This document shows, piece by piece, positions 1 through 64,000 of a DNA stretch of 64,000 bases. The notes below the pieces were generated by a model that saw nothing but the letters and a program-made list of their open reading frames with translations, was not told the DNA's origin and searched no databases. The translations under genes and the position numbers were made by a program. Within the stretch, counting starts at the first letter, position 1. Each line of letters begins with the position of its first letter. The stretch is from a virus: the IMG/VR virus record IMGVR_UViG_3300025168_013179, positions 33,787-97,786 of that record. One strand, given 5' to 3'.

Positions 1-486
1 CATCTCAATAAATGGCTTATCAGTAAACTCCGGATGTTCTAAAGCTTTCCAACTATCATCCCACATCTTACAAATTGCAAAAGTAGCTAAGTACTTTGGA
101 GTTTTAACATTCTGATGTAAGTGATTAAGTGCTACAAATGCTTGCTTAGGAACTAACATATCTGTTTCACCCCAAACTAGTACATCTGCTTTTGTACAGT
201 ATGTACTATTAAACTCTCTTCTATAATCAGCTATGCTATAGAGAGATTCTTTTACACCCAATCTATTTGGAATACTGTTACAAATTTTTCTAATTTTTGT
301 TATAGCTTTATTAAAATCTGAATCTGAGGTAGGTTTCTCTAGTGTAGTATCGCTGATGATACAGATATCTATTAGTACTTCGCCATCGTAACTCTCAATA
401 GCATCTTTTAGAGAGTCTATGTAGTACTCTATGATGCTCGATTCATACCATTGTATTAATACCCCTATTGCAAATTTTGTTTTCAT
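1..486 (-). CDS. Partial (3'-truncated by window) putative glycosyltransferase
   Basis: Hand-translated MKTKFAIGVLIQWYE...VLVWGETDML; DxD-like motif; ATGA-coupled to upstream gene in the glycan cluster. Confidence 0.55.
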   Translation of the reverse strand, partial: MKTKFAIGVLIQWYESSIIEYYIDSLKDAIESYDGEVLIDICIISDTTLEKPTSDSDFNKAITKIRKICNSIPNRLGVKESLYSIADYRREFNSTYCTKADVLVWGETDMLVPKQAFVALNHLHQNVKTPKYLATFAICKMWDDSWKALEHPEFTDKPFIEM

Positions 487-2195
487 ACTTTACTAGCTAT
501 TTCCTCTGCTGCTGCTACACAGTTACCTATTTTACCGCTAAATAAAACTATAGTATCGTCTTTAAATTCAACTATTGTTGGTCTAGCATCTGTATCATCT
601 TTATTAGGTAGAACAGTTCTGACTGTGTACATAGATCCAACATGTATAGCTTTATCTATATCTGGGAAGAACCTCTTGGCAGACTCTATAAATCTTGGTA
701 CATTGGTTAGTTTAGGATCTTTTATAATACCTTTATTAATATAGTCTCTGTATGCAGGAGGAACAATGGCCTCTTCGCCTATGTTAGAACTATGGATAGC
801 GTGGACTACATTACCGCCTACATGAAACTTTGTAAAGCCATATGGATCAAAGCACATGAATGGTCCATCCATAACAACTATACTTTTATTTTTATACCTA
901 TTAGGGAGAATAAATAAAGGCTTTTCGCATAACTCATACTGATAGTTCTTCTTTACTTTATCAAAATCATTTAAAGAACTATAAGTAGATATAACTTTAT
1001 ATTTGTAATCTGAAAGTTCTTCTAACGTATTTACTTTAGAGTTAAGAAGTAAGTTAATATTACAAGCTTTAATTCTATCCATACATATCTTTCTTAAAGG
1101 ATCAGGAGCATATAAACTCTCACTGACTTTAACTGTAAGGTCACAGTTTGGCATAGGGTCCACTATTTCCCAATTTAAATTACATTCATCAAGAGTATGT
1201 AAATAATCTCTAGGAGTAGTCAAACTATCTTCTGACGCTATAGAGTAGTAATGTTCTACGTCATTTATTATAGCAGCGTTATAGTACTTTATAAAACTAC
1301 TTTCATTATCCTTACAGGACATAATAGTATCTTTACTTCTAGGGTAATGGTAACCTCTATGTACTCTGTATTGATTTATACCAGAAGTAGCTGAAAGAAT
1401 ATTATCTTGTTTCTCAAACAGATCAACATGGTATCCTTTATCAGCTAATTTAATTGCTGCTGTTGTTCCATATATTCCTGCTCCTATTACTGCAACTTTA
1501 CCGTACAGTAATGGTTTAAGCTTCTGTACTATTTTTGTAGCAAAGATAGTCCTATAGTAATTACCTGTAAAATCAGCTTCACTGGTAAGTACAGCTGTTA
1601 GCATAGTCTCTAAAGCATCTGTATTTGTTGTAGGTTCTATGTTATGAGTCTTCTTTTTATACCAATCGAAATTGTAATCAAAATGATATAATTCTTTTCC
1701 GAATTTCAAAGTAAATTCTTTTTCTAACTTTTCATTCTTGATTATATTAAGCTTAAACTTAGTACCTATACCAGCAGTATATATAAGATAAAAATGATGG
1801 TATGCTATCCTATCTAATATATTAGAGTAAGCATAGCCCCATTTTTTATAAGTAAATTTATTAGTATGTGTAATATGTTCATAATTAAGAACATCATCAA
1901 CATAGAATAAACAGCTATTATCATTAGCCAACTTATAAAGTTCTTCTACAGCCTCATAATTAAATGCAGCAGGCTTCTCACAAAAAACATTAGTACCTTT
2001 TGTAAGGAAATGCTTTGCTTGTTCATAATGAAACTCACTAGGGCTTGCTATAACTACCCATTCAGATTCATAGTTCCACCATTGGTCTTTTGAACCAAGT
2101 ACCCATTCTATTTCTACTCCTTCGATTAACTTTAACTTAGAAAGTATCTTAGAGCCGAATTTACCTTTACCTATCTGACCTACTCTAATGCTCAT
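483..2195 (-). CDS. Fusion of Gfo/Idh/MocA-type NAD oxidoreductase and FAD-dependent (DAO-like) oxidoreductase
   Basis: N-terminal GxGxxG and FCEKP motif; second Rossmann motif VIGAGIYG followed by HRGYHYPRS. Confidence 0.75.
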   Translation of the reverse strand: MSIRVGQIGKGKFGSKILSKLKLIEGVEIEWVLGSKDQWWNYESEWVVIASPSEFHYEQAKHFLTKGTNVFCEKPAAFNYEAVEELYKLANDNSCLFYVDDVLNYEHITHTNKFTYKKWGYAYSNILDRIAYHHFYLIYTAGIGTKFKLNIIKNEKLEKEFTLKFGKELYHFDYNFDWYKKKTHNIEPTTNTDALETMLTAVLTSEADFTGNYYRTIFATKIVQKLKPLLYGKVAVIGAGIYGTTAAIKLADKGYHVDLFEKQDNILSATSGINQYRVHRGYHYPRSKDTIMSCKDNESSFIKYYNAAIINDVEHYYSIASEDSLTTPRDYLHTLDECNLNWEIVDPMPNCDLTVKVSESLYAPDPLRKICMDRIKACNINLLLNSKVNTLEELSDYKYKVISTYSSLNDFDKVKKNYQYELCEKPLFILPNRYKNKSIVVMDGPFMCFDPYGFTKFHVGGNVVHAIHSSNIGEEAIVPPAYRDYINKGIIKDPKLTNVPRFIESAKRFFPDIDKAIHVGSMYTVRTVLPNKDDTDARPTIVEFKDDTIVLFSGKIGNCVAAAEEIASKV

Positions 2196-2931
2196 ATAAA
2201 TATTTGTATGTTTTTTCCATCCAATAAGGAACCGTTTCGTCTTTATTAGGAAGACCGTTAAAGTGCATCACATACCCTGCTTTAGTATGTTGCATCTCTT
2301 CGTTTAAACATTCTTTAGCAGCCATACAACTCATATTATAACTGTAAGGCAGCGCTTTTATTTCTACATTATGTTTCCTTAAAAGATAGTTAAGGGGAGT
2401 TTGATCTGTTCCTACACCGTATGTCTTTTGACACCAACTAATCATATCTGAATTCTCTGTATAGAACTCTCTCATAATTTTAAAGAAGTCTCTATGTTTA
2501 TTATTAACAACTTGAAAGCCGCTGTTAAAGTACTCGTACCAGTTAAAGATAGGTTGGTCAGTAAATAAATGTTTATTATAATTTTCCATAGACCTAATAA
2601 TCCAATCAAAGTTTCCATCATCATGAACCATAGTATACTTGTTATCTGTAAGGGTAAAGAAATCAGGTGCATCTGGATGAATTATTGTATCGGCATCTAC
2701 TATGCATATCTGATCAAACTTTAATTCATTAGAATCTAATATATCGAATAGATAATACCTCTGCCATATAACTCCCATATAGCTCATATCAGTAACCGGT
2801 TCTTCCATAGTAAGTATCTCATGGTCATACTTTTTACAGAAGTGCTTCCAGCTATCTATTGATATTTGGTATTCTTTTTTTGTCTTACCGTCTTTCTTTA
2901 TGTCTATTATAAAAACTAAATTTTTACTCAT
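2185..2931 (-). CDS. GT-A fold (GT8-like) glycosyltransferase
   Basis: VDADT, YFNSG, DQTPLN and HFNG motifs. Confidence 0.75.
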   Translation of the reverse strand: MSKNLVFIIDIKKDGKTKKEYQISIDSWKHFCKKYDHEILTMEEPVTDMSYMGVIWQRYYLFDILDSNELKFDQICIVDADTIIHPDAPDFFTLTDNKYTMVHDDGNFDWIIRSMENYNKHLFTDQPIFNWYEYFNSGFQVVNNKHRDFFKIMREFYTENSDMISWCQKTYGVGTDQTPLNYLLRKHNVEIKALPYSYNMSCMAAKECLNEEMQHTKAGYVMHFNGLPNKDETVPYWMEKTYKYLYEH

Positions 2932-3673
2932 AATGTCCTTTATATTGTTCCCAAACTTGCTTCATTATCTTTATCCTATCTTCAATACCAAATCCAGTAA
3001 AATGCCATATGTTAGCATACTTAATAAAGAACGGGGTCATATCTTCGTTCAATTGCCAGTTATGTTTAAACATATCTTTTTTATGAATTGAAAATAAATT
3101 CCATGTAGGAGGAATATGTTTTACCTTTATATTATGTTTAGTAAGCATAAAGTTTAATACCGTTTGCTCTTTTCCTACTCCTTCCTTAGAATCTAAACTT
3201 GTACTATTTGTTTCATAAAATTTTATTAAATCATCATAAAAGTCTTTATGTTTATAAGAAAAGAAACTTACACCTGCATTAATATAGTTTGAAATATCTA
3301 ATGATGTACCAGGAAAAAATTCTTTATAAACATTTATTGAATTAAGAATCCATCTTAAAGAGCTTCTATCTACTACTCCACAGTATTCATCATCATATAA
3401 ATCGAAAGGATTAGGTGCATCCCATTTGACCATTGTATCAGAATCGACATATATAATCTTATCATACTTATCACCTACTCTTTCAAAGATAGTATGTTTA
3501 TTCCAAACAGGATACTTATACCTAGCTTCATGAGTATCTATAACTAAAAAATCTATATCTTTTTTACCGCACCAAGCTTTCCAACTATTAATACAGTATT
3601 GGCTATAATCATTATTACGAAACTGAGATGTATTATGATCTATCGCTATGGTATAAATTAGATTTTTGCTCAT
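2924..3673 (-). CDS. GT8-like glycosyltransferase, paralog of the downstream gene
   Basis: VDSDT, YINAG, EQTVLN and HFTG motifs; likely start MSKNL at 3673. Confidence 0.75.
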   Translation of the reverse strand: MSKNLIYTIAIDHNTSQFRNNDYSQYCINSWKAWCGKKDIDFLVIDTHEARYKYPVWNKHTIFERVGDKYDKIIYVDSDTMVKWDAPNPFDLYDDEYCGVVDRSSLRWILNSINVYKEFFPGTSLDISNYINAGVSFFSYKHKDFYDDLIKFYETNSTSLDSKEGVGKEQTVLNFMLTKHNIKVKHIPPTWNLFSIHKKDMFKHNWQLNEDMTPFFIKYANIWHFTGFGIEDRIKIMKQVWEQYKGHYE

Positions 3674-4488
3674 ACTATAGCTCTTCCTTTCATTTGTTCC
3701 CAATCTCTTACTTCTCTTACTTCATCGTTTTTATCTCTAGTAGCTTTCATCATTATAGGATCTACTCCTGCTTCTTCTGCTACCTTAATTAAAGCATTGA
3801 GGTCTTTAGGAAGACAGTGCCCACCAAAACCACAGTACCCATCAGGTCCTTTTACTGCCCAATGGGAAGTTCCTAATCTATCATCGTGTAATGAATACTC
3901 TAATACTTTATCATAATCTAATTCTAATGCTTGTGCTAGTTGATACATTTCATTAGCAAAAGATACTTTATTAGCTAAGTAACAGTTAGTAATATACTTA
4001 ACCATTTCAGCATGTTTAGAGCCTGTCTTAACAAAGTGTATCTTTTTAAATGCTACTGAATATATTTCTTTTAATCTAGTAGTTGCAGGTCTAGGTCCCC
4101 CTAGTATAATTCTAGTTTGATTCTCAAAGTCTTCAACTGCATTTCTTTCAGTTAAGAATTCTGGGTTAAAAACTACGCTTAAATTACGAAACTTAACGTT
4201 TAGTTTTTCTGTAGTTCCAGGTGGTACAGTAGATTTTATTACAACAATCTTACACTTGCCATGTTTATTTAGATCTTCTATAGTTTTTTCGACTATACCT
4301 GTATAGCAAGAACCGTCTTTATCCATAGGAGTAGGAAGACAAACGAATACTATTTCAGCATCCATTACTTGTTCTTTTGTACTGTTACATTTACTTTCGT
4401 CTAAGTCGTATGTGTACACTTTAAAATATGTTTTGAACTTCTGGTATATAGCATTACCTACAAAACCTTGTCCTATAATTCCTATCAT
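3670..4488 (-). CDS. ugd: UDP-glucose/GDP-mannose dehydrogenase family (short form)
   Basis: GxGFVG, CLPTP, KSTVPPG, NPEFL and GFGGHCLPKD motifs. Confidence 0.85.
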   Translation of the reverse strand: MIGIIGQGFVGNAIYQKFKTYFKVYTYDLDESKCNSTKEQVMDAEIVFVCLPTPMDKDGSCYTGIVEKTIEDLNKHGKCKIVVIKSTVPPGTTEKLNVKFRNLSVVFNPEFLTERNAVEDFENQTRIILGGPRPATTRLKEIYSVAFKKIHFVKTGSKHAEMVKYITNCYLANKVSFANEMYQLAQALELDYDKVLEYSLHDDRLGTSHWAVKGPDGYCGFGGHCLPKDLNALIKVAEEAGVDPIMMKATRDKNDEVREVRDWEQMKGRAIV

Positions 4489-4503
4489 AACTTTTCTATA
4501 ATT

Positions 4504-5211
4504 TTAATTTGGTTTCTTGTTATTGTTCCTACTTTTTATATTATTCAAAAAAGTATTTAATTTATTAAGATTCATTCTAGTATCAGTAGGTACGTGAGTA
4601 GGAGGCTCTACAACTTTACTATCAGTAACTAGACTTGATAAGTACTTATTACCTGTTCCTACGTTATAGGTTCCTTCTGCACTATGTTTAATTAGTTTAA
4701 TGACCAATTCAGCTATTTTATTTACTCTGTCTCCAGATGTTTTTGTTTTCCATACTTCTGGGTGATTAAAATCATTAGGTTTATGTAGTAATCTACATAT
4801 AAGATACGAATTATTTCTCAATTTTACATACTCATCAGCTAATAATTTAGTTAGAGCATAATAACTATCGTGAGGAATAGCGTTATCTTTTTCAGTAGGA
4901 ATATTTCTATTGTTAGCATATACATACTCTGTAGATATTTGAACTAGTTTTTTATTTAAATCCCTGCAAGCTTCACTTAAATGAGCTACGAATAAATAAT
5001 TTACATCAAAATGCTCATCGTAATCATCAGTATAGGTATCTGTGTTAGCTATACAGTTAACTATAATGTCATAATCCTTTATGTAATGTTTTTTAATAAA
5101 GTCTATCCCCGTTACTGCAAACGTACCAGCTCTTCTTGATATACTATCCCAACCAGTTTGTTTCTTTAATTCAGACCCTAGAATTCCATCACCTAAGATT
5201 AAAACTTTCAT
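4504..5211 (-). CDS. RmlD-like NDP-4-keto-sugar reductase
   Basis: GDGILG, ISTEYVY and YxxxK (YALTK) motifs. Confidence 0.75.
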   Translation of the reverse strand: MKVLILGDGILGSELKKQTGWDSISRRAGTFAVTGIDFIKKHYIKDYDIIVNCIANTDTYTDDYDEHFDVNYLFVAHLSEACRDLNKKLVQISTEYVYANNRNIPTEKDNAIPHDSYYALTKLLADEYVKLRNNSYLICRLLHKPNDFNHPEVWKTKTSGDRVNKIAELVIKLIKHSAEGTYNVGTGNKYLSSLVTDSKVVEPPTHVPTDTRMNLNKLNTFLNNIKSRNNNKKPN

Positions 5212-6356
5212 TTATCGAAAAATTCTTTTACTTTACTACATACATAGTCTACATCGCTTATTGTCATACCGTGATGAGCTCCTAATAAAAATCCATTCTC
5301 CATAATAAGATCAGAATTTTCAAATGGCTGTAAGTACTCTCTATAAACTGGATGTCTAGTTACATTACCGGCAAAAGTTACTCTTGTTTGAATATTATTA
5401 GTTTCTAAAAAATGCAATAATTCAAATCTTTGTTCAGTTTGTAATGGTAAAGCTAACCAATTAGGTTTTATGGTATCATCAGGAAGTATAAGATCTCCTA
5501 CACCTTTCAAGTTACTTAGATATCTTTCTATATTAGCTCTCCTAATATCTTTAAAACCTTCAAATCTTTTTAATTGAACAATACCAAAAGCAGCATTCAT
5601 TTCACAAGCTTTCATATGATAACCTAAAACAGAATACAGAAATTTATGATCATAAGCTATTCCATCTACTTTATGGTTAAATCTATCAGACATAATTTCT
5701 GAATCGTCTCCTAATCTACCCCAGTCTCTGTACTGAAGACATTTAGTAACATGTTTTTTATCGTTAAACATAACCATTCCTCCGACTCCTCCTGCTGTAA
5801 TAACATGAGAAGCGTAAAAACTAGTAGTAGAAACATCAGTTTCTCTTGTTCTTGTAATAGTATCGGCAGAATCTTCTATTAAATAGATATCCTCTCTACC
5901 TATATCTTTTAAATCATTTTTAAGAGATTTCCATTGTGGTTTATTTCCTATAAGATTTGGCAACATAAGTGCTTTAACATCATCTGTAATAGCATCTAAA
6001 ATCTGTCCTCCATCAGCAACGTAATCATTTAATCCTACATCAACAAATACGGGTATAAATCCTAACTGTATAATTGGAGCTAAAGTAGTAGCAAACGTAC
6101 ATGCTGGGGTAATAATTTTACTACCTTTAGGTAGATCTAATGCCGCAATAGCAAGTAAGCATGCTGATGATCCTGAGTTAACAAATACTCCATACTTCTT
6201 TCCAAATTTATTGGCTATTTTTCTTTCAAACTCTTGGCTTTTTTCACCTTGGCCTCCTAGCCATCCGCTTCGTAAAGATTCTTCTACTGCTTTAATTTCT
6301 TCTTCTCCGTAAGATTCGAACTTGTAAGGGGCATACCATATTTTTCTTCTTTTCAT
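5208..6356 (-). CDS. DegT/DnrJ family PLP enzyme, RfbH/ColD-type NDP-sugar 3-dehydrase
   Basis: NSGSSA, IEDSAD; SFYASHVITAG has His at the Schiff-base Lys position. Confidence 0.8.
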   Translation of the reverse strand: MKRRKIWYAPYKFESYGEEEIKAVEESLRSGWLGGQGEKSQEFERKIANKFGKKYGVFVNSGSSACLLAIAALDLPKGSKIITPACTFATTLAPIIQLGFIPVFVDVGLNDYVADGGQILDAITDDVKALMLPNLIGNKPQWKSLKNDLKDIGREDIYLIEDSADTITRTRETDVSTTSFYASHVITAGGVGGMVMFNDKKHVTKCLQYRDWGRLGDDSEIMSDRFNHKVDGIAYDHKFLYSVLGYHMKACEMNAAFGIVQLKRFEGFKDIRRANIERYLSNLKGVGDLILPDDTIKPNWLALPLQTEQRFELLHFLETNNIQTRVTFAGNVTRHPVYREYLQPFENSDLIMENGFLLGAHHGMTISDVDYVCSKVKEFFDK

Positions 6357-6376
6357 ATTATTAATATAAGATTATT

Positions 6377-7348
6377 TTAGTAATTAGACAACTTTTTTAT
6401 TATACTCTGATTAGGATCAGTCCATAGCTCATGATCTCTAATATGTTTAGGGTGAGGTAATTTACTGAAGAATTTTACCCAGCCATGAGATAAATCTCTT
6501 TTACCTTCTCTTACACATAGTTCATCATACTCATATTGGTCACATTTATCCATTTCTTTCTTAAAAAATTCCCAGTAACCTGGAGGGCGAGCTAATTGAT
6601 CACATCTAAGATCTCTGTACTTTCCTGGTCTAATCCATGCATAGTGGTAAGTAATTAGGTCGGTAGGAAAAAGCATTCCATAGCCTCCATCTGCATTATG
6701 GTAATCTGTAGTCATAAAGTTTTTAAGCATATCTTTATACTTTACTCCTCCTTTATCATATCTAAAACAAATACGTCTGGATTGATAATTACCTTCATGG
6801 TTATATTTTTTATCTTTTAAGTATATCTTTAGTCTACTCTTTTCGGCATACCAGAAATTTTGCATATAATCTATCCAAATAGATCTAAATCCTTGACCAG
6901 GTTCTAACTGATCGCAGTATCCTTGTATTTCTTTAGCTGTATTTTCATGATGAAATATATCTCCTTCGTAAGGAAAGACGAAATCTCCTTCTTTAATATC
7001 AATATTTAATTCTTTGAAGTTATTTGTAGCTTTAATATAGCACTCAGTAGAATTATCACAATCTGAGTAATCCATTTTGTTAAGGATAATATTAGTATTA
7101 GGATAAATTTTTTGATATTTTTCGATAGTCTTTTCTAACTCTAAGTAATCAAATGCTCTTATTCCTTTACCGTCAAGAGTGTACTTATCTCTCCATACTT
7201 GATCTATGTTCTTATTACCCTCTGTGCCATTAGGAAACATACCTTCGTTGTACACAAGATAGTCTGGATTAACAGTATCTATTATGTTAGGTATTTGATG
7301 TTTAATCAAATGATGTTCTCCAAATGTAGGTACAAAAACTACTTTCAT
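6377..7348 (-). CDS. Hypothetical protein, possible glycosyltransferase
   Basis: ORF in glycan cluster; EGD and HYAW motifs. Confidence 0.4.
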   Translation of the reverse strand: MKVVFVPTFGEHHLIKHQIPNIIDTVNPDYLVYNEGMFPNGTEGNKNIDQVWRDKYTLDGKGIRAFDYLELEKTIEKYQKIYPNTNIILNKMDYSDCDNSTECYIKATNNFKELNIDIKEGDFVFPYEGDIFHHENTAKEIQGYCDQLEPGQGFRSIWIDYMQNFWYAEKSRLKIYLKDKKYNHEGNYQSRRICFRYDKGGVKYKDMLKNFMTTDYHNADGGYGMLFPTDLITYHYAWIRPGKYRDLRCDQLARPPGYWEFFKKEMDKCDQYEYDELCVREGKRDLSHGWVKFFSKLPHPKHIRDHELWTDPNQSIIKKLSNY

Positions 7349-8052
7349 ACTTTCTTATAAATTGTTTTATGCTTATCAGATAATATATTGTTAGGCTTTT
7401 CTTTTGAATAGTAATAAAGTGCTATTGATTTTCTATATACTCCTTCAGGTGTTTCTAAAGGTATCGGGTGACCGTGGTAAGCGATAGTATCTCCATCAGG
7501 TTGAGTATTAAAGATAACTATTCTATTGAAAGATGGATAAACTGATTTAACAGCATGAGTAAGTTCTGTGTCCCATAGTTCTAACTGCCCATTATATTCT
7601 TCTTTCCATTCTTTGCTAAGGTAAATAATTATATTTAATCTTCTATGAAGGTCAGGCATTTGGTCTGATATATTAAAATCAGCATGTACATTTAAAAAAC
7701 CTCCTTTAACTATTTGGTGTAACCCTCCGCCAGCTAATTCATTATCTCCTATAAGATTAGGTATACCAGTTAAGTCAGATACTTGAGATAAAAATTCATC
7801 AGAGTTAAGATACTTTATAAACTTATCTATAGTTGGTAAATTCTTTTTTATAACTTCAGAATCTTGACACATAAGTTTTTTACTATTTTCATCATTAGAT
7901 TTCCAATTAAATAAAGGAGAATCTTGAGAAGGAAATTCTTGATAAACTTTTTCTAACATATCTTCATCAAAGAAGTTATCTAAACTAATATGTTCGAATG
8001 GTTCGTTACTCTTAAACTGAGAGTTAAGTTCTTTTAAGTTATAGTTGATCAT
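7345..8052 (-). CDS. 2OG-Fe(II) oxygenase
   Basis: HAD...GQLELW...HGHP...RKS pattern. Confidence 0.85.
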   Translation of the reverse strand: MINYNLKELNSQFKSNEPFEHISLDNFFDEDMLEKVYQEFPSQDSPLFNWKSNDENSKKLMCQDSEVIKKNLPTIDKFIKYLNSDEFLSQVSDLTGIPNLIGDNELAGGGLHQIVKGGFLNVHADFNISDQMPDLHRRLNIIIYLSKEWKEEYNGQLELWDTELTHAVKSVYPSFNRIVIFNTQPDGDTIAYHGHPIPLETPEGVYRKSIALYYYSKEKPNNILSDKHKTIYKKV

Positions 8053-8680
8053 TTTTTAATTGGTTTACTACTTGGTTTACATCAGCAATTAATTTTCCTT
8101 CATCAAATGTTCTTTTTTCCCCTATGTAATTATAACCTCCTTGTAAATTAATTTCATTAAATAATTCTTTTATTTTTTTAAGAACTACTTTTACTACATT
8201 TACTTGATGGTATGCTTCTGTATTCTTATTTTGTTTGAATTTAAAATTATATTCTTTTATTCTTTCTGTAGCCAACCTGTCCATATAGGCACTGAAAGAA
8301 TCTATATTGGTAACTCTTTTATTAGATTCTCCTTCAGGGATACCGGCTATTTGTTCAAGTAACTTATCTATTTCATTTTTCATCTTGCCTCTGCTCTCAT
8401 TAGCCTGTCTTAATCTAGCTTCGTTAATCATAAACTTTTTAAGTGATGGTTCTCCTTCAGTTTTAGTATAGTAAGCATCTCCTACATCTAAGTCGTTTAT
8501 AACTAGAGTTTCTATACATTCAATTAATTTTAATACAGTGTCATGTTTACCGTACATACCGCTGATGGCTTTTATTATTTCTTCTCTGCCAGAAACTTCA
8601 CAGACTCCTTTACCGTTCTTATTATAATTGGCTACTATACTTACTATGTAGGTATCTAAATTATTAGTTAAATTTATCAT
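8039..8680 (-). CDS. Hypothetical protein (DUF4254-like)
   Basis: DSFSAYMDRLATERIK resembles the DUF4254 signature. Confidence 0.4.
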   Translation of the reverse strand: MINLTNNLDTYIVSIVANYNKNGKGVCEVSGREEIIKAISGMYGKHDTVLKLIECIETLVINDLDVGDAYYTKTEGEPSLKKFMINEARLRQANESRGKMKNEIDKLLEQIAGIPEGESNKRVTNIDSFSAYMDRLATERIKEYNFKFKQNKNTEAYHQVNVVKVVLKKIKELFNEINLQGGYNYIGEKRTFDEGKLIADVNQVVNQLKNDQL

Positions 8681-9303
8681 GTTAATGTATCGTAATAGTT
8701 ATTTTGATGCTCTTGTCTTTCTATAGTTTTATGATGATATAAGGAATAATGTTCTTGAGCAGGTAAAGCTGCATAAGTCGAATAACCTTCTAATTTTTCA
8801 TGAACTTTATTAACCCATTTAATTTCTTCTTTATTTTTCCATATACGCCATTGATAATCTGGATAATTAACCCATCCTGTATCGTTAACCGCCCATCTCC
8901 ATTTTGCTATATGTTCTTTAGTCAAGCCTTTTACTGTATTTACTCTGGGAACTAAATATACTTCATTATTAGGGTTACCTTTTAAAATTGTAGGAAGATT
9001 TTTTATAAGAGCCTCGTTAGGGATCTCATCAGCATCTATCTGAAATATATAATCACCAGAGCATAAACTTGTAAGTTTATTTTTCCAATCAGCAAAGTGA
9101 TGAGCAAACTCACCAGCATGCCAAGCATATTCAGAGTTAACTGATTTAGCTCTAAGGTACTCTTCTACTCCTTTGCTACCGTTTTTACTATCAAATAGAA
9201 TAACTATTTCATCGTCCAATCTTTTATTGTCTAAAAGAAAAGTTACTAATGTTTGAATTTCAGTAGCTTCGTTACATACTGTAATAGCATAACTTATTTT
9301 CAT
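8677..9303 (-). CDS. Glycosyltransferase family 2
   Basis: ISYAITVCNE, IDADE and VHE motifs. Confidence 0.85.
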   Translation of the reverse strand: MKISYAITVCNEATEIQTLVTFLLDNKRLDDEIVILFDSKNGSKGVEEYLRAKSVNSEYAWHAGEFAHHFADWKNKLTSLCSGDYIFQIDADEIPNEALIKNLPTILKGNPNNEVYLVPRVNTVKGLTKEHIAKWRWAVNDTGWVNYPDYQWRIWKNKEEIKWVNKVHEKLEGYSTYAALPAQEHYSLYHHKTIERQEHQNNYYDTLT

Positions 9304-9761
9304 TGCTTATAGAAATCTATATATTCCAATGCTGTCATAAAATCATTTTGAGGATATTTCTTTAAATTTGCCATATCCATTTTATGAGTTTGATCTTTAG
9401 GAAACTGCTTAATTTTTCTATCATCTTCTGTAATAGGAACTGCTTTAACAGCAGACCAACCCCATTCTTCTTTATTGCTACCATCCAAAAATACCATACC
9501 TTTTTCTGGTATGCTAATTGTAGCTGGTGCCCATACTCTTTTATCTTTATCGGTATGAAGTAGGTCTTTATATAACTCAGGAGAGGTTGCTAATAAATCA
9601 TTTACTACTTTAGAACCTTCTGTCATAAGGGTCGATGTAGTAAACCCACTACCAAAACATAACCATGTTTTTATTTGGTTACCTTCTTGTTCAAATGATT
9701 GTTCATAACAAGCATTACTACCGAAAGGACCTTCTACTAATTGATCTTTATTTAATTTCAT
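9300..9761 (-). CDS. Hypothetical protein
   Basis: Translationally coupled ORF. Confidence 0.6.
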   Translation of the reverse strand: MKLNKDQLVEGPFGSNACYEQSFEQEGNQIKTWLCFGSGFTTSTLMTEGSKVVNDLLATSPELYKDLLHTDKDKRVWAPATISIPEKGMVFLDGSNKEEWGWSAVKAVPITEDDRKIKQFPKDQTHKMDMANLKKYPQNDFMTALEYIDFYKQ

Positions 9762-11074
9762 ACTTTTTTAAGTTTAGGAAGTTTAATAGCAGGTGGTGTT
9801 GATGCACCTGGTTTATTTAATTTAGGAAGTGAAAGCTTTGGAAGAGTAAGCTCTACTTGTTGAGCAAATTCAGGTATGGTACTTTCAAATATCTTTTTTA
9901 ATTTAAAGACCATGTTATCGAAACTGAAATTTGTTTTATTTTGATGTCTTAGTTTTTTAGCATAAGTAATATATTTCTTATAATGTTTAAATATATTCTT
10001 ATATGCTTTTCCAACTTCAATAGAGTCAGCTTTAAACCAAGCAGCTTGAGATAACAATACATTTTTTTGAACTGATGATGGGTGAAGTTGTTCTAACTTA
10101 CCATTAAGAAGAGTAGCATATTGTTTATCTAAAAAATCTAAATGACCAGACCATCCTGAAGCTATAATTGGTTTACCTATCAAGCTAAATTCAAGCAATG
10201 GTCTACCAAAACCTTCTCCTCTTGTAAGCGATACCATAGCTTTAATCTTAGGGTGATTGTATATATCGTTAATTTCACTATCAGTTAAGTCTCCATGTAT
10301 CACATATACGTTAGGTAATTTACCTTTAACAGTATTCTTAATAGATTGGATTTTATTTAACAGAGTAGACTTATCCATTAATGAAGTATTAGCATGAGAA
10401 GTTTTTAAAACTAAAGCTGGTTGGTTGGTCTTATTTTTAAATGTTTCTAAGAAAGACTTAATAGTAAAGCCTATATCTTTTCTATCATGACCATACTCTC
10501 CTTTTAACCAATGTCCAACAACTAAAAAACAAAACGATTCTTTAATCATAGACAAATCAAAACTTGAATTCTTAGGTAAGTACTTATCTAAGTCTGCTCC
10601 TTCTAATAATACTTCAATTGGTTTATTAACCTGTACCTTAGAAGTAATTTGACCAGTTTTATTATCTTTTACTTCCCAAGCTGTTTTTAAAAATACATCT
10701 TTACTGTGCTCAGAAGATGTCAATGTTAGATTCATTCTATTAACTCCTTGAATCCAACTTTGATCTACTAAAGTTGCTTCTATACCTGCTGTTACTCCTA
10801 TACTATACTCACCTACGGGTTGAAATTCATTAGGAACTGTTATCTGTATCCATATTTCAGGTTTCTTATCTACCTGAGGAACTATTAAAGAGGATAGTTC
10901 ACCCTCGTTATGATCGTTCAAATAGCCGAATCTAGTATTACCCCATCGTTGAGATAGTAATTTTACATTATACTTATCTAATTTTAGAACTGCTTTTATA
11001 AAATCCCTTGATCTTGCTCCGTAGCCTGAATAAGTATCTACTGGAGAGCTTATAAACATTGTTGGTTTATTCAT
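9758..11074 (-). CDS. GT-B (GT4-like) glycosyltransferase
   Basis: SGYG, RKD and EGFGRPLLE motifs. Confidence 0.85.
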   Translation of the reverse strand: MNKPTMFISSPVDTYSGYGARSRDFIKAVLKLDKYNVKLLSQRWGNTRFGYLNDHNEGELSSLIVPQVDKKPEIWIQITVPNEFQPVGEYSIGVTAGIEATLVDQSWIQGVNRMNLTLTSSEHSKDVFLKTAWEVKDNKTGQITSKVQVNKPIEVLLEGADLDKYLPKNSSFDLSMIKESFCFLVVGHWLKGEYGHDRKDIGFTIKSFLETFKNKTNQPALVLKTSHANTSLMDKSTLLNKIQSIKNTVKGKLPNVYVIHGDLTDSEINDIYNHPKIKAMVSLTRGEGFGRPLLEFSLIGKPIIASGWSGHLDFLDKQYATLLNGKLEQLHPSSVQKNVLLSQAAWFKADSIEVGKAYKNIFKHYKKYITYAKKLRHQNKTNFSFDNMVFKLKKIFESTIPEFAQQVELTLPKLSLPKLNKPGASTPPAIKLPKLKKV

Positions 11075-11075
11075 A

Positions 11076-12512
11076 TTAATATCCTGTTAATTTATGAGTT
11101 ACTTTAAGCGATGGTGCTTTATCAACATGAAAGACTTCGTGTCTAGGTCTAGGTTTAAAAGTTGCTAAAGTTTCATCTATACTATTAATCATATTTTTAC
11201 ACATATGGTCTGCTGTCATTTGAGCTTCGTCAGACTGAGCCCATAAACTACCAGCTATCCCTCTTCTATCTCTTTCTTCTTTTGGAATATCATATACCTT
11301 TTTTATAGCAGCAGCTATATCCTCAGGGTTAGACCTATCGTCGTATATATAAGGAGTCATAGGAGACCCTGCTAGAGAAATATTAGAAGGGAAAACAGGT
11401 ACTGCCCATTCGCCACATTTTTTATAAGTACCTCTATGATTAGAAGGAAAGTCAGCATCGAAGTCTATCCAATCACCATTTTCATCTTCAAATCTTAATT
11501 GATCTTGCATTCCTCCTGTTGCTGCTCCTATTATCATCGTACCAGACATCATTGATTCTGTTAAAGATAATCCCCATCCCTCATTAGATGAGATTAAAGT
11601 AGTAACATCACACATATTATACATAAAGTTCATTTGAGCAGATGATATTTTTGCAGTAGAAAAATAAACATTACCTTCTGGGTACACAGCTTCTTTTACT
11701 GCTTTTAAATCTGTACCGTGATTATTAGAAACTTCTGTATGCATTATTAATCCACATCTCTTTGCTTTTTCTTCTCCTATCATATCACAGAAGAATTTAA
11801 ATGATAAGATAATGTCACCTGGTCTCTTTCTGTGAATATTTCTTGAGTTAAAATAAACTAAGAAATCTACATCTGGATTATTAATAGTCTTTTGTTTAAA
11901 CTTTACAAGTTCTGGGTATAGGGGATTTTCTTTTACTATTGGAAAGAAATGCTTATTATTAATTCCATGAGGAACATAATTAATAATTTTATCTATAGCT
12001 TCATCACCTAGTACTAATTTATTTATATTAACAGTCTGTTTAGATATACCCATTAAACAGTCTACAGAGTTATAATAATCTCTATTATATACTGGAGCAG
12101 GATAGTCATCCCAAATATTTAACCATACGATTGGAATTTTATTTCTTATTTCTCTTTCAATTTCAAATAACCAAATCCAGTATCTAGGGTCAGTAAAAAT
12201 AAAAATAGCATCTGGTTTTTCTTTTTCTAGTAAGCTTCTAATTAAGGTACTATTTCCATAACCTTCAAAAGGCATAATATGCACTTTTGCATCAGTTATA
12301 CCTGCATTTTTATTTACGTCATCAGAAATGTCTACAAGTTTTCCATTCTCTGGATGTTTAAGAGCAGCTCCAACTTGGAACCAATTGTATTTATGCGCTG
12401 ATCCGACCACTAATTCCCTAGACATTGTTGCTATCCCAGAGTGCATTCTTAAATCATCACTAAGTAAAAGTATTTTCTTTCTTTTACTCTTTTCAATATA
12501 ACCTTCTACCAT
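11076..12512 (-). CDS. GT-B (GT4-like) glycosyltransferase
   Basis: PHGI, RKRP and EGWGLSLTE motifs. Confidence 0.85.
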   Translation of the reverse strand: MVEGYIEKSKRKKILLLSDDLRMHSGIATMSRELVVGSAHKYNWFQVGAALKHPENGKLVDISDDVNKNAGITDAKVHIMPFEGYGNSTLIRSLLEKEKPDAIFIFTDPRYWIWLFEIEREIRNKIPIVWLNIWDDYPAPVYNRDYYNSVDCLMGISKQTVNINKLVLGDEAIDKIINYVPHGINNKHFFPIVKENPLYPELVKFKQKTINNPDVDFLVYFNSRNIHRKRPGDIILSFKFFCDMIGEEKAKRCGLIMHTEVSNNHGTDLKAVKEAVYPEGNVYFSTAKISSAQMNFMYNMCDVTTLISSNEGWGLSLTESMMSGTMIIGAATGGMQDQLRFEDENGDWIDFDADFPSNHRGTYKKCGEWAVPVFPSNISLAGSPMTPYIYDDRSNPEDIAAAIKKVYDIPKEERDRRGIAGSLWAQSDEAQMTADHMCKNMINSIDETLATFKPRPRHEVFHVDKAPSLKVTHKLTGY

Positions 12513-12700
12513 TATTTACTGTATTTAATATTATTTTGTTTATGTATCTTATCCTTAAAGGTCTTATCAGTAAGGTATAAATAAATTGCACGATCTGCAA
12601 GCTTTTTAAAAGAAAAATTTTCTTGAAGGCAAGCCATTTTAAAATGATCGAAAAGGGGTTGAGTAATTTTAACCGAAGTTAATTTTTCATTTCTTATCAT
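12512..12700 (-). CDS. Small ribbon-helix-helix-like DNA-binding protein
   Basis: beta strand (LTSVKI) followed by two helices, 62 aa; heads the glycan operon. Confidence 0.45.
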   Translation of the reverse strand: MIRNEKLTSVKITQPLFDHFKMACLQENFSFKKLADRAIYLYLTDKTFKDKIHKQNNIKYSK

Positions 12701-12735
12701 AACTATATATCTTTATATATTTATATATAAATAGG

Positions 12736-13653
12736 CTAAAATCCCGAAAATGGTAAACAGTGATCACACTTACCAAGAGGAGACTTACAGCTATGGTCTA
12801 TATCTAAATACTTACCTTTATCATCTAATACATTAGTTAAAAAATTATTCATAGACTCTATAACTTGTTTAGTTTTTCTAGGGCCTGAGTTAGGTTTAAA
12901 CTCTTGAACTCTTCTTTGCATAGATGCAAATTCAGCATCTTTAGGTACTCTTCTTTTAACTATAAAGAACTCTACATTAATCTTACTAGGGTCTATGTTA
13001 AATTGCTTAGCAAAGAACTCTCTATATAAGATAACCTGAGCAGTTAGGTTAGGATTCTTTTTGTAAGTATCATTCCATCCTCTAGTAGAAGTCTTTATAT
13101 CCATAACTGTCCAAGTATCAGTATTAGGGTGATAGAAGACTAAGTCAACTAATCCTTTAAATACCACACCTGGTTTAATCTGCTGATATAATAATGTCTC
13201 TACTCCTGCAAGCTTCATAGTCTTAGTACCGAAGTATATAGACCTCTTCTTTTTAATAAAGTCTAATATATGTTTACCGTCTAACCAAAAGCTATTAAGT
13301 TCATCTGCATTAGAGTAGTGCTCATGACCGTTAACTGCCTTACCTGATCTATATGCTTTAATCATATTGTCATATAAAAGGTTATTAATATCTATTTCAT
13401 TAGCATCTTTAACAGAGTTATGATACATTACCTCTAAGTAATGCTGTAACGTTTCATGAAATGCTGTACCAAAAGTAGTATAGATATTTTGAGTAAACGG
13501 TACTGCTCTCTTTCTATATTGCATATCCCATAACTTAGGACATTTGTTATAAGTGCTAATAGAACTATACGAAATGTGAGTTAACTTAGAAGGTGTTTGT
13601 TTGATTTTACTCTCCCAAACGACCTTCACAGGTCCTTTTAGTTTTCTTTTCAA
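12736..13653 (-). CDS. PD-(D/E)XK exonuclease (Cas4/RecB-like)
   Basis: SYSS..CP, GTAFHE, GLVD...MDIKT and QxxxY motifs; C-terminal Cys cluster. Confidence 0.8.
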   Translation of the reverse strand: MKRKLKGPVKVVWESKIKQTPSKLTHISYSSISTYNKCPKLWDMQYRKRAVPFTQNIYTTFGTAFHETLQHYLEVMYHNSVKDANEIDINNLLYDNMIKAYRSGKAVNGHEHYSNADELNSFWLDGKHILDFIKKKRSIYFGTKTMKLAGVETLLYQQIKPGVVFKGLVDLVFYHPNTDTWTVMDIKTSTRGWNDTYKKNPNLTAQVILYREFFAKQFNIDPSKINVEFFIVKRRVPKDAEFASMQRRVQEFKPNSGPRKTKQVIESMNNFLTNVLDDKGKYLDIDHSCKSPLGKCDHCLPFSGF

Positions 13654-13659
13654 TATATT

Positions 13660-14010
13660 TTATTTAGATTTCTTCCATAAACCCTTTTGTACTATCTGAG
13701 ATATAATACCATAGTTACTTAAGTCTTGAAAAGTATCTATTAAAGATTCGTTGTGAGCTTTTCTATTTGATAGAATCATATTCTTCCATCTATTTACTTT
13801 ATCTGATATTCTATACCAGAGTCCAACTAAAGCGAAGTCAACTTCTTCTTGATTTACTAATTGAGTACCAGCGGCTACATTACCCATACCGTAGTCTAAA
13901 TGCTTCTTAGCAAATAGTTCAAACTGTTCGTCTGATATATCTTTATAGGCTTTGTAAATAAGTGGGTACTCTTTTTTTAGTACCGGGAGGGCTTTTATAG
14001 GTTCTTTCAT
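13660..14010 (-). CDS. DUF1599/Nmad1-like helical nucleotide-modification-associated protein
   Basis: KHLDYG, RISDKVNR and ESLIDTFQDLSNYG motifs. Confidence 0.7.
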   Translation of the reverse strand: MKEPIKALPVLKKEYPLIYKAYKDISDEQFELFAKKHLDYGMGNVAAGTQLVNQEEVDFALVGLWYRISDKVNRWKNMILSNRKAHNESLIDTFQDLSNYGIISQIVQKGLWKKSK

Positions 14011-14016
14011 ATAATT

Positions 14017-14046
14017 AAGATAAGAAAAATATCTATAAGAACCAAC
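14017..14046 (-). promoter_or_regulatory. Bacteroidetes-type -33/-7 promoter
   Basis: GTTG-N18-CTTATCTT. Confidence 0.7.
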
Positions 14047-15203
14047 TACATATAGATAATTCTGCTGTCGTCTCCTCTATTAATTTTACCTCTTCGTCCA
14101 TCAGCAAGAGTAACAACAATGCTGTTAGGTTTAGTTTCAAATCTTGGTTTCTTATCTAAAAAAGTTCTAGTACCGTCTTTTTCTATAATCATGTACTTAG
14201 CATAATTTTTTGTAAAGTCTTTAAAATCTCCAGTAGACTCTTCTTCTATTACTTTACTATCTTTATCGTAATGATCTCCATCATTACCATTCTGACCTAT
14301 AATATTCATTCTGTTTTCATCATAATCTTCAGGAAAGATTCTGCTCTCTTCTTTAGATACTTCTTTTTCACCGTATATGTTTTTTAATTTCCTAGGGTAA
14401 GCTATATCAAAAGCAAAATTAGCAGCTACAACTAATGAAATTGCTAAAGGATCGAATACAAAAATAATTACTAATAAAAGAATATTAATAATAACATCCA
14501 TTGGAGTATCTGTTAAACCGGATAAATATTTTAATGGTCCTAATTCTCCAGCTATCTCTGAATTATTATTTAGGTTAAGTATTTGTAATTTAAATTTTTG
14601 TAAGCTATCAGCAGCTATCTGTCTTTTTTCTTGAACAGCTTTTCTATTCTCTTCTTCAACTTCAATACGTTTCTGCGAAAGCCTAAGTTCGGCAGTAGAG
14701 ATGGTTGATCTAACGCCCCCAGAAACCGTGGTGTCTCGTACCTGGATCGACTGAGCCTTGGCATTAGAAAGAATAGCAATATTACTGCTAATTTGTGTAA
14801 GCTCTTTTTCGTAGCGTTGTATATCGTCTTCATAAAATTGTGCTTTATTATCTAAAAATTCTATTTTATTTTCATTAATTAGTAAGTTAGCATAAGTATC
14901 TTGATATGCTGCACTTAAAAATCCATAAATACCCATACTAGTAATAACTACTAATACTATAGCAGCCACAATAAGATACGCTCTAAGAGCTTTATTTATA
15001 GTATCCCAGTACTGGTATAAAAGCGATGCTATAACTAACTTAGCTACTTCTAAAGAACCAGCCATTATAATTACTTCAAATTGTGCTCCTGCAAATAGCT
15101 TACTTAATCCATATACTGAATAAAATGCTGCTGATGCAGATACTGATAGAGCAGAAAAGGCAATAATAAAAGGAAATAAACCTTTTTTCACATTTTTCCA
15201 CAT
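14046..15203 (-). CDS. Membrane protein with coiled coil
   Basis: Three N-terminal TM segments, coiled coil, then IFVFDPLAI TM. Confidence 0.7.
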   Translation of the reverse strand: MWKNVKKGLFPFIIAFSALSVSASAAFYSVYGLSKLFAGAQFEVIIMAGSLEVAKLVIASLLYQYWDTINKALRAYLIVAAIVLVVITSMGIYGFLSAAYQDTYANLLINENKIEFLDNKAQFYEDDIQRYEKELTQISSNIAILSNAKAQSIQVRDTTVSGGVRSTISTAELRLSQKRIEVEEENRKAVQEKRQIAADSLQKFKLQILNLNNNSEIAGELGPLKYLSGLTDTPMDVIINILLLVIIFVFDPLAISLVVAANFAFDIAYPRKLKNIYGEKEVSKEESRIFPEDYDENRMNIIGQNGNDGDHYDKDSKVIEEESTGDFKDFTKNYAKYMIIEKDGTRTFLDKKPRFETKPNSIVVTLADGRRGKINRGDDSRIIYM

Positions 15204-15229
15204 AATATTGTTTATTATAAATAGTTAAG

Positions 15230-15670
15230 TTAGTTGCCAATCACTTGAAGGAGTACGGCAGCTAATCCTATTGCAGATCCTATTTGGTAGAGTTTCTTTT
15301 GCCTATTAGCTTTTTTTAAAGCTGATTGTAGATCTTTAGATAAGTCAGCTTGAGTGTCTATTTGACTATCTTTCTGTAGTATAATGCTGTTTAAAGTAGA
15401 AGTTTGAGTCTTAAGATTATTAACTAAATCCGACTGTGTGACTAACTTTTCGTTAGTAACTGATATCAGCTTAAACATAGCATCTAATTCTTTTGAACTA
15501 GCATCTCCTTGTATTAAATCCTTTATAACTAATTTAGCTATAGGGTTACTTAACTGTATCGTTTTCGTAGAGTCTGCCTTTATATCGTTCTGCGAAAAAC
15601 TGCTCAAGCATATCATCACCGAAATAATCGATAGCATCAAGCTTTTGTTTAGTTTCTTTTTTAATAACAT
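15230..15670 (-). CDS. Exported coiled-coil protein (possible spanin component)
   Basis: Signal-like N-terminus, C-terminal hydrophobic tail, near endolysin; true start probably downstream. Confidence 0.4.
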   Translation of the reverse strand: MLLKKKLNKSLMLSIISVMICLSSFSQNDIKADSTKTIQLSNPIAKLVIKDLIQGDASSKELDAMFKLISVTNEKLVTQSDLVNNLKTQTSTLNSIILQKDSQIDTQADLSKDLQSALKKANRQKKLYQIGSAIGLAAVLLQVIGN

Positions 15671-15902
15671 TTATGTTTCTATTTAAATTATCTATTTTAA
15701 TATCGTAAGCTGCTACTGCTTTCTCTAGTTCTTTAGATTCTACCTGTAAGCTATCATTAACTGTTTCTAATGATAAAATTTTTTGTTGAAGAATATTAAT
15801 TTGAAGTTCATACTTAGCAATATCTATAGTAGGTTTTTTATCTATTATATAGAAAATAGCTAAAGTAGTAAGACACAGTAATATAACACTTGTTCTGTTC
15901 AT
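15546..15902 (-). CDS. TM-anchored coiled-coil protein (possible i-spanin)
   Basis: N-terminal TM plus coiled coil next to amidase. Confidence 0.45.
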   Translation of the reverse strand: MNRTSVILLCLTTLAIFYIIDKKPTIDIAKYELQINILQQKILSLETVNDSLQVESKELEKAVAAYDIKIDNLNRNINVIKKETKQKLDAIDYFGDDMLEQFFAERYKGRLYENDTVK

Positions 15903-15929
15903 TATTATAATATAAGAAAACTAATTCGA

Positions 15930-16421
15930 TTAAGCAACTAGTGCTGCTTGAAATCTTTCCCATTCAAAGGCTGATCCTGGATCTACCTTACCTTTTCTAT
16001 CTCCTCTAACGTGATCTCCAGAACAATCTGAATGTCTTACAATGTTAGAAGCTGGAATATTATATTGTTTCATCCACCATTTACAAGTAGATAGTGCTGA
16101 TTCAAATTGAGCTTCCGAGTAAGTACCTGGTTGTTTAATTGCCTGTGTAAAAGAGTAGTACGACTGTTTGCCTGGCACTAGTAACTCAAAGCCTAAGTAA
16201 TGAGAGTTTAGGTTAGATAACCCATCCCATTTTGATTTACCGGCATGAAAAGCTTTACCAGGAGAAGAGATCATTTTCTCATAAGTTCCATCAGGGTGAA
16301 TAAATCCATGTACGGATAATTTTAACTCCTTTAAGAAATCGTGGGCTGTTATCCACTCGTCCTTCCATTGAAGGTATTCGCCCATACTATGTATTACTAT
16401 TCCTTTTGGTATAATTGCCAT
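15930..16421 (-). CDS. N-acetylmuramoyl-L-alanine amidase (Amidase_2 endolysin)
   Basis: IVIHS, SVH, AFHAG, GFE, RHSD and KVDPG motifs. Confidence 0.85.
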   Translation of the reverse strand: MAIIPKGIVIHSMGEYLQWKDEWITAHDFLKELKLSVHGFIHPDGTYEKMISSPGKAFHAGKSKWDGLSNLNSHYLGFELLVPGKQSYYSFTQAIKQPGTYSEAQFESALSTCKWWMKQYNIPASNIVRHSDCSGDHVRGDRKGKVDPGSAFEWERFQAALVA

Positions 16422-16435
16422 CTTAACTACATTAT

Positions 16436-16837
16436 TTAAAATTTACTTTCGTTTAATAGTTCATCTATAACTTCTTGAATGTCTTCCCATGAATCCTTTA
16501 TAGCAAAATCTAAACCTGCTTTAAAATGTTTTTCATCGTACCCGTCAAAAAATATAATAATATGTGGAATTGTTCTAACTTTATGGTCTTTTTTAGCTTT
16601 AGGTGATTTAGAAATATCTACTTTATAGTATTTAATACCTTTTAATTTACCCCAATCACTAAATGAATTAGAATCATTAAATGAGGCCCAAAACTCTACA
16701 ACTACTATTGAAATGTCATCATCTTGAAAAGCTGATCGACCATTTATAGCTTCTTCAAAATTATCATCAGTTAAGATTTGCTGGCTGAAATTGCTCAGTG
16801 AAAATAATAATAATAATGCAACTATTAAATTTTTCAT
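16436..16837 (-). CDS. Secreted thioredoxin-fold protein lacking CxxC
   Basis: Signal peptide; VVEFWASFN in place of WCxxC; cis-Pro motif TIP. Confidence 0.7.
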   Translation of the reverse strand: MKNLIVALLLLFSLSNFSQQILTDDNFEEAINGRSAFQDDDISIVVVEFWASFNDSNSFSDWGKLKGIKYYKVDISKSPKAKKDHKVRTIPHIIIFFDGYDEKHFKAGLDFAIKDSWEDIQEVIDELLNESKF

Positions 16838-16841
16838 GTTA

Positions 16842-17123
16842 TTATCTTTTTTGAAGATCAAACAACCTCTCATCTATCTTCTTAAGTTGTTCTTTTATTT
16901 CTTCTACATCATCCTGAGTATTGATAATTGCATCTCTAATAGCTTCATCTTTCATTTGAAATTCTATTCTTTGAATCTCTGGTGCTGGAAGTTCTTTAGC
17001 TTCTTCAATGTCAGCTTGGAGTGCGAACCACATTCCTATTAAAGATGATAGCCCTACTACTATTAATCCAATTGTTTTAAGGTCTAAGGTAATCTTAGTC
17101 TCCTCTCCTATTTGTTTTGCCAT
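16842..17123 (-). CDS. Single-TM coiled-coil protein (holin-like)
   Basis: One TM segment followed by a charged coiled coil. Confidence 0.45.
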   Translation of the reverse strand: MAKQIGEETKITLDLKTIGLIVVGLSSLIGMWFALQADIEEAKELPAPEIQRIEFQMKDEAIRDAIINTQDDVEEIKEQLKKIDERLFDLQKR

Positions 17124-17126
17124 TTC

Positions 17127-17702
17127 TTAGTCTAATAAAAACCCATATGGAGTAGATGTTATATCTTGTCCTATTGGAAAGTTTTCTAATCTCATTGATA
17201 CTGTCATTGTTCTCTGAATATATGGATTGTAGAACTCTCCTTCAACAGTTAAACAAATTAATGAAGGGTCATAAAAATTATCTTCATCTGGTTTAACAAT
17301 TTCTCCTACTATTACTTCGTTCCAAACTATATACTCATCGTTACCAGGTATTTCTACACCAGCATATTTGTTATCTGGGCTTTCCCAAGTGTAAGTACCT
17401 ACATCCAATAATGAACCATCATCTACTGCATCTGAATCTAATAAGTACATTGCAAAGTGTTGTCTATCTAACCTTGCTTCACCATCATCTATTTGAAGAT
17501 ATAGAATAAATATTTTTCTTAGTTTACCATTAGCTCCTAATTGTTCTCCTCCAAAAGAAGTTACTATAGAGTATCTTTCATAGGGGTCAAATGAATCTCC
17601 ATCTAAACTTATTTCAAATAATAGTTCTCTTTCTTCTGCTACATCATCTTTGGAACATCCAAGGAAAAGTATAAGCGTTAAAAATAGTATTAATTTTTTC
17701 AT
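17127..17702 (-). CDS. Lipoprotein
   Basis: Lipobox FLGC followed by SKDD (Bacteroidetes-type export signal). Confidence 0.7.
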   Translation of the reverse strand: MKKLILFLTLILFLGCSKDDVAEERELLFEISLDGDSFDPYERYSIVTSFGGEQLGANGKLRKIFILYLQIDDGEARLDRQHFAMYLLDSDAVDDGSLLDVGTYTWESPDNKYAGVEIPGNDEYIVWNEVIVGEIVKPDEDNFYDPSLICLTVEGEFYNPYIQRTMTVSMRLENFPIGQDITSTPYGFLLD

Positions 17703-17710
17703 TATCTTTC

Positions 17711-18928
17711 TTATTTAAAGGTATAATTTAAACCGAATGTAGATTGATATAATTCACTATCCCACATCTTTGTATATTCACCTTCAACAAATATACCTAT
17801 ATTTTTTCCTACTTTCCAACCAAATGCTATTCCAGCTGAATAATCATCCCATTGTTCTTGATCGTTATCTAGTACTAATCCACCCTTTCCCCAGTTATTT
17901 CTATTTAGGTAAGAAAACTCTTCTTCTCCTTTAAAGTACTTATGGTAAGGAAGTATGTAGTTTGCATAACCATGTAACCAGAAGTCTCTTTTATAATGAT
18001 AAAAATCAAATCCAACGATAGGAGCTACTTCAACCCATGAGTCTAATTCCTCCCAAGCTTCGTTATTATACCTATTCATCAAATCTCCGAATACATTTTC
18101 TCTAAAATCAATGTCAGAATATGCTACTATTTCTCCGTTTTCATTTTTCCAAATCCAATCTTGAGTTGTAGCTCCAGTATTAACATCTGTATAAGTTGTA
18201 AAATGGTCTGAATAACCATATTCAAATCCTAAAGTGTACCAAGGATTTGCTGGGTATTCAAATTCTTCATCAGTGTTAGGATCTGTGTACATTTTAGTTT
18301 CATTTAACCATATTTCAATTGGATTGTATCCATATGCTCTTTCATGTCCTCTTGCTATTGCTCCAGCTGATATAGAAAACTTCTTACCTATTGGTAGTCT
18401 AGCTCTTACTTCTGCTGAGAAGTACTCTAGGTTTATCTTATCTTCTTCTCTGCTTTCAAGTTTAACAATATGATACTTACCTGTATGTTTTAAAAACAAG
18501 TGATGGTTCTGAAATTCTTCACCTCTCCATCTTTCTTTTTCAAAATGAATCTGATACTCTAACCCTTTAACTGCTGATGTTGGAGCTGCAAATGTTAGTT
18601 GGTTCTCTGTTCCGTCGTAAAAGTTTTTAGGTTTTCTTTCGTAATCATATCTTGCTAGTTTTCTAATACCAAATCCAAGTCTATAATCGAATGGATATAC
18701 TGGTGTAACATCTATTACATCTGGTATAGAATATAAACTACCATCTTGGTTAGTTCTTACAAAGTAAGATGGTGCTGCTGCTTCAATAGAGTTAGATATA
18801 TCTCCAGCAACATAAACTGTACCGTATTTTAAGAAATCGTCGTATATGGATTTAAAAAGGTTAGGTTTATCCTGAGCGTTAGCTGCGGTGCTAAGGCATA
18901 ACAGGGTGATTAGTATTAATTTTTTCAT
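17711..18928 (-). CDS. Putative outer-membrane beta-barrel protein
   Basis: Signal peptide, aromatic alternating strands, C-terminal FGLNYTFK. Confidence 0.6.
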   Translation of the reverse strand: MKKLILITLLCLSTAANAQDKPNLFKSIYDDFLKYGTVYVAGDISNSIEAAAPSYFVRTNQDGSLYSIPDVIDVTPVYPFDYRLGFGIRKLARYDYERKPKNFYDGTENQLTFAAPTSAVKGLEYQIHFEKERWRGEEFQNHHLFLKHTGKYHIVKLESREEDKINLEYFSAEVRARLPIGKKFSISAGAIARGHERAYGYNPIEIWLNETKMYTDPNTDEEFEYPANPWYTLGFEYGYSDHFTTYTDVNTGATTQDWIWKNENGEIVAYSDIDFRENVFGDLMNRYNNEAWEELDSWVEVAPIVGFDFYHYKRDFWLHGYANYILPYHKYFKGEEEFSYLNRNNWGKGGLVLDNDQEQWDDYSAGIAFGWKVGKNIGIFVEGEYTKMWDSELYQSTFGLNYTFK

Positions 18929-18939
18929 AATAAATATTT

Positions 18940-19194
18940 TTATTTTTTACTGCCAAATATTTTTCCTGCTTCTGCTATACCGAATGAACCAAGAACAATA
19001 TATACAAAAGAATCGTATATAAATTCATTGATTACTAAATCTTCACCTACATAACCTGTAACCAGGTCTGCAACTGCAAAAAGTACCATAATAGCGAATG
19101 CCATGAAACCAACTACTGATTTTTCGTTGATATCATTTTTTTCTTTGAATATGTCTGTAAAAGCCATCCATTTAAGTTTTAAGTTATTAAACAT
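18940..19194 (-). CDS. Small two-TM protein (holin-like)
   Basis: Two hydrophobic segments. Confidence 0.5.
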   Translation of the reverse strand: MFNNLKLKWMAFTDIFKEKNDINEKSVVGFMAFAIMVLFAVADLVTGYVGEDLVINEFIYDSFVYIVLGSFGIAEAGKIFGSKK

Positions 19195-19246
19195 ACGAAA
19201 ACAAGTTTAGGTGTAACGGTTTAATAATAAATAGCTAATATGACTA

Positions 19247-19269
19247 ATAAAAAAGAGGCCGAAGCCTCT
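19247..19269 (-). terminator. Intrinsic terminator
   Basis: AGAGGC-UUCG-GCCUCU followed by U6. Confidence 0.9.
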
Positions 19270-19314
19270 AATTATTTATCTGAATAAATTTCATCTTGTA
19301 ATCCGGAGAATAAT

Positions 19315-19539
19315 CTACGAACTGAGATCCTTGATCTCTTTGGGTCTGAACTCTTCATTGACGTGTCCACAGTCTCGGCAGTTAAAGACCGGGATGGGGA
19401 TGTAGGATGTTTTGCCTGTTCCTGTAAGGATTCCTGAGGCTTTTCTGAGAATGAGTCCTTGTTCAAAGTAGACTCCTCCGCATTTTTCGCAGGTGACTGA
19501 TTGGGTTTGGGTGATATCGACATTTAACTGGTTGTGCAT
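19315..19539 (-). CDS. Small zinc-ribbon protein
   Basis: CEKCG ... CRDCGH. Confidence 0.7.
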   Translation of the reverse strand: MHNQLNVDITQTQSVTCEKCGGVYFEQGLILRKASGILTGTGKTSYIPIPVFNCRDCGHVNEEFRPKEIKDLSS

Positions 19540-19561
19540 AACTTGTTTTTTTATACTAAGA

Positions 19562-19819
19562 TTATTTCTTAGCTTTAGGCTTGCGACCTCTTCTTTTTCT
19601 GCCTTTTACAGCTTTTACTACGTCTTTAACTTCCGCTTTTACAACCTTTGCTCTAGCTTTAACTTCAGCAACTGTTTCTTTGACGTCTTCTACAGCATCT
19701 TCTACTGCATCAGGGATTAGATCTCCATCGGAGTCTTTAATTTTTCCGGCTTTAACGAAATAGATAGTCACTCCTCCTGAAACGAGCAATATACCTAGAA
19801 TAATAAAAATAGTGTTCAT
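19562..19819 (-). CDS. Small membrane-anchored protein with basic tail
   Basis: N-terminal TM, DSDGDLIPD motif, KGRKRRGRK tail. Confidence 0.65.
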   Translation of the reverse strand: MNTIFIILGILLVSGGVTIYFVKAGKIKDSDGDLIPDAVEDAVEDVKETVAEVKARAKVVKAEVKDVVKAVKGRKRRGRKPKAKK

Positions 19820-19830
19820 AGTAATTGTTT

Positions 19831-20364
19831 TTAATAAATAGATTGTTTAGACATTTTAGTCGGCTGCCAGTAAGTTCCGTATTTTTTTTCCATTCTAAAA
19901 TAGAAATCAGCTAAATCTTTAGCACTAGTATTAAGTACTTCTTTATCGTATTGCTCGCTAGTAATTTTAAACTTAACTAAAAACAGACGTTTAATATCAT
20001 CTAGTTTTCTATCTTCTTCTTTTTCGTGATCTTCTAATAGTCTTTTCATTCTAGCTCTATCTATGGAAGTCTCTTGATGATACTTACTATGATCTACTTC
20101 CCCTCCTGTAGTAATAGCAGATAAGTATTTATCATTCATATTATGCTGTACTAACTCCATCTCCATTAGATAGGGACCTACTTCGAAGTCACCATTGAGA
20201 ATTCTATCTATAAGAGGTTTACGTTTATCGAGAGGTTTATTCTTAGGGGTATAGCTTCTCCACCACATAAATCTATCGTAAGGCTTTTTAAAGTAACGTT
20301 TAGATAAAGTACGTTCTATAAAAGACCTAGTAAATTTAGGCTTCATTGGTAAGATATGTTCCAT
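19831..20364 (-). CDS. Hypothetical protein
   Basis: ORF with upstream promoter. Confidence 0.65.
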   Translation of the reverse strand: MEHILPMKPKFTRSFIERTLSKRYFKKPYDRFMWWRSYTPKNKPLDKRKPLIDRILNGDFEVGPYLMEMELVQHNMNDKYLSAITTGGEVDHSKYHQETSIDRARMKRLLEDHEKEEDRKLDDIKRLFLVKFKITSEQYDKEVLNTSAKDLADFYFRMEKKYGTYWQPTKMSKQSIY

Positions 20365-20398
20365 AAGTAAATATAAGAAAATTTACTCAAATAAACAA

Positions 20399-20908
20399 CT
20401 ATAAAAATTTATATTCAGTAAAGCCGCATTGTCTACTTAATATAGAAGAAGCTCGATTCCAATCATCGTTATATAGGTACTGAATATCTTTATTATAATA
20501 GTCAAAATTATATCTAATTCCTTGACGATAAAATTTAATAGCTGAAGAAGCTTCAGGTTTTTCTTTCGATAAAAATGCTCCACCTGCGTAAATCGTATTA
20601 TCTTCTAAAATACAATTAGAGGATTTCCAGTCTGTAGTTATATGTTTATCGTTAGTCCAGTGCCACCCTAAAGGTTTTTCTTCAAACATCCATAAATGAC
20701 ATACAGAGCCGAATTCAAGTCTTTTTTTAAATTCATCTATATCAGGACAGTCTTTCCATTCCAATTCGTTATTAATTTTCTTTATAACATCAGTAGCATT
20801 AAAATACCATTCTCTATAATGATTTTTAGAAAGAGGTTGAAACCAGTACCTATCGTCGTATTCATAACCACGTTGATCAGATTTATGTAACCTTAATTGT
20901 GTTTTCAT
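20399..20908 (-). CDS. GNAT-fold-like protein
   Basis: C-terminal WNRAS....CGF resembles GNAT motif B. Confidence 0.45.
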   Translation of the reverse strand: MKTQLRLHKSDQRGYEYDDRYWFQPLSKNHYREWYFNATDVIKKINNELEWKDCPDIDEFKKRLEFGSVCHLWMFEEKPLGWHWTNDKHITTDWKSSNCILEDNTIYAGGAFLSKEKPEASSAIKFYRQGIRYNFDYYNKDIQYLYNDDWNRASSILSRQCGFTEYKFL

Positions 20909-21444
20909 TAGTAAAGTGTTTTTCGTTCTTTAAATTTTTTAGTATAGAAAACTATAAGTGATTTACGTCTGCCTTTAGTGACTTTACTAACTGAATGTAT
21001 AGTTTTAGCACCATCATAAATAATATAATCACCAGGTTTGTTTAAATCAGCATTCTTATCTCCTATAATAAGGTCTCCTCCTATACTATTTTTTTCTAGG
21101 ACCAATGATAATGTAGTTCTAGAATTAGTATCAAGATGAGGTTCACCAAAGTCTCCTTTTGAAAATTCAACTGTGTAGATAGATTGTATATCTCTTGTGT
21201 TACCCTTAGTGATATCATGTAATAAACTATTTAAGTTTTTATTCTCTATACTGAAGTGAATTAAGTTAACATTTTGAAATCTAAATCCTTTTTCCTCTGT
21301 TCTTTTTTTATGAAATGGATTAAGAGCATTTCTTCTTTCCATTTCTTCTACACTAGCTAGAGGGGTAATTGATAGTTGATATAAAATACTATCTAATTTT
21401 TCTTTAGATAATTCCTTCTTCATCGCATGCAATTTGAAGTCCAA
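20908..21444 (-). CDS. 2OG-Fe(II) oxygenase
   Basis: HLD, GGDL and HSVSKVTKGRRKS motifs. Confidence 0.8.
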   Translation of the reverse strand: MDFKLHAMKKELSKEKLDSILYQLSITPLASVEEMERRNALNPFHKKRTEEKGFRFQNVNLIHFSIENKNLNSLLHDITKGNTRDIQSIYTVEFSKGDFGEPHLDTNSRTTLSLVLEKNSIGGDLIIGDKNADLNKPGDYIIYDGAKTIHSVSKVTKGRRKSLIVFYTKKFKERKTLY

Positions 21445-21625
21445 CTAAAAGAGAAGCTCCATTATACTCTTTTTGAACTTCTGCTGCTCTTTCAGTTACT
21501 GTAGCTATCTTTCCGGCACCAACTGCTGATGCTATCAATTCTAATATTTCTTTTTCTCTTTTCTCTTCAGGACATAGTAAATTTGATGTAGGATTTTCTA
21601 AGTACTTTTTTACTGAATCACTCAT
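21404..21625 (-). CDS. Hypothetical protein
   Basis: Coupled ORF. Confidence 0.5.
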   Translation of the reverse strand: MSDSVKKYLENPTSNLLCPEEKREKEILELIASAVGAGKIATVTERAAEVQKEYNGASLLVGLQIACDEEGII

Positions 21626-22242
21626 TATATAATTGTTTTAGGTTTAATTGGTTTTCTATATTTCTTACTAGGGTGAAGCATATCTCTTAATTTTACTTTA
21701 TCTAAATCTAAATCAATTTGATCTACAATGCTATTAAAAACAGTTATATCTTCTGAGTATAAGTCTTCATATAGAATATACGATTTTTTATTCAAATAAG
21801 CAACTGCCTTAACTTCTTCTACACATTTAGTCATATGTTCAACAACCCATTTATCCATAGTGATATTTAATGGATTAAAAGTATAGCTCATATGCCATTT
21901 AGACACTGTAGGGTATTTCGCATTTTTGAGTTCTTTGTTATTTATAGCCCATTGAAAACTTTCTATAGCAAGCTTAGCATTTTTTCTAGTTAAGTAAATT
22001 ACTTTATCAAATTTACTTATATAGTTCAAATACCATTTACGAGGTCTATGAACACTTAAAACCTTAACAATTTTATTATTCGAAATATTGTTGCCTTTAT
22101 TATTTATCTGGTCTTCGGTTAAGCCTTTTATATTTAACGGATTGAAAGGTTCTAAAGAGAATTTAAATTTAAGTAACTTAGCTAAAGCATAAGTAAGTTC
22201 GGTAGAACCTGATCTAGGCGATGCAAAAATTAAGATTTTCAT
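21625..22242 (-). CDS. Sulfotransferase-like P-loop protein
   Basis: PRSGST 5'-PSB motif, EPF, LTRKN and YEDL. Confidence 0.7.
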   Translation of the reverse strand: MKILIFASPRSGSTELTYALAKLLKFKFSLEPFNPLNIKGLTEDQINNKGNNISNNKIVKVLSVHRPRKWYLNYISKFDKVIYLTRKNAKLAIESFQWAINNKELKNAKYPTVSKWHMSYTFNPLNITMDKWVVEHMTKCVEEVKAVAYLNKKSYILYEDLYSEDITVFNSIVDQIDLDLDKVKLRDMLHPSKKYRKPIKPKTII

Positions 22243-22775
22243 AAAAAAGTATCTTTAAATATGCTCTTAAATTCTTCGTAACCATTAGCAGCATTTTCTT
22301 TCCATTTATCAATGTCACCATCATCACTAACCCATTTGTAACTGTGACAAAAAACTCTAGCTGTTTGACATGCTTTAGCAATACCGTACAACTCCATATC
22401 AACAATATCTATATCGTCTCTATAATGAAAAGTATTAGATTGTGCTTTTTTACTTTTATCATAGAAATGATCAGTAGTACAGCAAATTATATCTCCTTTG
22501 CCTTGTAAAGTTATATCTACATCGTTAGTTAAATTCATTACGTCTAAATCATTAATGACTTTACCTATCTTAAACACCTCTCCTATAGGAATATCTTTAA
22601 CAGCCCCGCAAGAGCCAAAGTTTACTACTAATTCTGGTTTATGAATATTAATTAGTCTTGCTGTTTCTACAGCTGCATTGACTTTACCGATACCGGTAAT
22701 ATGTATTTCGTTATCAAACAAATAAGAATCGCCATGTTCTAGATCTGTAGCTGATAGTAGTAAAATTCTACTCAT
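22239..22775 (-). CDS. MTA/SAH nucleosidase / nucleoside phosphorylase family
   Basis: GIGKVNAA, NFGSCG, DME and KWVSD motifs. Confidence 0.85.
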   Translation of the reverse strand: MSRILLLSATDLEHGDSYLFDNEIHITGIGKVNAAVETARLINIHKPELVVNFGSCGAVKDIPIGEVFKIGKVINDLDVMNLTNDVDITLQGKGDIICCTTDHFYDKSKKAQSNTFHYRDDIDIVDMELYGIAKACQTARVFCHSYKWVSDDGDIDKWKENAANGYEEFKSIFKDTFL

Positions 22776-23247
22776 ACTTAATTAAAGACTTTACGTTAGA
22801 ATCTGCTATTCCTATATCAATTAAACAGACCTTGCCGATCACATCATAGCCACACGTATACGCAAGCTCTTCCGCTGCCTCCATTGTACCTCCAGTAGCA
22901 AATACATCATCGACTAGCACTATAGAACCAGAACCAGGGGCCATCTCTAATGAACCAGAAGCATATTCATATTGATAGTCTAAAGTAAATAGATTTTTAT
23001 CTGGCAGTTTACCAGGTTTTCTTATTAACTTAACTCCTCCTTGTCTCATAGCAGCTATACCGGCTGCAAATAAAAATCCTCTTGATTCGATTCCTACCCA
23101 GTAATCAGGGGATTCATCCATCGAGCTCATTTGCATGCAAGCATGTGTAAAAGCATCTGAGTTAGCTAATAAAGGTTGAATGTCTCTATATACTATTCCG
23201 TCTACAGGATAGTCGTATATTTTTTTAATGTATTTTTTTAGGTCCAT
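22768..23247 (-). CDS. apt: Adenine phosphoribosyltransferase
   Basis: ESRGF, RKPGKLP, YQYEY and VDDVFATGGT motifs. Confidence 0.9.
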   Translation of the reverse strand: MDLKKYIKKIYDYPVDGIVYRDIQPLLANSDAFTHACMQMSSMDESPDYWVGIESRGFLFAAGIAAMRQGGVKLIRKPGKLPDKNLFTLDYQYEYASGSLEMAPGSGSIVLVDDVFATGGTMEAAEELAYTCGYDVIGKVCLIDIGIADSNVKSLIKYE

Positions 23248-23271
23248 ACTATAATATATGAAAATATTAAG

Positions 23272-23955
23272 TTATATCAAACTGTTATTAATAAGTAAAT
23301 CATAATTATTTTTAACTCCTATCATATTTAAGTTATACTCTTTTGCTAATATTGTAACAGCAGTTCCTTCCCCAAACCCTATACCATTCTTAGCATACCT
23401 ACTTAAATAGGTTCTAGACCAATCAGCTGTTTCAGAGTTAAAAATGCCTTCAATGTGGGCTTGTAACTCTTTACTACGGCACGCGATCTCTATAGTTTTT
23501 GATGAATATGGAAAAGAAAGAAAAGCTTCGGTTATATAATTGAATGGTTTATCTAATCCATGCTCGGTCATAAATGCAAAATACTCTTTATACGCATTAT
23601 TCCGTCCTTTAAGTCTATTTAACTTTGTTAAATGTTTAGGTATAATAACAGATGAGTAAAAAGCAGAGTCGTTCTCTACTATCAGCTTATTAAAATTAAC
23701 TCTCAGAAAATCAGCATCAACATAATTTACTCTCTCTTTATACTCCAGCAATAGCTTAAATAAGAACGTTAACTTTGAATAGTAACTAAATTGAGATCTT
23801 CCTATTACCTCCTCATATTGGTAACTAATACAATTATCGAAATATTGCGGTTGGTCGGTTAGTACGTGAACGGTATCAATTTTACCTACTTTATTAATCT
23901 CTTTACCAAACCTTTTTATAAACTCTGCACCATGACAGACAGTTGCGTATAACAT
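23272..23955 (-). CDS. Hypothetical protein, possible GT-A fold
   Basis: VLTD and YVDAD motifs. Confidence 0.45.
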   Translation of the reverse strand: MLYATVCHGAEFIKRFGKEINKVGKIDTVHVLTDQPQYFDNCISYQYEEVIGRSQFSYYSKLTFLFKLLLEYKERVNYVDADFLRVNFNKLIVENDSAFYSSVIIPKHLTKLNRLKGRNNAYKEYFAFMTEHGLDKPFNYITEAFLSFPYSSKTIEIACRSKELQAHIEGIFNSETADWSRTYLSRYAKNGIGFGEGTAVTILAKEYNLNMIGVKNNYDLLINNSLI

Positions 23956-24023
23956 ATATAATAAATAGAAAATTTATTGAGACTACCAAACTTTTTAACA
24001 CTTTTTTTTATATTTATTAAAAT

Positions 24024-24254
24024 ATGGGAAGTATTATTGATTTAATAGATTTGTTTAACGAAGATAGAGGTGATTCTATCTTTTACTTCTTTGCTGGTTG
24101 TATGGTTGCTATAATTATTTCTGCTTGGTGGCTTGCAAAACGCTCTTTTGATAACCCTGAAAATACTTTCCATAGATATTTCGATGAAAATGGAGATGAA
24201 TTTGTAAAAAATAAAAAGGGTAAATTAATAAAAAAACCCCACCGATTAGGGTAG
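24024..24254 (+). CDS. Small single-TM protein; the only convincing plus-strand gene
   Basis: Intergenic ORF with TATTTAT motif just upstream; ends in the terminator hairpin. Confidence 0.6.
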   Translation: MGSIIDLIDLFNEDRGDSIFYFFAGCMVAIIISAWWLAKRSFDNPENTFHRYFDENGDEFVKNKKGKLIKKPHRLG

Positions 24255-24258
24255 GGTT
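24229..24258 (-). terminator. Intrinsic terminator for the groES-groEL-hc1 transcript
   Basis: AACCCUACC-CUAAUC-GGUGGGGUU followed by U-run. Confidence 0.75.
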
Positions 24259-24266
24259 AGTTCAAA

Positions 24267-24312
24267 ATGCGCGTGGCGACTTCGTCGAGAGAGAAAAACG
24301 CCCTCCCTACGC
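24267..24312 (-). ncRNA. Candidate three-way-junction structured RNA in a 3' UTR
   Basis: GCGU/ACGC closing stem, AGGGAG/CUCUCU stem with G-U, CGAC-GAA-GUCG hairpin; GC-rich. Confidence 0.45.
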
Positions 24313-24474
24313 TTTAGTAGCCTCCATATTAGCCTTTTTGTAAGGCGTAATTAATTTTTTGATCTCTCCTGCTGCTTTTCTAGCTCTTGCTTGAGATGCT
24401 TTAGTAGATCCGGAGTTGTTCTCCTCTAAGATAGCAAACTGAGTTGCTAATTGTTCAAATAATTCGTCTTTCAT
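24307..24474 (-). CDS. Histone H1-like (Hc1-type) small protein, 55 aa, absent from ORF track
   Basis: MKDELFEQLATQFAILEENNSGSTKASQARARKAAGEIKKLITPYKKANMEATKA; KA..RARK motif. Confidence 0.75.
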   Translation of the reverse strand: MKDELFEQLATQFAILEENNSGSTKASQARARKAAGEIKKLITPYKKANMEATKA

Positions 24475-24496
24475 AATTTAATTTAATTGTGCTAGT

Positions 24497-26140
24497 TTAT
24501 CCTAATAGCATACTAGGATCGATACCAGCTGGTTTATCGTCTTTATCTTCAGGGTTTTTAGTTACTACTGCCTCAGTAATAAGTAAGGTTCCTGCCACAG
24601 ATGCAGCATTTTCTAATGCCAATCTGGTTACTTTAGTTGGGTCTATAATACCTGCTTCAAACATATTAACTATTTCTTTGATTCTAGGATTATATCCTTC
24701 CCATTCGTTACCGTTATCTTTAATCTCTGCTTCTATATCGTGTATGTCTTCTATCTCTATACCTGCGTTTGTAAGTATCTTTTCAAAAGGTTTCTCACAA
24801 GCATTTATAACAATATCATAACCGGTAGAAATATGTTCATTGCTATCCTCTGGAATATTATGTATTATTTGCATTGCTGCGTTTAGTAGAGCAATTCCTC
24901 CCCCGGGTAGAATACCTTCTTCCAATGCTGCTTTTGTAGCATGTAAAGCATCTTCGACTCTATCCTTTTTCTCTTTCATCTCTATCTCTGTATGACCTCC
25001 TACATGAACGATAGCTACTCCTCCAATGAACTTGGCTAATCTATTTTGTAGATTCTCTTTTTCAAATGGTGATGTAGATTCATCTATTTGAGTTTTTATC
25101 TCTTCTACCTTCTGTGTAATTTTATCTTCTTCTCCTTTAGCGTCTATAATAGTAGTAAATTCTTTAGAAATAGTAGCTTTATTAGCTTTACCCAACCATT
25201 TAGTATCAAATTTATCTAACCTCATACCTTTCTCAGAAGAAACAACTTGTCCACCAGTTAAAATAGCTATATCCTCCATGATAGCTTTTTTTCTATCACC
25301 GAATTCTGGTGCTTTAACTGCAGCACATGCTAGGATACCTCTCATTTTATTTACTACTAATGTAGATAGTGCTTCTCCATCTATATCGTCAGCAATAATT
25401 AATAATGACTTATTTTGTTGAGAAACAGCCTCCAAGATAGGAAGTAACTCTTTGACCTGATTTAGTCTTTTATCGACTATAAGAACGAAAGGTTCTTTCA
25501 GTACTGCTGTCATAGAGTTATTATCAGTAACAAAATATGGAGACTTATAACCTCTGTCGAACTGCATTCCTTCAACCGTCTCTAAGTACGTTTCTCCGGT
25601 TTTCGACTCTTCTATCGTAACTACTCCATCTCTTCCTACCTTGTCCATGGCTGTTGAAATTAATTCACCAACTTCTGTGTCATTATTAGCAGATATTGTA
25701 GCAATTTGTTTTAATTGCGCCTCATCTGTAATTTCTTTTGAATACCCTTCAAGGTACTCTACTACTTTTTTAGTAGCTTCATCAATACCTTTTTTGATTT
25801 CTACTGCGTTTGATCCTGCTTCCAGTCTCTCTAAACCTTCTGCTAATATAGATTGTGCTAATAATGTAGAGGTAGTAGTACCATCCCCGGCATAATCAGC
25901 TGTTTTAATAGCAGCTTGTTTTACAATTTGAGCTCCTAAGTTTTGTATTTTATCTTCTAAAACAATTGATTTAGCTACTGTAACTCCATCTTTTGTAGAT
26001 ATAGGATTACCCATATCTTGTTCTATAATAACATTACGTCCAGAAGGACCTAAAGTTGCAGTAACTGCATCAGCTAGTTTATTTACCCCGTTAGATAATT
26101 CTATCCTTGCAGGGTTTGCAAATGTAATTTTTTTACTCAT
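24497..26140 (-). CDS. groEL: Chaperonin GroEL
   Basis: TLGPSGRNV, GDGTTT, EGMQFDRGY and GIIDPTKV motifs. Confidence 0.98.
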   Translation of the reverse strand: MSKKITFANPARIELSNGVNKLADAVTATLGPSGRNVIIEQDMGNPISTKDGVTVAKSIVLEDKIQNLGAQIVKQAAIKTADYAGDGTTTSTLLAQSILAEGLERLEAGSNAVEIKKGIDEATKKVVEYLEGYSKEITDEAQLKQIATISANNDTEVGELISTAMDKVGRDGVVTIEESKTGETYLETVEGMQFDRGYKSPYFVTDNNSMTAVLKEPFVLIVDKRLNQVKELLPILEAVSQQNKSLLIIADDIDGEALSTLVVNKMRGILACAAVKAPEFGDRKKAIMEDIAILTGGQVVSSEKGMRLDKFDTKWLGKANKATISKEFTTIIDAKGEEDKITQKVEEIKTQIDESTSPFEKENLQNRLAKFIGGVAIVHVGGHTEIEMKEKKDRVEDALHATKAALEEGILPGGGIALLNAAMQIIHNIPEDSNEHISTGYDIVINACEKPFEKILTNAGIEIEDIHDIEAEIKDNGNEWEGYNPRIKEIVNMFEAGIIDPTKVTRLALENAASVAGTLLITEAVVTKNPEDKDDKPAGIDPSMLLG

Positions 26141-26142
26141 GA

Positions 26143-26463
26143 TTATATGTCGTTATGTTTAGTTTCTTCCCTAATAACAGCTAGTATTTCTCTATCTTGA
26201 GCTACTAAATACTCTTCACCTTCAAAATCTATTCTTAAAGTACCTAATTTAGGAACTAAGACAGTATCTCCTACATGACACGATCTAATAGGAATCATTT
26301 TACCGTATTCAGATAATCTACCAGACCCGATGGCTACTACTGTACCCATTTCTGGTTTTTCTTTTCCTAAATCTGGTATTACTATGGATCCGTAGGTTTG
26401 TTCTCCTTCATCTAAAGGTTTAATCAGTACTCTATCATTAGAGGGTATTAATTTTTTAGTCAT
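26143..26463 (-). CDS. groES: Co-chaperonin GroES
   Basis: P.NDRVLI, GSIVIPD and GTVVAIGSG motifs. Confidence 0.95.
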   Translation of the reverse strand: MTKKLIPSNDRVLIKPLDEGEQTYGSIVIPDLGKEKPEMGTVVAIGSGRLSEYGKMIPIRSCHVGDTVLVPKLGTLRIDFEGEEYLVAQDREILAVIREETKHNDI

Positions 26464-26482
26464 AACTTATTTATTTATTATT

Positions 26483-26512
26483 AATATAAGATTAATTTAT
26501 TTAAGAGGCAAC
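26483..26512 (-). promoter_or_regulatory. groES-groEL promoter
   Basis: GTTG-N18-CTTATATT. Confidence 0.7.
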
Positions 26513-26528
26513 TCGAGAGCGGGAAAGT

Positions 26529-26942
26529 TTAGCTAATTTTCAAAGTTTTTGGTTCTGATCCTTTAGCAAAAGGAATAATAACTTGTAATAGTCCGTTTTT
26601 AAATTCAGCTGTAGCTTTACTTAAGTTAAACTTACTATCTATCTTCCAACCTAAGTTGAATGATCTTTTAGCGATGCCTTTGTGAATATACTTTCCAGTA
26701 TTATCATCGCCGTCTGGTTTATCGTAATTTACTCTAATTATATTACCTTCTATTTGAATATCGATATCTTCTTTTGAGATCCCGGTACAAGCTATATCTA
26801 AGCCTAAACCTATTTCTTTTTCGTAAATATCTACTGGGTGAGGTAATTTGGATTCTGCCAACGGTCTGTAAGTGTTGGCGTCTTGGAAAAAATTTCTTAC
26901 TAAAATGTCGAACGGATTACGTTCATAAAATAATGTACTCAT
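26529..26942 (-). CDS. Small heat-shock protein Hsp20
   Basis: PVDIYE, YIHKGIAKRSF and AEFKNGLL motifs. Confidence 0.92.
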   Translation of the reverse strand: MSTLFYERNPFDILVRNFFQDANTYRPLAESKLPHPVDIYEKEIGLGLDIACTGISKEDIDIQIEGNIIRVNYDKPDGDDNTGKYIHKGIAKRSFNLGWKIDSKFNLSKATAEFKNGLLQVIIPFAKGSEPKTLKIS

Positions 26943-27040
26943 ATCATTGTGTTTTGTGAGTGCCTAAGCTACTCGGTTAATAAAAATTAAAATCGCTCTC
27001 GAGTCGATTCTCTTTATAATAAATATCTCTATTTTTAGTT

Positions 27041-29365
27041 TTAATGTCCATCTCTCCAGTTATCTGATATCTCAGGAGGTGCTTTTAACGTAACGCCAGG
27101 TAGTTGAGTAGTAGTCTCCATAATCTCTTGAACTATAGGAGCAAACATAGCAACATCTTTCTTATCGCAGTTAATAATCAATTGATCATGTACTTGAGCT
27201 TGTACAGAAGCATCTATACCAAGTTCTTTAGCTTTACGGTTAATTACTAAAGCAGCTCTATTCACAACAGCAGCTGCTAAACTCTGTAACTGAAAGTTAA
27301 GGCAGTTATTAAGCCCATTTCTAAAGTCTCTATAAGCTTTGATAACCTTATCTTTACCGTAAGTAGGTTCTAACGACTTTCTAAATCTCCAATCCATTAA
27401 TTTATTATCGAATTTTTCATAGTACTGCTTAACTCGAGGCAAATGTCTAATTCTACCGACGTAGTTAGTTATACGTCCATAGGCTTTAACTTCTTCTCTA
27501 GATCTCTCTCTCCATTCAGCTAACTGAGGAAAACCATCTAGGTATCCTTTGATAAGTCTCTCAGCTTCTTTCTGATCTACACCTAATGTCATTTTAAGAG
27601 CATAAGCTTCCATACCGTAGGCAATACCTAAAGAATAAGCTTTAGCTTTATTACGTTTAATAGGGTCTAGCTTTTTAAGGTAGTTATCAGCTTTTTTATC
27701 AGCAGATACTCCTTGTAAGTTCTCAGTTTGTATAGCAACAGTAGAGTAGAAGTCCCATCCTTTTCTAAATATCTCCCTTAGGTTCTCATCTCCTGTTACT
27801 GATGCAAAGCAATGAGGCTCTAGTGATTCGTAATCAGCATCGATAACCTTTCTACCATCACCAGCAGTTAAGAAAGCTCTAACTATATTAACATACTTCA
27901 TAATGATAGGAGCATCTTCTCCTTCTTCTAAAGGTTTAGGCAGCTGTTGAGCATCAGATCCATAACGACCAGACACAGTTCCGTTCTGCTTAAAGTAAAA
28001 GTAGTATCTACCGTCCTCATTCCTATCTCTAAATCTATCTACGTAAGTAGACTTAATCTTAAGCAACTTATTATATATACGTAAGTTCTCAGCCCATGCA
28101 TAAGTCTTAGATAACTCCTCAACCATACTCATGTCAAACTTATCTCTACCGGATTTAGTATTAGCTCCTGATACTTTAGGTTTAATGCCCATATACTTAA
28201 AGACTATCTCTCCTAAATGCTTCTTTGACTGTATATTAATGTAGTCTCCATCGTTAGATTCTTTCCATAGCGACATCGATAAACGTGCTTTCTCAACGTC
28301 CTCTAGTAGGCTTTGATCTCCGGTAAGCAAAAACTGCTTAACACTAGAGTCATCTAACTCTTCGATATACTTTTGAGTAAGAGAGTACTTACCAGTCTTT
28401 TCGGACTTAGGTAATGGTAGAGAGTACCTTTGTACTAGCGTTTGAGCCCAATTACCTTTATGAGAAACTGGATAGTTAGTCATAGAAGTAGCTACTACCC
28501 ATTCTTTAACCTCTGGTATAGCAAGTAAAGACTTCATAACAATCTCTTTATTCTCTTTTTGATCTATTACTATCTCGTCATGTATCTTATTAAGTAAGTT
28601 CATATCAAGATCGACTCCTTGAGCTTCCATAGGTACAGTCACTTCACGGTAGATAGGCATAACCTCTTCTTCAAAGAAAAACTTCTCTAAGCCTTCCTCT
28701 TTAAGCTTTTTAAGGTATAGATTACATATACGAAGAGTAAGATCGGTATCTGCAGAAGCATACTTAGATAATATATCTAAATCAGCTTTATAAATCTCGT
28801 ATAAAGCCTTTGTAGTCTGGCCACCGTTCTTTTTAATACTCTCTTTAAGTTCAACTTGCTCTTCGTTAGCGGCTTTCTCTACATCTAAGCCAAGCTCTTT
28901 CTGATTCATTATTGCAATTGACTTTAACCCAAAAGGATTACCGTAACCAAAAGCACCTTCCTCGTAAACTGTATGAACTAGTAAACCAGTATCAACCCAA
29001 ACGTCAGGAAGTAAATCTACACCTAAATAGTTCTTAATAAACTGAACGTCAAACGAAGCATTATGAAATACAAGTTTCTTACCTTTAAGTAACTTAAGTA
29101 AGTTCCTAGATATAGTTTCAGTAGAAGTACCGTCGATAGTCTGTAATTCTAGTTCGTCTTTATCAAAGTTAAATACTAAAGTAGGTAAGTAGAAACCTAT
29201 TCCTTCGTCACCGGATACAGACCATCCTACAATCTTATCCTTTCTAGGATTAAGACCAGTCGTCTCGGTATCAACAGCAATAACTTCTGATTCAGTAATA
29301 TGTTGATGTAAGAGTTTTAAGGTCTCCTTATCTTGGACCGTATAGTACTTTTTTTCTAACTGCAT
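27041..29365 (-). CDS. polA: Family A DNA polymerase with 3'-5' exonuclease
   Basis: DTETTG, HNASFD, DYESLE, KAYSLGIAYG and QVHDQ motifs. Confidence 0.95.
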   Translation of the reverse strand: MQLEKKYYTVQDKETLKLLHQHITESEVIAVDTETTGLNPRKDKIVGWSVSGDEGIGFYLPTLVFNFDKDELELQTIDGTSTETISRNLLKLLKGKKLVFHNASFDVQFIKNYLGVDLLPDVWVDTGLLVHTVYEEGAFGYGNPFGLKSIAIMNQKELGLDVEKAANEEQVELKESIKKNGGQTTKALYEIYKADLDILSKYASADTDLTLRICNLYLKKLKEEGLEKFFFEEEVMPIYREVTVPMEAQGVDLDMNLLNKIHDEIVIDQKENKEIVMKSLLAIPEVKEWVVATSMTNYPVSHKGNWAQTLVQRYSLPLPKSEKTGKYSLTQKYIEELDDSSVKQFLLTGDQSLLEDVEKARLSMSLWKESNDGDYINIQSKKHLGEIVFKYMGIKPKVSGANTKSGRDKFDMSMVEELSKTYAWAENLRIYNKLLKIKSTYVDRFRDRNEDGRYYFYFKQNGTVSGRYGSDAQQLPKPLEEGEDAPIIMKYVNIVRAFLTAGDGRKVIDADYESLEPHCFASVTGDENLREIFRKGWDFYSTVAIQTENLQGVSADKKADNYLKKLDPIKRNKAKAYSLGIAYGMEAYALKMTLGVDQKEAERLIKGYLDGFPQLAEWRERSREEVKAYGRITNYVGRIRHLPRVKQYYEKFDNKLMDWRFRKSLEPTYGKDKVIKAYRDFRNGLNNCLNFQLQSLAAAVVNRAALVINRKAKELGIDASVQAQVHDQLIINCDKKDVAMFAPIVQEIMETTTQLPGVTLKAPPEISDNWRDGH

Positions 29366-29387
29366 ATAATATAATATAAGAATTTTT

Positions 29388-29888
29388 TTATAATTTACAA
29401 ACTAAATAATTATTAATTAAGGTATTCCAATTATCATTAGTAGGTCTAATAGAACATTTTTTTCTTTGTCCATTAGTCATCCAGTTTATCATTTTTAATT
29501 CTCTTCTTTCATTAATATAGAAATCCCTATCATTAACAATTTTTTCTCTTGGAACATTAAATACTTCTCCTGTATCACATATAACAGTCAAAAAGTCAAA
29601 ATTAAGATCAGAATGAAGCTGTATAAGATTTCGTTCAGAAGATTTTTTAACATCCATCTTAGGAGTTAAGAATTTTACTGAATAAGTACCTAGATCACCA
29701 GTACCGTCTATATTATCTTGTCTTGGAGGAGCTGGTTTATAACCTTTATCTATTTTTTCAAGAATAATTTTTTTAGCTTGAGCCTCACCGTATAAGCCAG
29801 ACACTTGGTCAGGGTCTAATCCTTCTAGTGGAGCTAACTCTTTAAGTTTATTACAATACTCTAGTATGAGATTTAAATTTTTTGACAT
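29388..29888 (-). CDS. Putative PD-(D/E)XK endonuclease-like protein
   Basis: GE....ID......YSVK pattern; own promoter. Confidence 0.4.
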   Translation of the reverse strand: MSKNLNLILEYCNKLKELAPLEGLDPDQVSGLYGEAQAKKIILEKIDKGYKPAPPRQDNIDGTGDLGTYSVKFLTPKMDVKKSSERNLIQLHSDLNFDFLTVICDTGEVFNVPREKIVNDRDFYINERRELKMINWMTNGQRKKCSIRPTNDNWNTLINNYLVCKL

Positions 29889-29929
29889 AATATAACCTTT
29901 TTATTTACTATAAAGATAAGAAAAATATC

Positions 29930-30820
29930 TCAGGGAGACAAGCTTTTTTTATAAAAATCGTAAAGTAAGTCTCCTAGAATCTTATACCCATGTCTATTAG
30001 GGTGATTTCTTTGACCTGGAGGGCTAAACGCTAGTTCAGTATTTTCAAATACATCTCCTCCTATTTTATTCAAATGATCCCAAGCAGTAGAGGCTCCAAA
30101 TTTCCAATACTTAGTCTTGTCTACTAACCCCCATTTTTCATTATTAGAATCAAATGAATTCATCTCTTCAAAACCATCTATAAAGATATATTGACATTTT
30201 TTATATTTGAAAAATTCTTGAAGAAAATAAATATAGTTAAAATTTACTAAATTATAATACGCACTATCATAACATACAGTCATATATTTCTTAAAATAAT
30301 CCTTCATAAAAGGAGATAAAACTTTGTCAATATATTTTATATCTGCTTCATTCTTATGATATCTTTTTAAAAAATTTATGCTTCCATAATCAGAAAGGAC
30401 TTCATTTAAAGACCAACCTAATCCTATTGGTCCGCTATCTGTAAAAGACTTAGGAAAGAAAGGAATTTTATTTCTTATTCCTGAACTCCACATTACTACT
30501 ATAAGATCTTCTTCATTGAAATCTAAAAGAGAATCTTTTTTAAATACATCATTAAAAATATAATCGTTAGACGCTCCACAAGAGCCAGCATTCAGAAATT
30601 TAGTATCATATGTTCGATTTCCAACTTTATAAGATTCTTTAATTTGTAAAAGTTTTGCTAATTGAGTGGGCCAACTATACTTAAAATTAAATTCGCTGAT
30701 TATACTACATCCTTCACTAGGATTATCTTTATATTTTTTTTCTATTTTAACTGTTTTTTCTAACCATGCTCCTTCTCCTTCAGTGAAACTATCCCCAAAT
30801 GTTATTAACCTATTAATCAT
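29930..30820 (-). CDS. SGNH/GDSL hydrolase-like protein
   Basis: FGDSFT, GASN and HPN..G motifs. Confidence 0.7.
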   Translation of the reverse strand: MINRLITFGDSFTEGEGAWLEKTVKIEKKYKDNPSEGCSIISEFNFKYSWPTQLAKLLQIKESYKVGNRTYDTKFLNAGSCGASNDYIFNDVFKKDSLLDFNEEDLIVVMWSSGIRNKIPFFPKSFTDSGPIGLGWSLNEVLSDYGSINFLKRYHKNEADIKYIDKVLSPFMKDYFKKYMTVCYDSAYYNLVNFNYIYFLQEFFKYKKCQYIFIDGFEEMNSFDSNNEKWGLVDKTKYWKFGASTAWDHLNKIGGDVFENTELAFSPPGQRNHPNRHGYKILGDLLYDFYKKSLSP

Positions 30821-31661
30821 TTATAAATTTTTTTACGTAATTATCAAAATCCAAAAGATGGCTATTGCTCCAATCAGCATTTTCATATACTCCATGTAGT
30901 TGGTCTAAACTAAAAGTATTCCAATCATCTACCAATACCATAGGAAAATATTGAGAAAAATACTCAGTAACTAAACTTCTATCAACTATCGGAATAGTCT
31001 TTAAATAAAGAGCTTCCCATGTTCTATGACAATCAACTCCATTGCCTTCTGGTGATATAATGAATTTGTGGTTTTTAAGTTTATTTAAGTATTCCTCCTG
31101 TGCTGTAGGTTTACTCCAAACTAATCCTATCTCTTTACATCTATTAAAGCAATCAGGTCTTTTTATATCTCTGCATCCACCTTCTACTGTAAAATTGAAA
31201 AATATTTCTTTCGTTTTACTACAAGGTACGTCTATACTTTCAAAAGTATCTAAGTCTCCATAAGGCCAACAGCTATTACCTAGCCCTATAGGAAGAGGAG
31301 TAACTCTATCATCTCTTACCAATACGTTTTGAGCATATATTTTTTTACAATTAGGAATATTAAAATACCTTAAGTCTTCTTCTTCAACTGGTGAATCATT
31401 ACAGTGGAGAACCAACGAAAAAGGATTTTTCATTTTTTCTAACATACTGTATAAATCTACTGGTCCGCTTTCTATATGATCTTGTTTAATAGTAGATTTA
31501 ATTAAATCATTGTTAACATATATAAGACCCCAGTTGTCATAACTATCAAAAGTATACGCACTATGAGCTCTACTAAGTTTAGATTCATAAGGAAAAAACT
31601 CAGGAACAGAAATTTGAGTAGAACACAGATCTTGAAATTTTTCTCCGGAAATATAATTCAT
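30813..31661 (-). CDS. Exostosin (GT47)-like glycosyltransferase
   Basis: FIISPEGNGVDCHRTWEAL. Confidence 0.7.
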   Translation of the reverse strand: MNYISGEKFQDLCSTQISVPEFFPYESKLSRAHSAYTFDSYDNWGLIYVNNDLIKSTIKQDHIESGPVDLYSMLEKMKNPFSLVLHCNDSPVEEEDLRYFNIPNCKKIYAQNVLVRDDRVTPLPIGLGNSCWPYGDLDTFESIDVPCSKTKEIFFNFTVEGGCRDIKRPDCFNRCKEIGLVWSKPTAQEEYLNKLKNHKFIISPEGNGVDCHRTWEALYLKTIPIVDRSLVTEYFSQYFPMVLVDDWNTFSLDQLHGVYENADWSNSHLLDFDNYVKKFIND

Positions 31662-32230
31662 AATAATTCTTCTGGGTAATCTTCTTTTTTTATTTTAATT
31701 CCTGTTTCTTTTTCAACTGAATGTAAAACAGCGAGTTTTTTGTTTTTATCTCCAGTGCAGAAATGCCAGGCTAGAGTATTTTGAAAATTAATAATTGACT
31801 TTTGTAATCTATTTATAGACTTTTCAGCTAATTCTATATCTTCTTCACTTACTTCTATTTCTATATTATTATTACCAGCAATTTTGACTAAACTTAATAA
31901 ATCGTTATAATCATAGGCTTGTTTTAGTTCTGAAAATGTTTCATCGGTACCTCCTTTATCTGGATGTAAGTGCTTAGAAAGCATTTTATATATCTTTTTT
32001 AATTTTTCAGGTTTGTTTCTTTTTTTTATTTTTTCTTGTTCACTAGGAGGTTTATTTCTTACTTCTCCAGTCTCTTCATTAACCCACATTTCAGCATTTT
32101 TATCTATAAAGTATTTTCCAAAATACCTATTAAAGACAGTAGCATACTCTTCAGCTTGCTCTTCAGTATCTTCTAATTCTAACTCTAAAAATTGATACTT
32201 ATGCGATAATTTTTTTATAATTCGAGACAT
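31658..32230 (-). CDS. J-domain protein
   Basis: YK.LSK.LHPDKGG...F.EL..AY. Confidence 0.8.
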   Translation of the reverse strand: MSRIIKKLSHKYQFLELELEDTEEQAEEYATVFNRYFGKYFIDKNAEMWVNEETGEVRNKPPSEQEKIKKRNKPEKLKKIYKMLSKHLHPDKGGTDETFSELKQAYDYNDLLSLVKIAGNNNIEIEVSEEDIELAEKSINRLQKSIINFQNTLAWHFCTGDKNKKLAVLHSVEKETGIKIKKEDYPEELL

Positions 32231-32487
32231 TACATTTCCCCATATAGATCAAACTTTTCAGGTTCAGGTTCTTTTATATCTACTTCTGTCTGATTAATAG
32301 CGAATAATTTTCCATTTAAAGGTTCTAATCTATAGTGGCCTTGAAATTTAGTTTTTCTAACATATGTATTTAATGTCTGTACTAACCCATCTATAATATT
32401 TTCTCTATCAATAACTAATTCCCAGTTATCTCCTGGAGGTACTCTTTCAGCTATAAGTTCGATTTCTTCAATTATTTCTTTACTCAT
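32230..32487 (-). CDS. Hypothetical protein
   Basis: Coupled ORF. Confidence 0.6.
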   Translation of the reverse strand: MSKEIIEEIELIAERVPPGDNWELVIDRENIIDGLVQTLNTYVRKTKFQGHYRLEPLNGKLFAINQTEVDIKEPEPEKFDLYGEM

Positions 32488-32929
32488 ATTCTTTATTTAA
32501 TACATCAGGATTTTGTTGCATAGTTTGTTTAGTAATTAAATCTTTAAGTTTTGTTGTAGACCAACTATGAGCTCTAGACGTATATACGATCTTAGGAGGC
32601 AAATCATCTCCTGTAAACGTTTTACCTATGTAATCTTCTCCAAGAATCCTGATATCTGGTTTAAAATTTACTATTAAGTTGTAAAGCTCTTCTTCAGTTT
32701 GGTATACAAATACCTCATCTACATAAGATACGGCCATTAAAGCTCTATATCTTTCATATAAAGGTATAACCGGTTTATATTTACTAAACCTAGTTAAAGA
32801 CGGGTCTCTTTGTAAAAAAACTATAAAGTGATCACAGTGTTTTTTTGCATCCTCAAAAGTATAAATATACCCTGGGTGAAGAAGGTCAAAATTACCGGCT
32901 GTAAAGCCTACTATTGGTTTTTTACTCAT
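32480..32929 (-). CDS. Cytidylyltransferase (TagD/RfaE-like)
   Basis: GNFDLLHPGY, GEDY and STT motifs. Confidence 0.85.
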   Translation of the reverse strand: MSKKPIVGFTAGNFDLLHPGYIYTFEDAKKHCDHFIVFLQRDPSLTRFSKYKPVIPLYERYRALMAVSYVDEVFVYQTEEELYNLIVNFKPDIRILGEDYIGKTFTGDDLPPKIVYTSRAHSWSTTKLKDLITKQTMQQNPDVLNKEYE

Positions 32930-33864
32930 TGCCTTAATGTTTTTGCTAATCTAAATTCCTTTTCTTCAAACATAGCTGGGATAAGCATATTATGAGATGC
33001 TCTAACAGGGTTAATATCTAAACCTCCTCTTCTAGTATATAAACATGCTACCATAAGCTGCTCTGGTTGAAAAGCATCAGTTAAATGCTTGTAAACCATT
33101 TCACAAATTTCTTCGTGGAAGTGACTTACGGTTCTATGTGAAACTATATACTTTGCCAATGAATCTGCTGTAGGTAAATTTTCACCTTTTATCTTAATGT
33201 ATACATCACCCCAATCTGGTTGATTCGTAACTCTACAGTTAGATCTTAAAAGGTTAGATTTTAACCTTAATTCAGGCCATGCTAAATTCTCTTTTTTAGC
33301 TTTATATGATTTTAACTGAGAGGCATCGGATTGAAATGCTGTAAAGTCTATCTCATCTAGATCTACTATATCTCCTAAGTCTTTATAGTTCATAAAAGAT
33401 AAAGGTTTTCCTTCTTCTTCACTAGCATAAAAAGAAACAGTTGTATTAGTTTCAAGTAACTCATCTAAATCTCTCTTTACTCTTGCTTCAATACCGCTAA
33501 TACAGTCTCTAGCATTATCTGCTATACGAGTCATATTAAATGAATTTAAATAAAGTTTTATTGACTTAGATTCAACGTGATATTCACTATTTGAAGGACA
33601 AACTATTTTAAGCATACCTGCTACCGGTTGACCTTTAGTAGTGATAGCTGATACTTCATAACAGTTCCAAGTATCTACTCCTACAAAACTGTCTGAAGTT
33701 AGTCCGTAACCTTCTCTGTTTAAGTATCTTGGTACTTTAACTAATAATTCTGGTGAGTATGTATCTTTATACCCATCACCGCCTACTTTTCCTAAATGTT
33801 TAGAAGCAATATCTACTACTTCTTGATAATTTTTAACGTCTGCATTTAACCCTTTTTCTTCCAT
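32926..33864 (-). CDS. queF: preQ0 reductase QueF (bimodular)
   Basis: VESKSIKLYLNSF, SNCRVTNQPDWG, FHEE and YTRRGGLDINP motifs. Confidence 0.95.
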   Translation of the reverse strand: MEEKGLNADVKNYQEVVDIASKHLGKVGGDGYKDTYSPELLVKVPRYLNREGYGLTSDSFVGVDTWNCYEVSAITTKGQPVAGMLKIVCPSNSEYHVESKSIKLYLNSFNMTRIADNARDCISGIEARVKRDLDELLETNTTVSFYASEEEGKPLSFMNYKDLGDIVDLDEIDFTAFQSDASQLKSYKAKKENLAWPELRLKSNLLRSNCRVTNQPDWGDVYIKIKGENLPTADSLAKYIVSHRTVSHFHEEICEMVYKHLTDAFQPEQLMVACLYTRRGGLDINPVRASHNMLIPAMFEEKEFRLAKTLRQ

Positions 33865-33868
33865 AATT

Positions 33869-34387
33869 TTAATTTATAAATTCTAATATTTGATTCACAC
33901 GCTGTAATGGTGACCCTGTTACAGTAAGGTAGGGTTTTCTTACTCCTTCTAGAAGTAATTTAAATTCGTTATCAATTGATACTCTCCATTCTTCATTAAT
34001 ACTTCTTACTCCATCGTCTACAGAATCAAACTCTATAGGGAAATAAATATAATGAGTATATTCATTCTTAACTCTATTCCAAGTATCTTCTATATAGTTA
34101 TGAGCTTCTTTACTAAGTTTGTCCATGAAAGTAGAATAAACAACAAGATCCATATAACATCTGTCTAATATCATATTACCAGGATTAAGTAAAGCTTCTA
34201 GATGAAATGAACTAATAGCTAACTGAGTCTCAGAAGTTCCTGCTTCGTTAATAGGAAATCCATAAGAACCTACTGTACGAGTAGATTCATTAATAAATTC
34301 GTACTTAGGTAATTTATTTTTAAGTAGTTCATACACAGTAGTCTTCCCTGTACTACTAGCTCCTACTAATGCTATTCTTTTTACCAT
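33869..34387 (-). CDS. AAA_28/NadR-like nucleotide kinase
   Basis: GASSTGKTT, LDR and DDGVR motifs. Confidence 0.75.
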   Translation of the reverse strand: MVKRIALVGASSTGKTTVYELLKNKLPKYEFINESTRTVGSYGFPINEAGTSETQLAISSFHLEALLNPGNMILDRCYMDLVVYSTFMDKLSKEAHNYIEDTWNRVKNEYTHYIYFPIEFDSVDDGVRSINEEWRVSIDNEFKLLLEGVRKPYLTVTGSPLQRVNQILEFIN

Positions 34388-34416
34388 ATAACCTTTTTAT
34401 TCAATATACGAAAAAA

Positions 34417-34968
34417 TTATCGAAGACTCAAATAATCATTAAGAAAATTAACCCATAAACCTAAGCTTACTCCTTTTAATTTATCATAAACTTCATCAAG
34501 AGTAAAATCATCATTAGGTATACTAGCTTCAGCAATTACTTTACCTTCATCTACTCCTGCTGTTACTTTATGTATAACTGATCCGATCTCTTCATATTCA
34601 CGTTCATAAGCTTTTATTTGAGGGTCTTTACCTTTAAGGTCAGGGTACTTAGTAATTAAACCAGGATGACCATTATACAACTTAACTCCTTCTGTAACAA
34701 AGCCTGGTATAATTCTTAACCAACCATGAAGAGTAACTAAAGCATCAGGAAAATATTGTAAAACATCTAAATAGTTTTCCTTATCTGGGTAGTTTTTAAA
34801 TGTCCAGTAACTTCTTTTTTCTATTCTAGGATCTATAGTTCTTAAGTGTGTTGGCCTCTCATTAGTTATAATTCTATCAGGCCATCTCCCTATACTTTCA
34901 GCTATATCCGCTATTTCCGCTCCAGTTTGACTAAAGAACGCTATCCACCTTATGCCTTCCGTTTGCAT
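34417..34968 (-). CDS. dpdN: PurN-like formyltransferase, likely DpdN (preQ1 formylation)
   Basis: FSQTG, LHGWLRI, NGHPG and H.V...VDEG motifs; between dpdA-like gene and queF. Confidence 0.75.
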   Translation of the reverse strand: MQTEGIRWIAFFSQTGAEIADIAESIGRWPDRIITNERPTHLRTIDPRIEKRSYWTFKNYPDKENYLDVLQYFPDALVTLHGWLRIIPGFVTEGVKLYNGHPGLITKYPDLKGKDPQIKAYEREYEEIGSVIHKVTAGVDEGKVIAEASIPNDDFTLDEVYDKLKGVSLGLWVNFLNDYLSLR

Positions 34969-35749
34969 ACCATCTAAATTTTTGAATATTATTTTTAACT
35001 TTATCTATGTCAATCTCTTCTAAGTCCATATTAATTAGCTCATGTAACTTTTGAGATTCTTTACTCCATAAACCTTCATCCCCGTACGTAATACCTTTTA
35101 TTCCGTGTACTATTGGATTAGAAGTATCTAGGGAATAAATCCATTTGTAATCTGCATGCTTATAGAATGCAAACTCTTGAGGTAACCCACATCCTAGTAA
35201 GTGATGAGGTTTATTAGTGTTTATCACACCGTCTTTTAATAGATCTCCTAATAATTTAACTCTTCCTAACATCCAACTTACATATTTGTTAGGATGCGGG
35301 ACAGAAACGCTATAATAAGAATAGTCAAAAGATATAGCAATCATATCAACTTCTTCCATATCCATAAATTGATAACATCTTTTTATCTCTTCATAGTCTT
35401 TTCCTTGGACTACTCCGATACTCTTTCCATGTAACCTTGGATAGTCTCTTTTAAAATCTTGACATTGACCTATAGTAAGAGCCATATTCTCTAAAGCATC
35501 TGGGATTATATACCATGAGGCTTTTAGACGGTTAACCCATTGAGCAAATCTTTCCGCTTCAAATGCTTCTTCTAACTCAAATATAGAATTATCTAATATA
35601 ACTTCTCTTCCTTTTTTTATAGCTCTTTCAAAAGTATCTCTATATCTAGGATTTTCTTCTAATAGGTGAACTAATGCATAATCATAATCTGTAAACCTCT
35701 GGACTTCATCAAAGATATCTAAAGGTGCTTCGTGTGCTATTTTAATCAT
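34931..35749 (-). CDS. dpdA: TGT-fold 7-deazaguanine DNA-modification enzyme (DpdA3-like)
   Basis: ILDNSIFE, PD, GVVQG, HLLG and SLDTS motifs of TGT/DpdA barrels. Confidence 0.8.
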   Translation of the reverse strand: MIKIAHEAPLDIFDEVQRFTDYDYALVHLLEENPRYRDTFERAIKKGREVILDNSIFELEEAFEAERFAQWVNRLKASWYIIPDALENMALTIGQCQDFKRDYPRLHGKSIGVVQGKDYEEIKRCYQFMDMEEVDMIAISFDYSYYSVSVPHPNKYVSWMLGRVKLLGDLLKDGVINTNKPHHLLGCGLPQEFAFYKHADYKWIYSLDTSNPIVHGIKGITYGDEGLWSKESQKLHELINMDLEEIDIDKVKNNIQKFRWYANGRHKVDSVL

Positions 35750-35915
35750 CTAATTTTAGGTCGCTTAAGTTTTTTAAAGATTCTGCTAATTTAACATGTA
35801 AATCATCTATAGTTTTAGTTGATTCAAGTACATTATTTATTGCTTTTACAGCTATATCGAAAGGTACATATTGTTTACCTTCTATTTCCACTACGTGATC
35901 GTTTATATTAATCAT
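35742..35915 (-). CDS. Small hypothetical protein, 57 aa, absent from ORF track
   Basis: MININDHVVEIEGKQYVPFDIAVKA...; overlaps both neighbours. Confidence 0.6.
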   Translation of the reverse strand: MININDHVVEIEGKQYVPFDIAVKAINNVLESTKTIDDLHVKLAESLKNLSDLKLDD

Positions 35916-36454
35916 ATATTATTTATTTCTTGATTAGTAAAGAACTGAGATAAATCAGGTCTATAGTAATTTACGCTTTTCATTACTTTTCTATCTCTCG
36001 TTCTATAGACAATAAACCGTCCTTCATTAAGTTTTTCAAAATGACAGGCCTCACCTTGTTCCTTACTTCGTTTGCTGACGGTAAGTAGGGCCTCTTCTTC
36101 AGTTTTACAAGCTTTAGACATATTGCTTCCTTGTACTTCTTGATATGCTGGCCATATCTTATCCTTAAGGCCATGTAACATAGTACCGTTCCCAAGGGAA
36201 ACATAAGTAATGTCGCACAAAGCATCCAGAACTTCCACAATGTCGCCCCGTTCGCAAGCCTCTCTATACTCTTCAAGTTCTTCGAGTATGAAGTCGTAAA
36301 CAAATTGCCATTCTTTTTTTTCTGGGATTGTTGGTTCATAATTATTAGGTTTACCAAAGGTTGCGTTAAACTCTTCTACCTCGCTAACAAATGGTACATT
36401 GTTAACCCATGTAGGTAGTTCTTCTTCTTCAAATAATTTTAATTGTTTAGTCAT
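35912..36454 (-). CDS. MazG-like (all-alpha) NTP pyrophosphohydrolase
   Basis: EELEEY, EVLDALCD and SNMSK motifs. Confidence 0.85.
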   Translation of the reverse strand: MTKQLKLFEEEELPTWVNNVPFVSEVEEFNATFGKPNNYEPTIPEKKEWQFVYDFILEELEEYREACERGDIVEVLDALCDITYVSLGNGTMLHGLKDKIWPAYQEVQGSNMSKACKTEEEALLTVSKRSKEQGEACHFEKLNEGRFIVYRTRDRKVMKSVNYYRPDLSQFFTNQEINNI

Positions 36455-36845
36455 AATCTTCTGTTCTTTCCCAGCCATCTGGAGGTAATGGCATATCTAA
36501 GGGTATTCTATCGTAATCGTCTTCCATTCTAACGATATCGTCTTCTCCAAAATAAGTACCTGTTTGTACTTCTATAAATCTTACTTCTTTCTTAGTTTCA
36601 TTCCAAGCTCTATGCATAGATCCTCTAGGTATTTTTATAGATTCGCCATACTTTCTAAATACTTTTTCGTCATCTAAAATAATAGTAAGTTCTCCTCTGG
36701 TAATAATCCATATTTCTGCTCTATGAATATGGTATTGATAAGATAATCTCTGTCCAGGTTTAACTACTATTTCCTTTACCTTACAGCGTTTACTATCTTT
36801 AAGAACTTCGTATTGACCCCAAGGTCTGATGTCTACGTTACTCAT
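36447..36845 (-). CDS. Mannose-6-phosphate isomerase-type cupin
   Basis: RPWG, LSYQYH..RAE.W and IEVQTG.YFGEDDIVR motifs. Confidence 0.9.
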   Translation of the reverse strand: MSNVDIRPWGQYEVLKDSKRCKVKEIVVKPGQRLSYQYHIHRAEIWIITRGELTIILDDEKVFRKYGESIKIPRGSMHRAWNETKKEVRFIEVQTGTYFGEDDIVRMEDDYDRIPLDMPLPPDGWERTEDYD

Positions 36846-37638
36846 ATACTGAATTATATAGTTTATATAGCTCTTCGGCTATTAGTTTATGCCCTATGTC
36901 AGAAGGGTGAAGTTTTCCTTCATGTATAGTTTCATGTAAATCTTCTCTCTCAAATAATTTTTTATCATCAAATTGATTTAAATAACTCCAAATACTCTGT
37001 TCTTTATATTTCCAGTATTTATTTTTATCGATAAATTCTGTTTTATCATATACATCGTTACTAATAAAAGTATCGAAGGCATCTATAAAGATATGATTAA
37101 TTTTATAAAGATCAAACATATACTGTAAAAAATATACTAAGTTCTGGCTATAATAGTCAAAATGTATATTGTAGTCAAAGTAATTAGTGAAGAACTTTTT
37201 CCTATAGTTGAGAACAGATTGCTTTACTGAATCGTTACTCTCAGATAAATGGTGATATTCATTTTTTTCATGGTAAGCCAGTTCGTTTAATCCAAACGAT
37301 AACGCATTCATTCCTATTTTAGATCTACTTTCAAAATAACCAGGAAAGAATTCCGGTGTATTTCTTAAAGGAGAAGTAAAACAACAAATAACTAAGTCAC
37401 CTTTAGAAAACTTACCTTCACTTATATGATTAACAACTAGATCTAAAAGATAATTTGGATTAGACCCTAACTTTCCGAAATTATTAAATTCACAACCAAG
37501 TAACTTAGCTAGTTGACCAGTAAATGATAAACCTTCTCTGTACTTTCTTAATTCCGGTGTGCCATTAAGTTTTCTTTCAACTTCGGTATTTACACCGTTG
37601 CCGGCTACAAAACTACAACCATAACTATGTACCTTCAT
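36838..37638 (-). CDS. SGNH hydrolase-like protein, paralog of 29930..30820
   Basis: YGCSF, GSN and HPS..GH motifs. Confidence 0.7.
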   Translation of the reverse strand: MKVHSYGCSFVAGNGVNTEVERKLNGTPELRKYREGLSFTGQLAKLLGCEFNNFGKLGSNPNYLLDLVVNHISEGKFSKGDLVICCFTSPLRNTPEFFPGYFESRSKIGMNALSFGLNELAYHEKNEYHHLSESNDSVKQSVLNYRKKFFTNYFDYNIHFDYYSQNLVYFLQYMFDLYKINHIFIDAFDTFISNDVYDKTEFIDKNKYWKYKEQSIWSYLNQFDDKKLFEREDLHETIHEGKLHPSDIGHKLIAEELYKLYNSVYE

Positions 37639-37640
37639 AC

Positions 37641-38354
37641 TTAATGTTTACATATTGAAGCTAATTCGATATTTTTATAAAACTCTGCTTTAGCTGAGTC
37701 TTCATCTAAGAATGCTCCTGTTAATTTAGCTGTTTGCATTGAAGCTCCTTGATGTTTGACTCCTCTACAACTAACACAGTTATGAGTAGCTGAAATCATC
37801 ACAGCGACGCCTAAATTACCTTCACATATCTTGTTTACTGCATTATGTATTGCTACAGTAAGTTGTTCTTGTATAGCACCTCTTCTACCGAATTGCTCTA
37901 CGATTCTATTAAGCTTTGATAACCCAACTACTTTACCCTCAGCTGAAGCAATATATGCTATGCTTACATTACCTCCTATAGTTTGATGATGATGGGAACA
38001 CATTGAATGAACTGGTATGTTACTTTCTTGTACTATTCCATCATATCCATCAGAAGGAAAAGCTGTGATCTTATCTAAAGGTTCATATCTTCCTTTCCAT
38101 AAATCATTAACGTAAGCTTTTGCTACTCTCCTAGGAGTATCAGATGAATTTGGATCTCTTCTCCATTCACAGCCTAATTCATCTAAAAATAATCCAAATT
38201 TATGAGCTGCTTTATTAATAATGTCTTCTTTTTCAAATTCAGTTAGTCTTGCTTCTTCACCTTCTATTCTCTGTTTATTATATAGTTGAGTAGATATACC
38301 ATTTGCATACCCAGGCTCTACTAACTCAGTACCTTCTATAAATTTTTTTGCCAT
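37641..38354 (-). CDS. folE: GTP cyclohydrolase I
   Basis: TPRRVAK, SMCSHH, GLSKL, QE and H.C...RG motifs. Confidence 0.95.
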   Translation of the reverse strand: MAKKFIEGTELVEPGYANGISTQLYNKQRIEGEEARLTEFEKEDIINKAAHKFGLFLDELGCEWRRDPNSSDTPRRVAKAYVNDLWKGRYEPLDKITAFPSDGYDGIVQESNIPVHSMCSHHHQTIGGNVSIAYIASAEGKVVGLSKLNRIVEQFGRRGAIQEQLTVAIHNAVNKICEGNLGVAVMISATHNCVSCRGVKHQGASMQTAKLTGAFLDEDSAKAEFYKNIELASICKH

Positions 38355-38388
38355 TTAGTTTGTTTTTTTATGAGGTTCTACGACTCAT
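38355..38388 (-). ncRNA. preQ1-I riboswitch-like aptamer in folE leader
   Basis: AUGAG-UCGUAGAAC-CUCAU-AAAAAAACAAA-CUAA then AUG. Confidence 0.8.
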
Positions 38389-38397
38389 TATTAATAT

Positions 38398-38427
38398 AAT
38401 ATAAGAATAATATTTTAATTATCCAAA
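38398..38427 (-). promoter_or_regulatory. Bacteroidetes-type -33/-7 promoter for folE
   Basis: TTTG-N18-CTTATATT. Confidence 0.7.
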
Positions 38428-38837
38428 TAATCTTGTTTAGTATTACTATCATTTCTCTCCCATGGAAATACTAACCATCTATCATCTTCTATTTTTTCTC
38501 CGTAGTATTCTGGGATAGTTTCTGATATGTATCTCATACATAAAGTAGCTGTAATAAATCTAGGAGCATAGTCTTTCATAGTGACTCCTGAATCACATAT
38601 ATCGTCTACTAGTAATATATCTTCGTTTTTGAATCTAAGATCATGTCGACCATACTTCTTAGCTTCGTCGAATGGAATGTAGGCTACACCTAATTTATGA
38701 CTTAACATGATAGCAGGTATTAGGCCACCTCTAGGAATACCTGAGATATATCTTAATTTTTTATCCTTTAATCTTTCTGCTAATTCTTCTATTTGATCGT
38801 CGACCCATTTCCAGGACATAAAAACCTTTTCTTTCAT
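38415..38837 (-). CDS. Purine phosphoribosyltransferase (Gpt-like)
   Basis: GIPRGG, VDDICDSG.T and WLVFPWE motifs. Confidence 0.85.
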   Translation of the reverse strand: MKEKVFMSWKWVDDQIEELAERLKDKKLRYISGIPRGGLIPAIMLSHKLGVAYIPFDEAKKYGRHDLRFKNEDILLVDDICDSGVTMKDYAPRFITATLCMRYISETIPEYYGEKIEDDRWLVFPWERNDSNTKQDYLDN

Positions 38838-38840
38838 AAC

Positions 38841-38975
38841 TTATTTAAATTTGTGATCTACCCATTTTTTGTAGTAATATAAACCCATCACTAAACTTAC
38901 GCCTATCGCTCCATCAATCCAATTAGTGAGTTCTTTATATCCTCCTGATTGCCAAAGTTCTGCTAGTGTATCCAT
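38841..38975 (-). CDS. Small membrane protein, 44 aa, absent from ORF track
   Basis: MDTLAELWQSGGYKELTNWIDGAIGVSLVMGLYYYKKWVDHKFK. Confidence 0.55.
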   Translation of the reverse strand: MDTLAELWQSGGYKELTNWIDGAIGVSLVMGLYYYKKWVDHKFK

Positions 38976-38979
38976 ACTA

Positions 38980-39096
38980 TTAGGTTGTAGTCATAGTCCA
39001 CATCGGATGCAGTTGATAAGCAACAGTATTATTACCCGAAGGTACTACTTCTTCCAACTTTTCTTTAATTAGTGTAATAAATAAGTCTTTAGTCAT
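38980..39096 (-). CDS. Small protein, 38 aa, absent from ORF track
   Basis: MTKDLFITLIKEKLEEVVPSGNNTVAYQLHPMWTMTTT; start overlaps upstream stop. Confidence 0.5.
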   Translation of the reverse strand: MTKDLFITLIKEKLEEVVPSGNNTVAYQLHPMWTMTTT

Positions 39097-39697
39097 TACA
39101 ATTTACTTCGTATTCTTCCCATTCTTTAATAGGATCTATATTAGGAAAATAAAAACACTTTGTAGTATTATCATCTAAAAATTTGATATGCTTTTCGAAA
39201 CCTGAAGGTAGTGTGGCTCCGTTAGCCATAACTGAATCTGAAAATATAACGTTAATGGTAATTTCTAAATCTTGTTCATCATCCCATTTACGTTCTTCGG
39301 CTTCTAATAATCTCCATGCCCCTCTATTAAGTTTATCTTTCTGCAATGCGCAGTTAAGGAATGAAAATGTCTGTTTTAAGTTTTCGTTTGAATCTGAGAA
39401 TGTAGCAGCAGGTGCTAAATGACCTTTGTCATAAGGGTAACCTTTGTAATCGTTATTATCAGAAGTGTAGTAATCTTTTTCTGTTCTGAAATTCATAGAA
39501 CCCCTATCTACGTTTTTTGGTCTATCAGTAGATAAATATGTTAGGGTAATTGGTTGTTGTTTACTCTCTGAGTAAAAGACAGTGAAAATAGGTGTCTCAA
39601 CGGTAAGGTCTTCACAACATTCTCTTTTTTCTTGGGATAATCCTTCATTGGAGCTGCCCATTAGTGCTAGTATTACTAGTAATCTAAGTGTTTTCAT
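39089..39697 (-). CDS. Secreted DNA/RNA non-specific endonuclease (NucA-like)
   Basis: Signal peptide; YDKGHLAP and N...Q...LNRG.W..LE motifs. Confidence 0.85.
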   Translation of the reverse strand: MKTLRLLVILALMGSSNEGLSQEKRECCEDLTVETPIFTVFYSESKQQPITLTYLSTDRPKNVDRGSMNFRTEKDYYTSDNNDYKGYPYDKGHLAPAATFSDSNENLKQTFSFLNCALQKDKLNRGAWRLLEAEERKWDDEQDLEITINVIFSDSVMANGATLPSGFEKHIKFLDDNTTKCFYFPNIDPIKEWEEYEVNCND

Positions 39698-39947
39698 AAT
39701 TTAATCCGAAAAATTCGTAATTTTTCTTTACATATTTGTTAGTGCCCTCTTGTTCAATAGCTTCTTCTTCTGAGTCATAGATTGCTTCTACCGGGCATTC
39801 ATAGATGCAAGCTCCGCAGTCAATGCACGTATCAGGATTAATGTACATTGATTCTTCCGCTTCGAGAATACAATCCTCTATTGGACAAACCAGTATACAT
39901 GCACCATCCTTTGTGTCAATGCATTTACTGCCAATGATATGGCTCAT
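39684..39947 (-). CDS. Dicluster Fe-S ferredoxin
   Basis: C.......C...CP and CIDCGAC...CP motifs. Confidence 0.9.
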   Translation of the reverse strand: MSHIIGSKCIDTKDGACILVCPIEDCILEAEESMYINPDTCIDCGACIYECPVEAIYDSEEEAIEQEGTNKYVKKNYEFFGLNYENT

Positions 39948-40156
39948 TAGACTTTAATATACTTCTCTAATATTTCTAATCTTTCGTGTGCTGATGATAA
40001 TAATTTTAATGCTTCTTCACAGTTATCCCAATAGTCTTTTGTGGAATGATCTCCTATTCCAGCAGGGTGAGATGTTAAGATAGTGAAACTTGCTAATGCT
40101 TTTGCTTTATCAGCTTCTGCTTGTTTTTTTAAAAATTGGTAGACGTGTTCTTTCAT
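39947..40156 (-). CDS. Hypothetical phage protein
   Basis: GIGDHS motif; coupled ORF. Confidence 0.65.
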   Translation of the reverse strand: MKEHVYQFLKKQAEADKAKALASFTILTSHPAGIGDHSTKDYWDNCEEALKLLSSAHERLEILEKYIKV

Positions 40157-40171
40157 ACTTAATTGTTTATA

Positions 40172-40963
40172 TTATACTTCTCTTTGATCTTCAAATGCTA
40201 TAATGTGCGGTCTCCAGGTCATTCTATACCCGTTATCCCTAACCCAGTCGAATAGTATTGGGTATGATTTATATAATGCCGCTCTTGAGTCCCCTGCTGG
40301 CATAAACCAGACTTTATCTTTAGGAGCATCAAGAAGGGATATACATTCCATAATTTCCTTTAATGAATTGTTGTCTTTACCGTCCCAAACAGGTTTGAGG
40401 TGGTAATCTGAATGATATTTAATACTTTTCTTAATAGCCTCATAGTTTAATCTAAACCTATTATGCGTTTTAATCATCATCTCTGCTCTCCTGCCCTCTA
40501 ATTTCTGTCCATTAGGTAAAGTAGCTCCATCTTGAGGAACTGAATTACTGAACTTAGGGCTAATACTTAGTAGATTAATAGGGTAATCAGTTTCTAAGTA
40601 ATGAGAACCTTCTGTCTCGATAGTTATAAATATGTCTCTTTCTTTAGCAAAGTGAGTTAATTCGTTAACTAATTTAGGATGCATAGTCGGTGAACCTCCA
40701 GTTAACATCATTTCTGATATTTGAGGATTATCGTCATACATTTTTACTATGTCGTTAAAAGACCATTTGCCTTTTTCCGGATGAATACTTGTATACCAAC
40801 TATCACACCACCCTCCTTCTCCAAAAAAACATCTATGAGTACAGCCAGTAGTTCTAATTACAACTGTAGGGTACCCTGCTCTGGAACCTTCTGACTGTAC
40901 TGCTGTATAAATCTCTACTATCGGTAGATTTTTATTATAATCTTCAATTCGACCCAGGGACAT
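40172..40963 (-). CDS. queE: 7-carboxy-7-deazaguanine synthase (radical SAM)
   Basis: Q.EG..AG.P.V.IR..GC, WCDS, TGG.P, ETEG and SPK motifs. Confidence 0.92.
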   Translation of the reverse strand: MSLGRIEDYNKNLPIVEIYTAVQSEGSRAGYPTVVIRTTGCTHRCFFGEGGWCDSWYTSIHPEKGKWSFNDIVKMYDDNPQISEMMLTGGSPTMHPKLVNELTHFAKERDIFITIETEGSHYLETDYPINLLSISPKFSNSVPQDGATLPNGQKLEGRRAEMMIKTHNRFRLNYEAIKKSIKYHSDYHLKPVWDGKDNNSLKEIMECISLLDAPKDKVWFMPAGDSRAALYKSYPILFDWVRDNGYRMTWRPHIIAFEDQREV

Positions 40964-41456
40964 ATATGGCTGCGTTTTTTCCGTGTTCTCTAAATTCTAC
41001 TTTTGCAATTTTAACTCTTCCTTTTGTTTCCTTAAGCACAAATTTATTTACCTTATTATAAACAAACTCTGCGAATCTTTCTGCTCCTACAGCATCTATA
41101 ACTCTAACTTGAGCTACTCCTACTTCTCCCATTTTTAAAAAAGAATCTTTAAAAGGATCATCATTAGCTACTATAAAGGTATGATCGAACATATAATCAA
41201 ACCAATCTTTAGGAGACTTACCTCCTATTTTAGTCTTTGCTCTTTTCATTCCGCCAAAATCCCATACCCAGTTTCTTTCGTCTAAATCTCCTTCAAACCA
41301 TAATTTAAAAGATATACCGTACCCATGTAAAAATCTACAATGAGTACCATCTGCTTTCCACTGTCTAAATACTGTAGAAAATCCATCAAAAACCTTAGTA
41401 GACAAAAATTTAGGTTTTTGGATTGCTTTTTTTGATAATTTACTATGATATACCAT
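40944..41456 (-). CDS. queD: 6-carboxytetrahydropterin synthase
   Basis: HCRFLHG, DFG, FDH and AE motifs. Confidence 0.9.
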   Translation of the reverse strand: MVYHSKLSKKAIQKPKFLSTKVFDGFSTVFRQWKADGTHCRFLHGYGISFKLWFEGDLDERNWVWDFGGMKRAKTKIGGKSPKDWFDYMFDHTFIVANDDPFKDSFLKMGEVGVAQVRVIDAVGAERFAEFVYNKVNKFVLKETKGRVKIAKVEFREHGKNAAIYVPGSN

Positions 41457-41773
41457 TATACTAGTTCTTCTCCAATTCCTACTAATTCTGCTAAAAATAA
41501 TCCAATAAACCCTATTTCAATCATACCAAAGAAACCAAAAGCACAAGCTGCTAGTCTAATTGCTGATTTAATAAAGCTAATTCTCTGATGTAAAAAAGCA
41601 TCAGGTAAATCTGTGCTAGTTGAGTTTTTAATTTCTACCAATTCTAACTTCAGATCATTAAGCTGAGTTTGATATGTGATATTCTTTGATTGTCGACCTT
41701 CAAGGTCTTGTAATTCGGCAGTTACATCTTTATCGGTGATGTGTATCTGTTCGCCTTTTCTAAATATAGCCAT
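41456..41773 (-). CDS. Hypothetical protein with C-terminal TM hairpin; first gene of the queD-queE unit
   Basis: Coiled coil followed by hydrophobic C-terminus; stop overlaps queD start. Confidence 0.65.
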   Translation of the reverse strand: MAIFRKGEQIHITDKDVTAELQDLEGRQSKNITYQTQLNDLKLELVEIKNSTSTDLPDAFLHQRISFIKSAIRLAACAFGFFGMIEIGFIGLFLAELVGIGEELV

Positions 41774-41806
41774 TTTCCGTGTTTTTAAAGTGGTGCTGTG
41801 ACACTA
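41774..41806 (-). ncRNA. Second preQ1-I riboswitch-like aptamer
   Basis: UAGUG-UCACAGCAC-CACUU-UAAAAACA-CGG-AAA then AUG. Confidence 0.7.
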
Positions 41807-41825
41807 TTGTCTGTTATGTTTAAGT

Positions 41826-41855
41826 AAGATACGATAAATATTTATTATATCCAAA
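41826..41855 (-). promoter_or_regulatory. Bacteroidetes-type -33/-7 promoter for the queD/queE unit
   Basis: TTTG-N18-CGTATCTT. Confidence 0.7.
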
Positions 41856-41858
41856 TAT

Positions 41859-41969
41859 TTAAAAGTTTTTATACGTAAAAGGGTCTCTTTTTTTAAGTTC
41901 TTTTAATTTTTCTTCAAACTCTTTATCTAATTTTTCTTTTAATTTTTTTTCTTTTTCTTCTTCTGTCAT
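41859..41969 (-). CDS. Small Lys/Glu-rich peptide, 36 aa, ending KRDPFTYKNF
   Basis: Hand translation; ATGA-coupled to the carbamoyltransferase. Confidence 0.55.
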   Translation of the reverse strand: MTEEEKEKKLKEKLDKEFEEKLKELKKRDPFTYKNF

Positions 41970-43657
41970 TTTTTTCGTTTTATTAAATAGTTATTTATTA
42001 CTAGAATATCTATTTCAGAGCTTATAAATCTTTCTATAGCCTGTAACGGTGTTCTAGTAATAGTCTGATCTTTAAGGTTAAATGAAGTATTAAGTAAAAC
42101 TTCATGTCCGGTTACTTTACCTACTTCTTTAAGTAGCTTGTAATAGTTCGGATTAGATTGATTTGTAACTGTTTGTACTCTCGATGAACCGTCTATATGA
42201 GTAGCAGCATTAAATAAGTTACTCTTATTTTTAGCTACTATATTCATATAAGGGACTGGTTCTTTAATATCAAAATATTTCTTAGCATTGTCTAAGGTAA
42301 CAGAAGGTGCAAAAGGTCTAAAACCTTCTCTTTTTTTAATAATCTTATTTAACCTTTTCCTCATATTGGCATACTTTGGAGAAGCTATAATTGACCTATT
42401 ACCTAATGCTCTAGCTCCAAATTCCATTCTCTCTCTAAATAATGCAATAATTTTCTCTTCATTAATAGCATTAGCTAAGTGAACTAATAGCTCATCATTA
42501 TGATGTCTTTTAAAATTAATGAAGTTACTAAAATAACTTAATACCGGTATAATTTCGCTATCTTTATAAGAATCACCTAAATAGGGATTATTATTGTTTC
42601 TACGTTTACCTTTCCAGCTGACTACTGAACTATTGTTAATATAGCTATGTAAACAAGCACCTATAGCAGAACCAGCATCAGAAGGAGCGAAAGGTATATG
42701 TACTGATTTAAAGTATTCGTATGCTTTTATATTAGCTACACCGTTATACGCACATCCTCCTCCTAAGCAGATATTATCACTTTTAGTTAATTTTTTTGCA
42801 GTTTTAAGTAACTTACTAAATTGGAATTCATAAACTTTCTGTAATGCTGCCGCTAAGTCTTTATGGTCCTGTAACATAGGCTCCTCAGGAAATTTCGGGG
42901 CAAGTTCTAGTAACTGACATAGTTCTAAATTAAACATTATCTTATCTGAATATTCCCACGTGAAAAAGGTTTGATCAATTTCAAATTTACTATCAGTATT
43001 ATTAAAAATAGAATTTAACTTATCAAAGTACCTATCAGGGTTCCCAAACGGAGCTAATCCCATAATTTTATACTCTCCCTCGTTTGGTTTAAATCCTAAA
43101 AAAGCTGTAATAGCGGAATATAACATTCCTAGTGAATTAGGAAAATCAATCGATAGTTTTTTTGTAATCTTACCGTTAACTGCCTTAGATATAGTAATAG
43201 TTTCCCATTCTCCAACACCGTCAACAGTTAATATAGCTGCATGTTTATAAGGGCTAGTAAAATATGAAAAAGCACCGTGAGATAAGTGATGGTCTATGTA
43301 TTTAATCTTACCGGTATAGTTAAAATAACAGTATAGTAGAATTTTTGGTGATAATAGGTAGTACTTAGTAAGGAATTTTAGTTTATTAAATAAGGTTCTA
43401 AAAGGTTTTTTAGCAAAAGTTTTAACAACCCTATCCTTCTTAGTCTTAGGATTTTCATACCAGCATACTTCGTCTATATCGTTTATATTCTGGATGTTAG
43501 CTTTTTTTAATAACCATTGTATGGAGCAAACAGGAAATGAACTGTCATGTTTAATTTCAGTAAATCTTTCCTCCTCTATTGCACTAATTACTTTACCGTC
43601 TTTTACTAAGCAAGCTGCTGCATCATGATAAAAAGCGGAGATTCCTAATTGTAGCAT
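41966..43657 (-). CDS. Carbamoyltransferase (NodU/CmcH family)
   Basis: HDAAA, EEERF, HHLSH, DGVGE, EFGARALGNRS and LNTSFN motifs. Confidence 0.92.
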   Translation of the reverse strand: MLQLGISAFYHDAAACLVKDGKVISAIEEERFTEIKHDSSFPVCSIQWLLKKANIQNINDIDEVCWYENPKTKKDRVVKTFAKKPFRTLFNKLKFLTKYYLLSPKILLYCYFNYTGKIKYIDHHLSHGAFSYFTSPYKHAAILTVDGVGEWETITISKAVNGKITKKLSIDFPNSLGMLYSAITAFLGFKPNEGEYKIMGLAPFGNPDRYFDKLNSIFNNTDSKFEIDQTFFTWEYSDKIMFNLELCQLLELAPKFPEEPMLQDHKDLAAALQKVYEFQFSKLLKTAKKLTKSDNICLGGGCAYNGVANIKAYEYFKSVHIPFAPSDAGSAIGACLHSYINNSSVVSWKGKRRNNNNPYLGDSYKDSEIIPVLSYFSNFINFKRHHNDELLVHLANAINEEKIIALFRERMEFGARALGNRSIIASPKYANMRKRLNKIIKKREGFRPFAPSVTLDNAKKYFDIKEPVPYMNIVAKNKSNLFNAATHIDGSSRVQTVTNQSNPNYYKLLKEVGKVTGHEVLLNTSFNLKDQTITRTPLQAIERFISSEIDILVINNYLIKRKK

Positions 43658-43666
43658 AGTTAACGT

Positions 43667-44020
43667 TTATAACTTACCGTCTTTTCTCATTTTTGCTCTA
43701 ATTTTTGTAGCAGAAACTTCGTCAATTTCAGTAGGCGGTACATGCTCTATAACGTCATAGCCTACTCCTCTTCCATAGTTAACAGATTCTATGTCCGGTA
43801 TTATACTAATAAATATCCTTCCTTCTACAATTAGACCGTGTAGTTCCTTTTGAATATTCATCATTACTTCATGTGCTGTCCAAGGTTGGTTATCACTTGG
43901 TTCTACATCACGAATTGCTATCCATACGTTTTTACCTTGATTTAATCTTTGATCGATTAACCAACGGTGACCGGCATGCCATGGTTGCCATCTTCCAATA
44001 AACATTGAATACTTTTTCAT
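43667..44020 (-). CDS. Small HxGH nucleotidyltransferase
   Basis: GRWQPWHAGH and SATKIR motifs. Confidence 0.8.
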   Translation of the reverse strand: MKKYSMFIGRWQPWHAGHRWLIDQRLNQGKNVWIAIRDVEPSDNQPWTAHEVMMNIQKELHGLIVEGRIFISIIPDIESVNYGRGVGYDVIEHVPPTEIDEVSATKIRAKMRKDGKL

Positions 44021-44361
44021 ATACCTTCATCTCTTATTAAATTATAACAAATTGCTCTATCACCCGGTTCTTTTGGAGATAAATCATTAATTAAGTATCT
44101 TGGACCTCTTTCTATTCCCATAATTAATCTATCGTAAGGTATATTACCTTGAATGAGCTCGAATTGAGTCTGTGCTCTCATAAATTTAGTATCCGGTCGT
44201 GCTGTTGTAAGAATAATCATATGACCTTCATCTCTTGCTTGTTGTAAAAATTGTTTTGTAGACTTTATTACAACTGCCGGATTATCGAGATATGTATCAA
44301 ATTCTCTGTACTTAAAAATAGTACCGTCTATATCTACAAAGTATGTTTTCTTTTTAACCAT
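44017..44361 (-). CDS. HAD-superfamily phosphatase-like protein
   Basis: DIDGT and TAR motifs. Confidence 0.75.
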   Translation of the reverse strand: MVKKKTYFVDIDGTIFKYREFDTYLDNPAVVIKSTKQFLQQARDEGHMIILTTARPDTKFMRAQTQFELIQGNIPYDRLIMGIERGPRYLINDLSPKEPGDRAICYNLIRDEGI

Positions 44362-44800
44362 AAATGTAATTTGATATTTTTAATAAAGAATCCTCTGGTG
44401 AATCTAAAGTAGTATCTATATCTAAAAAGTTATCGACAGGTGCTATATAATCATCAGCCCAGTATTTTTCTCGTCCTCTTTTTCCATTTTCAGGGTTATA
44501 ATGTACGTGTATTTCTTTTAATTGCCAGGATAATTTATCTTTAAACTCTTCTCGTTGGTAAATATATGGAGATACTAGAGAAACTATCACGTCCTTTCCT
44601 TTATTATGTAAGTAATGTGCAATTTTTTGTGCTGCATCTATATTTGCTAATCTTCCTTTCTCTGAATAATCCTTATTAGCAAATAACTCTCTCATTTCAT
44701 CTCCATCTATACGGAACGCATGTGGCATCCATTTATCCTTGAGAGAGTCAGCTAATGTAGTTTTTCCAGAATGTGGTTGACCTGTAAACCAGAATATCAT
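44354..44800 (-). CDS. cysC: Adenylylsulfate kinase
   Basis: WFTG..HSGKTT, DGD..R, R..N and VSP motifs. Confidence 0.8.
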   Translation of the reverse strand: MIFWFTGQPHSGKTTLADSLKDKWMPHAFRIDGDEMRELFANKDYSEKGRLANIDAAQKIAHYLHNKGKDVIVSLVSPYIYQREEFKDKLSWQLKEIHVHYNPENGKRGREKYWADDYIAPVDNFLDIDTTLDSPEDSLLKISNYIYG

Positions 44801-45270
44801 TACCCTATATGTTTTTTAACTTTTGAATTACCAAATAGTAAGTATAAACTCCAAACCAAAGAAGGTATGAATAATACTAAGTAAGTAGTGTAATCTCCAT
44901 TAGGTAATGTTCCAGCTGATTCATTTAATTGTTCCATTCCACTATTAGGATTAAATCCTTCTAATATAAAAGAGTATATAAATGTTACTGCTACTAACCA
45001 TCCTGCTTTTCCAGGAAAAAATGCATTAATTCTTTTATATGTTGATGCTAATGAAAACCAAATCATTGGAATTAAAAATAAACATCCTAGCATTATAAGT
45101 AATCCTGCAATAATTAGATCTGATTCTATTAGAGCAACTCCTATACCTAGGAATATTCCAATTGGGATAAAAAATAATACGGTTGCTAATCCTCTTAAAA
45201 GGTAATCTGTTCCATTAGTGGTATTTTTAAATTGAAAGTACTTACCAAACTTTTCTTTTAAATATTTCAT
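44800..45270 (-). CDS. DUF805-like membrane protein
   Basis: YFQF.....Y start, four TM segments, LA.TYKR motif. Confidence 0.6.
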   Translation of the reverse strand: MKYLKEKFGKYFQFKNTTNGTDYLLRGLATVLFFIPIGIFLGIGVALIESDLIIAGLLIMLGCLFLIPMIWFSLASTYKRINAFFPGKAGWLVAVTFIYSFILEGFNPNSGMEQLNESAGTLPNGDYTTYLVLFIPSLVWSLYLLFGNSKVKKHIG

Positions 45271-45289
45271 CTTTTGTTTTTAAAATTAG

Positions 45290-45362
45290 AGCCTCTAGTA
45301 GGAGTCGAACCTACAGACTTCTCTTTACAAGTGAGATGCTTTTCCTATTAAGCTTCAGAGGC
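45290..45362 (-). tRNA. tRNA-Thr(UGU), CCA not encoded
   Basis: GCCTCTG/TAGAGGC acceptor stem, CT-TGT-AA anticodon loop, GTAGG-TTCGACT-CCTAC T arm. Confidence 0.85.
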
Positions 45363-45370
45363 ATTCCGTA

Positions 45371-46162
45371 TTACGCGTATTCAGCTAAAAGCTTTTCAAC
45401 ATGAGTTTTCGCAACTTCATAATTAACTGGTCCACTTTCGTCTTCGTACTGTACAGGATCATCCGCACCCAATTTAATGAACGCTTCGATTCGTTCCACA
45501 GATGAAGCGGACTTGTAATCACTATTACCGCTAGGGTAAGGCTTATAAGAAGTGTTAGTCCTACTATAAACGCTATTAAAATCAAGGCCAAGTTCTCTAC
45601 AGAGCTTTTGACCATCTTGTAAAATTCCATACTTGTCAGTTTCTAAATAAGGTGTAAAATAATCTACTTTATCTGCTTCCCAATTACCTAGTCTAAAGGC
45701 GTTATCGTCAGCATCTCTAAACTCTTGTCTGCAATCAGGATATACTGCATGGTCTCCAGCATGGATTCCTAATGCGATATCTGTATTATTTCCATTAGAC
45801 ATTGCCTCTGAAAGTGCAACTGCCTGGACCAAAGAAGCAAATATTTTGTTTCTATTAGGTACTACAGTAGCTTTCATATTATCCTCTTCGTAATGACCTT
45901 CCGGTACATCGTCTCCACCTTCTGTTAAGGCTGAGTTTAGAAGATTAACTAATCCGTCTAATTTAATTACTTGAAATTTAACGTTCTTATCATTATCTTT
46001 TAAGTAGCTTATTAGTTCTTGTGCTCTCTCAAGCTCTACTCTATGCTTTTGACCGTAATCAAAAGATATTGCAGTTACATTGTCATACTCTGATAAACAT
46101 CTGAGTAGTAAGGTTGAGGAGTCCATCCCTCCGCTTAGACTAATTACAACATTTTTTGCCAT
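45371..46162 (-). CDS. queC: 7-cyano-7-deazaguanine synthase
   Basis: SGGMDS, FDYGQKH, VPNRN and YPDCR motifs. Confidence 0.95.
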   Translation of the reverse strand: MAKNVVISLSGGMDSSTLLLRCLSEYDNVTAISFDYGQKHRVELERAQELISYLKDNDKNVKFQVIKLDGLVNLLNSALTEGGDDVPEGHYEEDNMKATVVPNRNKIFASLVQAVALSEAMSNGNNTDIALGIHAGDHAVYPDCRQEFRDADDNAFRLGNWEADKVDYFTPYLETDKYGILQDGQKLCRELGLDFNSVYSRTNTSYKPYPSGNSDYKSASSVERIEAFIKLGADDPVQYEDESGPVNYEVAKTHVEKLLAEYA

Positions 46163-46177
46163 TTTATATAAATTAAA

Positions 46178-46211
46178 TTTGCCAGGTATTTTGAGCGTAT
46201 AGGCAAACGCT
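46178..46211 (-). ncRNA. Candidate H-type pseudoknot in queC leader
   Basis: AGCGU/ACGCU and UUGCC/GGCAA interleaved. Confidence 0.5.
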
Positions 46212-46515
46212 AAGCTCCCATAATGGAAGTAATCTTTTCTTGATAGCTTTTAAATTTTAATACATAGTCCTTAATAGTAGTAAAACTCTTATTATTAGAA
46301 CTGTTAGTTTTTTCTTCAGCTATAACTTTTAAAGCATACCCAAAGTTACCAGGGTAGCATACTGTTTTAATATACTCTGTATCGTTATCTCCTTTTATTA
46401 CTCTTTCGTATACAGTAAAACCTCCTGTTGAAGATTTACTTATAAAGAAAGGTTCTAAAACTGGATCAGTTATTATAGTATCTGTACTTGGGATTGAATC
46501 TGGTCTTCTTAACAT
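46210..46515 (-). CDS. Hypothetical protein
   Basis: ORF. Confidence 0.6.
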   Translation of the reverse strand: MLRRPDSIPSTDTIITDPVLEPFFISKSSTGGFTVYERVIKGDNDTEYIKTVCYPGNFGYALKVIAEEKTNSSNNKSFTTIKDYVLKFKSYQEKITSIMGA

Positions 46516-46518
46516 AAC

Positions 46519-46767
46519 TTATTTTATTAATTGTTTTAATTTATCTTCTGTCAGTAGACCTACTTCTTTTGTAAATGTTCCGTCCTCATTAATGAAGACT
46601 GTAGCAGGTATACTTCTTATTTTATACTTAGCAGCTAAACCATCAGTATCTTTATCTAAGTTTACTTTAACATAGTCTACTTTGATTTCATTTACTACTT
46701 TATCAAATATAGGTGCATAACTTTTACATGGGCCGCACCAGTCAGCATAAAACTTGATTACTTTCAT
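46519..46767 (-). CDS. trxA: Thioredoxin
   Basis: WCGPCK active site. Confidence 0.92.
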   Translation of the reverse strand: MKVIKFYADWCGPCKSYAPIFDKVVNEIKVDYVKVNLDKDTDGLAAKYKIRSIPATVFINEDGTFTKEVGLLTEDKLKQLIK

Positions 46768-46886
46768 TTCTTAAATTTCTTTTTAAATTTTCTGTTATTA
46801 CCTTTTTTTGGTTCTTCTTTCATGAAATTATTAACTTTCATCCAGGATACTACTTGTGTGATATTTTGTTTCATAGAATTTGACAT
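46764..46886 (-). CDS. Small basic peptide, 40 aa, absent from ORF track
   Basis: MSNSMKQNITQVVSWMK...RKFKKKFKK; ATGA overlap with thioredoxin; promoter upstream. Confidence 0.5.
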   Translation of the reverse strand: MSNSMKQNITQVVSWMKVNNFMKEEPKKGNNRKFKKKFKK

Positions 46887-46935
46887 AACTTGTTTTTATA
46901 TAATACAATATACGAAAATAATCTCAAATAGACAA

Positions 46936-48648
46936 CTATCCGTCACAGGATAAACACTCTAATTCAGTACGAGACCCTATGTCTCCATTTATTACTGAAT
47001 CAGTTCTCAAGTAGTAAAGTGTTTTAATTCCTAACCTCCATGCTGCTTGATGAACTTCATTGATAAACTTAGGAGAATCAGTAGGATCAAAAGCTAAATT
47101 GAGTGACTGAGTTTGGTCTATATATTTCTGTCTAGCAGCAGCTTGTTCTACTAATTGTAATTGATTTATTTCTGCAAATGTTAAAAATATAGGTTTATCT
47201 TCTGCTGGCATGATATCTACTGGTAAATTAGCTATACTCCCCCTATCTTTCATAATTTGATCCCAAACTTCTTCGGTATTTGATCCTTTCTCTTCTAAGT
47301 AGGTCTCTAAAGCAGGATTTTTCCTGATAAAAGTACCTTTAGCTGAATTAAAAGTGTATACATTAGCCGGGACAGGTTCAATACCGGCAGATACTCCACC
47401 TGTAAGGGTAGAATTAGAGACTGTTGGGGCTATAGCAAGTAAATGACTATTTCTCATCCCAGTACCTCTACACCAAATTGGTTCTCCGTACTCATCTGCT
47501 AGTCTTCTTGAAGCTAATTCTGCTTTAGTTTTAATTTCCGAAAAGATCTGATGAGTTAGCGATGTTGCCGCTATTGAAGAAAATGGTATTCTTTCGTTCT
47601 GTAGTAGTGTATGCCATCCTAATACACCTAATCCAATTGCTCTACCTTTTTTAGCAGATCTATGAGACCTTACTAGAGATTCTTTTCCGTTAGTTTTAAC
47701 TAAAAACTCTTCCATTACTCCGTCAAGAAAGTAAATTGCTGTTTCTATAAGGTCAGAATTTTTCCATTCATGCCACTTAGTAAGGTTAACTGAAGATAAA
47801 CAGCAAATAAAGCTATGTTCTTCGTCTGTAAAAAGTGTTATCTCAGAACAGATGTTAGTCATTGTAACCTCTAAGTTATTTTTTTTATATGCAGGTGGAT
47901 TAGCATTGTTTACGTTATCTTTAAACATAACATAAGGTTCTCCCGTTTCCATTCTAGATTTAAGTATTTTAATCCAGGTATCCATAGCCTCTTGATCTCT
48001 ATGTTCGAGTTTCTGCATAAATGTATCATCCACTACAACACATTGATGTAGGTTTAGACACTGTCTATTAGGGTCTCCTTTAGGACGTCTAATTTCTAAG
48101 AATTCTTGTATATCTGGATGATTTATATCTAAATTTACTGAAGCTGCTCCTCTTCGAACTGATCCTTGATTAGTAGCAATTATAGTTGAATCGTAAATTT
48201 TAGCCCAAGGTACTACCCCTTCAGATTGACCTACTCCGTTACCGATTTTTCCTCCTCTACCACGTACTTTAGAAAGACCAATACCTACACCACCACCAAG
48301 TGACGTTAATCTCATTAATTCAGCATTTGTCAAACCTATTCCTCTAATAGAATCTGGTGTATCTATTCCAAAGCAAGATATTGGTAAACCTTTGTCGGTA
48401 CCGGTATTAGATAAGACAGGAGAAGCTAGGTTTAACCATCCTTTCCATATATACCTAAAAAATTTTCCAGCTAAATCAGGTCTATCTAATCTTAAAGCTA
48501 CTCTATCGGCAACTCTTTTATAAGCTTTTTTTGGAGTTTCACCATGCATTAAGTATCCATTAGATATTGTAGCTAATGAAACTTCTGTCATCCATTCAGG
48601 ATAATCCTTTCCTTTCTCCCATTGGGAGTAATCTACTGTTACACTCAT
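46936..48648 (-). CDS. nrdA: Ribonucleotide reductase class Ia alpha subunit
   Basis: PISCF, TNICSEI, APT and C-terminal CLSCDG motifs. Confidence 0.95.
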   Translation of the reverse strand: MSVTVDYSQWEKGKDYPEWMTEVSLATISNGYLMHGETPKKAYKRVADRVALRLDRPDLAGKFFRYIWKGWLNLASPVLSNTGTDKGLPISCFGIDTPDSIRGIGLTNAELMRLTSLGGGVGIGLSKVRGRGGKIGNGVGQSEGVVPWAKIYDSTIIATNQGSVRRGAASVNLDINHPDIQEFLEIRRPKGDPNRQCLNLHQCVVVDDTFMQKLEHRDQEAMDTWIKILKSRMETGEPYVMFKDNVNNANPPAYKKNNLEVTMTNICSEITLFTDEEHSFICCLSSVNLTKWHEWKNSDLIETAIYFLDGVMEEFLVKTNGKESLVRSHRSAKKGRAIGLGVLGWHTLLQNERIPFSSIAATSLTHQIFSEIKTKAELASRRLADEYGEPIWCRGTGMRNSHLLAIAPTVSNSTLTGGVSAGIEPVPANVYTFNSAKGTFIRKNPALETYLEEKGSNTEEVWDQIMKDRGSIANLPVDIMPAEDKPIFLTFAEINQLQLVEQAAARQKYIDQTQSLNLAFDPTDSPKFINEVHQAAWRLGIKTLYYLRTDSVINGDIGSRTELECLSCDG

Positions 48649-48657
48649 ATATTATAA

Positions 48658-49635
48658 TTAAAAAGCTGATCCCCAGTCTACATGACCTTTTGAATAATTC
48701 GTAACTCTACTGGCAAAGAAATCAGTATGTTGTTTTCCTGCTATCACTGCATCAAACCATTTCATAGTTTTTAATGCTCCTTTATCAATCTCAGAAGAAG
48801 GAACTATAGGCTGTAAACCTAAATCCTTCATCTTAGTATTAATTCTATGCCTGATAAAGTTCTTTAACTCGTCTTTAGTTAAGTTCTCTAGGTCTCCCAT
48901 TTCAAATACTTTATCTATAAAATCAAACTCTAATTTCATACTCATTTCTGCTGCTTCTTCTATCTCTTTAACTAGTTTATCAGTATTAAATTCAGGATGT
49001 TCTTCCATCAACGTTCTGAATAACCAACAACCAGCGTTAGAGTGTAATGATTCATCTCTTACTGACCATTCTACTATTTGACCGACTCCTTTAAGTTTAT
49101 TTCTCATTTTAAACGATAAAAGAACTGCAAAAGATGAAAAAAGATTTACACCTTCTGTAAACGCAGAAAAAATTGCTAATGACTTAGCTCTTTCATGCCA
49201 ATTAGCTGTTCCGTCGTCATTATCTCTAACGTTCATTAATGCCTCTATCTTAGCCATAGTTGCTTCATCTTCCATAAATTCAGAAAAGTCATCTAAACCT
49301 AACTGTTCATTTAATAATGAATAAGCTTCTGCATGAATAGTCTCAGAAGAACCTAATGTTGTTCCCATCATTATTACTTCCGGTTTTCTAAACCATTTTG
49401 TAACTAAAGTAGACCAGTAATCATTTACGATTGTTTCAGTTTGAGCGAATCCTTTTAATATTTGACCTACTACATTCTTTTCGTAAGGTTTCATATTAGA
49501 TTTCCAGTCAGAAACATCTTGAGCCATTGGAACTTCTGTATGAAGCCAATGTGCTTGTTGTTGCTTGAGCCAGTAATCGTATGCTTGTGGGTATTCGAAC
49601 GGTTTGTACACTATTCTCTCATCTAATAAACTCAT
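48658..49635 (-). CDS. nrdB: Ribonucleotide reductase class Ia beta subunit
   Basis: ETIHAEAY, EGVNLFSSF, RDESLH and DFF motifs. Confidence 0.95.
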   Translation of the reverse strand: MSLLDERIVYKPFEYPQAYDYWLKQQQAHWLHTEVPMAQDVSDWKSNMKPYEKNVVGQILKGFAQTETIVNDYWSTLVTKWFRKPEVIMMGTTLGSSETIHAEAYSLLNEQLGLDDFSEFMEDEATMAKIEALMNVRDNDDGTANWHERAKSLAIFSAFTEGVNLFSSFAVLLSFKMRNKLKGVGQIVEWSVRDESLHSNAGCWLFRTLMEEHPEFNTDKLVKEIEEAAEMSMKLEFDFIDKVFEMGDLENLTKDELKNFIRHRINTKMKDLGLQPIVPSSEIDKGALKTMKWFDAVIAGKQHTDFFASRVTNYSKGHVDWGSAF

Positions 49636-49739
49636 ATACTTTAAATATTTACTTTGGTTAAAACTAAAATGTCCTCAAAGGTAATTTAAGGACGCTATAA
49701 TAAATATAATATATATTTAGGTATCAATTAAAATATATA

Positions 49740-51083
49740 TTATATTTTTTCAAATATTTTGTTAACTGTCGCTCTATCTACTCCTGCTGTATTAGAATTG
49801 TCATCTAATAGGTCAGCTGCACTAGTTTCTTCTAAAAATTCTATTTGTCCGTTATTAGTATTCATCTTAATATTATACGTCATACCATCTTGACCGTATC
49901 TATTCTTCATAACGTGTATTCTACCGGTACCCAGTACTTTATCTTCTTTTTGTCTTGATAGAGATAGACATATATCAGCAACCATCATTTTATCGTAACT
50001 TCCAGCTGCTTTATCACCTTCTATAATACTATCTCTAGCACCCATTCTATTTACCTGAGAAGGTGTAAGAATTGGTATCTTTAAATCTTTAGCTAATGCT
50101 TTTGTAGCAATAAATACATCGTCTATTTCATGTTTTCTCTCTGTATTCCTACCTCTAGAAGGAGCTTTTAAGTAATCTACATAATCTATGATTATTAGAT
50201 CAGGTTTATGGTCTATATCAGCACATTTCTGTACATGTGCCTTTATAGTATTGACTGATGCTCCTTTTGGTGGGTATTCTTTTACTATTAACCTCCCTTT
50301 TAGGTTATCTACATGCTTCTGTACTTCTTTTCTATGTTTATTAACATCATCTATGCTGTATCCAGTAAAATAACAGTCAAATCGCTTACCTACATAATCC
50401 TCTCCTAATTCTAATGTATAGAAGTTTACTTTGAATCCCATCTTAACTGCATGCGCAGCAATTGCAACCATAGTCCAAGATTTACCGCCGCCAGGAGACC
50501 CAAAAATAATACCCAGATCACCGGGACCGAATCCGCCTTGTATACCATCATTAAGAATAGGCCAAGGACTAGGGACAGTAGGGCGATAATCAACCCTATA
50601 CCTAGTTTCAACATCTTTGTTGTATTCATGTCCAATATTTTTATCCATTCCAGCTTTTATAGCCTTTTCTACTAGATTTCTAATCCCATCGAAGTCTCCT
50701 TCTTTAAGTAAATCAGCAGAATCTAATATAGCTGATTTCATCTCTTGATTCTTACAGAATTTAGTAAATTCTTCTTGAACGTACTCTAGATCATCTTTAG
50801 TAGCTTGGTATGAGTTTCTAAGTTCTTCTTTTAAAGCAACTTGTAGTACTTCGTTTTCTAATTTTTGGAGTTCGATTTTAAGAACATCCATAGTAACTGT
50901 AGTATGGTACTTATCATAATAATCACAAATTTGATTTATAATCCACTTATGTGAATCTGCGTCGAAATAACTATCAGATAAAACATCTCTGACGTTAAGT
51001 AAAAAAGCTTTGTCTGTGAGTAATGAACCTAGTACTTTTAATTGGAAACCTTTTCCAAACTGATGTAAACTCTTTAATGTCAT
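49740..51083 (-). CDS. dnaB: Replicative DnaB-like helicase
   Basis: GSPGGGKS, TLE, IDYVD, SQVNR and KNRYG motifs. Confidence 0.92.
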   Translation of the reverse strand: MTLKSLHQFGKGFQLKVLGSLLTDKAFLLNVRDVLSDSYFDADSHKWIINQICDYYDKYHTTVTMDVLKIELQKLENEVLQVALKEELRNSYQATKDDLEYVQEEFTKFCKNQEMKSAILDSADLLKEGDFDGIRNLVEKAIKAGMDKNIGHEYNKDVETRYRVDYRPTVPSPWPILNDGIQGGFGPGDLGIIFGSPGGGKSWTMVAIAAHAVKMGFKVNFYTLELGEDYVGKRFDCYFTGYSIDDVNKHRKEVQKHVDNLKGRLIVKEYPPKGASVNTIKAHVQKCADIDHKPDLIIIDYVDYLKAPSRGRNTERKHEIDDVFIATKALAKDLKIPILTPSQVNRMGARDSIIEGDKAAGSYDKMMVADICLSLSRQKEDKVLGTGRIHVMKNRYGQDGMTYNIKMNTNNGQIEFLEETSAADLLDDNSNTAGVDRATVNKIFEKI

Positions 51084-51090
51084 CTATAAC

Positions 51091-52110
51091 CTATTTTTTA
51101 AAAACCGTTAAACCCCTAAAATTCTCTAACCACCCTTCTGTATTTTTAGTAACTCCTTCTATTTTATCATTATCTAATAAATGTAGAAAAGCTCCTGCCT
51201 GTAAGTCAGGTATATCTTCTTTTATAATATCCAATATAGTGTTTTTTTCTTTAATATCCAACACACTTTCATGTAAATTCATTAATTTATAATTCGTCTC
51301 TACTTTGTCCCATTCGTGTATTATTTTAGAAAATATTTTTTTACCATCAATGTTGTCTTCGCAGACTTGAAATACATAATCTAAAGAAATATCTGGTTTA
51401 TTAACAAGATCTGGAAATTGAGAAACTATAGTTTTAATCCCTAATCCTTTTACTCCTTTTAAACCATCTGAATTATCACCTAGTAAAGCTTTGACTATAT
51501 TGTAATTTTCTGGAATTACTTTTAATTCTTCCTCTATATTATCAGCTTTGAATACTTTTTTCTTAACAGGAGCATATACTTCTATATTCTTGTTAATCAT
51601 CTGTAAAAAATCTTTATCTGATGATATAATGGTAATTTTTTTATTATTCTTATCTGCTTGTTGAGCTAAATATGCTATAATGTCATCAGCTTCTAACTTT
51701 TCCATCATTATTTGCTGTAACGGTAAGCATTCTAAGTAGTCTTTAGTTCTAAATAACTGACCTATTAATGCTTCAGTCTCTTCTGCTTTTGTATCGTAAA
51801 GCCCCCAATGAGTTATTCTCGATGTTGCTCTATTTGCTTTGTAGTTAGGATCTATGTTCTTCCTATTAGCAGAACCTCCTTTACCGTCCCATACTACAAT
51901 AACTCTAGTAGGATCAAATATCCTAGTCACATACCCTAAAGATCGCAAAAAGCCAACTAGGCCTCCGATATGGTGGCCTGTTGGACTCATTGCTTTGAGC
52001 AGTGAGAAGCTACGAATTAACATATTCATAGCATCTATAACCAGTATATGGTCATTTAGCTCTGGGGGTGGGGTCTGCTTTAAGTTCTTTAGTATTTTAG
52101 AGTAGCTCAC
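51091..52110 (-). CDS. 5'-3' exonuclease / flap endonuclease
   Basis: YKANR, EADD, SSDKD and GDNSD..GVKGLG.KT motifs. Confidence 0.92.
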   Translation of the reverse strand: MSYSKILKNLKQTPPPELNDHILVIDAMNMLIRSFSLLKAMSPTGHHIGGLVGFLRSLGYVTRIFDPTRVIVVWDGKGGSANRKNIDPNYKANRATSRITHWGLYDTKAEETEALIGQLFRTKDYLECLPLQQIMMEKLEADDIIAYLAQQADKNNKKITIISSDKDFLQMINKNIEVYAPVKKKVFKADNIEEELKVIPENYNIVKALLGDNSDGLKGVKGLGIKTIVSQFPDLVNKPDISLDYVFQVCEDNIDGKKIFSKIIHEWDKVETNYKLMNLHESVLDIKEKNTILDIIKEDIPDLQAGAFLHLLDNDKIEGVTKNTEGWLENFRGLTVFKK

Positions 52111-53180
52111 TAGTCGAGTAAATTAGGTGAAATTGGAGTTTCTTCTAAATCGCCCTCTTCGATAAGGTCAAAGTCTACAGACCCAACTAATTTGAGCCAG
52201 TGTTCTTTATGAGCATCCCTATATTTATCGATTGCTCTTTTATCGTCTTCTATAAAACCATGCTGAGTCATTACAATTCTACCTCTTGATTGTACTCCTC
52301 CAATATGATTCTTTTCTACCTGAACGTTAGTACGTTTTGCAAACTCTACTTGCATACCATTTTTAATCGCTTTGATCTTAGATGTACCTGGGTTAGTAAT
52401 ATTACCAAAAGTAACTACTAACGTAGCATCGTACCACATTGACATACCTCCTTTATTCTGTAATTTAGGTTGTCCCATAGGGTGCTCAGGTTTCATAGTC
52501 CAGACCTTATTGATAGCTACCATAGTATTAGTATAAGGAGAGTTCTCCTTCCTAGATAATAATATTTTCTGGTTTAAATTATTACCAAATTGAGTAGACA
52601 TTGCACCTGCATTCCATTCATTATTATTCTTATTAGAACGTACTGATAGATCACACGGTACAGAGCCTATACTATCCCAAAAGAAACATAGATCATAAGG
52701 TAAGTTACCTTTAGCTTGTTCATCCATTAGGTCAGCTATGTAAACAGCTACATCTTCTATAGTATTTAAGATTCCTCTATCGGCATATAAGAAATGACCT
52801 TCATAATCTGTAACTGTTCCGTTGGCATCTGTTACTTCATTAAACTGTAATCCCATCTCTTTAGCATGTTCCCAAGACCATTTCATCTCAGTCACAATGA
52901 AGACCGGGAGAATGCCCAGTTTTTGAGCATTCACCGCAGCTTCTATCAGGGCAGTTGTTTTGCCCGTATCACTATGTCCTCTTAACAGAGTGATATGTCC
53001 GGTTGGAATACCGGGGAGGGAAGTAATGTCTTGAAAAGCTTTAGATAAAGGAATCCATCCTTGTTCTTTAAACTTTACAGAAGCATTAGAAAATCCTTTC
53101 TTACTCTTAAAATTACTTAAATTAAACGACTTACGAACATTCGCAGTCGCTTTTGCCTGTACATCTTTCTTTTTTGCCAT
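52110..53180 (-). CDS. RecA/UvsX-like recombinase
   Basis: GHSDTGKTT, WDSIG, GG..MWY and VEKN motifs. Confidence 0.85.
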   Translation of the reverse strand: MAKKKDVQAKATANVRKSFNLSNFKSKKGFSNASVKFKEQGWIPLSKAFQDITSLPGIPTGHITLLRGHSDTGKTTALIEAAVNAQKLGILPVFIVTEMKWSWEHAKEMGLQFNEVTDANGTVTDYEGHFLYADRGILNTIEDVAVYIADLMDEQAKGNLPYDLCFFWDSIGSVPCDLSVRSNKNNNEWNAGAMSTQFGNNLNQKILLSRKENSPYTNTMVAINKVWTMKPEHPMGQPKLQNKGGMSMWYDATLVVTFGNITNPGTSKIKAIKNGMQVEFAKRTNVQVEKNHIGGVQSRGRIVMTQHGFIEDDKRAIDKYRDAHKEHWLKLVGSVDFDLIEEGDLEETPISPNLLD

Positions 53181-53182
53181 AC

Positions 53183-53956
53183 TTATTCGTTAAAAAGGTC
53201 ATCAAATTTACTTACCGTGTCTTTATTACCAGCTGTTGCAGTTTCTAAAGTAAAGTCTTTCTTTACAGGAGCTTCAGCTTTTGCTGGAGCATCCTCGACT
53301 GCACCTGGGTTAAGATGGTTTTGAAGTTGCTTTTTAATGAAATCGTAATCGTACTGAGTATGTACGTCAGAAGGGTCAGGTTGAGTTTTTAACCATGTTT
53401 CTACTTTACCATTATCGTCTGACAGAGCAGTTTGTTTAGGTTTTATTCTAACTGATGTTTCAGGGTAAGGATTACCTTGTTGTTGTTCCACAACTAAGTC
53501 CCAACCGTTTACAACGTCTGTAATGTCGCCGATATCTTCATCAGCAATTAAAGCTAATAAAGCTTTATATATAGTGATCCCGAATCCCCATAATCTAACA
53601 CCTTTATCTTCTTCTCCTCTTACCACTACTGGTGCAAAGATTCTTGTTTTAGGTGAAATTTTACCGGCCAATGACCAGTTATCTCTGTCAGAAGTTTTTC
53701 TTAGTTCTTTTACAAACTCTTCTACAGGGTCTTGTTTACCAAAATTAGATAAAGCAACCATAGGGTATTTACCTATTCCGTAATGAAACTTTAGCTCTTT
53801 AAAGGGCATAGTAGGGTCATAAAACGAAGGTACTAACCTTAGGGTCTGTTTTCCTAATTGTGGTTTCCAAAAAATTGTTGAGTAGTCAGTCTTTTCTCTC
53901 TGCTGACCGTTGTTGTTCAAGGCATCTAGCTTAGCCTTAATAGCATTTAAATCCAT
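53183..53956 (-). CDS. Single-stranded DNA-binding protein (gp32-like)
   Basis: FWKP, R.VP and DITD...G.D motifs; acidic FDDLF tail. Confidence 0.8.
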   Translation of the reverse strand: MDLNAIKAKLDALNNNGQQREKTDYSTIFWKPQLGKQTLRLVPSFYDPTMPFKELKFHYGIGKYPMVALSNFGKQDPVEEFVKELRKTSDRDNWSLAGKISPKTRIFAPVVVRGEEDKGVRLWGFGITIYKALLALIADEDIGDITDVVNGWDLVVEQQQGNPYPETSVRIKPKQTALSDDNGKVETWLKTQPDPSDVHTQYDYDFIKKQLQNHLNPGAVEDAPAKAEAPVKKDFTLETATAGNKDTVSKFDDLFNE

Positions 53957-53993
53957 ATAACTAATTTTTAAATTAATAACTTAATATTAATAC

Positions 53994-54023
53994 AATATAA
54001 GAAAAATAAAATTAACGAGCAAC
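53994..54023 (-). promoter_or_regulatory. Promoter for ssb-recA-exonuclease-helicase
   Basis: GTTG-N18-CTTATATT. Confidence 0.7.
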
Positions 54024-54472
54024 TATAACTCGATTATTTTATATAACTTTGTATTAATTCTTTTTAAATCTGGTCCTTTGGTAAGTAGTACACAATTCCT
54101 AAAATCTGGCCAGTTTATTCTGTATGAAGTATCTAGTACTCCGCCGTTTAACTCTTTAATAAGTGTATTAAGAGCATTAATTGTGTAAAGGGTGTTGGAT
54201 TCTTTTTTTCTGTGTACAAGAATAGTATTCTCAAGAAACGTTCCTACATTTCCGAAATCAACATTATAAGTGCATATATATTCATTTAAACTTTTAGAAT
54301 ATAATACAAAAATCTTATTGTAAATAATGTTGTAACGCTCTTGGATGTTTTCTAAAACAGGTTCAAGCGTATCTTCTGCAGCGAATGTGCAGAATAATTT
54401 ATTACTCATATCTTCATTTAAGTTAACTGGATCGATATCATAATCGAACCTACTTTCTGTAACCATTGTCAT
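54023..54472 (-). CDS. Conserved hypothetical phage protein
   Basis: ORF in replication module. Confidence 0.65.
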   Translation of the reverse strand: MTMVTESRFDYDIDPVNLNEDMSNKLFCTFAAEDTLEPVLENIQERYNIIYNKIFVLYSKSLNEYICTYNVDFGNVGTFLENTILVHRKKESNTLYTINALNTLIKELNGGVLDTSYRINWPDFRNCVLLTKGPDLKRINTKLYKIIEL

Positions 54473-54494
54473 TTGTTATAAATATTAAAGTGTT

Positions 54495-55820
54495 TCACAA
54501 ACATAAATCTTTAGAGTATTTAAATTTAACCGGGTAATTTTTACCTGATTCTAAAATAATCTGTAGCTCTTTTAGCGTATCTTTACCATCTTCTTTATTA
54601 AAATCAAAAAGCAGTGAGTCATAAGTGTATAATACTACTTTTGTCTTTTTATTCTGTAGATATCTTAATACATCTTTTAATATAAGTATATTTCTTGAGG
54701 TTTCCAACGATTGCATAAGATAATTCATAAGCTTTTGTGGATTCATGTCAGAAAGCTCTTCAGTAAAAGGTTTATTTGATACTGGGTTGTTAACTACACC
54801 TAATCCTTCAAATTTAATCCATAGAGAGTTAATAAAGTCTTGTATTTTTACAAATATATCAACATCTTTATATTCTTCTGGTATTCTACCATATAGTGCA
54901 TGAAAGTTAATTTGTTTTGCTTTAGAATACTCCTCGTCTCCTACTACTTCCTTTTTAAAGTATTTTTTAGCTAATTGCATATGTGCAGATTCATCAGTTA
55001 ACTCGTAACCTAACTGTTCACATAGTAATCTTACATGATATCCATCAAAATCAAACTCAACAAAAAAATCGTTTTGAGGTTTAAAGCATTTTCTATGCTT
55101 ATCAGTTTTAGGTATAGCGGCATAATTAACAGAATTAAAAGCATTAGTAGGTCTTGATGTAATATTGTATAAATTATAGTAAGTATAGGTAATATCGTCT
55201 ACAATATTTTGATTAACGTCCCTAGGGGTAAACATTTCTATAAATTGTTCTTTATGTATCCCAATACCTGATTGTTCGAGTAAAAAGAAAACATTTGTAG
55301 CAGTATTATTATAAAAATCAAAACCATCAGGTATCGTTAGGTCTATTGAATCTTTTATTTTACTATAGATATTTTCACTAGCTTCATATAATTTTGAAAT
55401 AGGTATAAGCTTATTTGTTACTGATATATTCTTAAATTTATTATAAAAAGTATTGATATACATAAAATCTCTAGAGTACTCTAACTTTTTAAATTTTACC
55501 ATTGAATATAGTAAAGATAAATCCGTTGCTCCTTGAAGATTAAAGTGATAGAGTAATGTCTTTTTATCTAGAGTATAAAGTGTGTTGAAAGATTTTAAAA
55601 CTTCATAGACACGTTCCCTTTCTACATTAAGGCCTTCTTCGTGATTTATAGGAATAATAAACCCATGCTTAGAATTTATAGGCCTAATATAAACTGCTAC
55701 TGTTTCAGTTAATTTTGGATGATAGTAAAAGTTAGACGGTACAATATCTACGTAACCTCCTAATCTACCTAATGACTGTAATCTATCTAATTGAGTTTCT
55801 GTCTCAATAATGTAAAACAT
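54495..55820 (-). CDS. Second, degenerate family A DNA polymerase-like protein
   Basis: TSRP, FDFDGYHVR (motif A), KQINF..LYG (motif B), YTYDS (motif C). Confidence 0.75.
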   Translation of the reverse strand: MFYIIETETQLDRLQSLGRLGGYVDIVPSNFYYHPKLTETVAVYIRPINSKHGFIIPINHEEGLNVERERVYEVLKSFNTLYTLDKKTLLYHFNLQGATDLSLLYSMVKFKKLEYSRDFMYINTFYNKFKNISVTNKLIPISKLYEASENIYSKIKDSIDLTIPDGFDFYNNTATNVFFLLEQSGIGIHKEQFIEMFTPRDVNQNIVDDITYTYYNLYNITSRPTNAFNSVNYAAIPKTDKHRKCFKPQNDFFVEFDFDGYHVRLLCEQLGYELTDESAHMQLAKKYFKKEVVGDEEYSKAKQINFHALYGRIPEEYKDVDIFVKIQDFINSLWIKFEGLGVVNNPVSNKPFTEELSDMNPQKLMNYLMQSLETSRNILILKDVLRYLQNKKTKVVLYTYDSLLFDFNKEDGKDTLKELQIILESGKNYPVKFKYSKDLCL

Positions 55821-55853
55821 ATATAACCTTTTATGTAATATAAGATAAAAATC

Positions 55854-56363
55854 TTAAACTACAAACTCTCCGTAGTTATTTACTATTTGAGATAACCCCT
55901 TTATAGTTTTTTCAGCTTCTACTATACTTTCTTTATTTTGAGAAGATGCTCCGAAATAAATATAAGGTCCTTTATTTATATCTTCAACCGGTCCTTTAAG
56001 AATCCAGCTAATAACTACTGATATTGTATAATTTAGTGTGTTAAATTTTTTATAATTTTCTTTATTTACCTCTACTATATTTTTAGTCCTCCTATCTTGA
56101 ATATAGTACCTATTAAATTTTTCATTTAAATAATCCAGTTTAGTAGGTCGTATAAAGTTATTTTTAAGTACTAATGGATCAGTTGTATCATCAGCAAACC
56201 TAAAGTCTTGTAGTTTTTTAGTACTGCTACTAAATTTTTTACCTGTATAAATTTCCCCGGAAAATGATTCTATGTAGGATCCTATATACTCACTACCGTT
56301 AGGATTAAATAACTCTCCTCCTTTAGTATGTTTAACGTTATATTTAGATTTCGGTAAGTACAT
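55854..56363 (-). CDS. Hypothetical structural-module protein
   Basis: Likely start MYLPKSKY at 56363. Confidence 0.6.
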   Translation of the reverse strand: MYLPKSKYNVKHTKGGELFNPNGSEYIGSYIESFSGEIYTGKKFSSSTKKLQDFRFADDTTDPLVLKNNFIRPTKLDYLNEKFNRYYIQDRRTKNIVEVNKENYKKFNTLNYTISVVISWILKGPVEDINKGPYIYFGASSQNKESIVEAEKTIKGLSQIVNNYGEFVV

Positions 56364-56364
56364 A

Positions 56365-59016
56365 TTATTTAAAAGTAAAGTGCCAATGTCCTCCGGTTGC
56401 GTGACCTGTTGGCTTTTCATATTCGTTAAGGTAATCTATTAGACCTAGAGTTACCATACCACTCACCGACTTAAATACAATATCAGATGCTTTTTTAATC
56501 TGTTCTGTGGTAGCATCAGTCTGTATTGCTAAATCCAATGCTTTTCCTAGTCTATGGTAAGTAGACTTTGGAGGATTTGGATTAAATATATGAAACAGGT
56601 CATGTCCTCCGGTCCATCTAAATTGTAAGTCTTTTATTCCTTGCTTTTTTAATTCTCCTGATATATTCCTCATTAATCCTATCCCTCTAGTAGCCGTAGG
56701 AGCTGTTATATCATTACCACTAGAGGTTAACTCAAATCCTTTTTCTGAAAAGTTTGGTGTATTTTCTATCTGTTTTCTTAATCTTGTAGCATTAGGGAAT
56801 AAACTTTCGTCTTGTTGGTCTACATCAGGATTAATTATTTCTATACTATCTATTATTCCCGAAAGATTATCAGTTATAGCAACAGTTTCTGTATTTTCTG
56901 AAGTAATCATCATTAAAGCTGAAATTGATGTTATCCATTGATTACTTTCTATCTTATTATCTATACCGGTGATGGTAAAACTAACATTACCTTTATACCT
57001 AGAAGGTAAAAGCCCAGAACCTATATTAAATACATCTGTAATTCTTAATCCAGAAATACCTAAAATATCAAAACTTAAATTAATTGGAATAATTCCAGGA
57101 GGATTAGTCTTCTTTTTAACTATTTCTCTTTTAAGCATTAGATTCATTACTGCCTGGTGAGCTGGTTTTAAGTTACTGATAGATGTGGTAGAAATTACTT
57201 GCTTAGCATTTAATACTCCGAAAAATTGAACTACTGTAGTGAGGTTATCTATTAATTTTTGTCTATCTTCAGCAGCTTTTTTTAAACTTTTAATATCTAA
57301 AGTTGTAGCATCTAAAGTTCGTTCAGGTATTATTCTATCGGTAGCATCTTTATAAAAATCATTAAAGCTAAATACATCTTCAGTAAGACTAGACCCTCCA
57401 GCTGATGCTGCTATTGCAATTAAGTTACTTAAGTTAGAAGGAATTGCACTAGATAATTGTACACTAGTACTTAAACCTTTTAAACCTACTAAATCTAATG
57501 TAAAATCTATATCTTTATTTCCTGGGGTACCTTTTCTATCTATTACATAGTATACTTGGTCTATTTCATGTAGATCAAAATTATTTATATTACCGCAACT
57601 AGAATTAATCGTATTAAGTAGACTTCTTACCATGTCGTATACATTAATATCTTCGTTTTTATTATTTTTTATTAATTCAGAATATACAGTCTTTACATAA
57701 TTTACATTTACAAGAATATTGAGTATATCATCAGTATCACCTTCAATACAGTTATACACTGAAACTGAACTTGCAATATCTAATTTAATATCAGCTTTTA
57801 AATCTAATGGTTTAGGTAGAATACATACATCAGGTTGATAAGAGATATGACTATCAAAGGTTATAAAAGGGTTATTATTTTCATACTTTACTCTTTTTGT
57901 CTTAGTATCGTGATTATTAGTATAAAATTTTACAAAAGGAATATTATTATCTTTAAGTTGATAGTTAACATTTATAAAATTTAATAAGCCTCCTAAAGTA
58001 ATATATTTATAAGGAGTTAGTCCTGAGGTTTTTTCAGAATTAGCTGAGTTTATATTAGCTGCAAATACATTTTTAAATTGTCCAAATATTAAATCTGCTG
58101 TATCATTATCCAACATAACCTTAAATCGTTCAAAGTCAAAAGGAATTCTAGTTTGATTAGCTAATGAAGTTTGAGTAGGGAGCGAATTAAGTATTAATTC
58201 AAAATAACCATGAAATTTATTTATTACTCCTTTATCTCTTTCTTTTTCAGAAACTCCTGGTTGAAATAAAGCTGAAAGAGATTCGGTTAATTCACCGTAT
58301 CCTATAATATCAATTGAGCAGTCATAAATACCTTCATTATTATAACTCCATATAAAGTTACTTACTCTTCCTAATAGAGCATCGTAATTATAAGATTGTT
58401 TTGTTCTTAATTCATCTAAAATTTTTAATATTTCTCTGCTTCTATGAAAATCATTATCAGGATCATGTTTTGGTAGGTCTTCGAACCATTTAGAAAAAGT
58501 TTTTACGTTTGATGATACATCTTTTTTAGTACTATCTAATACTTGTGTATGACCCCACTCCAGTAACATTGAATACCCCGGCAATAGGTAGAGTTTTTCA
58601 AATTTCTCTAAATCGTCTAAACTATTTACTTGAAATTCAACTGTTGCTTTTTTTACTGTACCGAAAGAACCTTGGGTAGCAATTGCAACTCTGGTAATTC
58701 CAGCCATAGGTTTAAATCCATATTGTTCACTGTGTCCGTAAGAACTGTTTTTATCTTGGGTAAACCCTTGTTTGGTTTTTCCATTAAATGTACCGCCAAA
58801 AAGTATGTTTTGATCAGCTTGAAATGTTCTATCTTTATTTGCTACTTCTACACCTGAGGATAGTTTTACCCATCCGGTATTAGAATTAAGAAATAACAGA
58901 TCACTATCGATACGTTTTGATTTGCTTACTATTTCTTTTCTAGTGTTTAATTGTGTTTGTACAGTAGATTGTACATTACTGTATATAGACGACTTTTTTG
59001 ACCAACCTAGTGACAT
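56365..59016 (-). CDS. Baseplate hub-like protein with C-terminal Zn-peptidase (M15/LAS-like) domain
   Basis: LEWG hub motif; H..G.A.D...HWH C-terminal motif. Confidence 0.6.
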   Translation of the reverse strand: MSLGWSKKSSIYSNVQSTVQTQLNTRKEIVSKSKRIDSDLLFLNSNTGWVKLSSGVEVANKDRTFQADQNILFGGTFNGKTKQGFTQDKNSSYGHSEQYGFKPMAGITRVAIATQGSFGTVKKATVEFQVNSLDDLEKFEKLYLLPGYSMLLEWGHTQVLDSTKKDVSSNVKTFSKWFEDLPKHDPDNDFHRSREILKILDELRTKQSYNYDALLGRVSNFIWSYNNEGIYDCSIDIIGYGELTESLSALFQPGVSEKERDKGVINKFHGYFELILNSLPTQTSLANQTRIPFDFERFKVMLDNDTADLIFGQFKNVFAANINSANSEKTSGLTPYKYITLGGLLNFINVNYQLKDNNIPFVKFYTNNHDTKTKRVKYENNNPFITFDSHISYQPDVCILPKPLDLKADIKLDIASSVSVYNCIEGDTDDILNILVNVNYVKTVYSELIKNNKNEDINVYDMVRSLLNTINSSCGNINNFDLHEIDQVYYVIDRKGTPGNKDIDFTLDLVGLKGLSTSVQLSSAIPSNLSNLIAIAASAGGSSLTEDVFSFNDFYKDATDRIIPERTLDATTLDIKSLKKAAEDRQKLIDNLTTVVQFFGVLNAKQVISTTSISNLKPAHQAVMNLMLKREIVKKKTNPPGIIPINLSFDILGISGLRITDVFNIGSGLLPSRYKGNVSFTITGIDNKIESNQWITSISALMMITSENTETVAITDNLSGIIDSIEIINPDVDQQDESLFPNATRLRKQIENTPNFSEKGFELTSSGNDITAPTATRGIGLMRNISGELKKQGIKDLQFRWTGGHDLFHIFNPNPPKSTYHRLGKALDLAIQTDATTEQIKKASDIVFKSVSGMVTLGLIDYLNEYEKPTGHATGGHWHFTFK

Positions 59017-59319
59017 TTATCTAGAAGAATTTATATCATCATATAACCTTAAAGCTAATTCTTTCGAAGCAGGTATTCTAATCTGAGCACCTGGTGTAGG
59101 GTTAAGAGAAGCTCTTTGATGATTGTTAGAAGAAGCTATTATCCACCATAAAGTAGAATCGTTATAGTATTGTGAAGCAAGTTTATCGTATCTATCACTT
59201 ACTGAAGCAATAATATATATGTCATCTTCAGTTTCTGGAATGGTTGGGTATATAGGATTAGTTATATACCTTATACCTTCTTTAGTTTTATATTTATCAA
59301 TCTCTTTATAACGTCTCAT
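59017..59319 (-). CDS. Baseplate LysM/gp53-like protein
   Basis: DRYD.LA..YY....LWWIIA..N......G.QIRIP. Confidence 0.8.
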   Translation of the reverse strand: MRRYKEIDKYKTKEGIRYITNPIYPTIPETEDDIYIIASVSDRYDKLASQYYNDSTLWWIIASSNNHQRASLNPTPGAQIRIPASKELALRLYDDINSSR

Positions 59320-60653
59320 TAGTTTTTAAATGGTGCTTTATTAGGGTTAGTTAAAAAAGGCTTATTCCCAGTTTCTGGTAAAAAGTTATGTACTGGTCTA
59401 AAACTAAGACTTATATCTAACACCATAGGTAGTTCTTGAACGTCATCATCAACACCAGGTTTGTCAGGTTCATTCAATGCTATTTCCCATGGATATGTTG
59501 TATTCCACGATAAGTCTAAAGATTCTATAAATCCTGGTAGTTCATAAAAAAAGCTTCCTACTGTTAATTTTACAAAAGTACCTCTCATAAATCCTCCTTT
59601 ACTGTAAGAAGGACTAGTGGTAGATATTAAATTATTTAACTTATTATAGATAGGTTTTAATTCATGTCTAGTCATAGCAGCAACCTTAAAAGATACATTA
59701 ATAGATCTCTGTGAACCTAAGTAATTATAGAAAGGTTCCCCTCTACCAATATAATTTGTAGAACTCCAATCTGCTGAATGACTATCATCTATACTGTCTA
59801 TTAAAGCTCTAAAAACTAGTACTGTATTTTTACCGTTATTATCTGAGTTAATTACTTCAAATCTAAATTTAGCTAAATCTCTGGAATCTTTTACTGCGTT
59901 AAATTGTTCAAAAGTCGTAATTGGTCCACCAGTTTTATATGGTTCTAATAAATTTATTTTATCAAGATCGTCTTTGATTACGAATTTAGAATATGTTGTT
60001 TTAGGATCTTTAGATATTTTTTTACTTATATTACCTAACCCTACTCTATTTTCTATTTTTTTCTGAGGAGTAGGTTGAGGCATTCTTTCAGGTGCTACTT
60101 GACCTTTATAAGTATATTTTGCTTCTTGACCTAAAATATCAATAACAGTTGTTTGAGATTTTAATTTATTAGCTTCGACTTCTACCTCGTATCCAGTATT
60201 AACAAATTTACCTCCTTCTTTTACTACTCCTGCATAGTTTTTACCTAAGTAATGAGAGTTCCTCTGAAAGCCTTTGACAAAGTGTATACCTGTGTTATTA
60301 ACTGGAACTTGTGCAAGTGTAGAACCTAGTACCCGTGCTGCACTGTTACTGCCTCCTATTAGGTTACCTAGCAGGCTAGATCCTTCTTCTGATTGTTCTT
60401 TACCTTTTATTCTTACTCTACCTAACTGTGCTTCATTAGAGAGGTAACTTAATCCTTGTGATCTAGTCATTAACGCAGCTATTCTTGCTAAGTCGTCTGC
60501 TCTTTTGCTTCCTTGGCTAGATTTGTTACCCTGTTCTTCGATAGTAGAAGGAATAGTTTTTTGTATAATAGGTTCATTTCCTACATTAAAAGTCCCGTAC
60601 TTGAGTTTATTAAGTTGAGTTTTACCTTCTATATAATTTTTTAAAATTGACAT
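59319..60653 (-). CDS. Baseplate/tail-tube initiator-like protein
   Basis: W....YIGRGEP.Y.Y...R, LTVG and PWE motifs; follows tape measure. Confidence 0.6.
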   Translation of the reverse strand: MSILKNYIEGKTQLNKLKYGTFNVGNEPIIQKTIPSTIEEQGNKSSQGSKRADDLARIAALMTRSQGLSYLSNEAQLGRVRIKGKEQSEEGSSLLGNLIGGSNSAARVLGSTLAQVPVNNTGIHFVKGFQRNSHYLGKNYAGVVKEGGKFVNTGYEVEVEANKLKSQTTVIDILGQEAKYTYKGQVAPERMPQPTPQKKIENRVGLGNISKKISKDPKTTYSKFVIKDDLDKINLLEPYKTGGPITTFEQFNAVKDSRDLAKFRFEVINSDNNGKNTVLVFRALIDSIDDSHSADWSSTNYIGRGEPFYNYLGSQRSINVSFKVAAMTRHELKPIYNKLNNLISTTSPSYSKGGFMRGTFVKLTVGSFFYELPGFIESLDLSWNTTYPWEIALNEPDKPGVDDDVQELPMVLDISLSFRPVHNFLPETGNKPFLTNPNKAPFKN

Positions 60654-60656
60654 ATA

Positions 60657-62783
60657 TTAGCTTTTATAGCTTGACATTACTAATGTTTCACCTACTTTTC
60701 TTCCTTCTAAATTAATTACCTTACCACCTTCTACTGCTGTTATAAGCTTTTCAAGAAGAGTGTTTGTTTCTTTACCAAATTGAGTACCACCAGCCATTAC
60801 TAAAGTATCTTTTGGGTTTTGTCTTATAGTAAAATCATCAGGTGTAATTTCTGTATTTTCAATTCTTCTTAGTTCTTTACGAGCTTCATCAATTCCTTCA
60901 TTAGTTGCAAATGCATAATCTGAGGTTACTCCAAGCGGACCTTTATTTAAAGATGCTTTATAAGCTATTTCATTAAACTCATCAAAAGATAAACCAGCAG
61001 CTTCATATTGTTCATCTGAGATATTCATAGCTCGTTCTCCTACTGCTTTTGATCTATCAGAACTTTCACCAAAACTATTATTAACCCAAGTAGCAAGGCT
61101 TTTCATTGCTTCAGATAATTCTGTTAAAAATCCACCATCGACAAAATCTGTAAAAGTTGATTTAAGATCATCCATTGCCTCATTAAAATTTTCTTCAGCA
61201 GTTTTTCGTTTTTCTATGTCTTGCATTGCTTGTGCACTTAGATTAGATCTAATCATAAAAGCTTTGATTTCATCTTGAGATCCTTCTTTGAGTAATCTAT
61301 AGTATTCATCGGCTGCTACATTATTATTACCTTGTATAAGGTATGCTCTTTGAAGTTCATCTGCTGATAATCCTGTTGCTTTTGCAATAGCCTCCATTAT
61401 AATAGGACTCCTTCTCTGTTCAGCAGTTAAATTCTGCATTTGAGATAGTACATCTGCTGTCGCTCCTGCTATATCTCCGGTTGCAGCTTTTGCTCTAGCT
61501 CTTTCTAGGTTAAATTGCTGTCCTGTTAATAATTCTGCTTGAAGTTCAGAACCTATAGATTGTTCAAAATCTAATAAATTACTAGCTATATTAGAAGCTT
61601 GCTGTAAATTTATTCCAAATCTTCTAACCTGTAATACCCCTTTCGCTATAGCTTCGTTAGAAAACCCGAATGACGCTGCAACTTGTCCGGTTGCTCCTGC
61701 GACTGCTTTCATAATACCTTTAAAACTCATACCAAATCCGTTGGCAGCTTTAAAGTTATTACCGATATTTAAAATATTTTCTGAGGTTAAATAGGCATTT
61801 TCTTGGGTAGCACCCATTCTAACGCTTAATGTAGATGCTTCTTTAGCACTTAACTTTACTCTACTAGTTAAAAAAGTCTGGTTATTTAAAATATCAGTAC
61901 TAGCTCTAAAAGTAGCTCCGAATTCATCATTTAAGGCTTGCTGTGCTGCAACTAAAGCTGCTGTATTGTTTCTAGTCAGTCCTGTATCTCTTCTTATCTC
62001 AGCAAACTGTTCTCTTAATTGATCTGCTTGACCTACACTAGACCCCATTGACCGAGCAAGTTCTACTGCTTGTTTATTAGCACCTATGAATATATCTACT
62101 ACAAACTTTAATGCAGTAGTAACTGCAGCAATACTTATTAATGACTTACTTATAGTTTTAGTTAGTGCACTAAACCCTTGGCCGAAAGGACTTTTTATAC
62201 CTGCAGCACCTTTTTTAAGCTTAGCGTTATTTAAAATAGTTTCTTTAGATGCTTTTGCTGCTGCATCGAATGGTCCGGAAAGCTTACGTAAACCGGGTAT
62301 ATCGCCTAATACTTTAGATAATCCAGAAAAGAATATTGAAGATTTATCTAACTTAGCTGCATCTTGTTGAGTTTCTTTTATAGCTTCTGCTACAGCTCTA
62401 GCATTATCAGCGGCATTAGCTAAGTTTTCTGCTTGTTTAAGATAAACTTTCTTAACGTCTTCAGCTACAGTAGCAGCTTTACCCATCAAAGTTACTCTTC
62501 TTGCTTCTAACTTTGCTGCTAGAGCTAATTGTTTGGTTTTTTCTTCTTCTAGTTTTCTAACAGCATCAGTTTTAGATACAGCTTCTTTTTGAAGTTGTGC
62601 AATTTTTGCTGTTATATCTCTACCTATAAACTGAGATTTATTAAGTTTATCTTGAGCTGTATCAAGATCCTTTAACTCAGCATTAAGAGCTTTATAGCTT
62701 TCATAAATCTGAGCTGTTCCTTCTTGATACTGATCAATTTTGTTTAATTGATCTTGCGTTAAGCCTTTAAATTCTTCTGCCAT
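60657..62783 (-). CDS. Tail tape measure protein
   Basis: Ala-rich helical protein downstream of tail chaperones. Confidence 0.7.
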   Translation of the reverse strand: MAEEFKGLTQDQLNKIDQYQEGTAQIYESYKALNAELKDLDTAQDKLNKSQFIGRDITAKIAQLQKEAVSKTDAVRKLEEEKTKQLALAAKLEARRVTLMGKAATVAEDVKKVYLKQAENLANAADNARAVAEAIKETQQDAAKLDKSSIFFSGLSKVLGDIPGLRKLSGPFDAAAKASKETILNNAKLKKGAAGIKSPFGQGFSALTKTISKSLISIAAVTTALKFVVDIFIGANKQAVELARSMGSSVGQADQLREQFAEIRRDTGLTRNNTAALVAAQQALNDEFGATFRASTDILNNQTFLTSRVKLSAKEASTLSVRMGATQENAYLTSENILNIGNNFKAANGFGMSFKGIMKAVAGATGQVAASFGFSNEAIAKGVLQVRRFGINLQQASNIASNLLDFEQSIGSELQAELLTGQQFNLERARAKAATGDIAGATADVLSQMQNLTAEQRRSPIIMEAIAKATGLSADELQRAYLIQGNNNVAADEYYRLLKEGSQDEIKAFMIRSNLSAQAMQDIEKRKTAEENFNEAMDDLKSTFTDFVDGGFLTELSEAMKSLATWVNNSFGESSDRSKAVGERAMNISDEQYEAAGLSFDEFNEIAYKASLNKGPLGVTSDYAFATNEGIDEARKELRRIENTEITPDDFTIRQNPKDTLVMAGGTQFGKETNTLLEKLITAVEGGKVINLEGRKVGETLVMSSYKS

Positions 62784-62809
62784 ATAGAGTATATATGTTA
62801 TAAATAGGA

Positions 62810-62834
62810 AAGACGTCTATTTTTTAGACGCCTT
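62810..62834 (-). other. Hairpin over the stop codon of the chaperone extension
   Basis: AAGGCGUCUA-AAAAA-UAGACGUCUU. Confidence 0.55.
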
Positions 62835-63065
62835 TGCTGTAAAGGATGGTTTTATATCGGGTCCAAAGGATTTTTTCTTTTTAGGACTTTTAGTTTTATT
62901 TTGTTCTGCTACAGAATTAAAATGTTCTTGGATTTTATGAAAAGTGAAATTTCTCAACCATATTGGCATATTATATACCTCCCCCCATGTGTAACCTCCG
63001 TTACCGTGAAATACTATTTCATGTATTTGAGTAAATATTGAAGTTCTATGACTAGACGTCAGGCC
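62817..63065 (-). CDS. Tail assembly chaperone frameshift extension (gpT/gpE'-like), absent from ORF track
   Basis: Open +1 frame GLTSSHRTSIFTQIHEIVFHGNGGYTWGEVYNMPIWLR...SKK after the U7 run. Confidence 0.65.
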   Translation of the reverse strand, partial: GLTSSHRTSIFTQIHEIVFHGNGGYTWGEVYNMPIWLRNFTFHKIQEHFNSVAEQNKTKSPKKKKSFGPDIKPSFTAKASKK

Positions 63066-63777
63066 AAAAAAACCCTATGCCTATCGGCAAGTCAACGCCC
63101 TCCGATACGCCGTCCGGGTAGTATTTCATATTTACATCCGGAGTCACAGAAATCATATGTAGTCTAAGTGCTCTAGCATCTGCTGCTAGTAAGTATTTTT
63201 CTACAAATTCTCTGATGTCTTTTTTTTCAGTTAAACCATTTACTGATGTTAAAGTGTGTTTAAGTCTTGTTGTTACAGTAGTACTGCTCTCTTTATTTAA
63301 CTTTTGAAGACCTTTCATTTCATTATCTATCTCTCTTTCATTTTTATGAGTTAATAATTTAAAAGTTACTTTATTTTCTGATTTAGGTAAAATAAATTCG
63401 AATTCATTTTTACCTTCTTTTATATTAACTTCTTTATTTTTTAACTCAGTTAAATCAACTGCTACCTCATTTCCTCCATAGTTGAACTTATAGTCTTTAC
63501 CGTAAGATAGTATTCTTGCTGCTATCATTATAGCATTCTTATCTCCTATTAAAAGATCATTAAAATTTACTCCTTCTGTGACGATTAATGCTTGAAGCAG
63601 TTTATCAATAACTGTACCGTTTGAAATATAGTTGTTATTTGTAAGAATATCTTCTTCTTTAGCTGTCATATACTTCATCTCTACTTCGCCTTTACTTAAA
63701 GGAGAGTCTTTAGGGTATAGTAAGCCTTTTGATGGTAATTCTACTGTTTCAGTAGGGATTTTAAATTGTGATTCCAT
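63052..63777 (-). CDS. Tail assembly chaperone / baseplate hub assembly protein (gp26-like)
   Basis: LPSKG, MTAKEEDIL, ARILSYG and FFWP end; between tail tube and tape measure. Confidence 0.75.
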   Translation of the reverse strand: MESQFKIPTETVELPSKGLLYPKDSPLSKGEVEMKYMTAKEEDILTNNNYISNGTVIDKLLQALIVTEGVNFNDLLIGDKNAIMIAARILSYGKDYKFNYGGNEVAVDLTELKNKEVNIKEGKNEFEFILPKSENKVTFKLLTHKNEREIDNEMKGLQKLNKESSTTVTTRLKHTLTSVNGLTEKKDIREFVEKYLLAADARALRLHMISVTPDVNMKYYPDGVSEGVDLPIGIGFFWPDV

Positions 63778-63810
63778 AAATTTTATTAATTATAACTATT
63801 CTTTTATATA

Positions 63811-63839
63811 AATATACGAAAATTAAATTATGGGACAAA
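63811..63839 (-). promoter_or_regulatory. Bacteroidetes-type -33/-7 promoter
   Basis: TTTG-N17-CGTATATTTA. Confidence 0.6.
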
Positions 63840-63840
63840 C

Positions 63841-63865
63841 AAAAAACCCGACTAAATGCCGGGTT
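63841..63865 (-). terminator. Intrinsic terminator after tail tube gene
   Basis: AACCCGGC-AUUUA-GUCGGGUU followed by U-run. Confidence 0.85.
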
Positions 63866-63889
63866 CTAAGATATATATGTGGTAGTTTA

Positions 63890-64000
63890 TTAGAAGTTCA
63901 ATATACAGTAGTCCATTGAAATAGTCATACTTAAGTCAACTACTTCAGAACTAGTCCAGTCATATTGACCAAAGTCTGCTGTTTGAATAAAGGCACCTTT
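63890..64000 (-). CDS. Tail tube protein (gp19-like), C-terminal fragment
   Basis: KGAFIQTADFGQYDWTSSEVVDLSMTISMDYCILNF*. Confidence 0.75.
   Translation of the reverse strand, partial: KGAFIQTADFGQYDWTSSEVVDLSMTISMDYCILNF

Follow-up and report, generated by a model that had tools for sequence, protein, structure and literature searches.

Does the short RNA that directly precedes folE, the GTP cyclohydrolase I gene of a phage equipped to hypermodify its DNA, sense a product of the very pathway that FolE feeds? The question is raised by the window analyzed here, a 64,000-nucleotide stretch within a viral record of 97.8 kb (GC about 0.32) whose nearest cultured relatives are Flavobacterium phage vB_FspM_immuto (hereafter immuto) and Cellulophaga phage phiST. 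An earlier note had read the folE leader as a class I preQ1-type aptamer, and this reading fits the covariation of its P1 stem, the identity of its pocket bases, its location, the presence of QueC and QueF, and its likeness to bacterial aptamers linked to queT genes. The sequence of the element, its conservation and covariation, its association with particular genes, and its resemblance to the QueT-linked aptamers are direct observations. We judge it likely, with real room for doubt, that the element belongs with the class I, type II preQ1 riboswitches as a compact variant peculiar to phages, the ligand, the fold, and the direction of regulation all being inferred.

The folE-leader element and its twin

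The sequence that the earlier note described before the folE AUG is present exactly as written, on the minus strand at 38388–38355, where it runs AUGAG, UCGUAGAAC, CUCAU, seven A, CAAA, and CUAA, followed by AUG. The ORF behind it also bears out the folE call, matching the Pfam family GTP_cyclohydroI (PF01227) at 4.5e-42.

38384–38388, minus strand: 5′ strand of P1, AUGAG; its inner four bases are the conserved stem
38375–38383, minus strand: 9-nt loop UCGUAGAAC, comprising L1, the 5′ strand of P2, L2, and the specificity base
38383 (U) and 38382 (C), minus strand: loop L1
38381 (G) to 38378 (G), minus strand: putative 5′ strand of P2, within the loop of the folE copy
38377 (A) and 38376 (A), minus strand: loop L2
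38375 (C), minus strand: putative specificity base; 38376–38375 form the dinucleotide AC
38370–38374, minus strand: 3′ strand of P1, CUCAU
38363–38369, minus strand: L3, a run of seven A; its position in the P1 minor groove and a ligand contact by its last A are inferred
38359–38362, minus strand: putative 3′ strand of P2, CAAA, with C38362 opposite G38378 and A38359 opposite U38380
38355–38358, minus strand: spacer CUAA before the AUG, taken for a P2 strand in the earlier note; unconserved in relatives
38352–38354, minus strand: folE AUG, which opens an ORF of 237 aa
37641–38354, minus strand: folE (GTP cyclohydrolase I), directly behind the putative aptamer

A second copy of the element stands 4 nt (41777–41774) before the AUG (41773–41771) of an ORF of unknown function, orf105, and carries its own covarying P2 pair, C41798:G41778.

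41778–41805, minus strand: second copy, AGUG, UCACAGCAC, CACU, UUAAAAA, CACG; 44.9 bits with the covariance model R1 described below
41456–41773, minus strand: orf105, unknown function, the first gene behind the second copy
40944–41456, minus strand: queD, behind the second copy
40172–40963, minus strand: queE, behind the second copy
34931–35749, minus strand: gene for a DpdA3-type DNA transglycosylase, downstream of folE; its product shares 69% identity with the protein annotated as DpdA in immuto

The minus-strand gene order thus begins with orf105, queD, queE, a small ORF, and genes for a ferredoxin, an NS-type endonuclease, and a Gpt-like phosphoribosyltransferase, and continues with folE, an ORF of unknown function, and genes for a cupin, a MazG-like pyrophosphatase, and DpdA3. 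The queC gene, identified by reading its N-terminus, lies at about 46160, and QueF is encoded further along the same record. For the orf105 family, no match was found in Pfam, NCBIfam, or PHROG, and the ESM Atlas returned only viral hypothetical clusters.

Limits of a single sequence

Taken alone, the folE copy is not beyond chance in this A-rich genome. A covariance search with the Rfam PreQ1 model, which the earlier note had proposed as a check, was run and did not recognize the element: RF00522 aligned with the folE copy from end to end, at 14.0 bits as against a gathering score of 39, with an E value of 2 in 251 bases or 0.18 per 98-kb record, and the second copy (41805–41778) was not among the RF00522 matches at E ≤ 10 in the record. 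The P1 hairpin of the folE copy has a folding energy of –2.5 kcal/mol (z = –1.6), a value that 20 of 200 shuffled sequences equaled. Among all phage variants tested, the best RF00522 score was 21.8 bits. Scans based on Rfam gathering scores or E values were rejected as a test because they do not discriminate, true copies spanning 9–22 bits and chance matches in these genomes 13–20 bits. Two matches of the latter sort were discarded: one at 40115–40156 (13.2 bits) lies inside coding sequence and is driven by an A-run alone, and another in a related phage (G008:119428, 19.8 bits) is a different, unrelated small hairpin. The cut-off of 39 is, moreover, an operational threshold and not a structural definition, given that proven QueT-linked aptamers also fall below it. 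The significance of the element therefore derives entirely from related sequences and not from any single copy.

Recurrence and covariation across phages

Relatives of FolE were gathered from IMG/VR on 80 contigs (67–86% identity), 46 of which carry the element; most of the leaders that were read show a hairpin directly before the AUG, and several relatives' folE leaders lack the element. Addition of an IMG/VR pattern scan that did not depend on FolE raised the collection to at least 79 distinct variants. The pattern scans required U1, AG, and AC in the loop and an A-run of at least three A before the tail C, and left free the length from stem to tail C, the identity of the base that follows this C, and its distance from the AUG. 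As the scans thereby fixed pocket bases, the unbiased evidence consists of the unfiltered reading of folE leaders together with matches to R1, a covariance model that was built from element sequences and run against both strands of the window plus 83 loci, 585 kb in all. R1 returned 65 matches at E ≤ 1, every one of them at a folE leader or at a leader 2.2–2.8 kb upstream, that of the queD operon. Within the window's own 98-kb record, the two copies, at 46.2 and 44.9 bits, stood well above the runner-up at 13.9. Among GenBank phages, the folE copy was found only in three immuto isolates. A looser search with a stem-free expression also picked up UUAGAGAACAC...AAAAAC, which was set aside as coding sequence and not an RNA motif: it is the conserved 3′ end of queD where this gene overlaps the start of queE.

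The genes behind the element are few in kind. Among the 79 variants listed, the first gene encodes FolE in 27, QueD in 3, QueE in 2, a member of the orf105 family at the head of queD-queE in 42, and a lipoprotein-like ORF at the head of the same operon in 3; that is, a pathway gene or the first ORF of a queD-queE unit follows 77 of the 79, and the other 2 have no readable downstream ORF.

Five types of stem were seen: AUGAG/CUCAU, GGAG/CUCC, GGUG/CACC, AGUG/CACU, and UGUG/CACA. Across 37 distinct sequences, two G-C pairs of P1 are invariant (the closing G-C in 37/37), and the two variable positions are paired in every sequence, one as A-U, U-A, or G-C (15, 12, and 10 sequences) and the other as U-A or A-U (24 and 13). 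The resulting covariation score was 0.458 compared with 0.125 for shuffles, none of 500 of which reached it, so that the covariation in related folE leaders for which the earlier note had called is indeed observed at P1. The 5-bp P1 drawn in that note is correct for the folE copy and does not extend to the family, in which the outer A-U pair is retained in 5 of 37 sequences and the stem is 4 bp. With only five stem types among phages that are themselves kin, the number of independent stem changes is small.

The loop is 9 nt long in 78 of the 79 variants listed, and its bases U1, A5, G6, A8, and C9, the last of the loop, are the same in every recognizable copy, in agreement with the earlier description of a loop that begins with U and ends in C. 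In the unfiltered reading, AC occurs in every hairpin-bearing folE leader except one outlier, L079. The A-rich tail, likewise described before, consists of seven A and then C in the folE copy, and an A-run precedes the tail C throughout the listed variants: this C is directly preceded by A in every copy and by at least four A in a row in 79/79 listed variants, and the interval from the 4-bp P1 to the tail C is 7 nt in 64 of the 79 (range 6–9). Without exception among the variants listed, A comes next after the tail C, although the pattern scan did not constrain that base.

The register of the putative P2

The putative second helix is where the first reading had to be revised. The earlier note paired UAG of the loop with CUA of the tail (38358–38356) and let P2 end at the AUG, but the tail CUA is unconserved among the 79 variants listed, and the register that is conserved instead engages C38362, the first C of the tail, and ends 4 bases before the AUG. 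In this register, N9, the fourth base of the loop, pairs with tail position x+3 in 60 of the 79 variants listed and is mismatched in 19; the shuffle mean is 49.6, and 2 of 5000 shuffles reached 60, with the caveat that the sequences are related. Among the same variants the pair occurs as C-G, G-C, G-U, U-A, and U-G, the partner being G in all 10 variants with C9 and C or U in all 4 with G9, and the neighboring registers gave no pairing signal. The loop G and the tail C never vary and hence are uninformative about their own pairing. The Thermoanaerobacter tengcongensis aptamer, with G11-C30 and C9-G33, has the same register as the phage element.

Comparison with bacterial preQ1-I aptamers

In class I preQ1 aptamers, the 3′ strand of P1 directly follows a specificity cytosine, whose 5′ neighbor is A in types II and III but U in type I; N9 of the ligand is read by U6 of L1 and N3/N2 by an adenine of L3, and O6 of the G in the closing P1 pair contacts the aminomethyl group (PMC11625349). 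This closing pair forms the floor of the pocket and a canonical pair its ceiling, with the A-rich L3 in the minor groove of P1 (PMC11625349). The contact positions are identical in every recognizable phage copy, several of them having been fixed by the scans.

Bacterial comparators were sought by searching 150 Clostridia genomes with RF00522, which yielded 13 with matches at E ≤ 0.001, just one of them above the gathering score and the other 12 at 28–33 bits. Two loci, L227 (CCGGG, UCGCAGCUAC, CCCGG, UUAAAAAAAC, AAGG) and L228 (GGCGG, UCGCAGAAAC, CCGCC, UAAAAAAAC, AAGG), are type II aptamers directly before QueT genes (PF06177, 4.9e-24 and 1.1e-43), and with RF00522 they score 30–31 bits, also below 39. 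For annotation, this means that most QueT-linked aptamers of the sampled Clostridia are lost at the Rfam PreQ1 cut-off. Conversely, a search of the 13 Clostridia preQ1-I loci with R1 gave no significant match to the type II aptamers, a mutual failure of detection that stems from differences of 1 nt in L2 and 1 bp in P1.

The type II aptamers and the phage element share a G-C-closed P1, a loop that begins UCG-N-AG and ends in AC, the layout of an H-type pseudoknot, an A-run followed by C-A-N-G/A, and the register of a putative P2, G:C plus N9:x+3. Laid against the loop of L228, the folE copy lacks one A and has U in place of C9, whose partner G is replaced by A. The phage element differs in being smaller: P1 is mostly 4 bp (5 in the folE copy) as against 5 bp in characterized aptamers, the loop is 9 nt as against 10–12 with L2 shorter by one base, and L3 is 6–7 nt as against 8–9, giving a core of 28–30 nt compared with 33–34 nt in bacterial type II. 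No characterized aptamer has a P1 as short as 4 bp or an L2 as short as 3 nt, and that so small an element folds is an inference. The phage tail also has no Shine-Dalgarno sequence, whereas the tails of L227 and L228 carry AAGG, and the phage element precedes folE and queD-queE for DNA modification, whereas its bacterial counterparts precede queCDEF, queT, and yhhQ for tRNA. Because P1 in the family is not 5 bp and the loop is not 10–12 nt, the element is called a variant of type II; as judged from sequence, it is a type II preQ1-I aptamer minus one L2 base and, mostly, minus one P1 pair, with a proportionally shorter L3.

Other preQ1-I riboswitches share features with it as well. Like the translational T. 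tengcongensis type, the phage element places the 3′ end of the aptamer within the translation initiation region, and like preQ1-I riboswitches in general, it is tied to 7-deazaguanine metabolism. Type III, represented by Escherichia coli, is also a small class I aptamer with AC and with an initiation signal buried in P2, and has the smallest and most stringent class I consensus, nearly limited to Pseudomonadota (PMC11625349). It differs in its conserved UU after the 5′ strand of P1, its pyrimidine-rich loop, and the AAGG Shine-Dalgarno sequence in P2, the phage loop being of the UCGUAG type.

When 185,579 species genomes were screened for an exact pattern, 9 loci matched; 8 of them are chance matches, and 1 lies on a phage-like 5.9-kb contig assigned to a 'Verrucomicrobiales' MAG. 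The pattern fixed the stem to GWG/CWC, and host copies with other stems would therefore have been missed.

Pathway gene content and the identity of the ligand

QueC and QueF are both encoded in 8/8 motif-bearing genomes checked, namely the record of the window, immuto (gene content from PMC10516641), G003, and G006–G010; these eight thus can make preQ1. Immuto, in whose DNA guanine is replaced by formyl-preQ1 (PMC10516641), has the same gene set as the window, whose FolE and DpdA3 are about 80% and 69% identical to its own. In each of the three immuto phages in culture, the folE copy is present, with an identical loop and a GGAG/CUCC stem; no second copy heading a small-ORF operon was found in immuto. 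In the 2023 paper on the immuto pathway, 'riboswitch' and 'regulat' have 0 occurrences, so that the RNA element is an addition to that account (PMC10516641). PhiST makes its 7-deazaguanine from CDG, without QueC (PMC10516641), and a search with R1 found no motif in it; its two weak R1 matches (22 bits) were dismissed, one as a terminator hairpin plus A-run and the other as an unrelated hairpin. One incomplete QueF-positive record (58% complete) has a folE leader without the element, which is thus not obligatory. The gene content appears consistent with preQ1 as the ligand and does not prove it, the sample being small and the phages related.

The alternative that survives best, though we think it unlikely, retains the fold and changes the ligand: preQ0, formyl-preQ1, or a 7-deazaguanine nucleotide made via the Gpt-like phosphoribosyltransferase would be sensed in a pocket reshaped by the shorter L2. 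An L2 one base below that of the QueT-linked bacterial aptamers and a phosphoribosyltransferase gene directly upstream of folE are both in keeping with such a shift, as is the fact that the pathway in these phages ends at formyl-preQ1 in DNA (PMC10516641), and in type II aptamers the binding of preQ0 is weaker than that of preQ1 by only about 17-fold (PMC11625349). However, the bases that read the Watson-Crick and minor-groove edges of the ligand are unchanged, as is the G that contacts the aminomethyl group, and the one complete QueC-positive, QueF-negative phage genome, which would be expected to make preQ0, has no motif, although this is a single genome.

Only slightly less credible is a translational operator, in which a phage or host protein would bind the loop and the A-rich tail and repress the first genes of the pathway without any sensing of a small molecule. 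A conserved loop on a covarying stem beside an AUG is the layout of phage operators too, Rfam does not recognize the RNA, and the commonest gene behind the motif belongs to the orf105 family (42 of the 79 listed), whose products are small and of unknown function. Yet immuto has the folE copy and none at the head of a small-ORF operon, a hairpin operator would have no need of the P2 register that covaries, and the near-identity with QueT-linked bacterial aptamers, like the match of all conserved positions to the ligand pocket and to L3 and P2, would have to be coincidence. We consider this account doubtful, and the reading as a preQ1 aptamer remains the preferred one.

Predicted promoters and expression platform

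38424–38427, minus strand: –33-like box TTTG of the folE unit, overlapping the 3′ end of the Gpt-like phosphoribosyltransferase gene
38398–38403, minus strand: –7/–10-like box TATATT of the folE unit, 9 nt upstream of P1
41826–41855, minus strand: promoter of the second unit, TTTG (41855–41852), 20 nt, TATCTT (41831–41826)

The –33/–7 promoter that had been proposed for folE is supported by the presence of both boxes (38427–38424 and 38403–38398) and by conservation of the layout, which is of the Bacteroidota style, in relatives: TTG, about 20 nt, and TATATT lie upstream of nearly all 79 variants listed, with the box 8–20 nt before P1. The TATATT box is also found in folE leaders of relatives that have no hairpin, and the putative aptamer thus behaves as a 28–30-nt module inserted between promoter and start codon. 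In the folE copies the box ends just 8–10 nt before P1, so that a transcription start inside P1 cannot be excluded. The distance from the tail C to the AUG, which the pattern scan left unconstrained, is 4–13 nt with a mode of 6 in the 79 variants listed. No minus-strand terminator was predicted in the region, and as there is no room for one between aptamer and AUG, control would have to be exerted at translation or mRNA stability.

The only RNA data are assembled contigs of marine metatranscriptomes. One contig, identical over 38176–38385, stops 3 nt inside the 5′ strand of P1, and a contig from a relative spans 38302–38508. Both have a depth of 2–3 and may reflect DNA carry-over, and they accordingly support no inference about transcription start or expression.

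The place of the hairpin at the very start of the transcript that is predicted, together with its weakness, would also suit a constitutive leader, in which a terminal hairpin blocks mRNA decay and the A-tract boosts Shine-Dalgarno-less initiation with no switching at all; A-rich leaders favor initiation in Bacteroidota, as Baez et al. are said to have found in 2019. Such a leader, however, would require neither an invariant 9-nt loop, nor a fixed L3 (7 nt in 64 of the 79 variants listed), nor the tail C-A; a covarying loop-tail pair would be superfluous for a stabilizer, and confinement to three pathway genes in 585 kb would be unexpected. We regard this explanation as improbable. Chance resemblance, for which the Rfam E value of 0.18 per genome and the similar score inside coding sequence could speak if the window stood alone, and a DNA-level inverted-repeat operator, whose half-sites should be conserved yet covary and to which an asymmetric conserved loop and tail suited to the transcribed strand do not correspond, can hardly be maintained in the face of at least 79 variants with compensatory stem changes.

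A proposed feedback circuit and its significance

In the absence of binding data, the element is probably a phage-only sensor that throttles the synthesis of modified guanine. The fuller proposal, for which there are no binding or expression data and to which we lean with somewhat less assurance than to the classification as a type II variant, is that of a phage-only, 28–30-nt preQ1-I miniature that acts as a translational OFF switch and, in its two copies, exerts twin feedback on the first three steps of the formyl-preQ1 pathway.

In outline, the element would lie at, or a few bases after, the start of the folE transcript, while its twin would head the orf105-queD-queE transcript. U, AG, and AC of the loop take the places that U6, A10-G11, and A14-C15 hold in the T. 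tengcongensis aptamer. As free preQ1, or possibly preQ0, accumulates, it would pair with the last C of the loop and stack with the P1-closing G-C on one side and the pair of loop G and tail C on the other; the A-run would dock in the minor groove of P1, and an H-type pseudoknot would close 4 bases before the AUG, inside the footprint of the ribosome. Initiation in Bacteroidota, as worked out in Flavobacterium johnsoniae, relies on unstructured A-rich leaders and not on a Shine-Dalgarno sequence, and folding of the tail would therefore remove the ribosome landing site. Translation of FolE, or in the twin that of the gene which opens the queD-queE unit, would thus be lowered. Whenever free preQ1 rises above what DpdA and the formyltransferase use, FolE and QueD-QueE would fall and GTP would be spared. 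If so, it is tempting to speculate that the circuit serves as feedback on the drain of GTP into a DNA pathway that replaces guanine.

The literature check for which the earlier note had asked turned up no paper on a phage riboswitch controlling DNA hypermodification, in a full-text search from which subscription journals were mostly absent. A 2024 review of preQ1 riboswitches makes no mention of phages (PMC11625349). The preQ1 riboswitches described so far are bacterial and adjust the supply of queuosine for tRNA; in the present case, the same putative pocket, in a reduced form that is invisible to Rfam and was found only in phages, stands before genes of a pathway that serves to replace all guanine in the DNA of the virus. 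If the reading is true, this would be, within that partial coverage of the literature, the first known case of DNA hypermodification under riboswitch control, and the core of the element, at 28–30 nt, would undercut the 34-nt aptamer that has been called the smallest known. The immuto phages, which are cultured, carry the element, and have DNA of known chemistry, offer a setting for its study, and the RNA is short enough for synthesis. Should preQ1 prove to be bound, the lower size limit of natural aptamers would drop, a worked case of a riboswitch would be available in a phylum that does without Shine-Dalgarno pairing, and phages would be seen to balance anti-restriction modification of their DNA against the supply of GTP by means of a metabolite-sensing RNA.

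Genes behind the aptamer

Among the matches listed, the gene most often found directly 3' of the aptamer belongs to the orf105 family (42 of the 79 distinct phage variants), whose genes in every case stand at the head of queD-queE. Its representative in the window lies behind the second aptamer copy:

41456-41773, minus strand: orf105, first ORF of the queD-queE unit

The family consists of small proteins of 61-107 aa found only in viruses, many of which carry an 'ELYDRExR'-like motif at the N-terminus; searches of Pfam, NCBIfam and PHROG with orf105 returned no match. Within a single group of phages, the gene that heads the operon after the aptamer is an ORF of 197 aa, whose product carries a lipoprotein-type signal (MKKLLL...C):

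L125, 9084-9677, minus strand: operon-heading ORF behind the aptamer
L206, 9683-10276, plus strand: the same
L128, 1127-1582, plus strand: the same

At these three loci, loop G9 (the fourth loop base) pairs with a tail C. A further observation concerns the AGUG-type copies, in which the P1 stem has a competitor:

41793-41804, minus strand: alternative hairpin (GUGU, 4-nt loop, GCAC; -2.4 kcal/mol)

When formed, this hairpin would mask both the loop G and the putative specificity C; folE-type copies are unable to form it.

Leaders outside the model and a possible transcript across the folE leader

Two leaders escaped R1, the covariance model built from the phage copies:

46178-46211, minus strand: GC-rich element in the queC leader
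L079, 2943-2990, plus strand (equivalent to L219, about 598-645): divergent folE leader

R1 finds no match in the queC leader, so the aptamer that precedes folE and queD-queE does not control queC. The L079 leader reads GGUG UCGUAGUUC CACC, with the type I mark 'UC' preceding the P1 3' strand, and its long tail includes a Shine-Dalgarno-like GGA and terminates in AAAACAAAGGA. It may be a degenerate copy of the aptamer or a separate variant.

A marine metatranscriptome contig from a close relative spans 38302-38508, bridging the PRTase gene end, the promoter and the aptamer; the aptamer may therefore lie internal to read-through transcripts, or the contig may represent DNA carry-over.

Matches in bacterial genomes

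A 5.9-kb contig binned to a 'Verrucomicrobiales' MAG (NYWG01000135.1, L213) carries both aptamer copies together with the phage promoter boxes, and is almost certainly a mis-binned fragment of a Flavobacteriia phage. In 150 Clostridia genomes, 12 of the 13 matches to RF00522, the Rfam PreQ1 model, scored 28-33 bits (L224-L235), under the gathering score of 39. Two of these low-scoring matches (L227 and L228) lie upstream of genes proven to encode QueT; behind several others are ORFs that are membrane-protein-like in appearance, without a Pfam check. Many genuine preQ1-I aptamers appear to be missed by the Rfam cut-off.

Follow-up and report, generated by a model that had tools for sequence, protein, structure and literature searches.

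The stretch of DNA analysed in the present study (the window, 64000 nt in length) is part of a 97.8-kb viral record, and all of its genes lie on the minus strand. The gene string of interest begins with orf105 (41773–41456), which encodes a 105-amino-acid protein with no family in Pfam or PHROG, and continues with queD (40944..41456), a member of the 6-pyruvoyl-tetrahydropterin synthase family (PF01242, E = 9.8e-13), and queE (40172..40963), a radical SAM gene whose match to PF04055 (29.3 bits) falls just below the Pfam cut-off of 29.5. On the basis of synteny with the phage immuto, in which the matching region is annotated as QueE, we assign the queE product as 7-carboxy-7-deazaguanine synthase. 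On the 3′ side of queE, the same string carries orf69 (69 amino acids, phrog_1811, function unknown) and a gene for a 4Fe-4S ferredoxin (together at 39684..40156), and further 3′ of the ferredoxin gene come genes for an endonuclease and a phosphoribosyltransferase and then folE; queC is also present in the window (46162–45371). The stop codon of orf105 overlaps the start of queD in the sequence TAATG at 41456, as the earlier note on this DNA had read it, and this arrangement indicates that the two genes are translationally coupled.

A search of the whole window with Rfam at the gathering threshold gave a tRNA as the sole match, and a tRNA gene lies at 45290–45362 (minus strand, 60.7 bits), between queC and the next ORF. 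A tRNA match of 38.8 bits in a related contig (L012:2523-2664) has a 73-nt insertion in the anticodon-loop region and may be an intron-containing phage tRNA. Upstream of the orf105 promoter, a 36-amino-acid Lys/Glu-rich ORF (41860–41967, minus strand; MTEEEKEKK...KKRDPFTYKNF) begins on the ATGA that ends a carbamoyltransferase gene, and little of the gap up to the promoter is left outside this ORF. Locus L051 has a similar end, ...RDPFTYKHF, upstream of its orf105 homologue.

Immediately in front of orf105, the minus strand from 41805 to 41778 reads AGUG|UCACAG|CAC|CACU|UUAAAAA|CACG, and the AUG of orf105 starts four bases on; with its flanks (41806–41771), the same strand reads U AGUG UCACAGCAC CACU UUAAAAA CACG GAAA AUG, which agrees in both sequence and position with the earlier note. 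The AGUG strand (41802..41805) pairs with CACU (41789..41792) to form a covarying helix, P1, which has four pairs and not five because U 41806 faces a U. The enclosed loop, UCACAGCAC (41793..41801), holds invariant U, A, G and C columns in our alignment of related copies (A1). By analogy with the preQ1 aptamer of Thermoanaerobacter tengcongensis (Tte), using its sequence (PMC10639078) and its S2 pairs (PMC7641330), L1 would consist of U6 and C7, the P2 5′ strand of A8, C9, A10 and G11, and the remainder of the loop of C and A (L2) followed by a specificity C at 41793. The A-rich tail UUAAAAA (41782..41788) would be L3, with four A columns invariant in A1 and a last A corresponding to Tte A29. 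The following CACG (41778..41781) would provide the P2 3′ strand (C30, A31, C32 and G33 by the same analogy), with the proposed pairs G11–C30 and C9–G33. A GAAA spacer (41777–41774) leads to the orf105 AUG (41773–41771) without a Shine–Dalgarno sequence. The second copy in the window lies in front of folE (38388–38359, minus strand) and reads AUGAG|UCGUAGAAC|CUCAU|AAAAAAA|CAAA, then CUAA, with the AUG at 38354–38352. 

The orf105 hairpin alone is no more stable than a shuffled sequence (z = 0.17). A stability of this kind is usual among class I preQ1 aptamers and is no evidence by itself. In the minimum-energy fold, a small hairpin, GACA-AUAG-UGUC (41800–41813, minus strand), competes with the P1 5′ strand. 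This hairpin could be an anti-P1 element or could lie at the transcript start; because only roughly half or more of the class A relatives have the GAC, we left it out of the proposed switch.

A Bacteroidetes-type promoter was found upstream of the orf105 copy (41824..41855, minus strand), with a −33 TTG at 41854–41852 and a −7 box, TATCTTAC, at 41831–41824, separated by a 20-nt spacer; the promoter lies where the earlier note had placed it. The combination TTG-N19/20-TAnnTT is found upstream of 73 of the 79 distinct motif copies. The spacing is strikingly uniform, with TTG-N20-TAnnTT in 67 of these 73 (in the window at 38396–38426 and 41824–41854, minus strand). The distance from the end of the −7 box to P1 is 18 nt for the orf105 copy, 8 nt for the folE copy and 3–6 nt in a few relatives, and with 18 nt before P1 the aptamer of the orf105 copy should therefore be fully transcribed. 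A 246-nt contig from a marine metatranscriptome, matching 41667–41912 at 100%, spans both promoter and aptamer, and may represent read-through from the upstream gene or DNA carry-over. In several relatives (L080, L054, L027 and others), a GC-rich terminator-like hairpin with a T-run, e.g. GGGGATAGTTGCTTACTATCCCC TTTTTTT, lies approximately 45–75 nt upstream of P1; since this hairpin embeds the −33 TTG of the aptamer promoter, terminator and promoter overlap in many relatives.

How far the element is conserved was examined at several levels. A pattern scan of the 97.8-kb genome found only two sites at which three features are joined, namely the loop pattern, a stem of 4 bp or more and a coding-strand A-rich tail. 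The bare 9-mer UCRYAGNAC shows no enrichment in the window (seven matches compared with 4.4 expected), and A-rich leaders are the norm before the genes of this phage, so that the tail is only partly informative; by itself, the site would carry little weight. The motif is found nearly invariant, and at the same positions, in more than 100 related phage contigs from IMG/VR. In approximately 40 of 80 IMG/VR loci with a QueD relative, a nearly invariant AGUGUCGUAGCACCACUUUAAAAACAC stands before the orf105 homologue, and the N-terminal halves of the homologues behind it diverge to only 30–60% identity. A degenerate pattern scan of IMG/VR gave at least 144 matches. Among the matches listed, 125 of 144 (87%) have a compatible P1, where approximately 14% would be expected by chance, and 114 of these 125 helix-compatible instances lie on the coding strand 12–20 nt before pathway genes, namely orf105 (62), folE (46), queD (3) and queE (3). 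The same pattern in cellular genomes gave helix-compatible sites in only 14 of the 120 matches listed (12%, the chance level), and these lay within ORFs or had no clear gene downstream. The preQ1-like cellular matches L101, L106, L126, L147 and L205 were set aside, as they lay within ORFs or lacked a que context and had no Rfam support.

A covariance model (R1) was built from A1, which comprises 36 distinct copies. In five near-complete relatives (156–191 kb), R1 found one or two sites each, all in the que cluster, and in the present genome it gave strong matches at the two sites only (39.5 bits for the folE copy). One other, weak match, outside the window (G000:C1:5405-5449, minus strand, 24.5 bits; AGUC-loop-GACU, UUAAAAACAAAU), falls in a small ORF, has an unrelated loop and was judged to be a chance match. 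In 151 sampled Bacteroidia genomes, for which part of the candidates was scored, R1 found no credible counterpart; its one match was antisense within a 766-amino-acid ORF and was rejected as chance. The Rfam model of class I preQ1 riboswitches, RF00522, gave no match in the same 151 genomes, again for the part of the candidates that was scored. Within what was searched, the element is found in phages only. An outlier copy in front of folE in two loci (L054:5094-5110 and L055:5094-5110) differs in its loop, UUGAAGCAC (U in place of C7 and A in place of U9), and has the tail ACAAAACAAG; it may represent an aptamer that has degenerated or been retuned.

The helix P1 forms in all 36 distinct aligned sequences, and in two of the four pairs both partners vary (A–U/U–A/G–C and U–A/A–U). 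The covariation score was reached by none of 500 column shuffles, and slid registers collapse. Six different helices are found (AGUG, GGUG, UGAG, UGUG, GGAG and AUGAG), and one genome can carry two different stems, as here, which argues for an RNA helix over a protein-bound DNA palindrome. The difference in P1 between the two copies, to which the earlier note had drawn attention, is real (AGUG/CACU compared with AUGAG/CUCAU), but the flanking U–U leaves four pairs in the orf105 copy and not five. The columns invariant in A1 are the G–C pair at the top of P1, i.e. the predicted pocket floor, together with U6, A10, G11, the specificity C and the A-run; in the numbering of the alignment, C18, T10 and A25–A28 are the specificity C, the first loop U and the A residues of L3. 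C7 and the A of the ‘AC’ before the P1 3′ strand are nearly invariant, and A17 is found in at least 90% of the A1 sequences, with a CCC variant (L021 and L035) as the sole exception.

For P2, the constancy of the C after the A-run is no independent evidence because the pattern used for collection required that C; the loop G is invariant, and the pair G11–C30, which never varies, is uninformative for the same reason. The A next to this C is also invariant and lay outside the selection pattern. Pair 9–33 forms in 49 of the 61 distinct copies and fails in 12, a count of 49 being reached by 23 of 5000 shuffles, in which phylogeny was uncontrolled, and C9 always occurs together with G33 (7 of 7). 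The predicted P2 extends only a little beyond G11–C30 and is in part non-canonical there; L3 has a length of 7 nt in 52 of the 61 copies. The earlier note had predicted a change in P2 from U–A to C–G between the two copies. This change holds as U9–A33 in the folE copy compared with C9–G33 in the orf105 copy, but relatives do not keep the register proposed there for folE, in which the loop UAG pairs with a distal CUA; what they share is the Tte-like register, with CAAA directly after the A-run. To our knowledge, a 4-bp P1 combined with a 3-nt L2 has no solved precedent.

The closest known relative of the element is the translational type II preQ1-I aptamer of Tte, CUGGG UCGCAG UAAC CCCAG UUAACAAAA CAAGG (PMC10639078), with which a base-by-base mapping can be made; the Bacillus subtilis queC aptamer is also of type II, and RF00522 covers class I. 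In this mapping, the Tte segments (C)UGGG, UAAC and UUAACAAAA correspond to the phage segments AGUG, CAC and UUAAAAA respectively, and UCGCAG corresponds to UCACAG in the orf105 copy and UCGUAG in most relatives (phage consensus UCRYAG). The Tte tail CAAG corresponds to CACG in the orf105 copy and CAAA in the folE copy. The upper stem of Tte consists of G11–C30, G8·A31, A10·A32 and C9–G33 (PMC7641330), and the phage tail CA(A/C)G mirrors Tte C30, A31, A32 and G33, with the proposed pairs G11–C30 and C9–G33. The phage element would have the same H-type pseudoknot layout as Tte, with a hairpin, an A-rich L3 and a short predicted P2 back to the loop; both have UC at the start of the loop, ‘AC’ before the P1 3′ strand, an A-run ending in A–C, a G–C pair under the pocket and the start codon of a preQ1-pathway gene adjoining. 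Within class I, the specificity cytosine stands directly before the P1 3′ strand, and the base next to it on the 5′ side is A in type II and U in type I. The edge of the ligand is read by a U of L1 and by the A that ends L3, and a G–C pair that tops P1 forms the pocket floor (PMC11625349). The phage motif keeps, base for base, all of the ligand-pocket positions of type II preQ1-I aptamers.

There are also clear differences. Compared with Tte, the phage element has one pair fewer in P1, one nucleotide fewer in L2 and two fewer in L3; compared with type II in general, it is approximately 28 nt in length rather than 33–34, with a P1 of four rather than five pairs, an L2 of 3 rather than 4–6 nt and an L3 of 7 rather than 8–9 nt. 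It stands before genes for phage DNA hypermodification and not genes for tRNA queuosine, and, unlike type II, it has no Shine–Dalgarno sequence to hide because the type of host is blind to it. Type I and type III aptamers (those of Carnobacterium antarcticum and E. coli) share the class I fold and the α-mode contacts through U, C and A (PMC11625349). However, in type I the P1 3′ strand follows ‘UC’, where the phage motif has ‘AC’, and there are also a UU motif and two bound ligands. In type III the 5′ side carries UU and an AAGG Shine–Dalgarno sequence is paired, where the phage motif has ‘UC’ and no such sequence.

We also compared the element with the curated model of the class. RF00522 gave no match to the orf105–queD copy at E ≤ 10, in either a 201-nt search or a search of the genome, and none in ten relatives; the folE copy scored 14 bits (E = 1.4) against a gathering threshold of 39 bits. 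Thus neither copy reaches the threshold in the covariance search that the earlier note had suggested. A further match at 40115–40156 (13.2 bits) lies at the start of orf69 and was rejected as chance. Conversely, R1 recognizes at most one of approximately 30 true Bacilli preQ1-I sites, and that one weakly (15 bits). At the level of profiles the two sets are thus separate, and the phage set is a distinct sequence family sharing the architecture. In its favour as a class I element, there is a covariation-backed 5′ P1 with a G–C floor (of 4 bp compared with the usual 5), a specificity C before the P1 3′ strand together with the first loop U and the A at the end of L3, and a position directly before orf105–queD, folE, queD or queE (114 of the 125 helix-compatible instances among the matches listed). 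The ‘AC’ rather than ‘UC’ before the P1 3′ strand is the mark of type II, but no Shine–Dalgarno sequence is sequestered within P2 or the tail, as none is conserved between the aptamer and the AUG. On these features we class the element as preQ1-I-like (type II-like), and not as a curated member of RF00522. A search for a known phage preQ1 riboswitch in the que cluster of Streptococcus phage Dp-1 gave no Rfam match, and we found no description of the motif in the literature searched on phage preQ1 riboswitches; by the comparisons given above, it is probably a novel, more compact form of an established class of riboswitch.

The nearest cultured relatives of the phage are Flavobacterium phage immuto and the Cellulophaga phiST group. 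In immuto, which has the enzymes from FolE to QueF as well as DpdA3 and DpdN, all G is replaced by formyl-preQ1, and DpdN may act on either the base or DNA (PMC10516641). In Cellulophaga phage phiST, which has no QueC, the route ends at CDG/deazaguanine (PMC10516641). Immuto and the window share queD, queE, the phosphoribosyltransferase gene and folE as the same set in the same order, with 73% DNA identity over the que genes. DpdA, the formyltransferase and queF are named in the immuto annotation and the earlier note only, and queC is present in the window. The phage probably carries the full FolE–QueD–QueE–QueC–QueF route to a preQ1-derived DNA base. A folE copy of the motif is present in immuto (GGAG UCGUAGAAC CUCC AUAAAAAC), and no copy was found before its orf105–queD unit or in phiST. 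The paper describing these phages mentions no regulatory RNA, the strings ‘regulat’ and ‘riboswitch’ each occurring 0 times (PMC10516641). QueC is encoded in 47 of the 50 motif-family contigs checked, and its presence was discarded as a correlate of the motif, as it fails to separate motif-bearing from motif-less relatives.

Taken together, these data point to a translational OFF riboswitch of preQ1-I (type II) architecture, approximately 28 nt in length, in the 5′ leader of orf105–queD–queE(–orf69–ferredoxin) of a Flavobacteriia-type phage, and we consider this reading likely. The type of ligand (preQ1 or similar), the formation of the pseudoknot and the direction of regulation are what we infer from sequence. 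An SD-like 4-mer stands upstream of only 5 of the 112 ORFs of the genome, and its leaders consist of 46–54% A; in Bacteroidia, ribosomes do not use the Shine–Dalgarno sequence, and initiation, which depends on leaders that are open and rich in A, varies with mRNA structure and with the A residues upstream (PMC6847099). As Shine–Dalgarno sites are nearly absent, a pseudoknot would block initiation by folding the A-rich leader, and, as it would end four bases before the AUG and consume the A-rich stretch, ligand binding should turn translation off. Under the proposed mechanism, transcription would start approximately 10–14 nt before P1. As long as no ligand is bound, both the hairpin, weak with its 4 bp, and the A-rich tail would stay open, and the SD-blind host ribosome would load on to this unstructured A-rich leader. 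Accumulating preQ1 or preQ0 would pair with the specificity C (41793), be read by the loop U (41801) and the last tail A (41782), and stack between the top G–C pair of P1 and a second G–C pair, that of G 41796 in the loop with C 41781 in the tail. The tail would then lie in the groove of P1 and CACG would pair back to the loop (C9–G33), giving an H-type pseudoknot that ends 4 nt before the AUG and blocks initiation. If the folE twin acts alike, the first three steps of the pathway would be throttled together, as we propose. The earlier note's suggestion of a second preQ1-like aptamer, one showing covariation relative to that of folE, gains computational support from these data, since the element is conserved and strand-specific, shows compensatory changes in P1 and keeps its pocket; the regulon of two units proposed there, folE and queD–queE, fits the almost exclusive position of the motif before 7-deazaguanine genes among the matches listed. 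This marine Flavobacterium-type phage probably senses and throttles the synthesis of the modified guanine placed in its DNA.

The same fold and action might, however, serve a natural ligand which is another free 7-deazapurine, either preQ0 or, if DpdN precedes insertion, the formylated preQ1 base. The shortened L2 and P1 would reshape the pocket, and their lengths differ from those of all characterized preQ1-I types and place the element outside RF00522; the QueC found in 47 of 50 relatives means that preQ0 is made, and the end product in immuto is formyl-preQ1, with the base or DNA as the substrate of DpdN (PMC10516641). Against this, the positions that read preQ1 in class I aptamers (PMC11625349) are all unchanged, and we regard a ligand of this kind as unlikely. 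Reportedly, class I aptamers bind preQ0 too (a result credited to Roth et al., 2007), and the distinction between preQ1 and preQ0 may thus be one of degree.

It is more improbable that the conserved leader hairpin senses no metabolite and instead serves as the operator of an RNA-binding protein from phage or host, or in the stability or processing of the pathway transcripts. Operators bound by proteins likewise typically combine an invariant loop with a covarying stem, and the Rfam threshold is not reached, but the invariant positions agree one for one with the preQ1-I pocket and A-rich L3 (PMC7641330), the motif stands almost exclusively before 7-deazaguanine genes among the matches listed, and no candidate RNA-binding gene was seen among the neighbouring genes examined. 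A DNA operator is also unlikely, as one genome carries different stems and the element is asymmetric and strand-specific. Lastly, chance resemblance in an AT-rich intergenic region, for which the unenriched loop 9-mer and the commonness of A-rich leaders might speak, is refuted: more than 100 copies are conserved before the same genes, and their helices show compensatory changes.

If the translational riboswitch set out above is correct, a virus uses a metabolite-sensing RNA over a pathway that rewrites its own DNA chemistry, and translational riboswitch action occurs in a lineage whose ribosomes ignore the Shine–Dalgarno sequence. The preQ1-I aptamers, at 33–34 nt, are described as being among the smallest riboswitch folds (PMC11625349), and a functional one of 28 nt would show that natural RNAs can be selective for a metabolite at a smaller size than known so far. 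A bolder reading, which we offer only tentatively, is that this is the smallest natural riboswitch aptamer yet (approximately 28 nt), confined to phages of SD-blind Bacteroidia, which acts free of any Shine–Dalgarno sequence by folding an A-rich ribosome landing zone and is perhaps tuned to preQ0 or formyl-preQ1; it would then be a phage-evolved metabolite sensor governing the replacement of G throughout a genome. Since the curated Rfam model misses the motif, current annotation pipelines are blind to it. As both immuto and its Flavobacterium host are cultured and a folE copy is present, the idea is directly testable.

The first gene behind the aptamer, orf105, was suggested in the earlier note to be a pathway component, for example in precursor transport. 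Its family comprises 237 homologues, all unnamed and without a Pfam or PHROG model, and an orf105 homologue stands before queD in most relatives, whether the aptamer is present or absent. The gene is tightly linked to queD across phages, and its association with the pathway is real. The part of the suggestion that concerns transport finds no support, as there is no family to place the protein in and structure prediction gives a C-terminus with a single long hydrophobic helix (pLDDT approximately 80). The C-terminal 50 residues are nearly invariant in 26 diverse homologues and the N-terminus varies; the conserved end (41456–41620, minus strand) reads LPDA.LHQRISFIKSAIRL.ACAFGFFG..EIGFIGLFLAE.VGIGEELV, a degree of conservation that, from the alignment, is unusual for a simple membrane anchor. 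Two buried glutamates lie within the hydrophobic helix of orf105.
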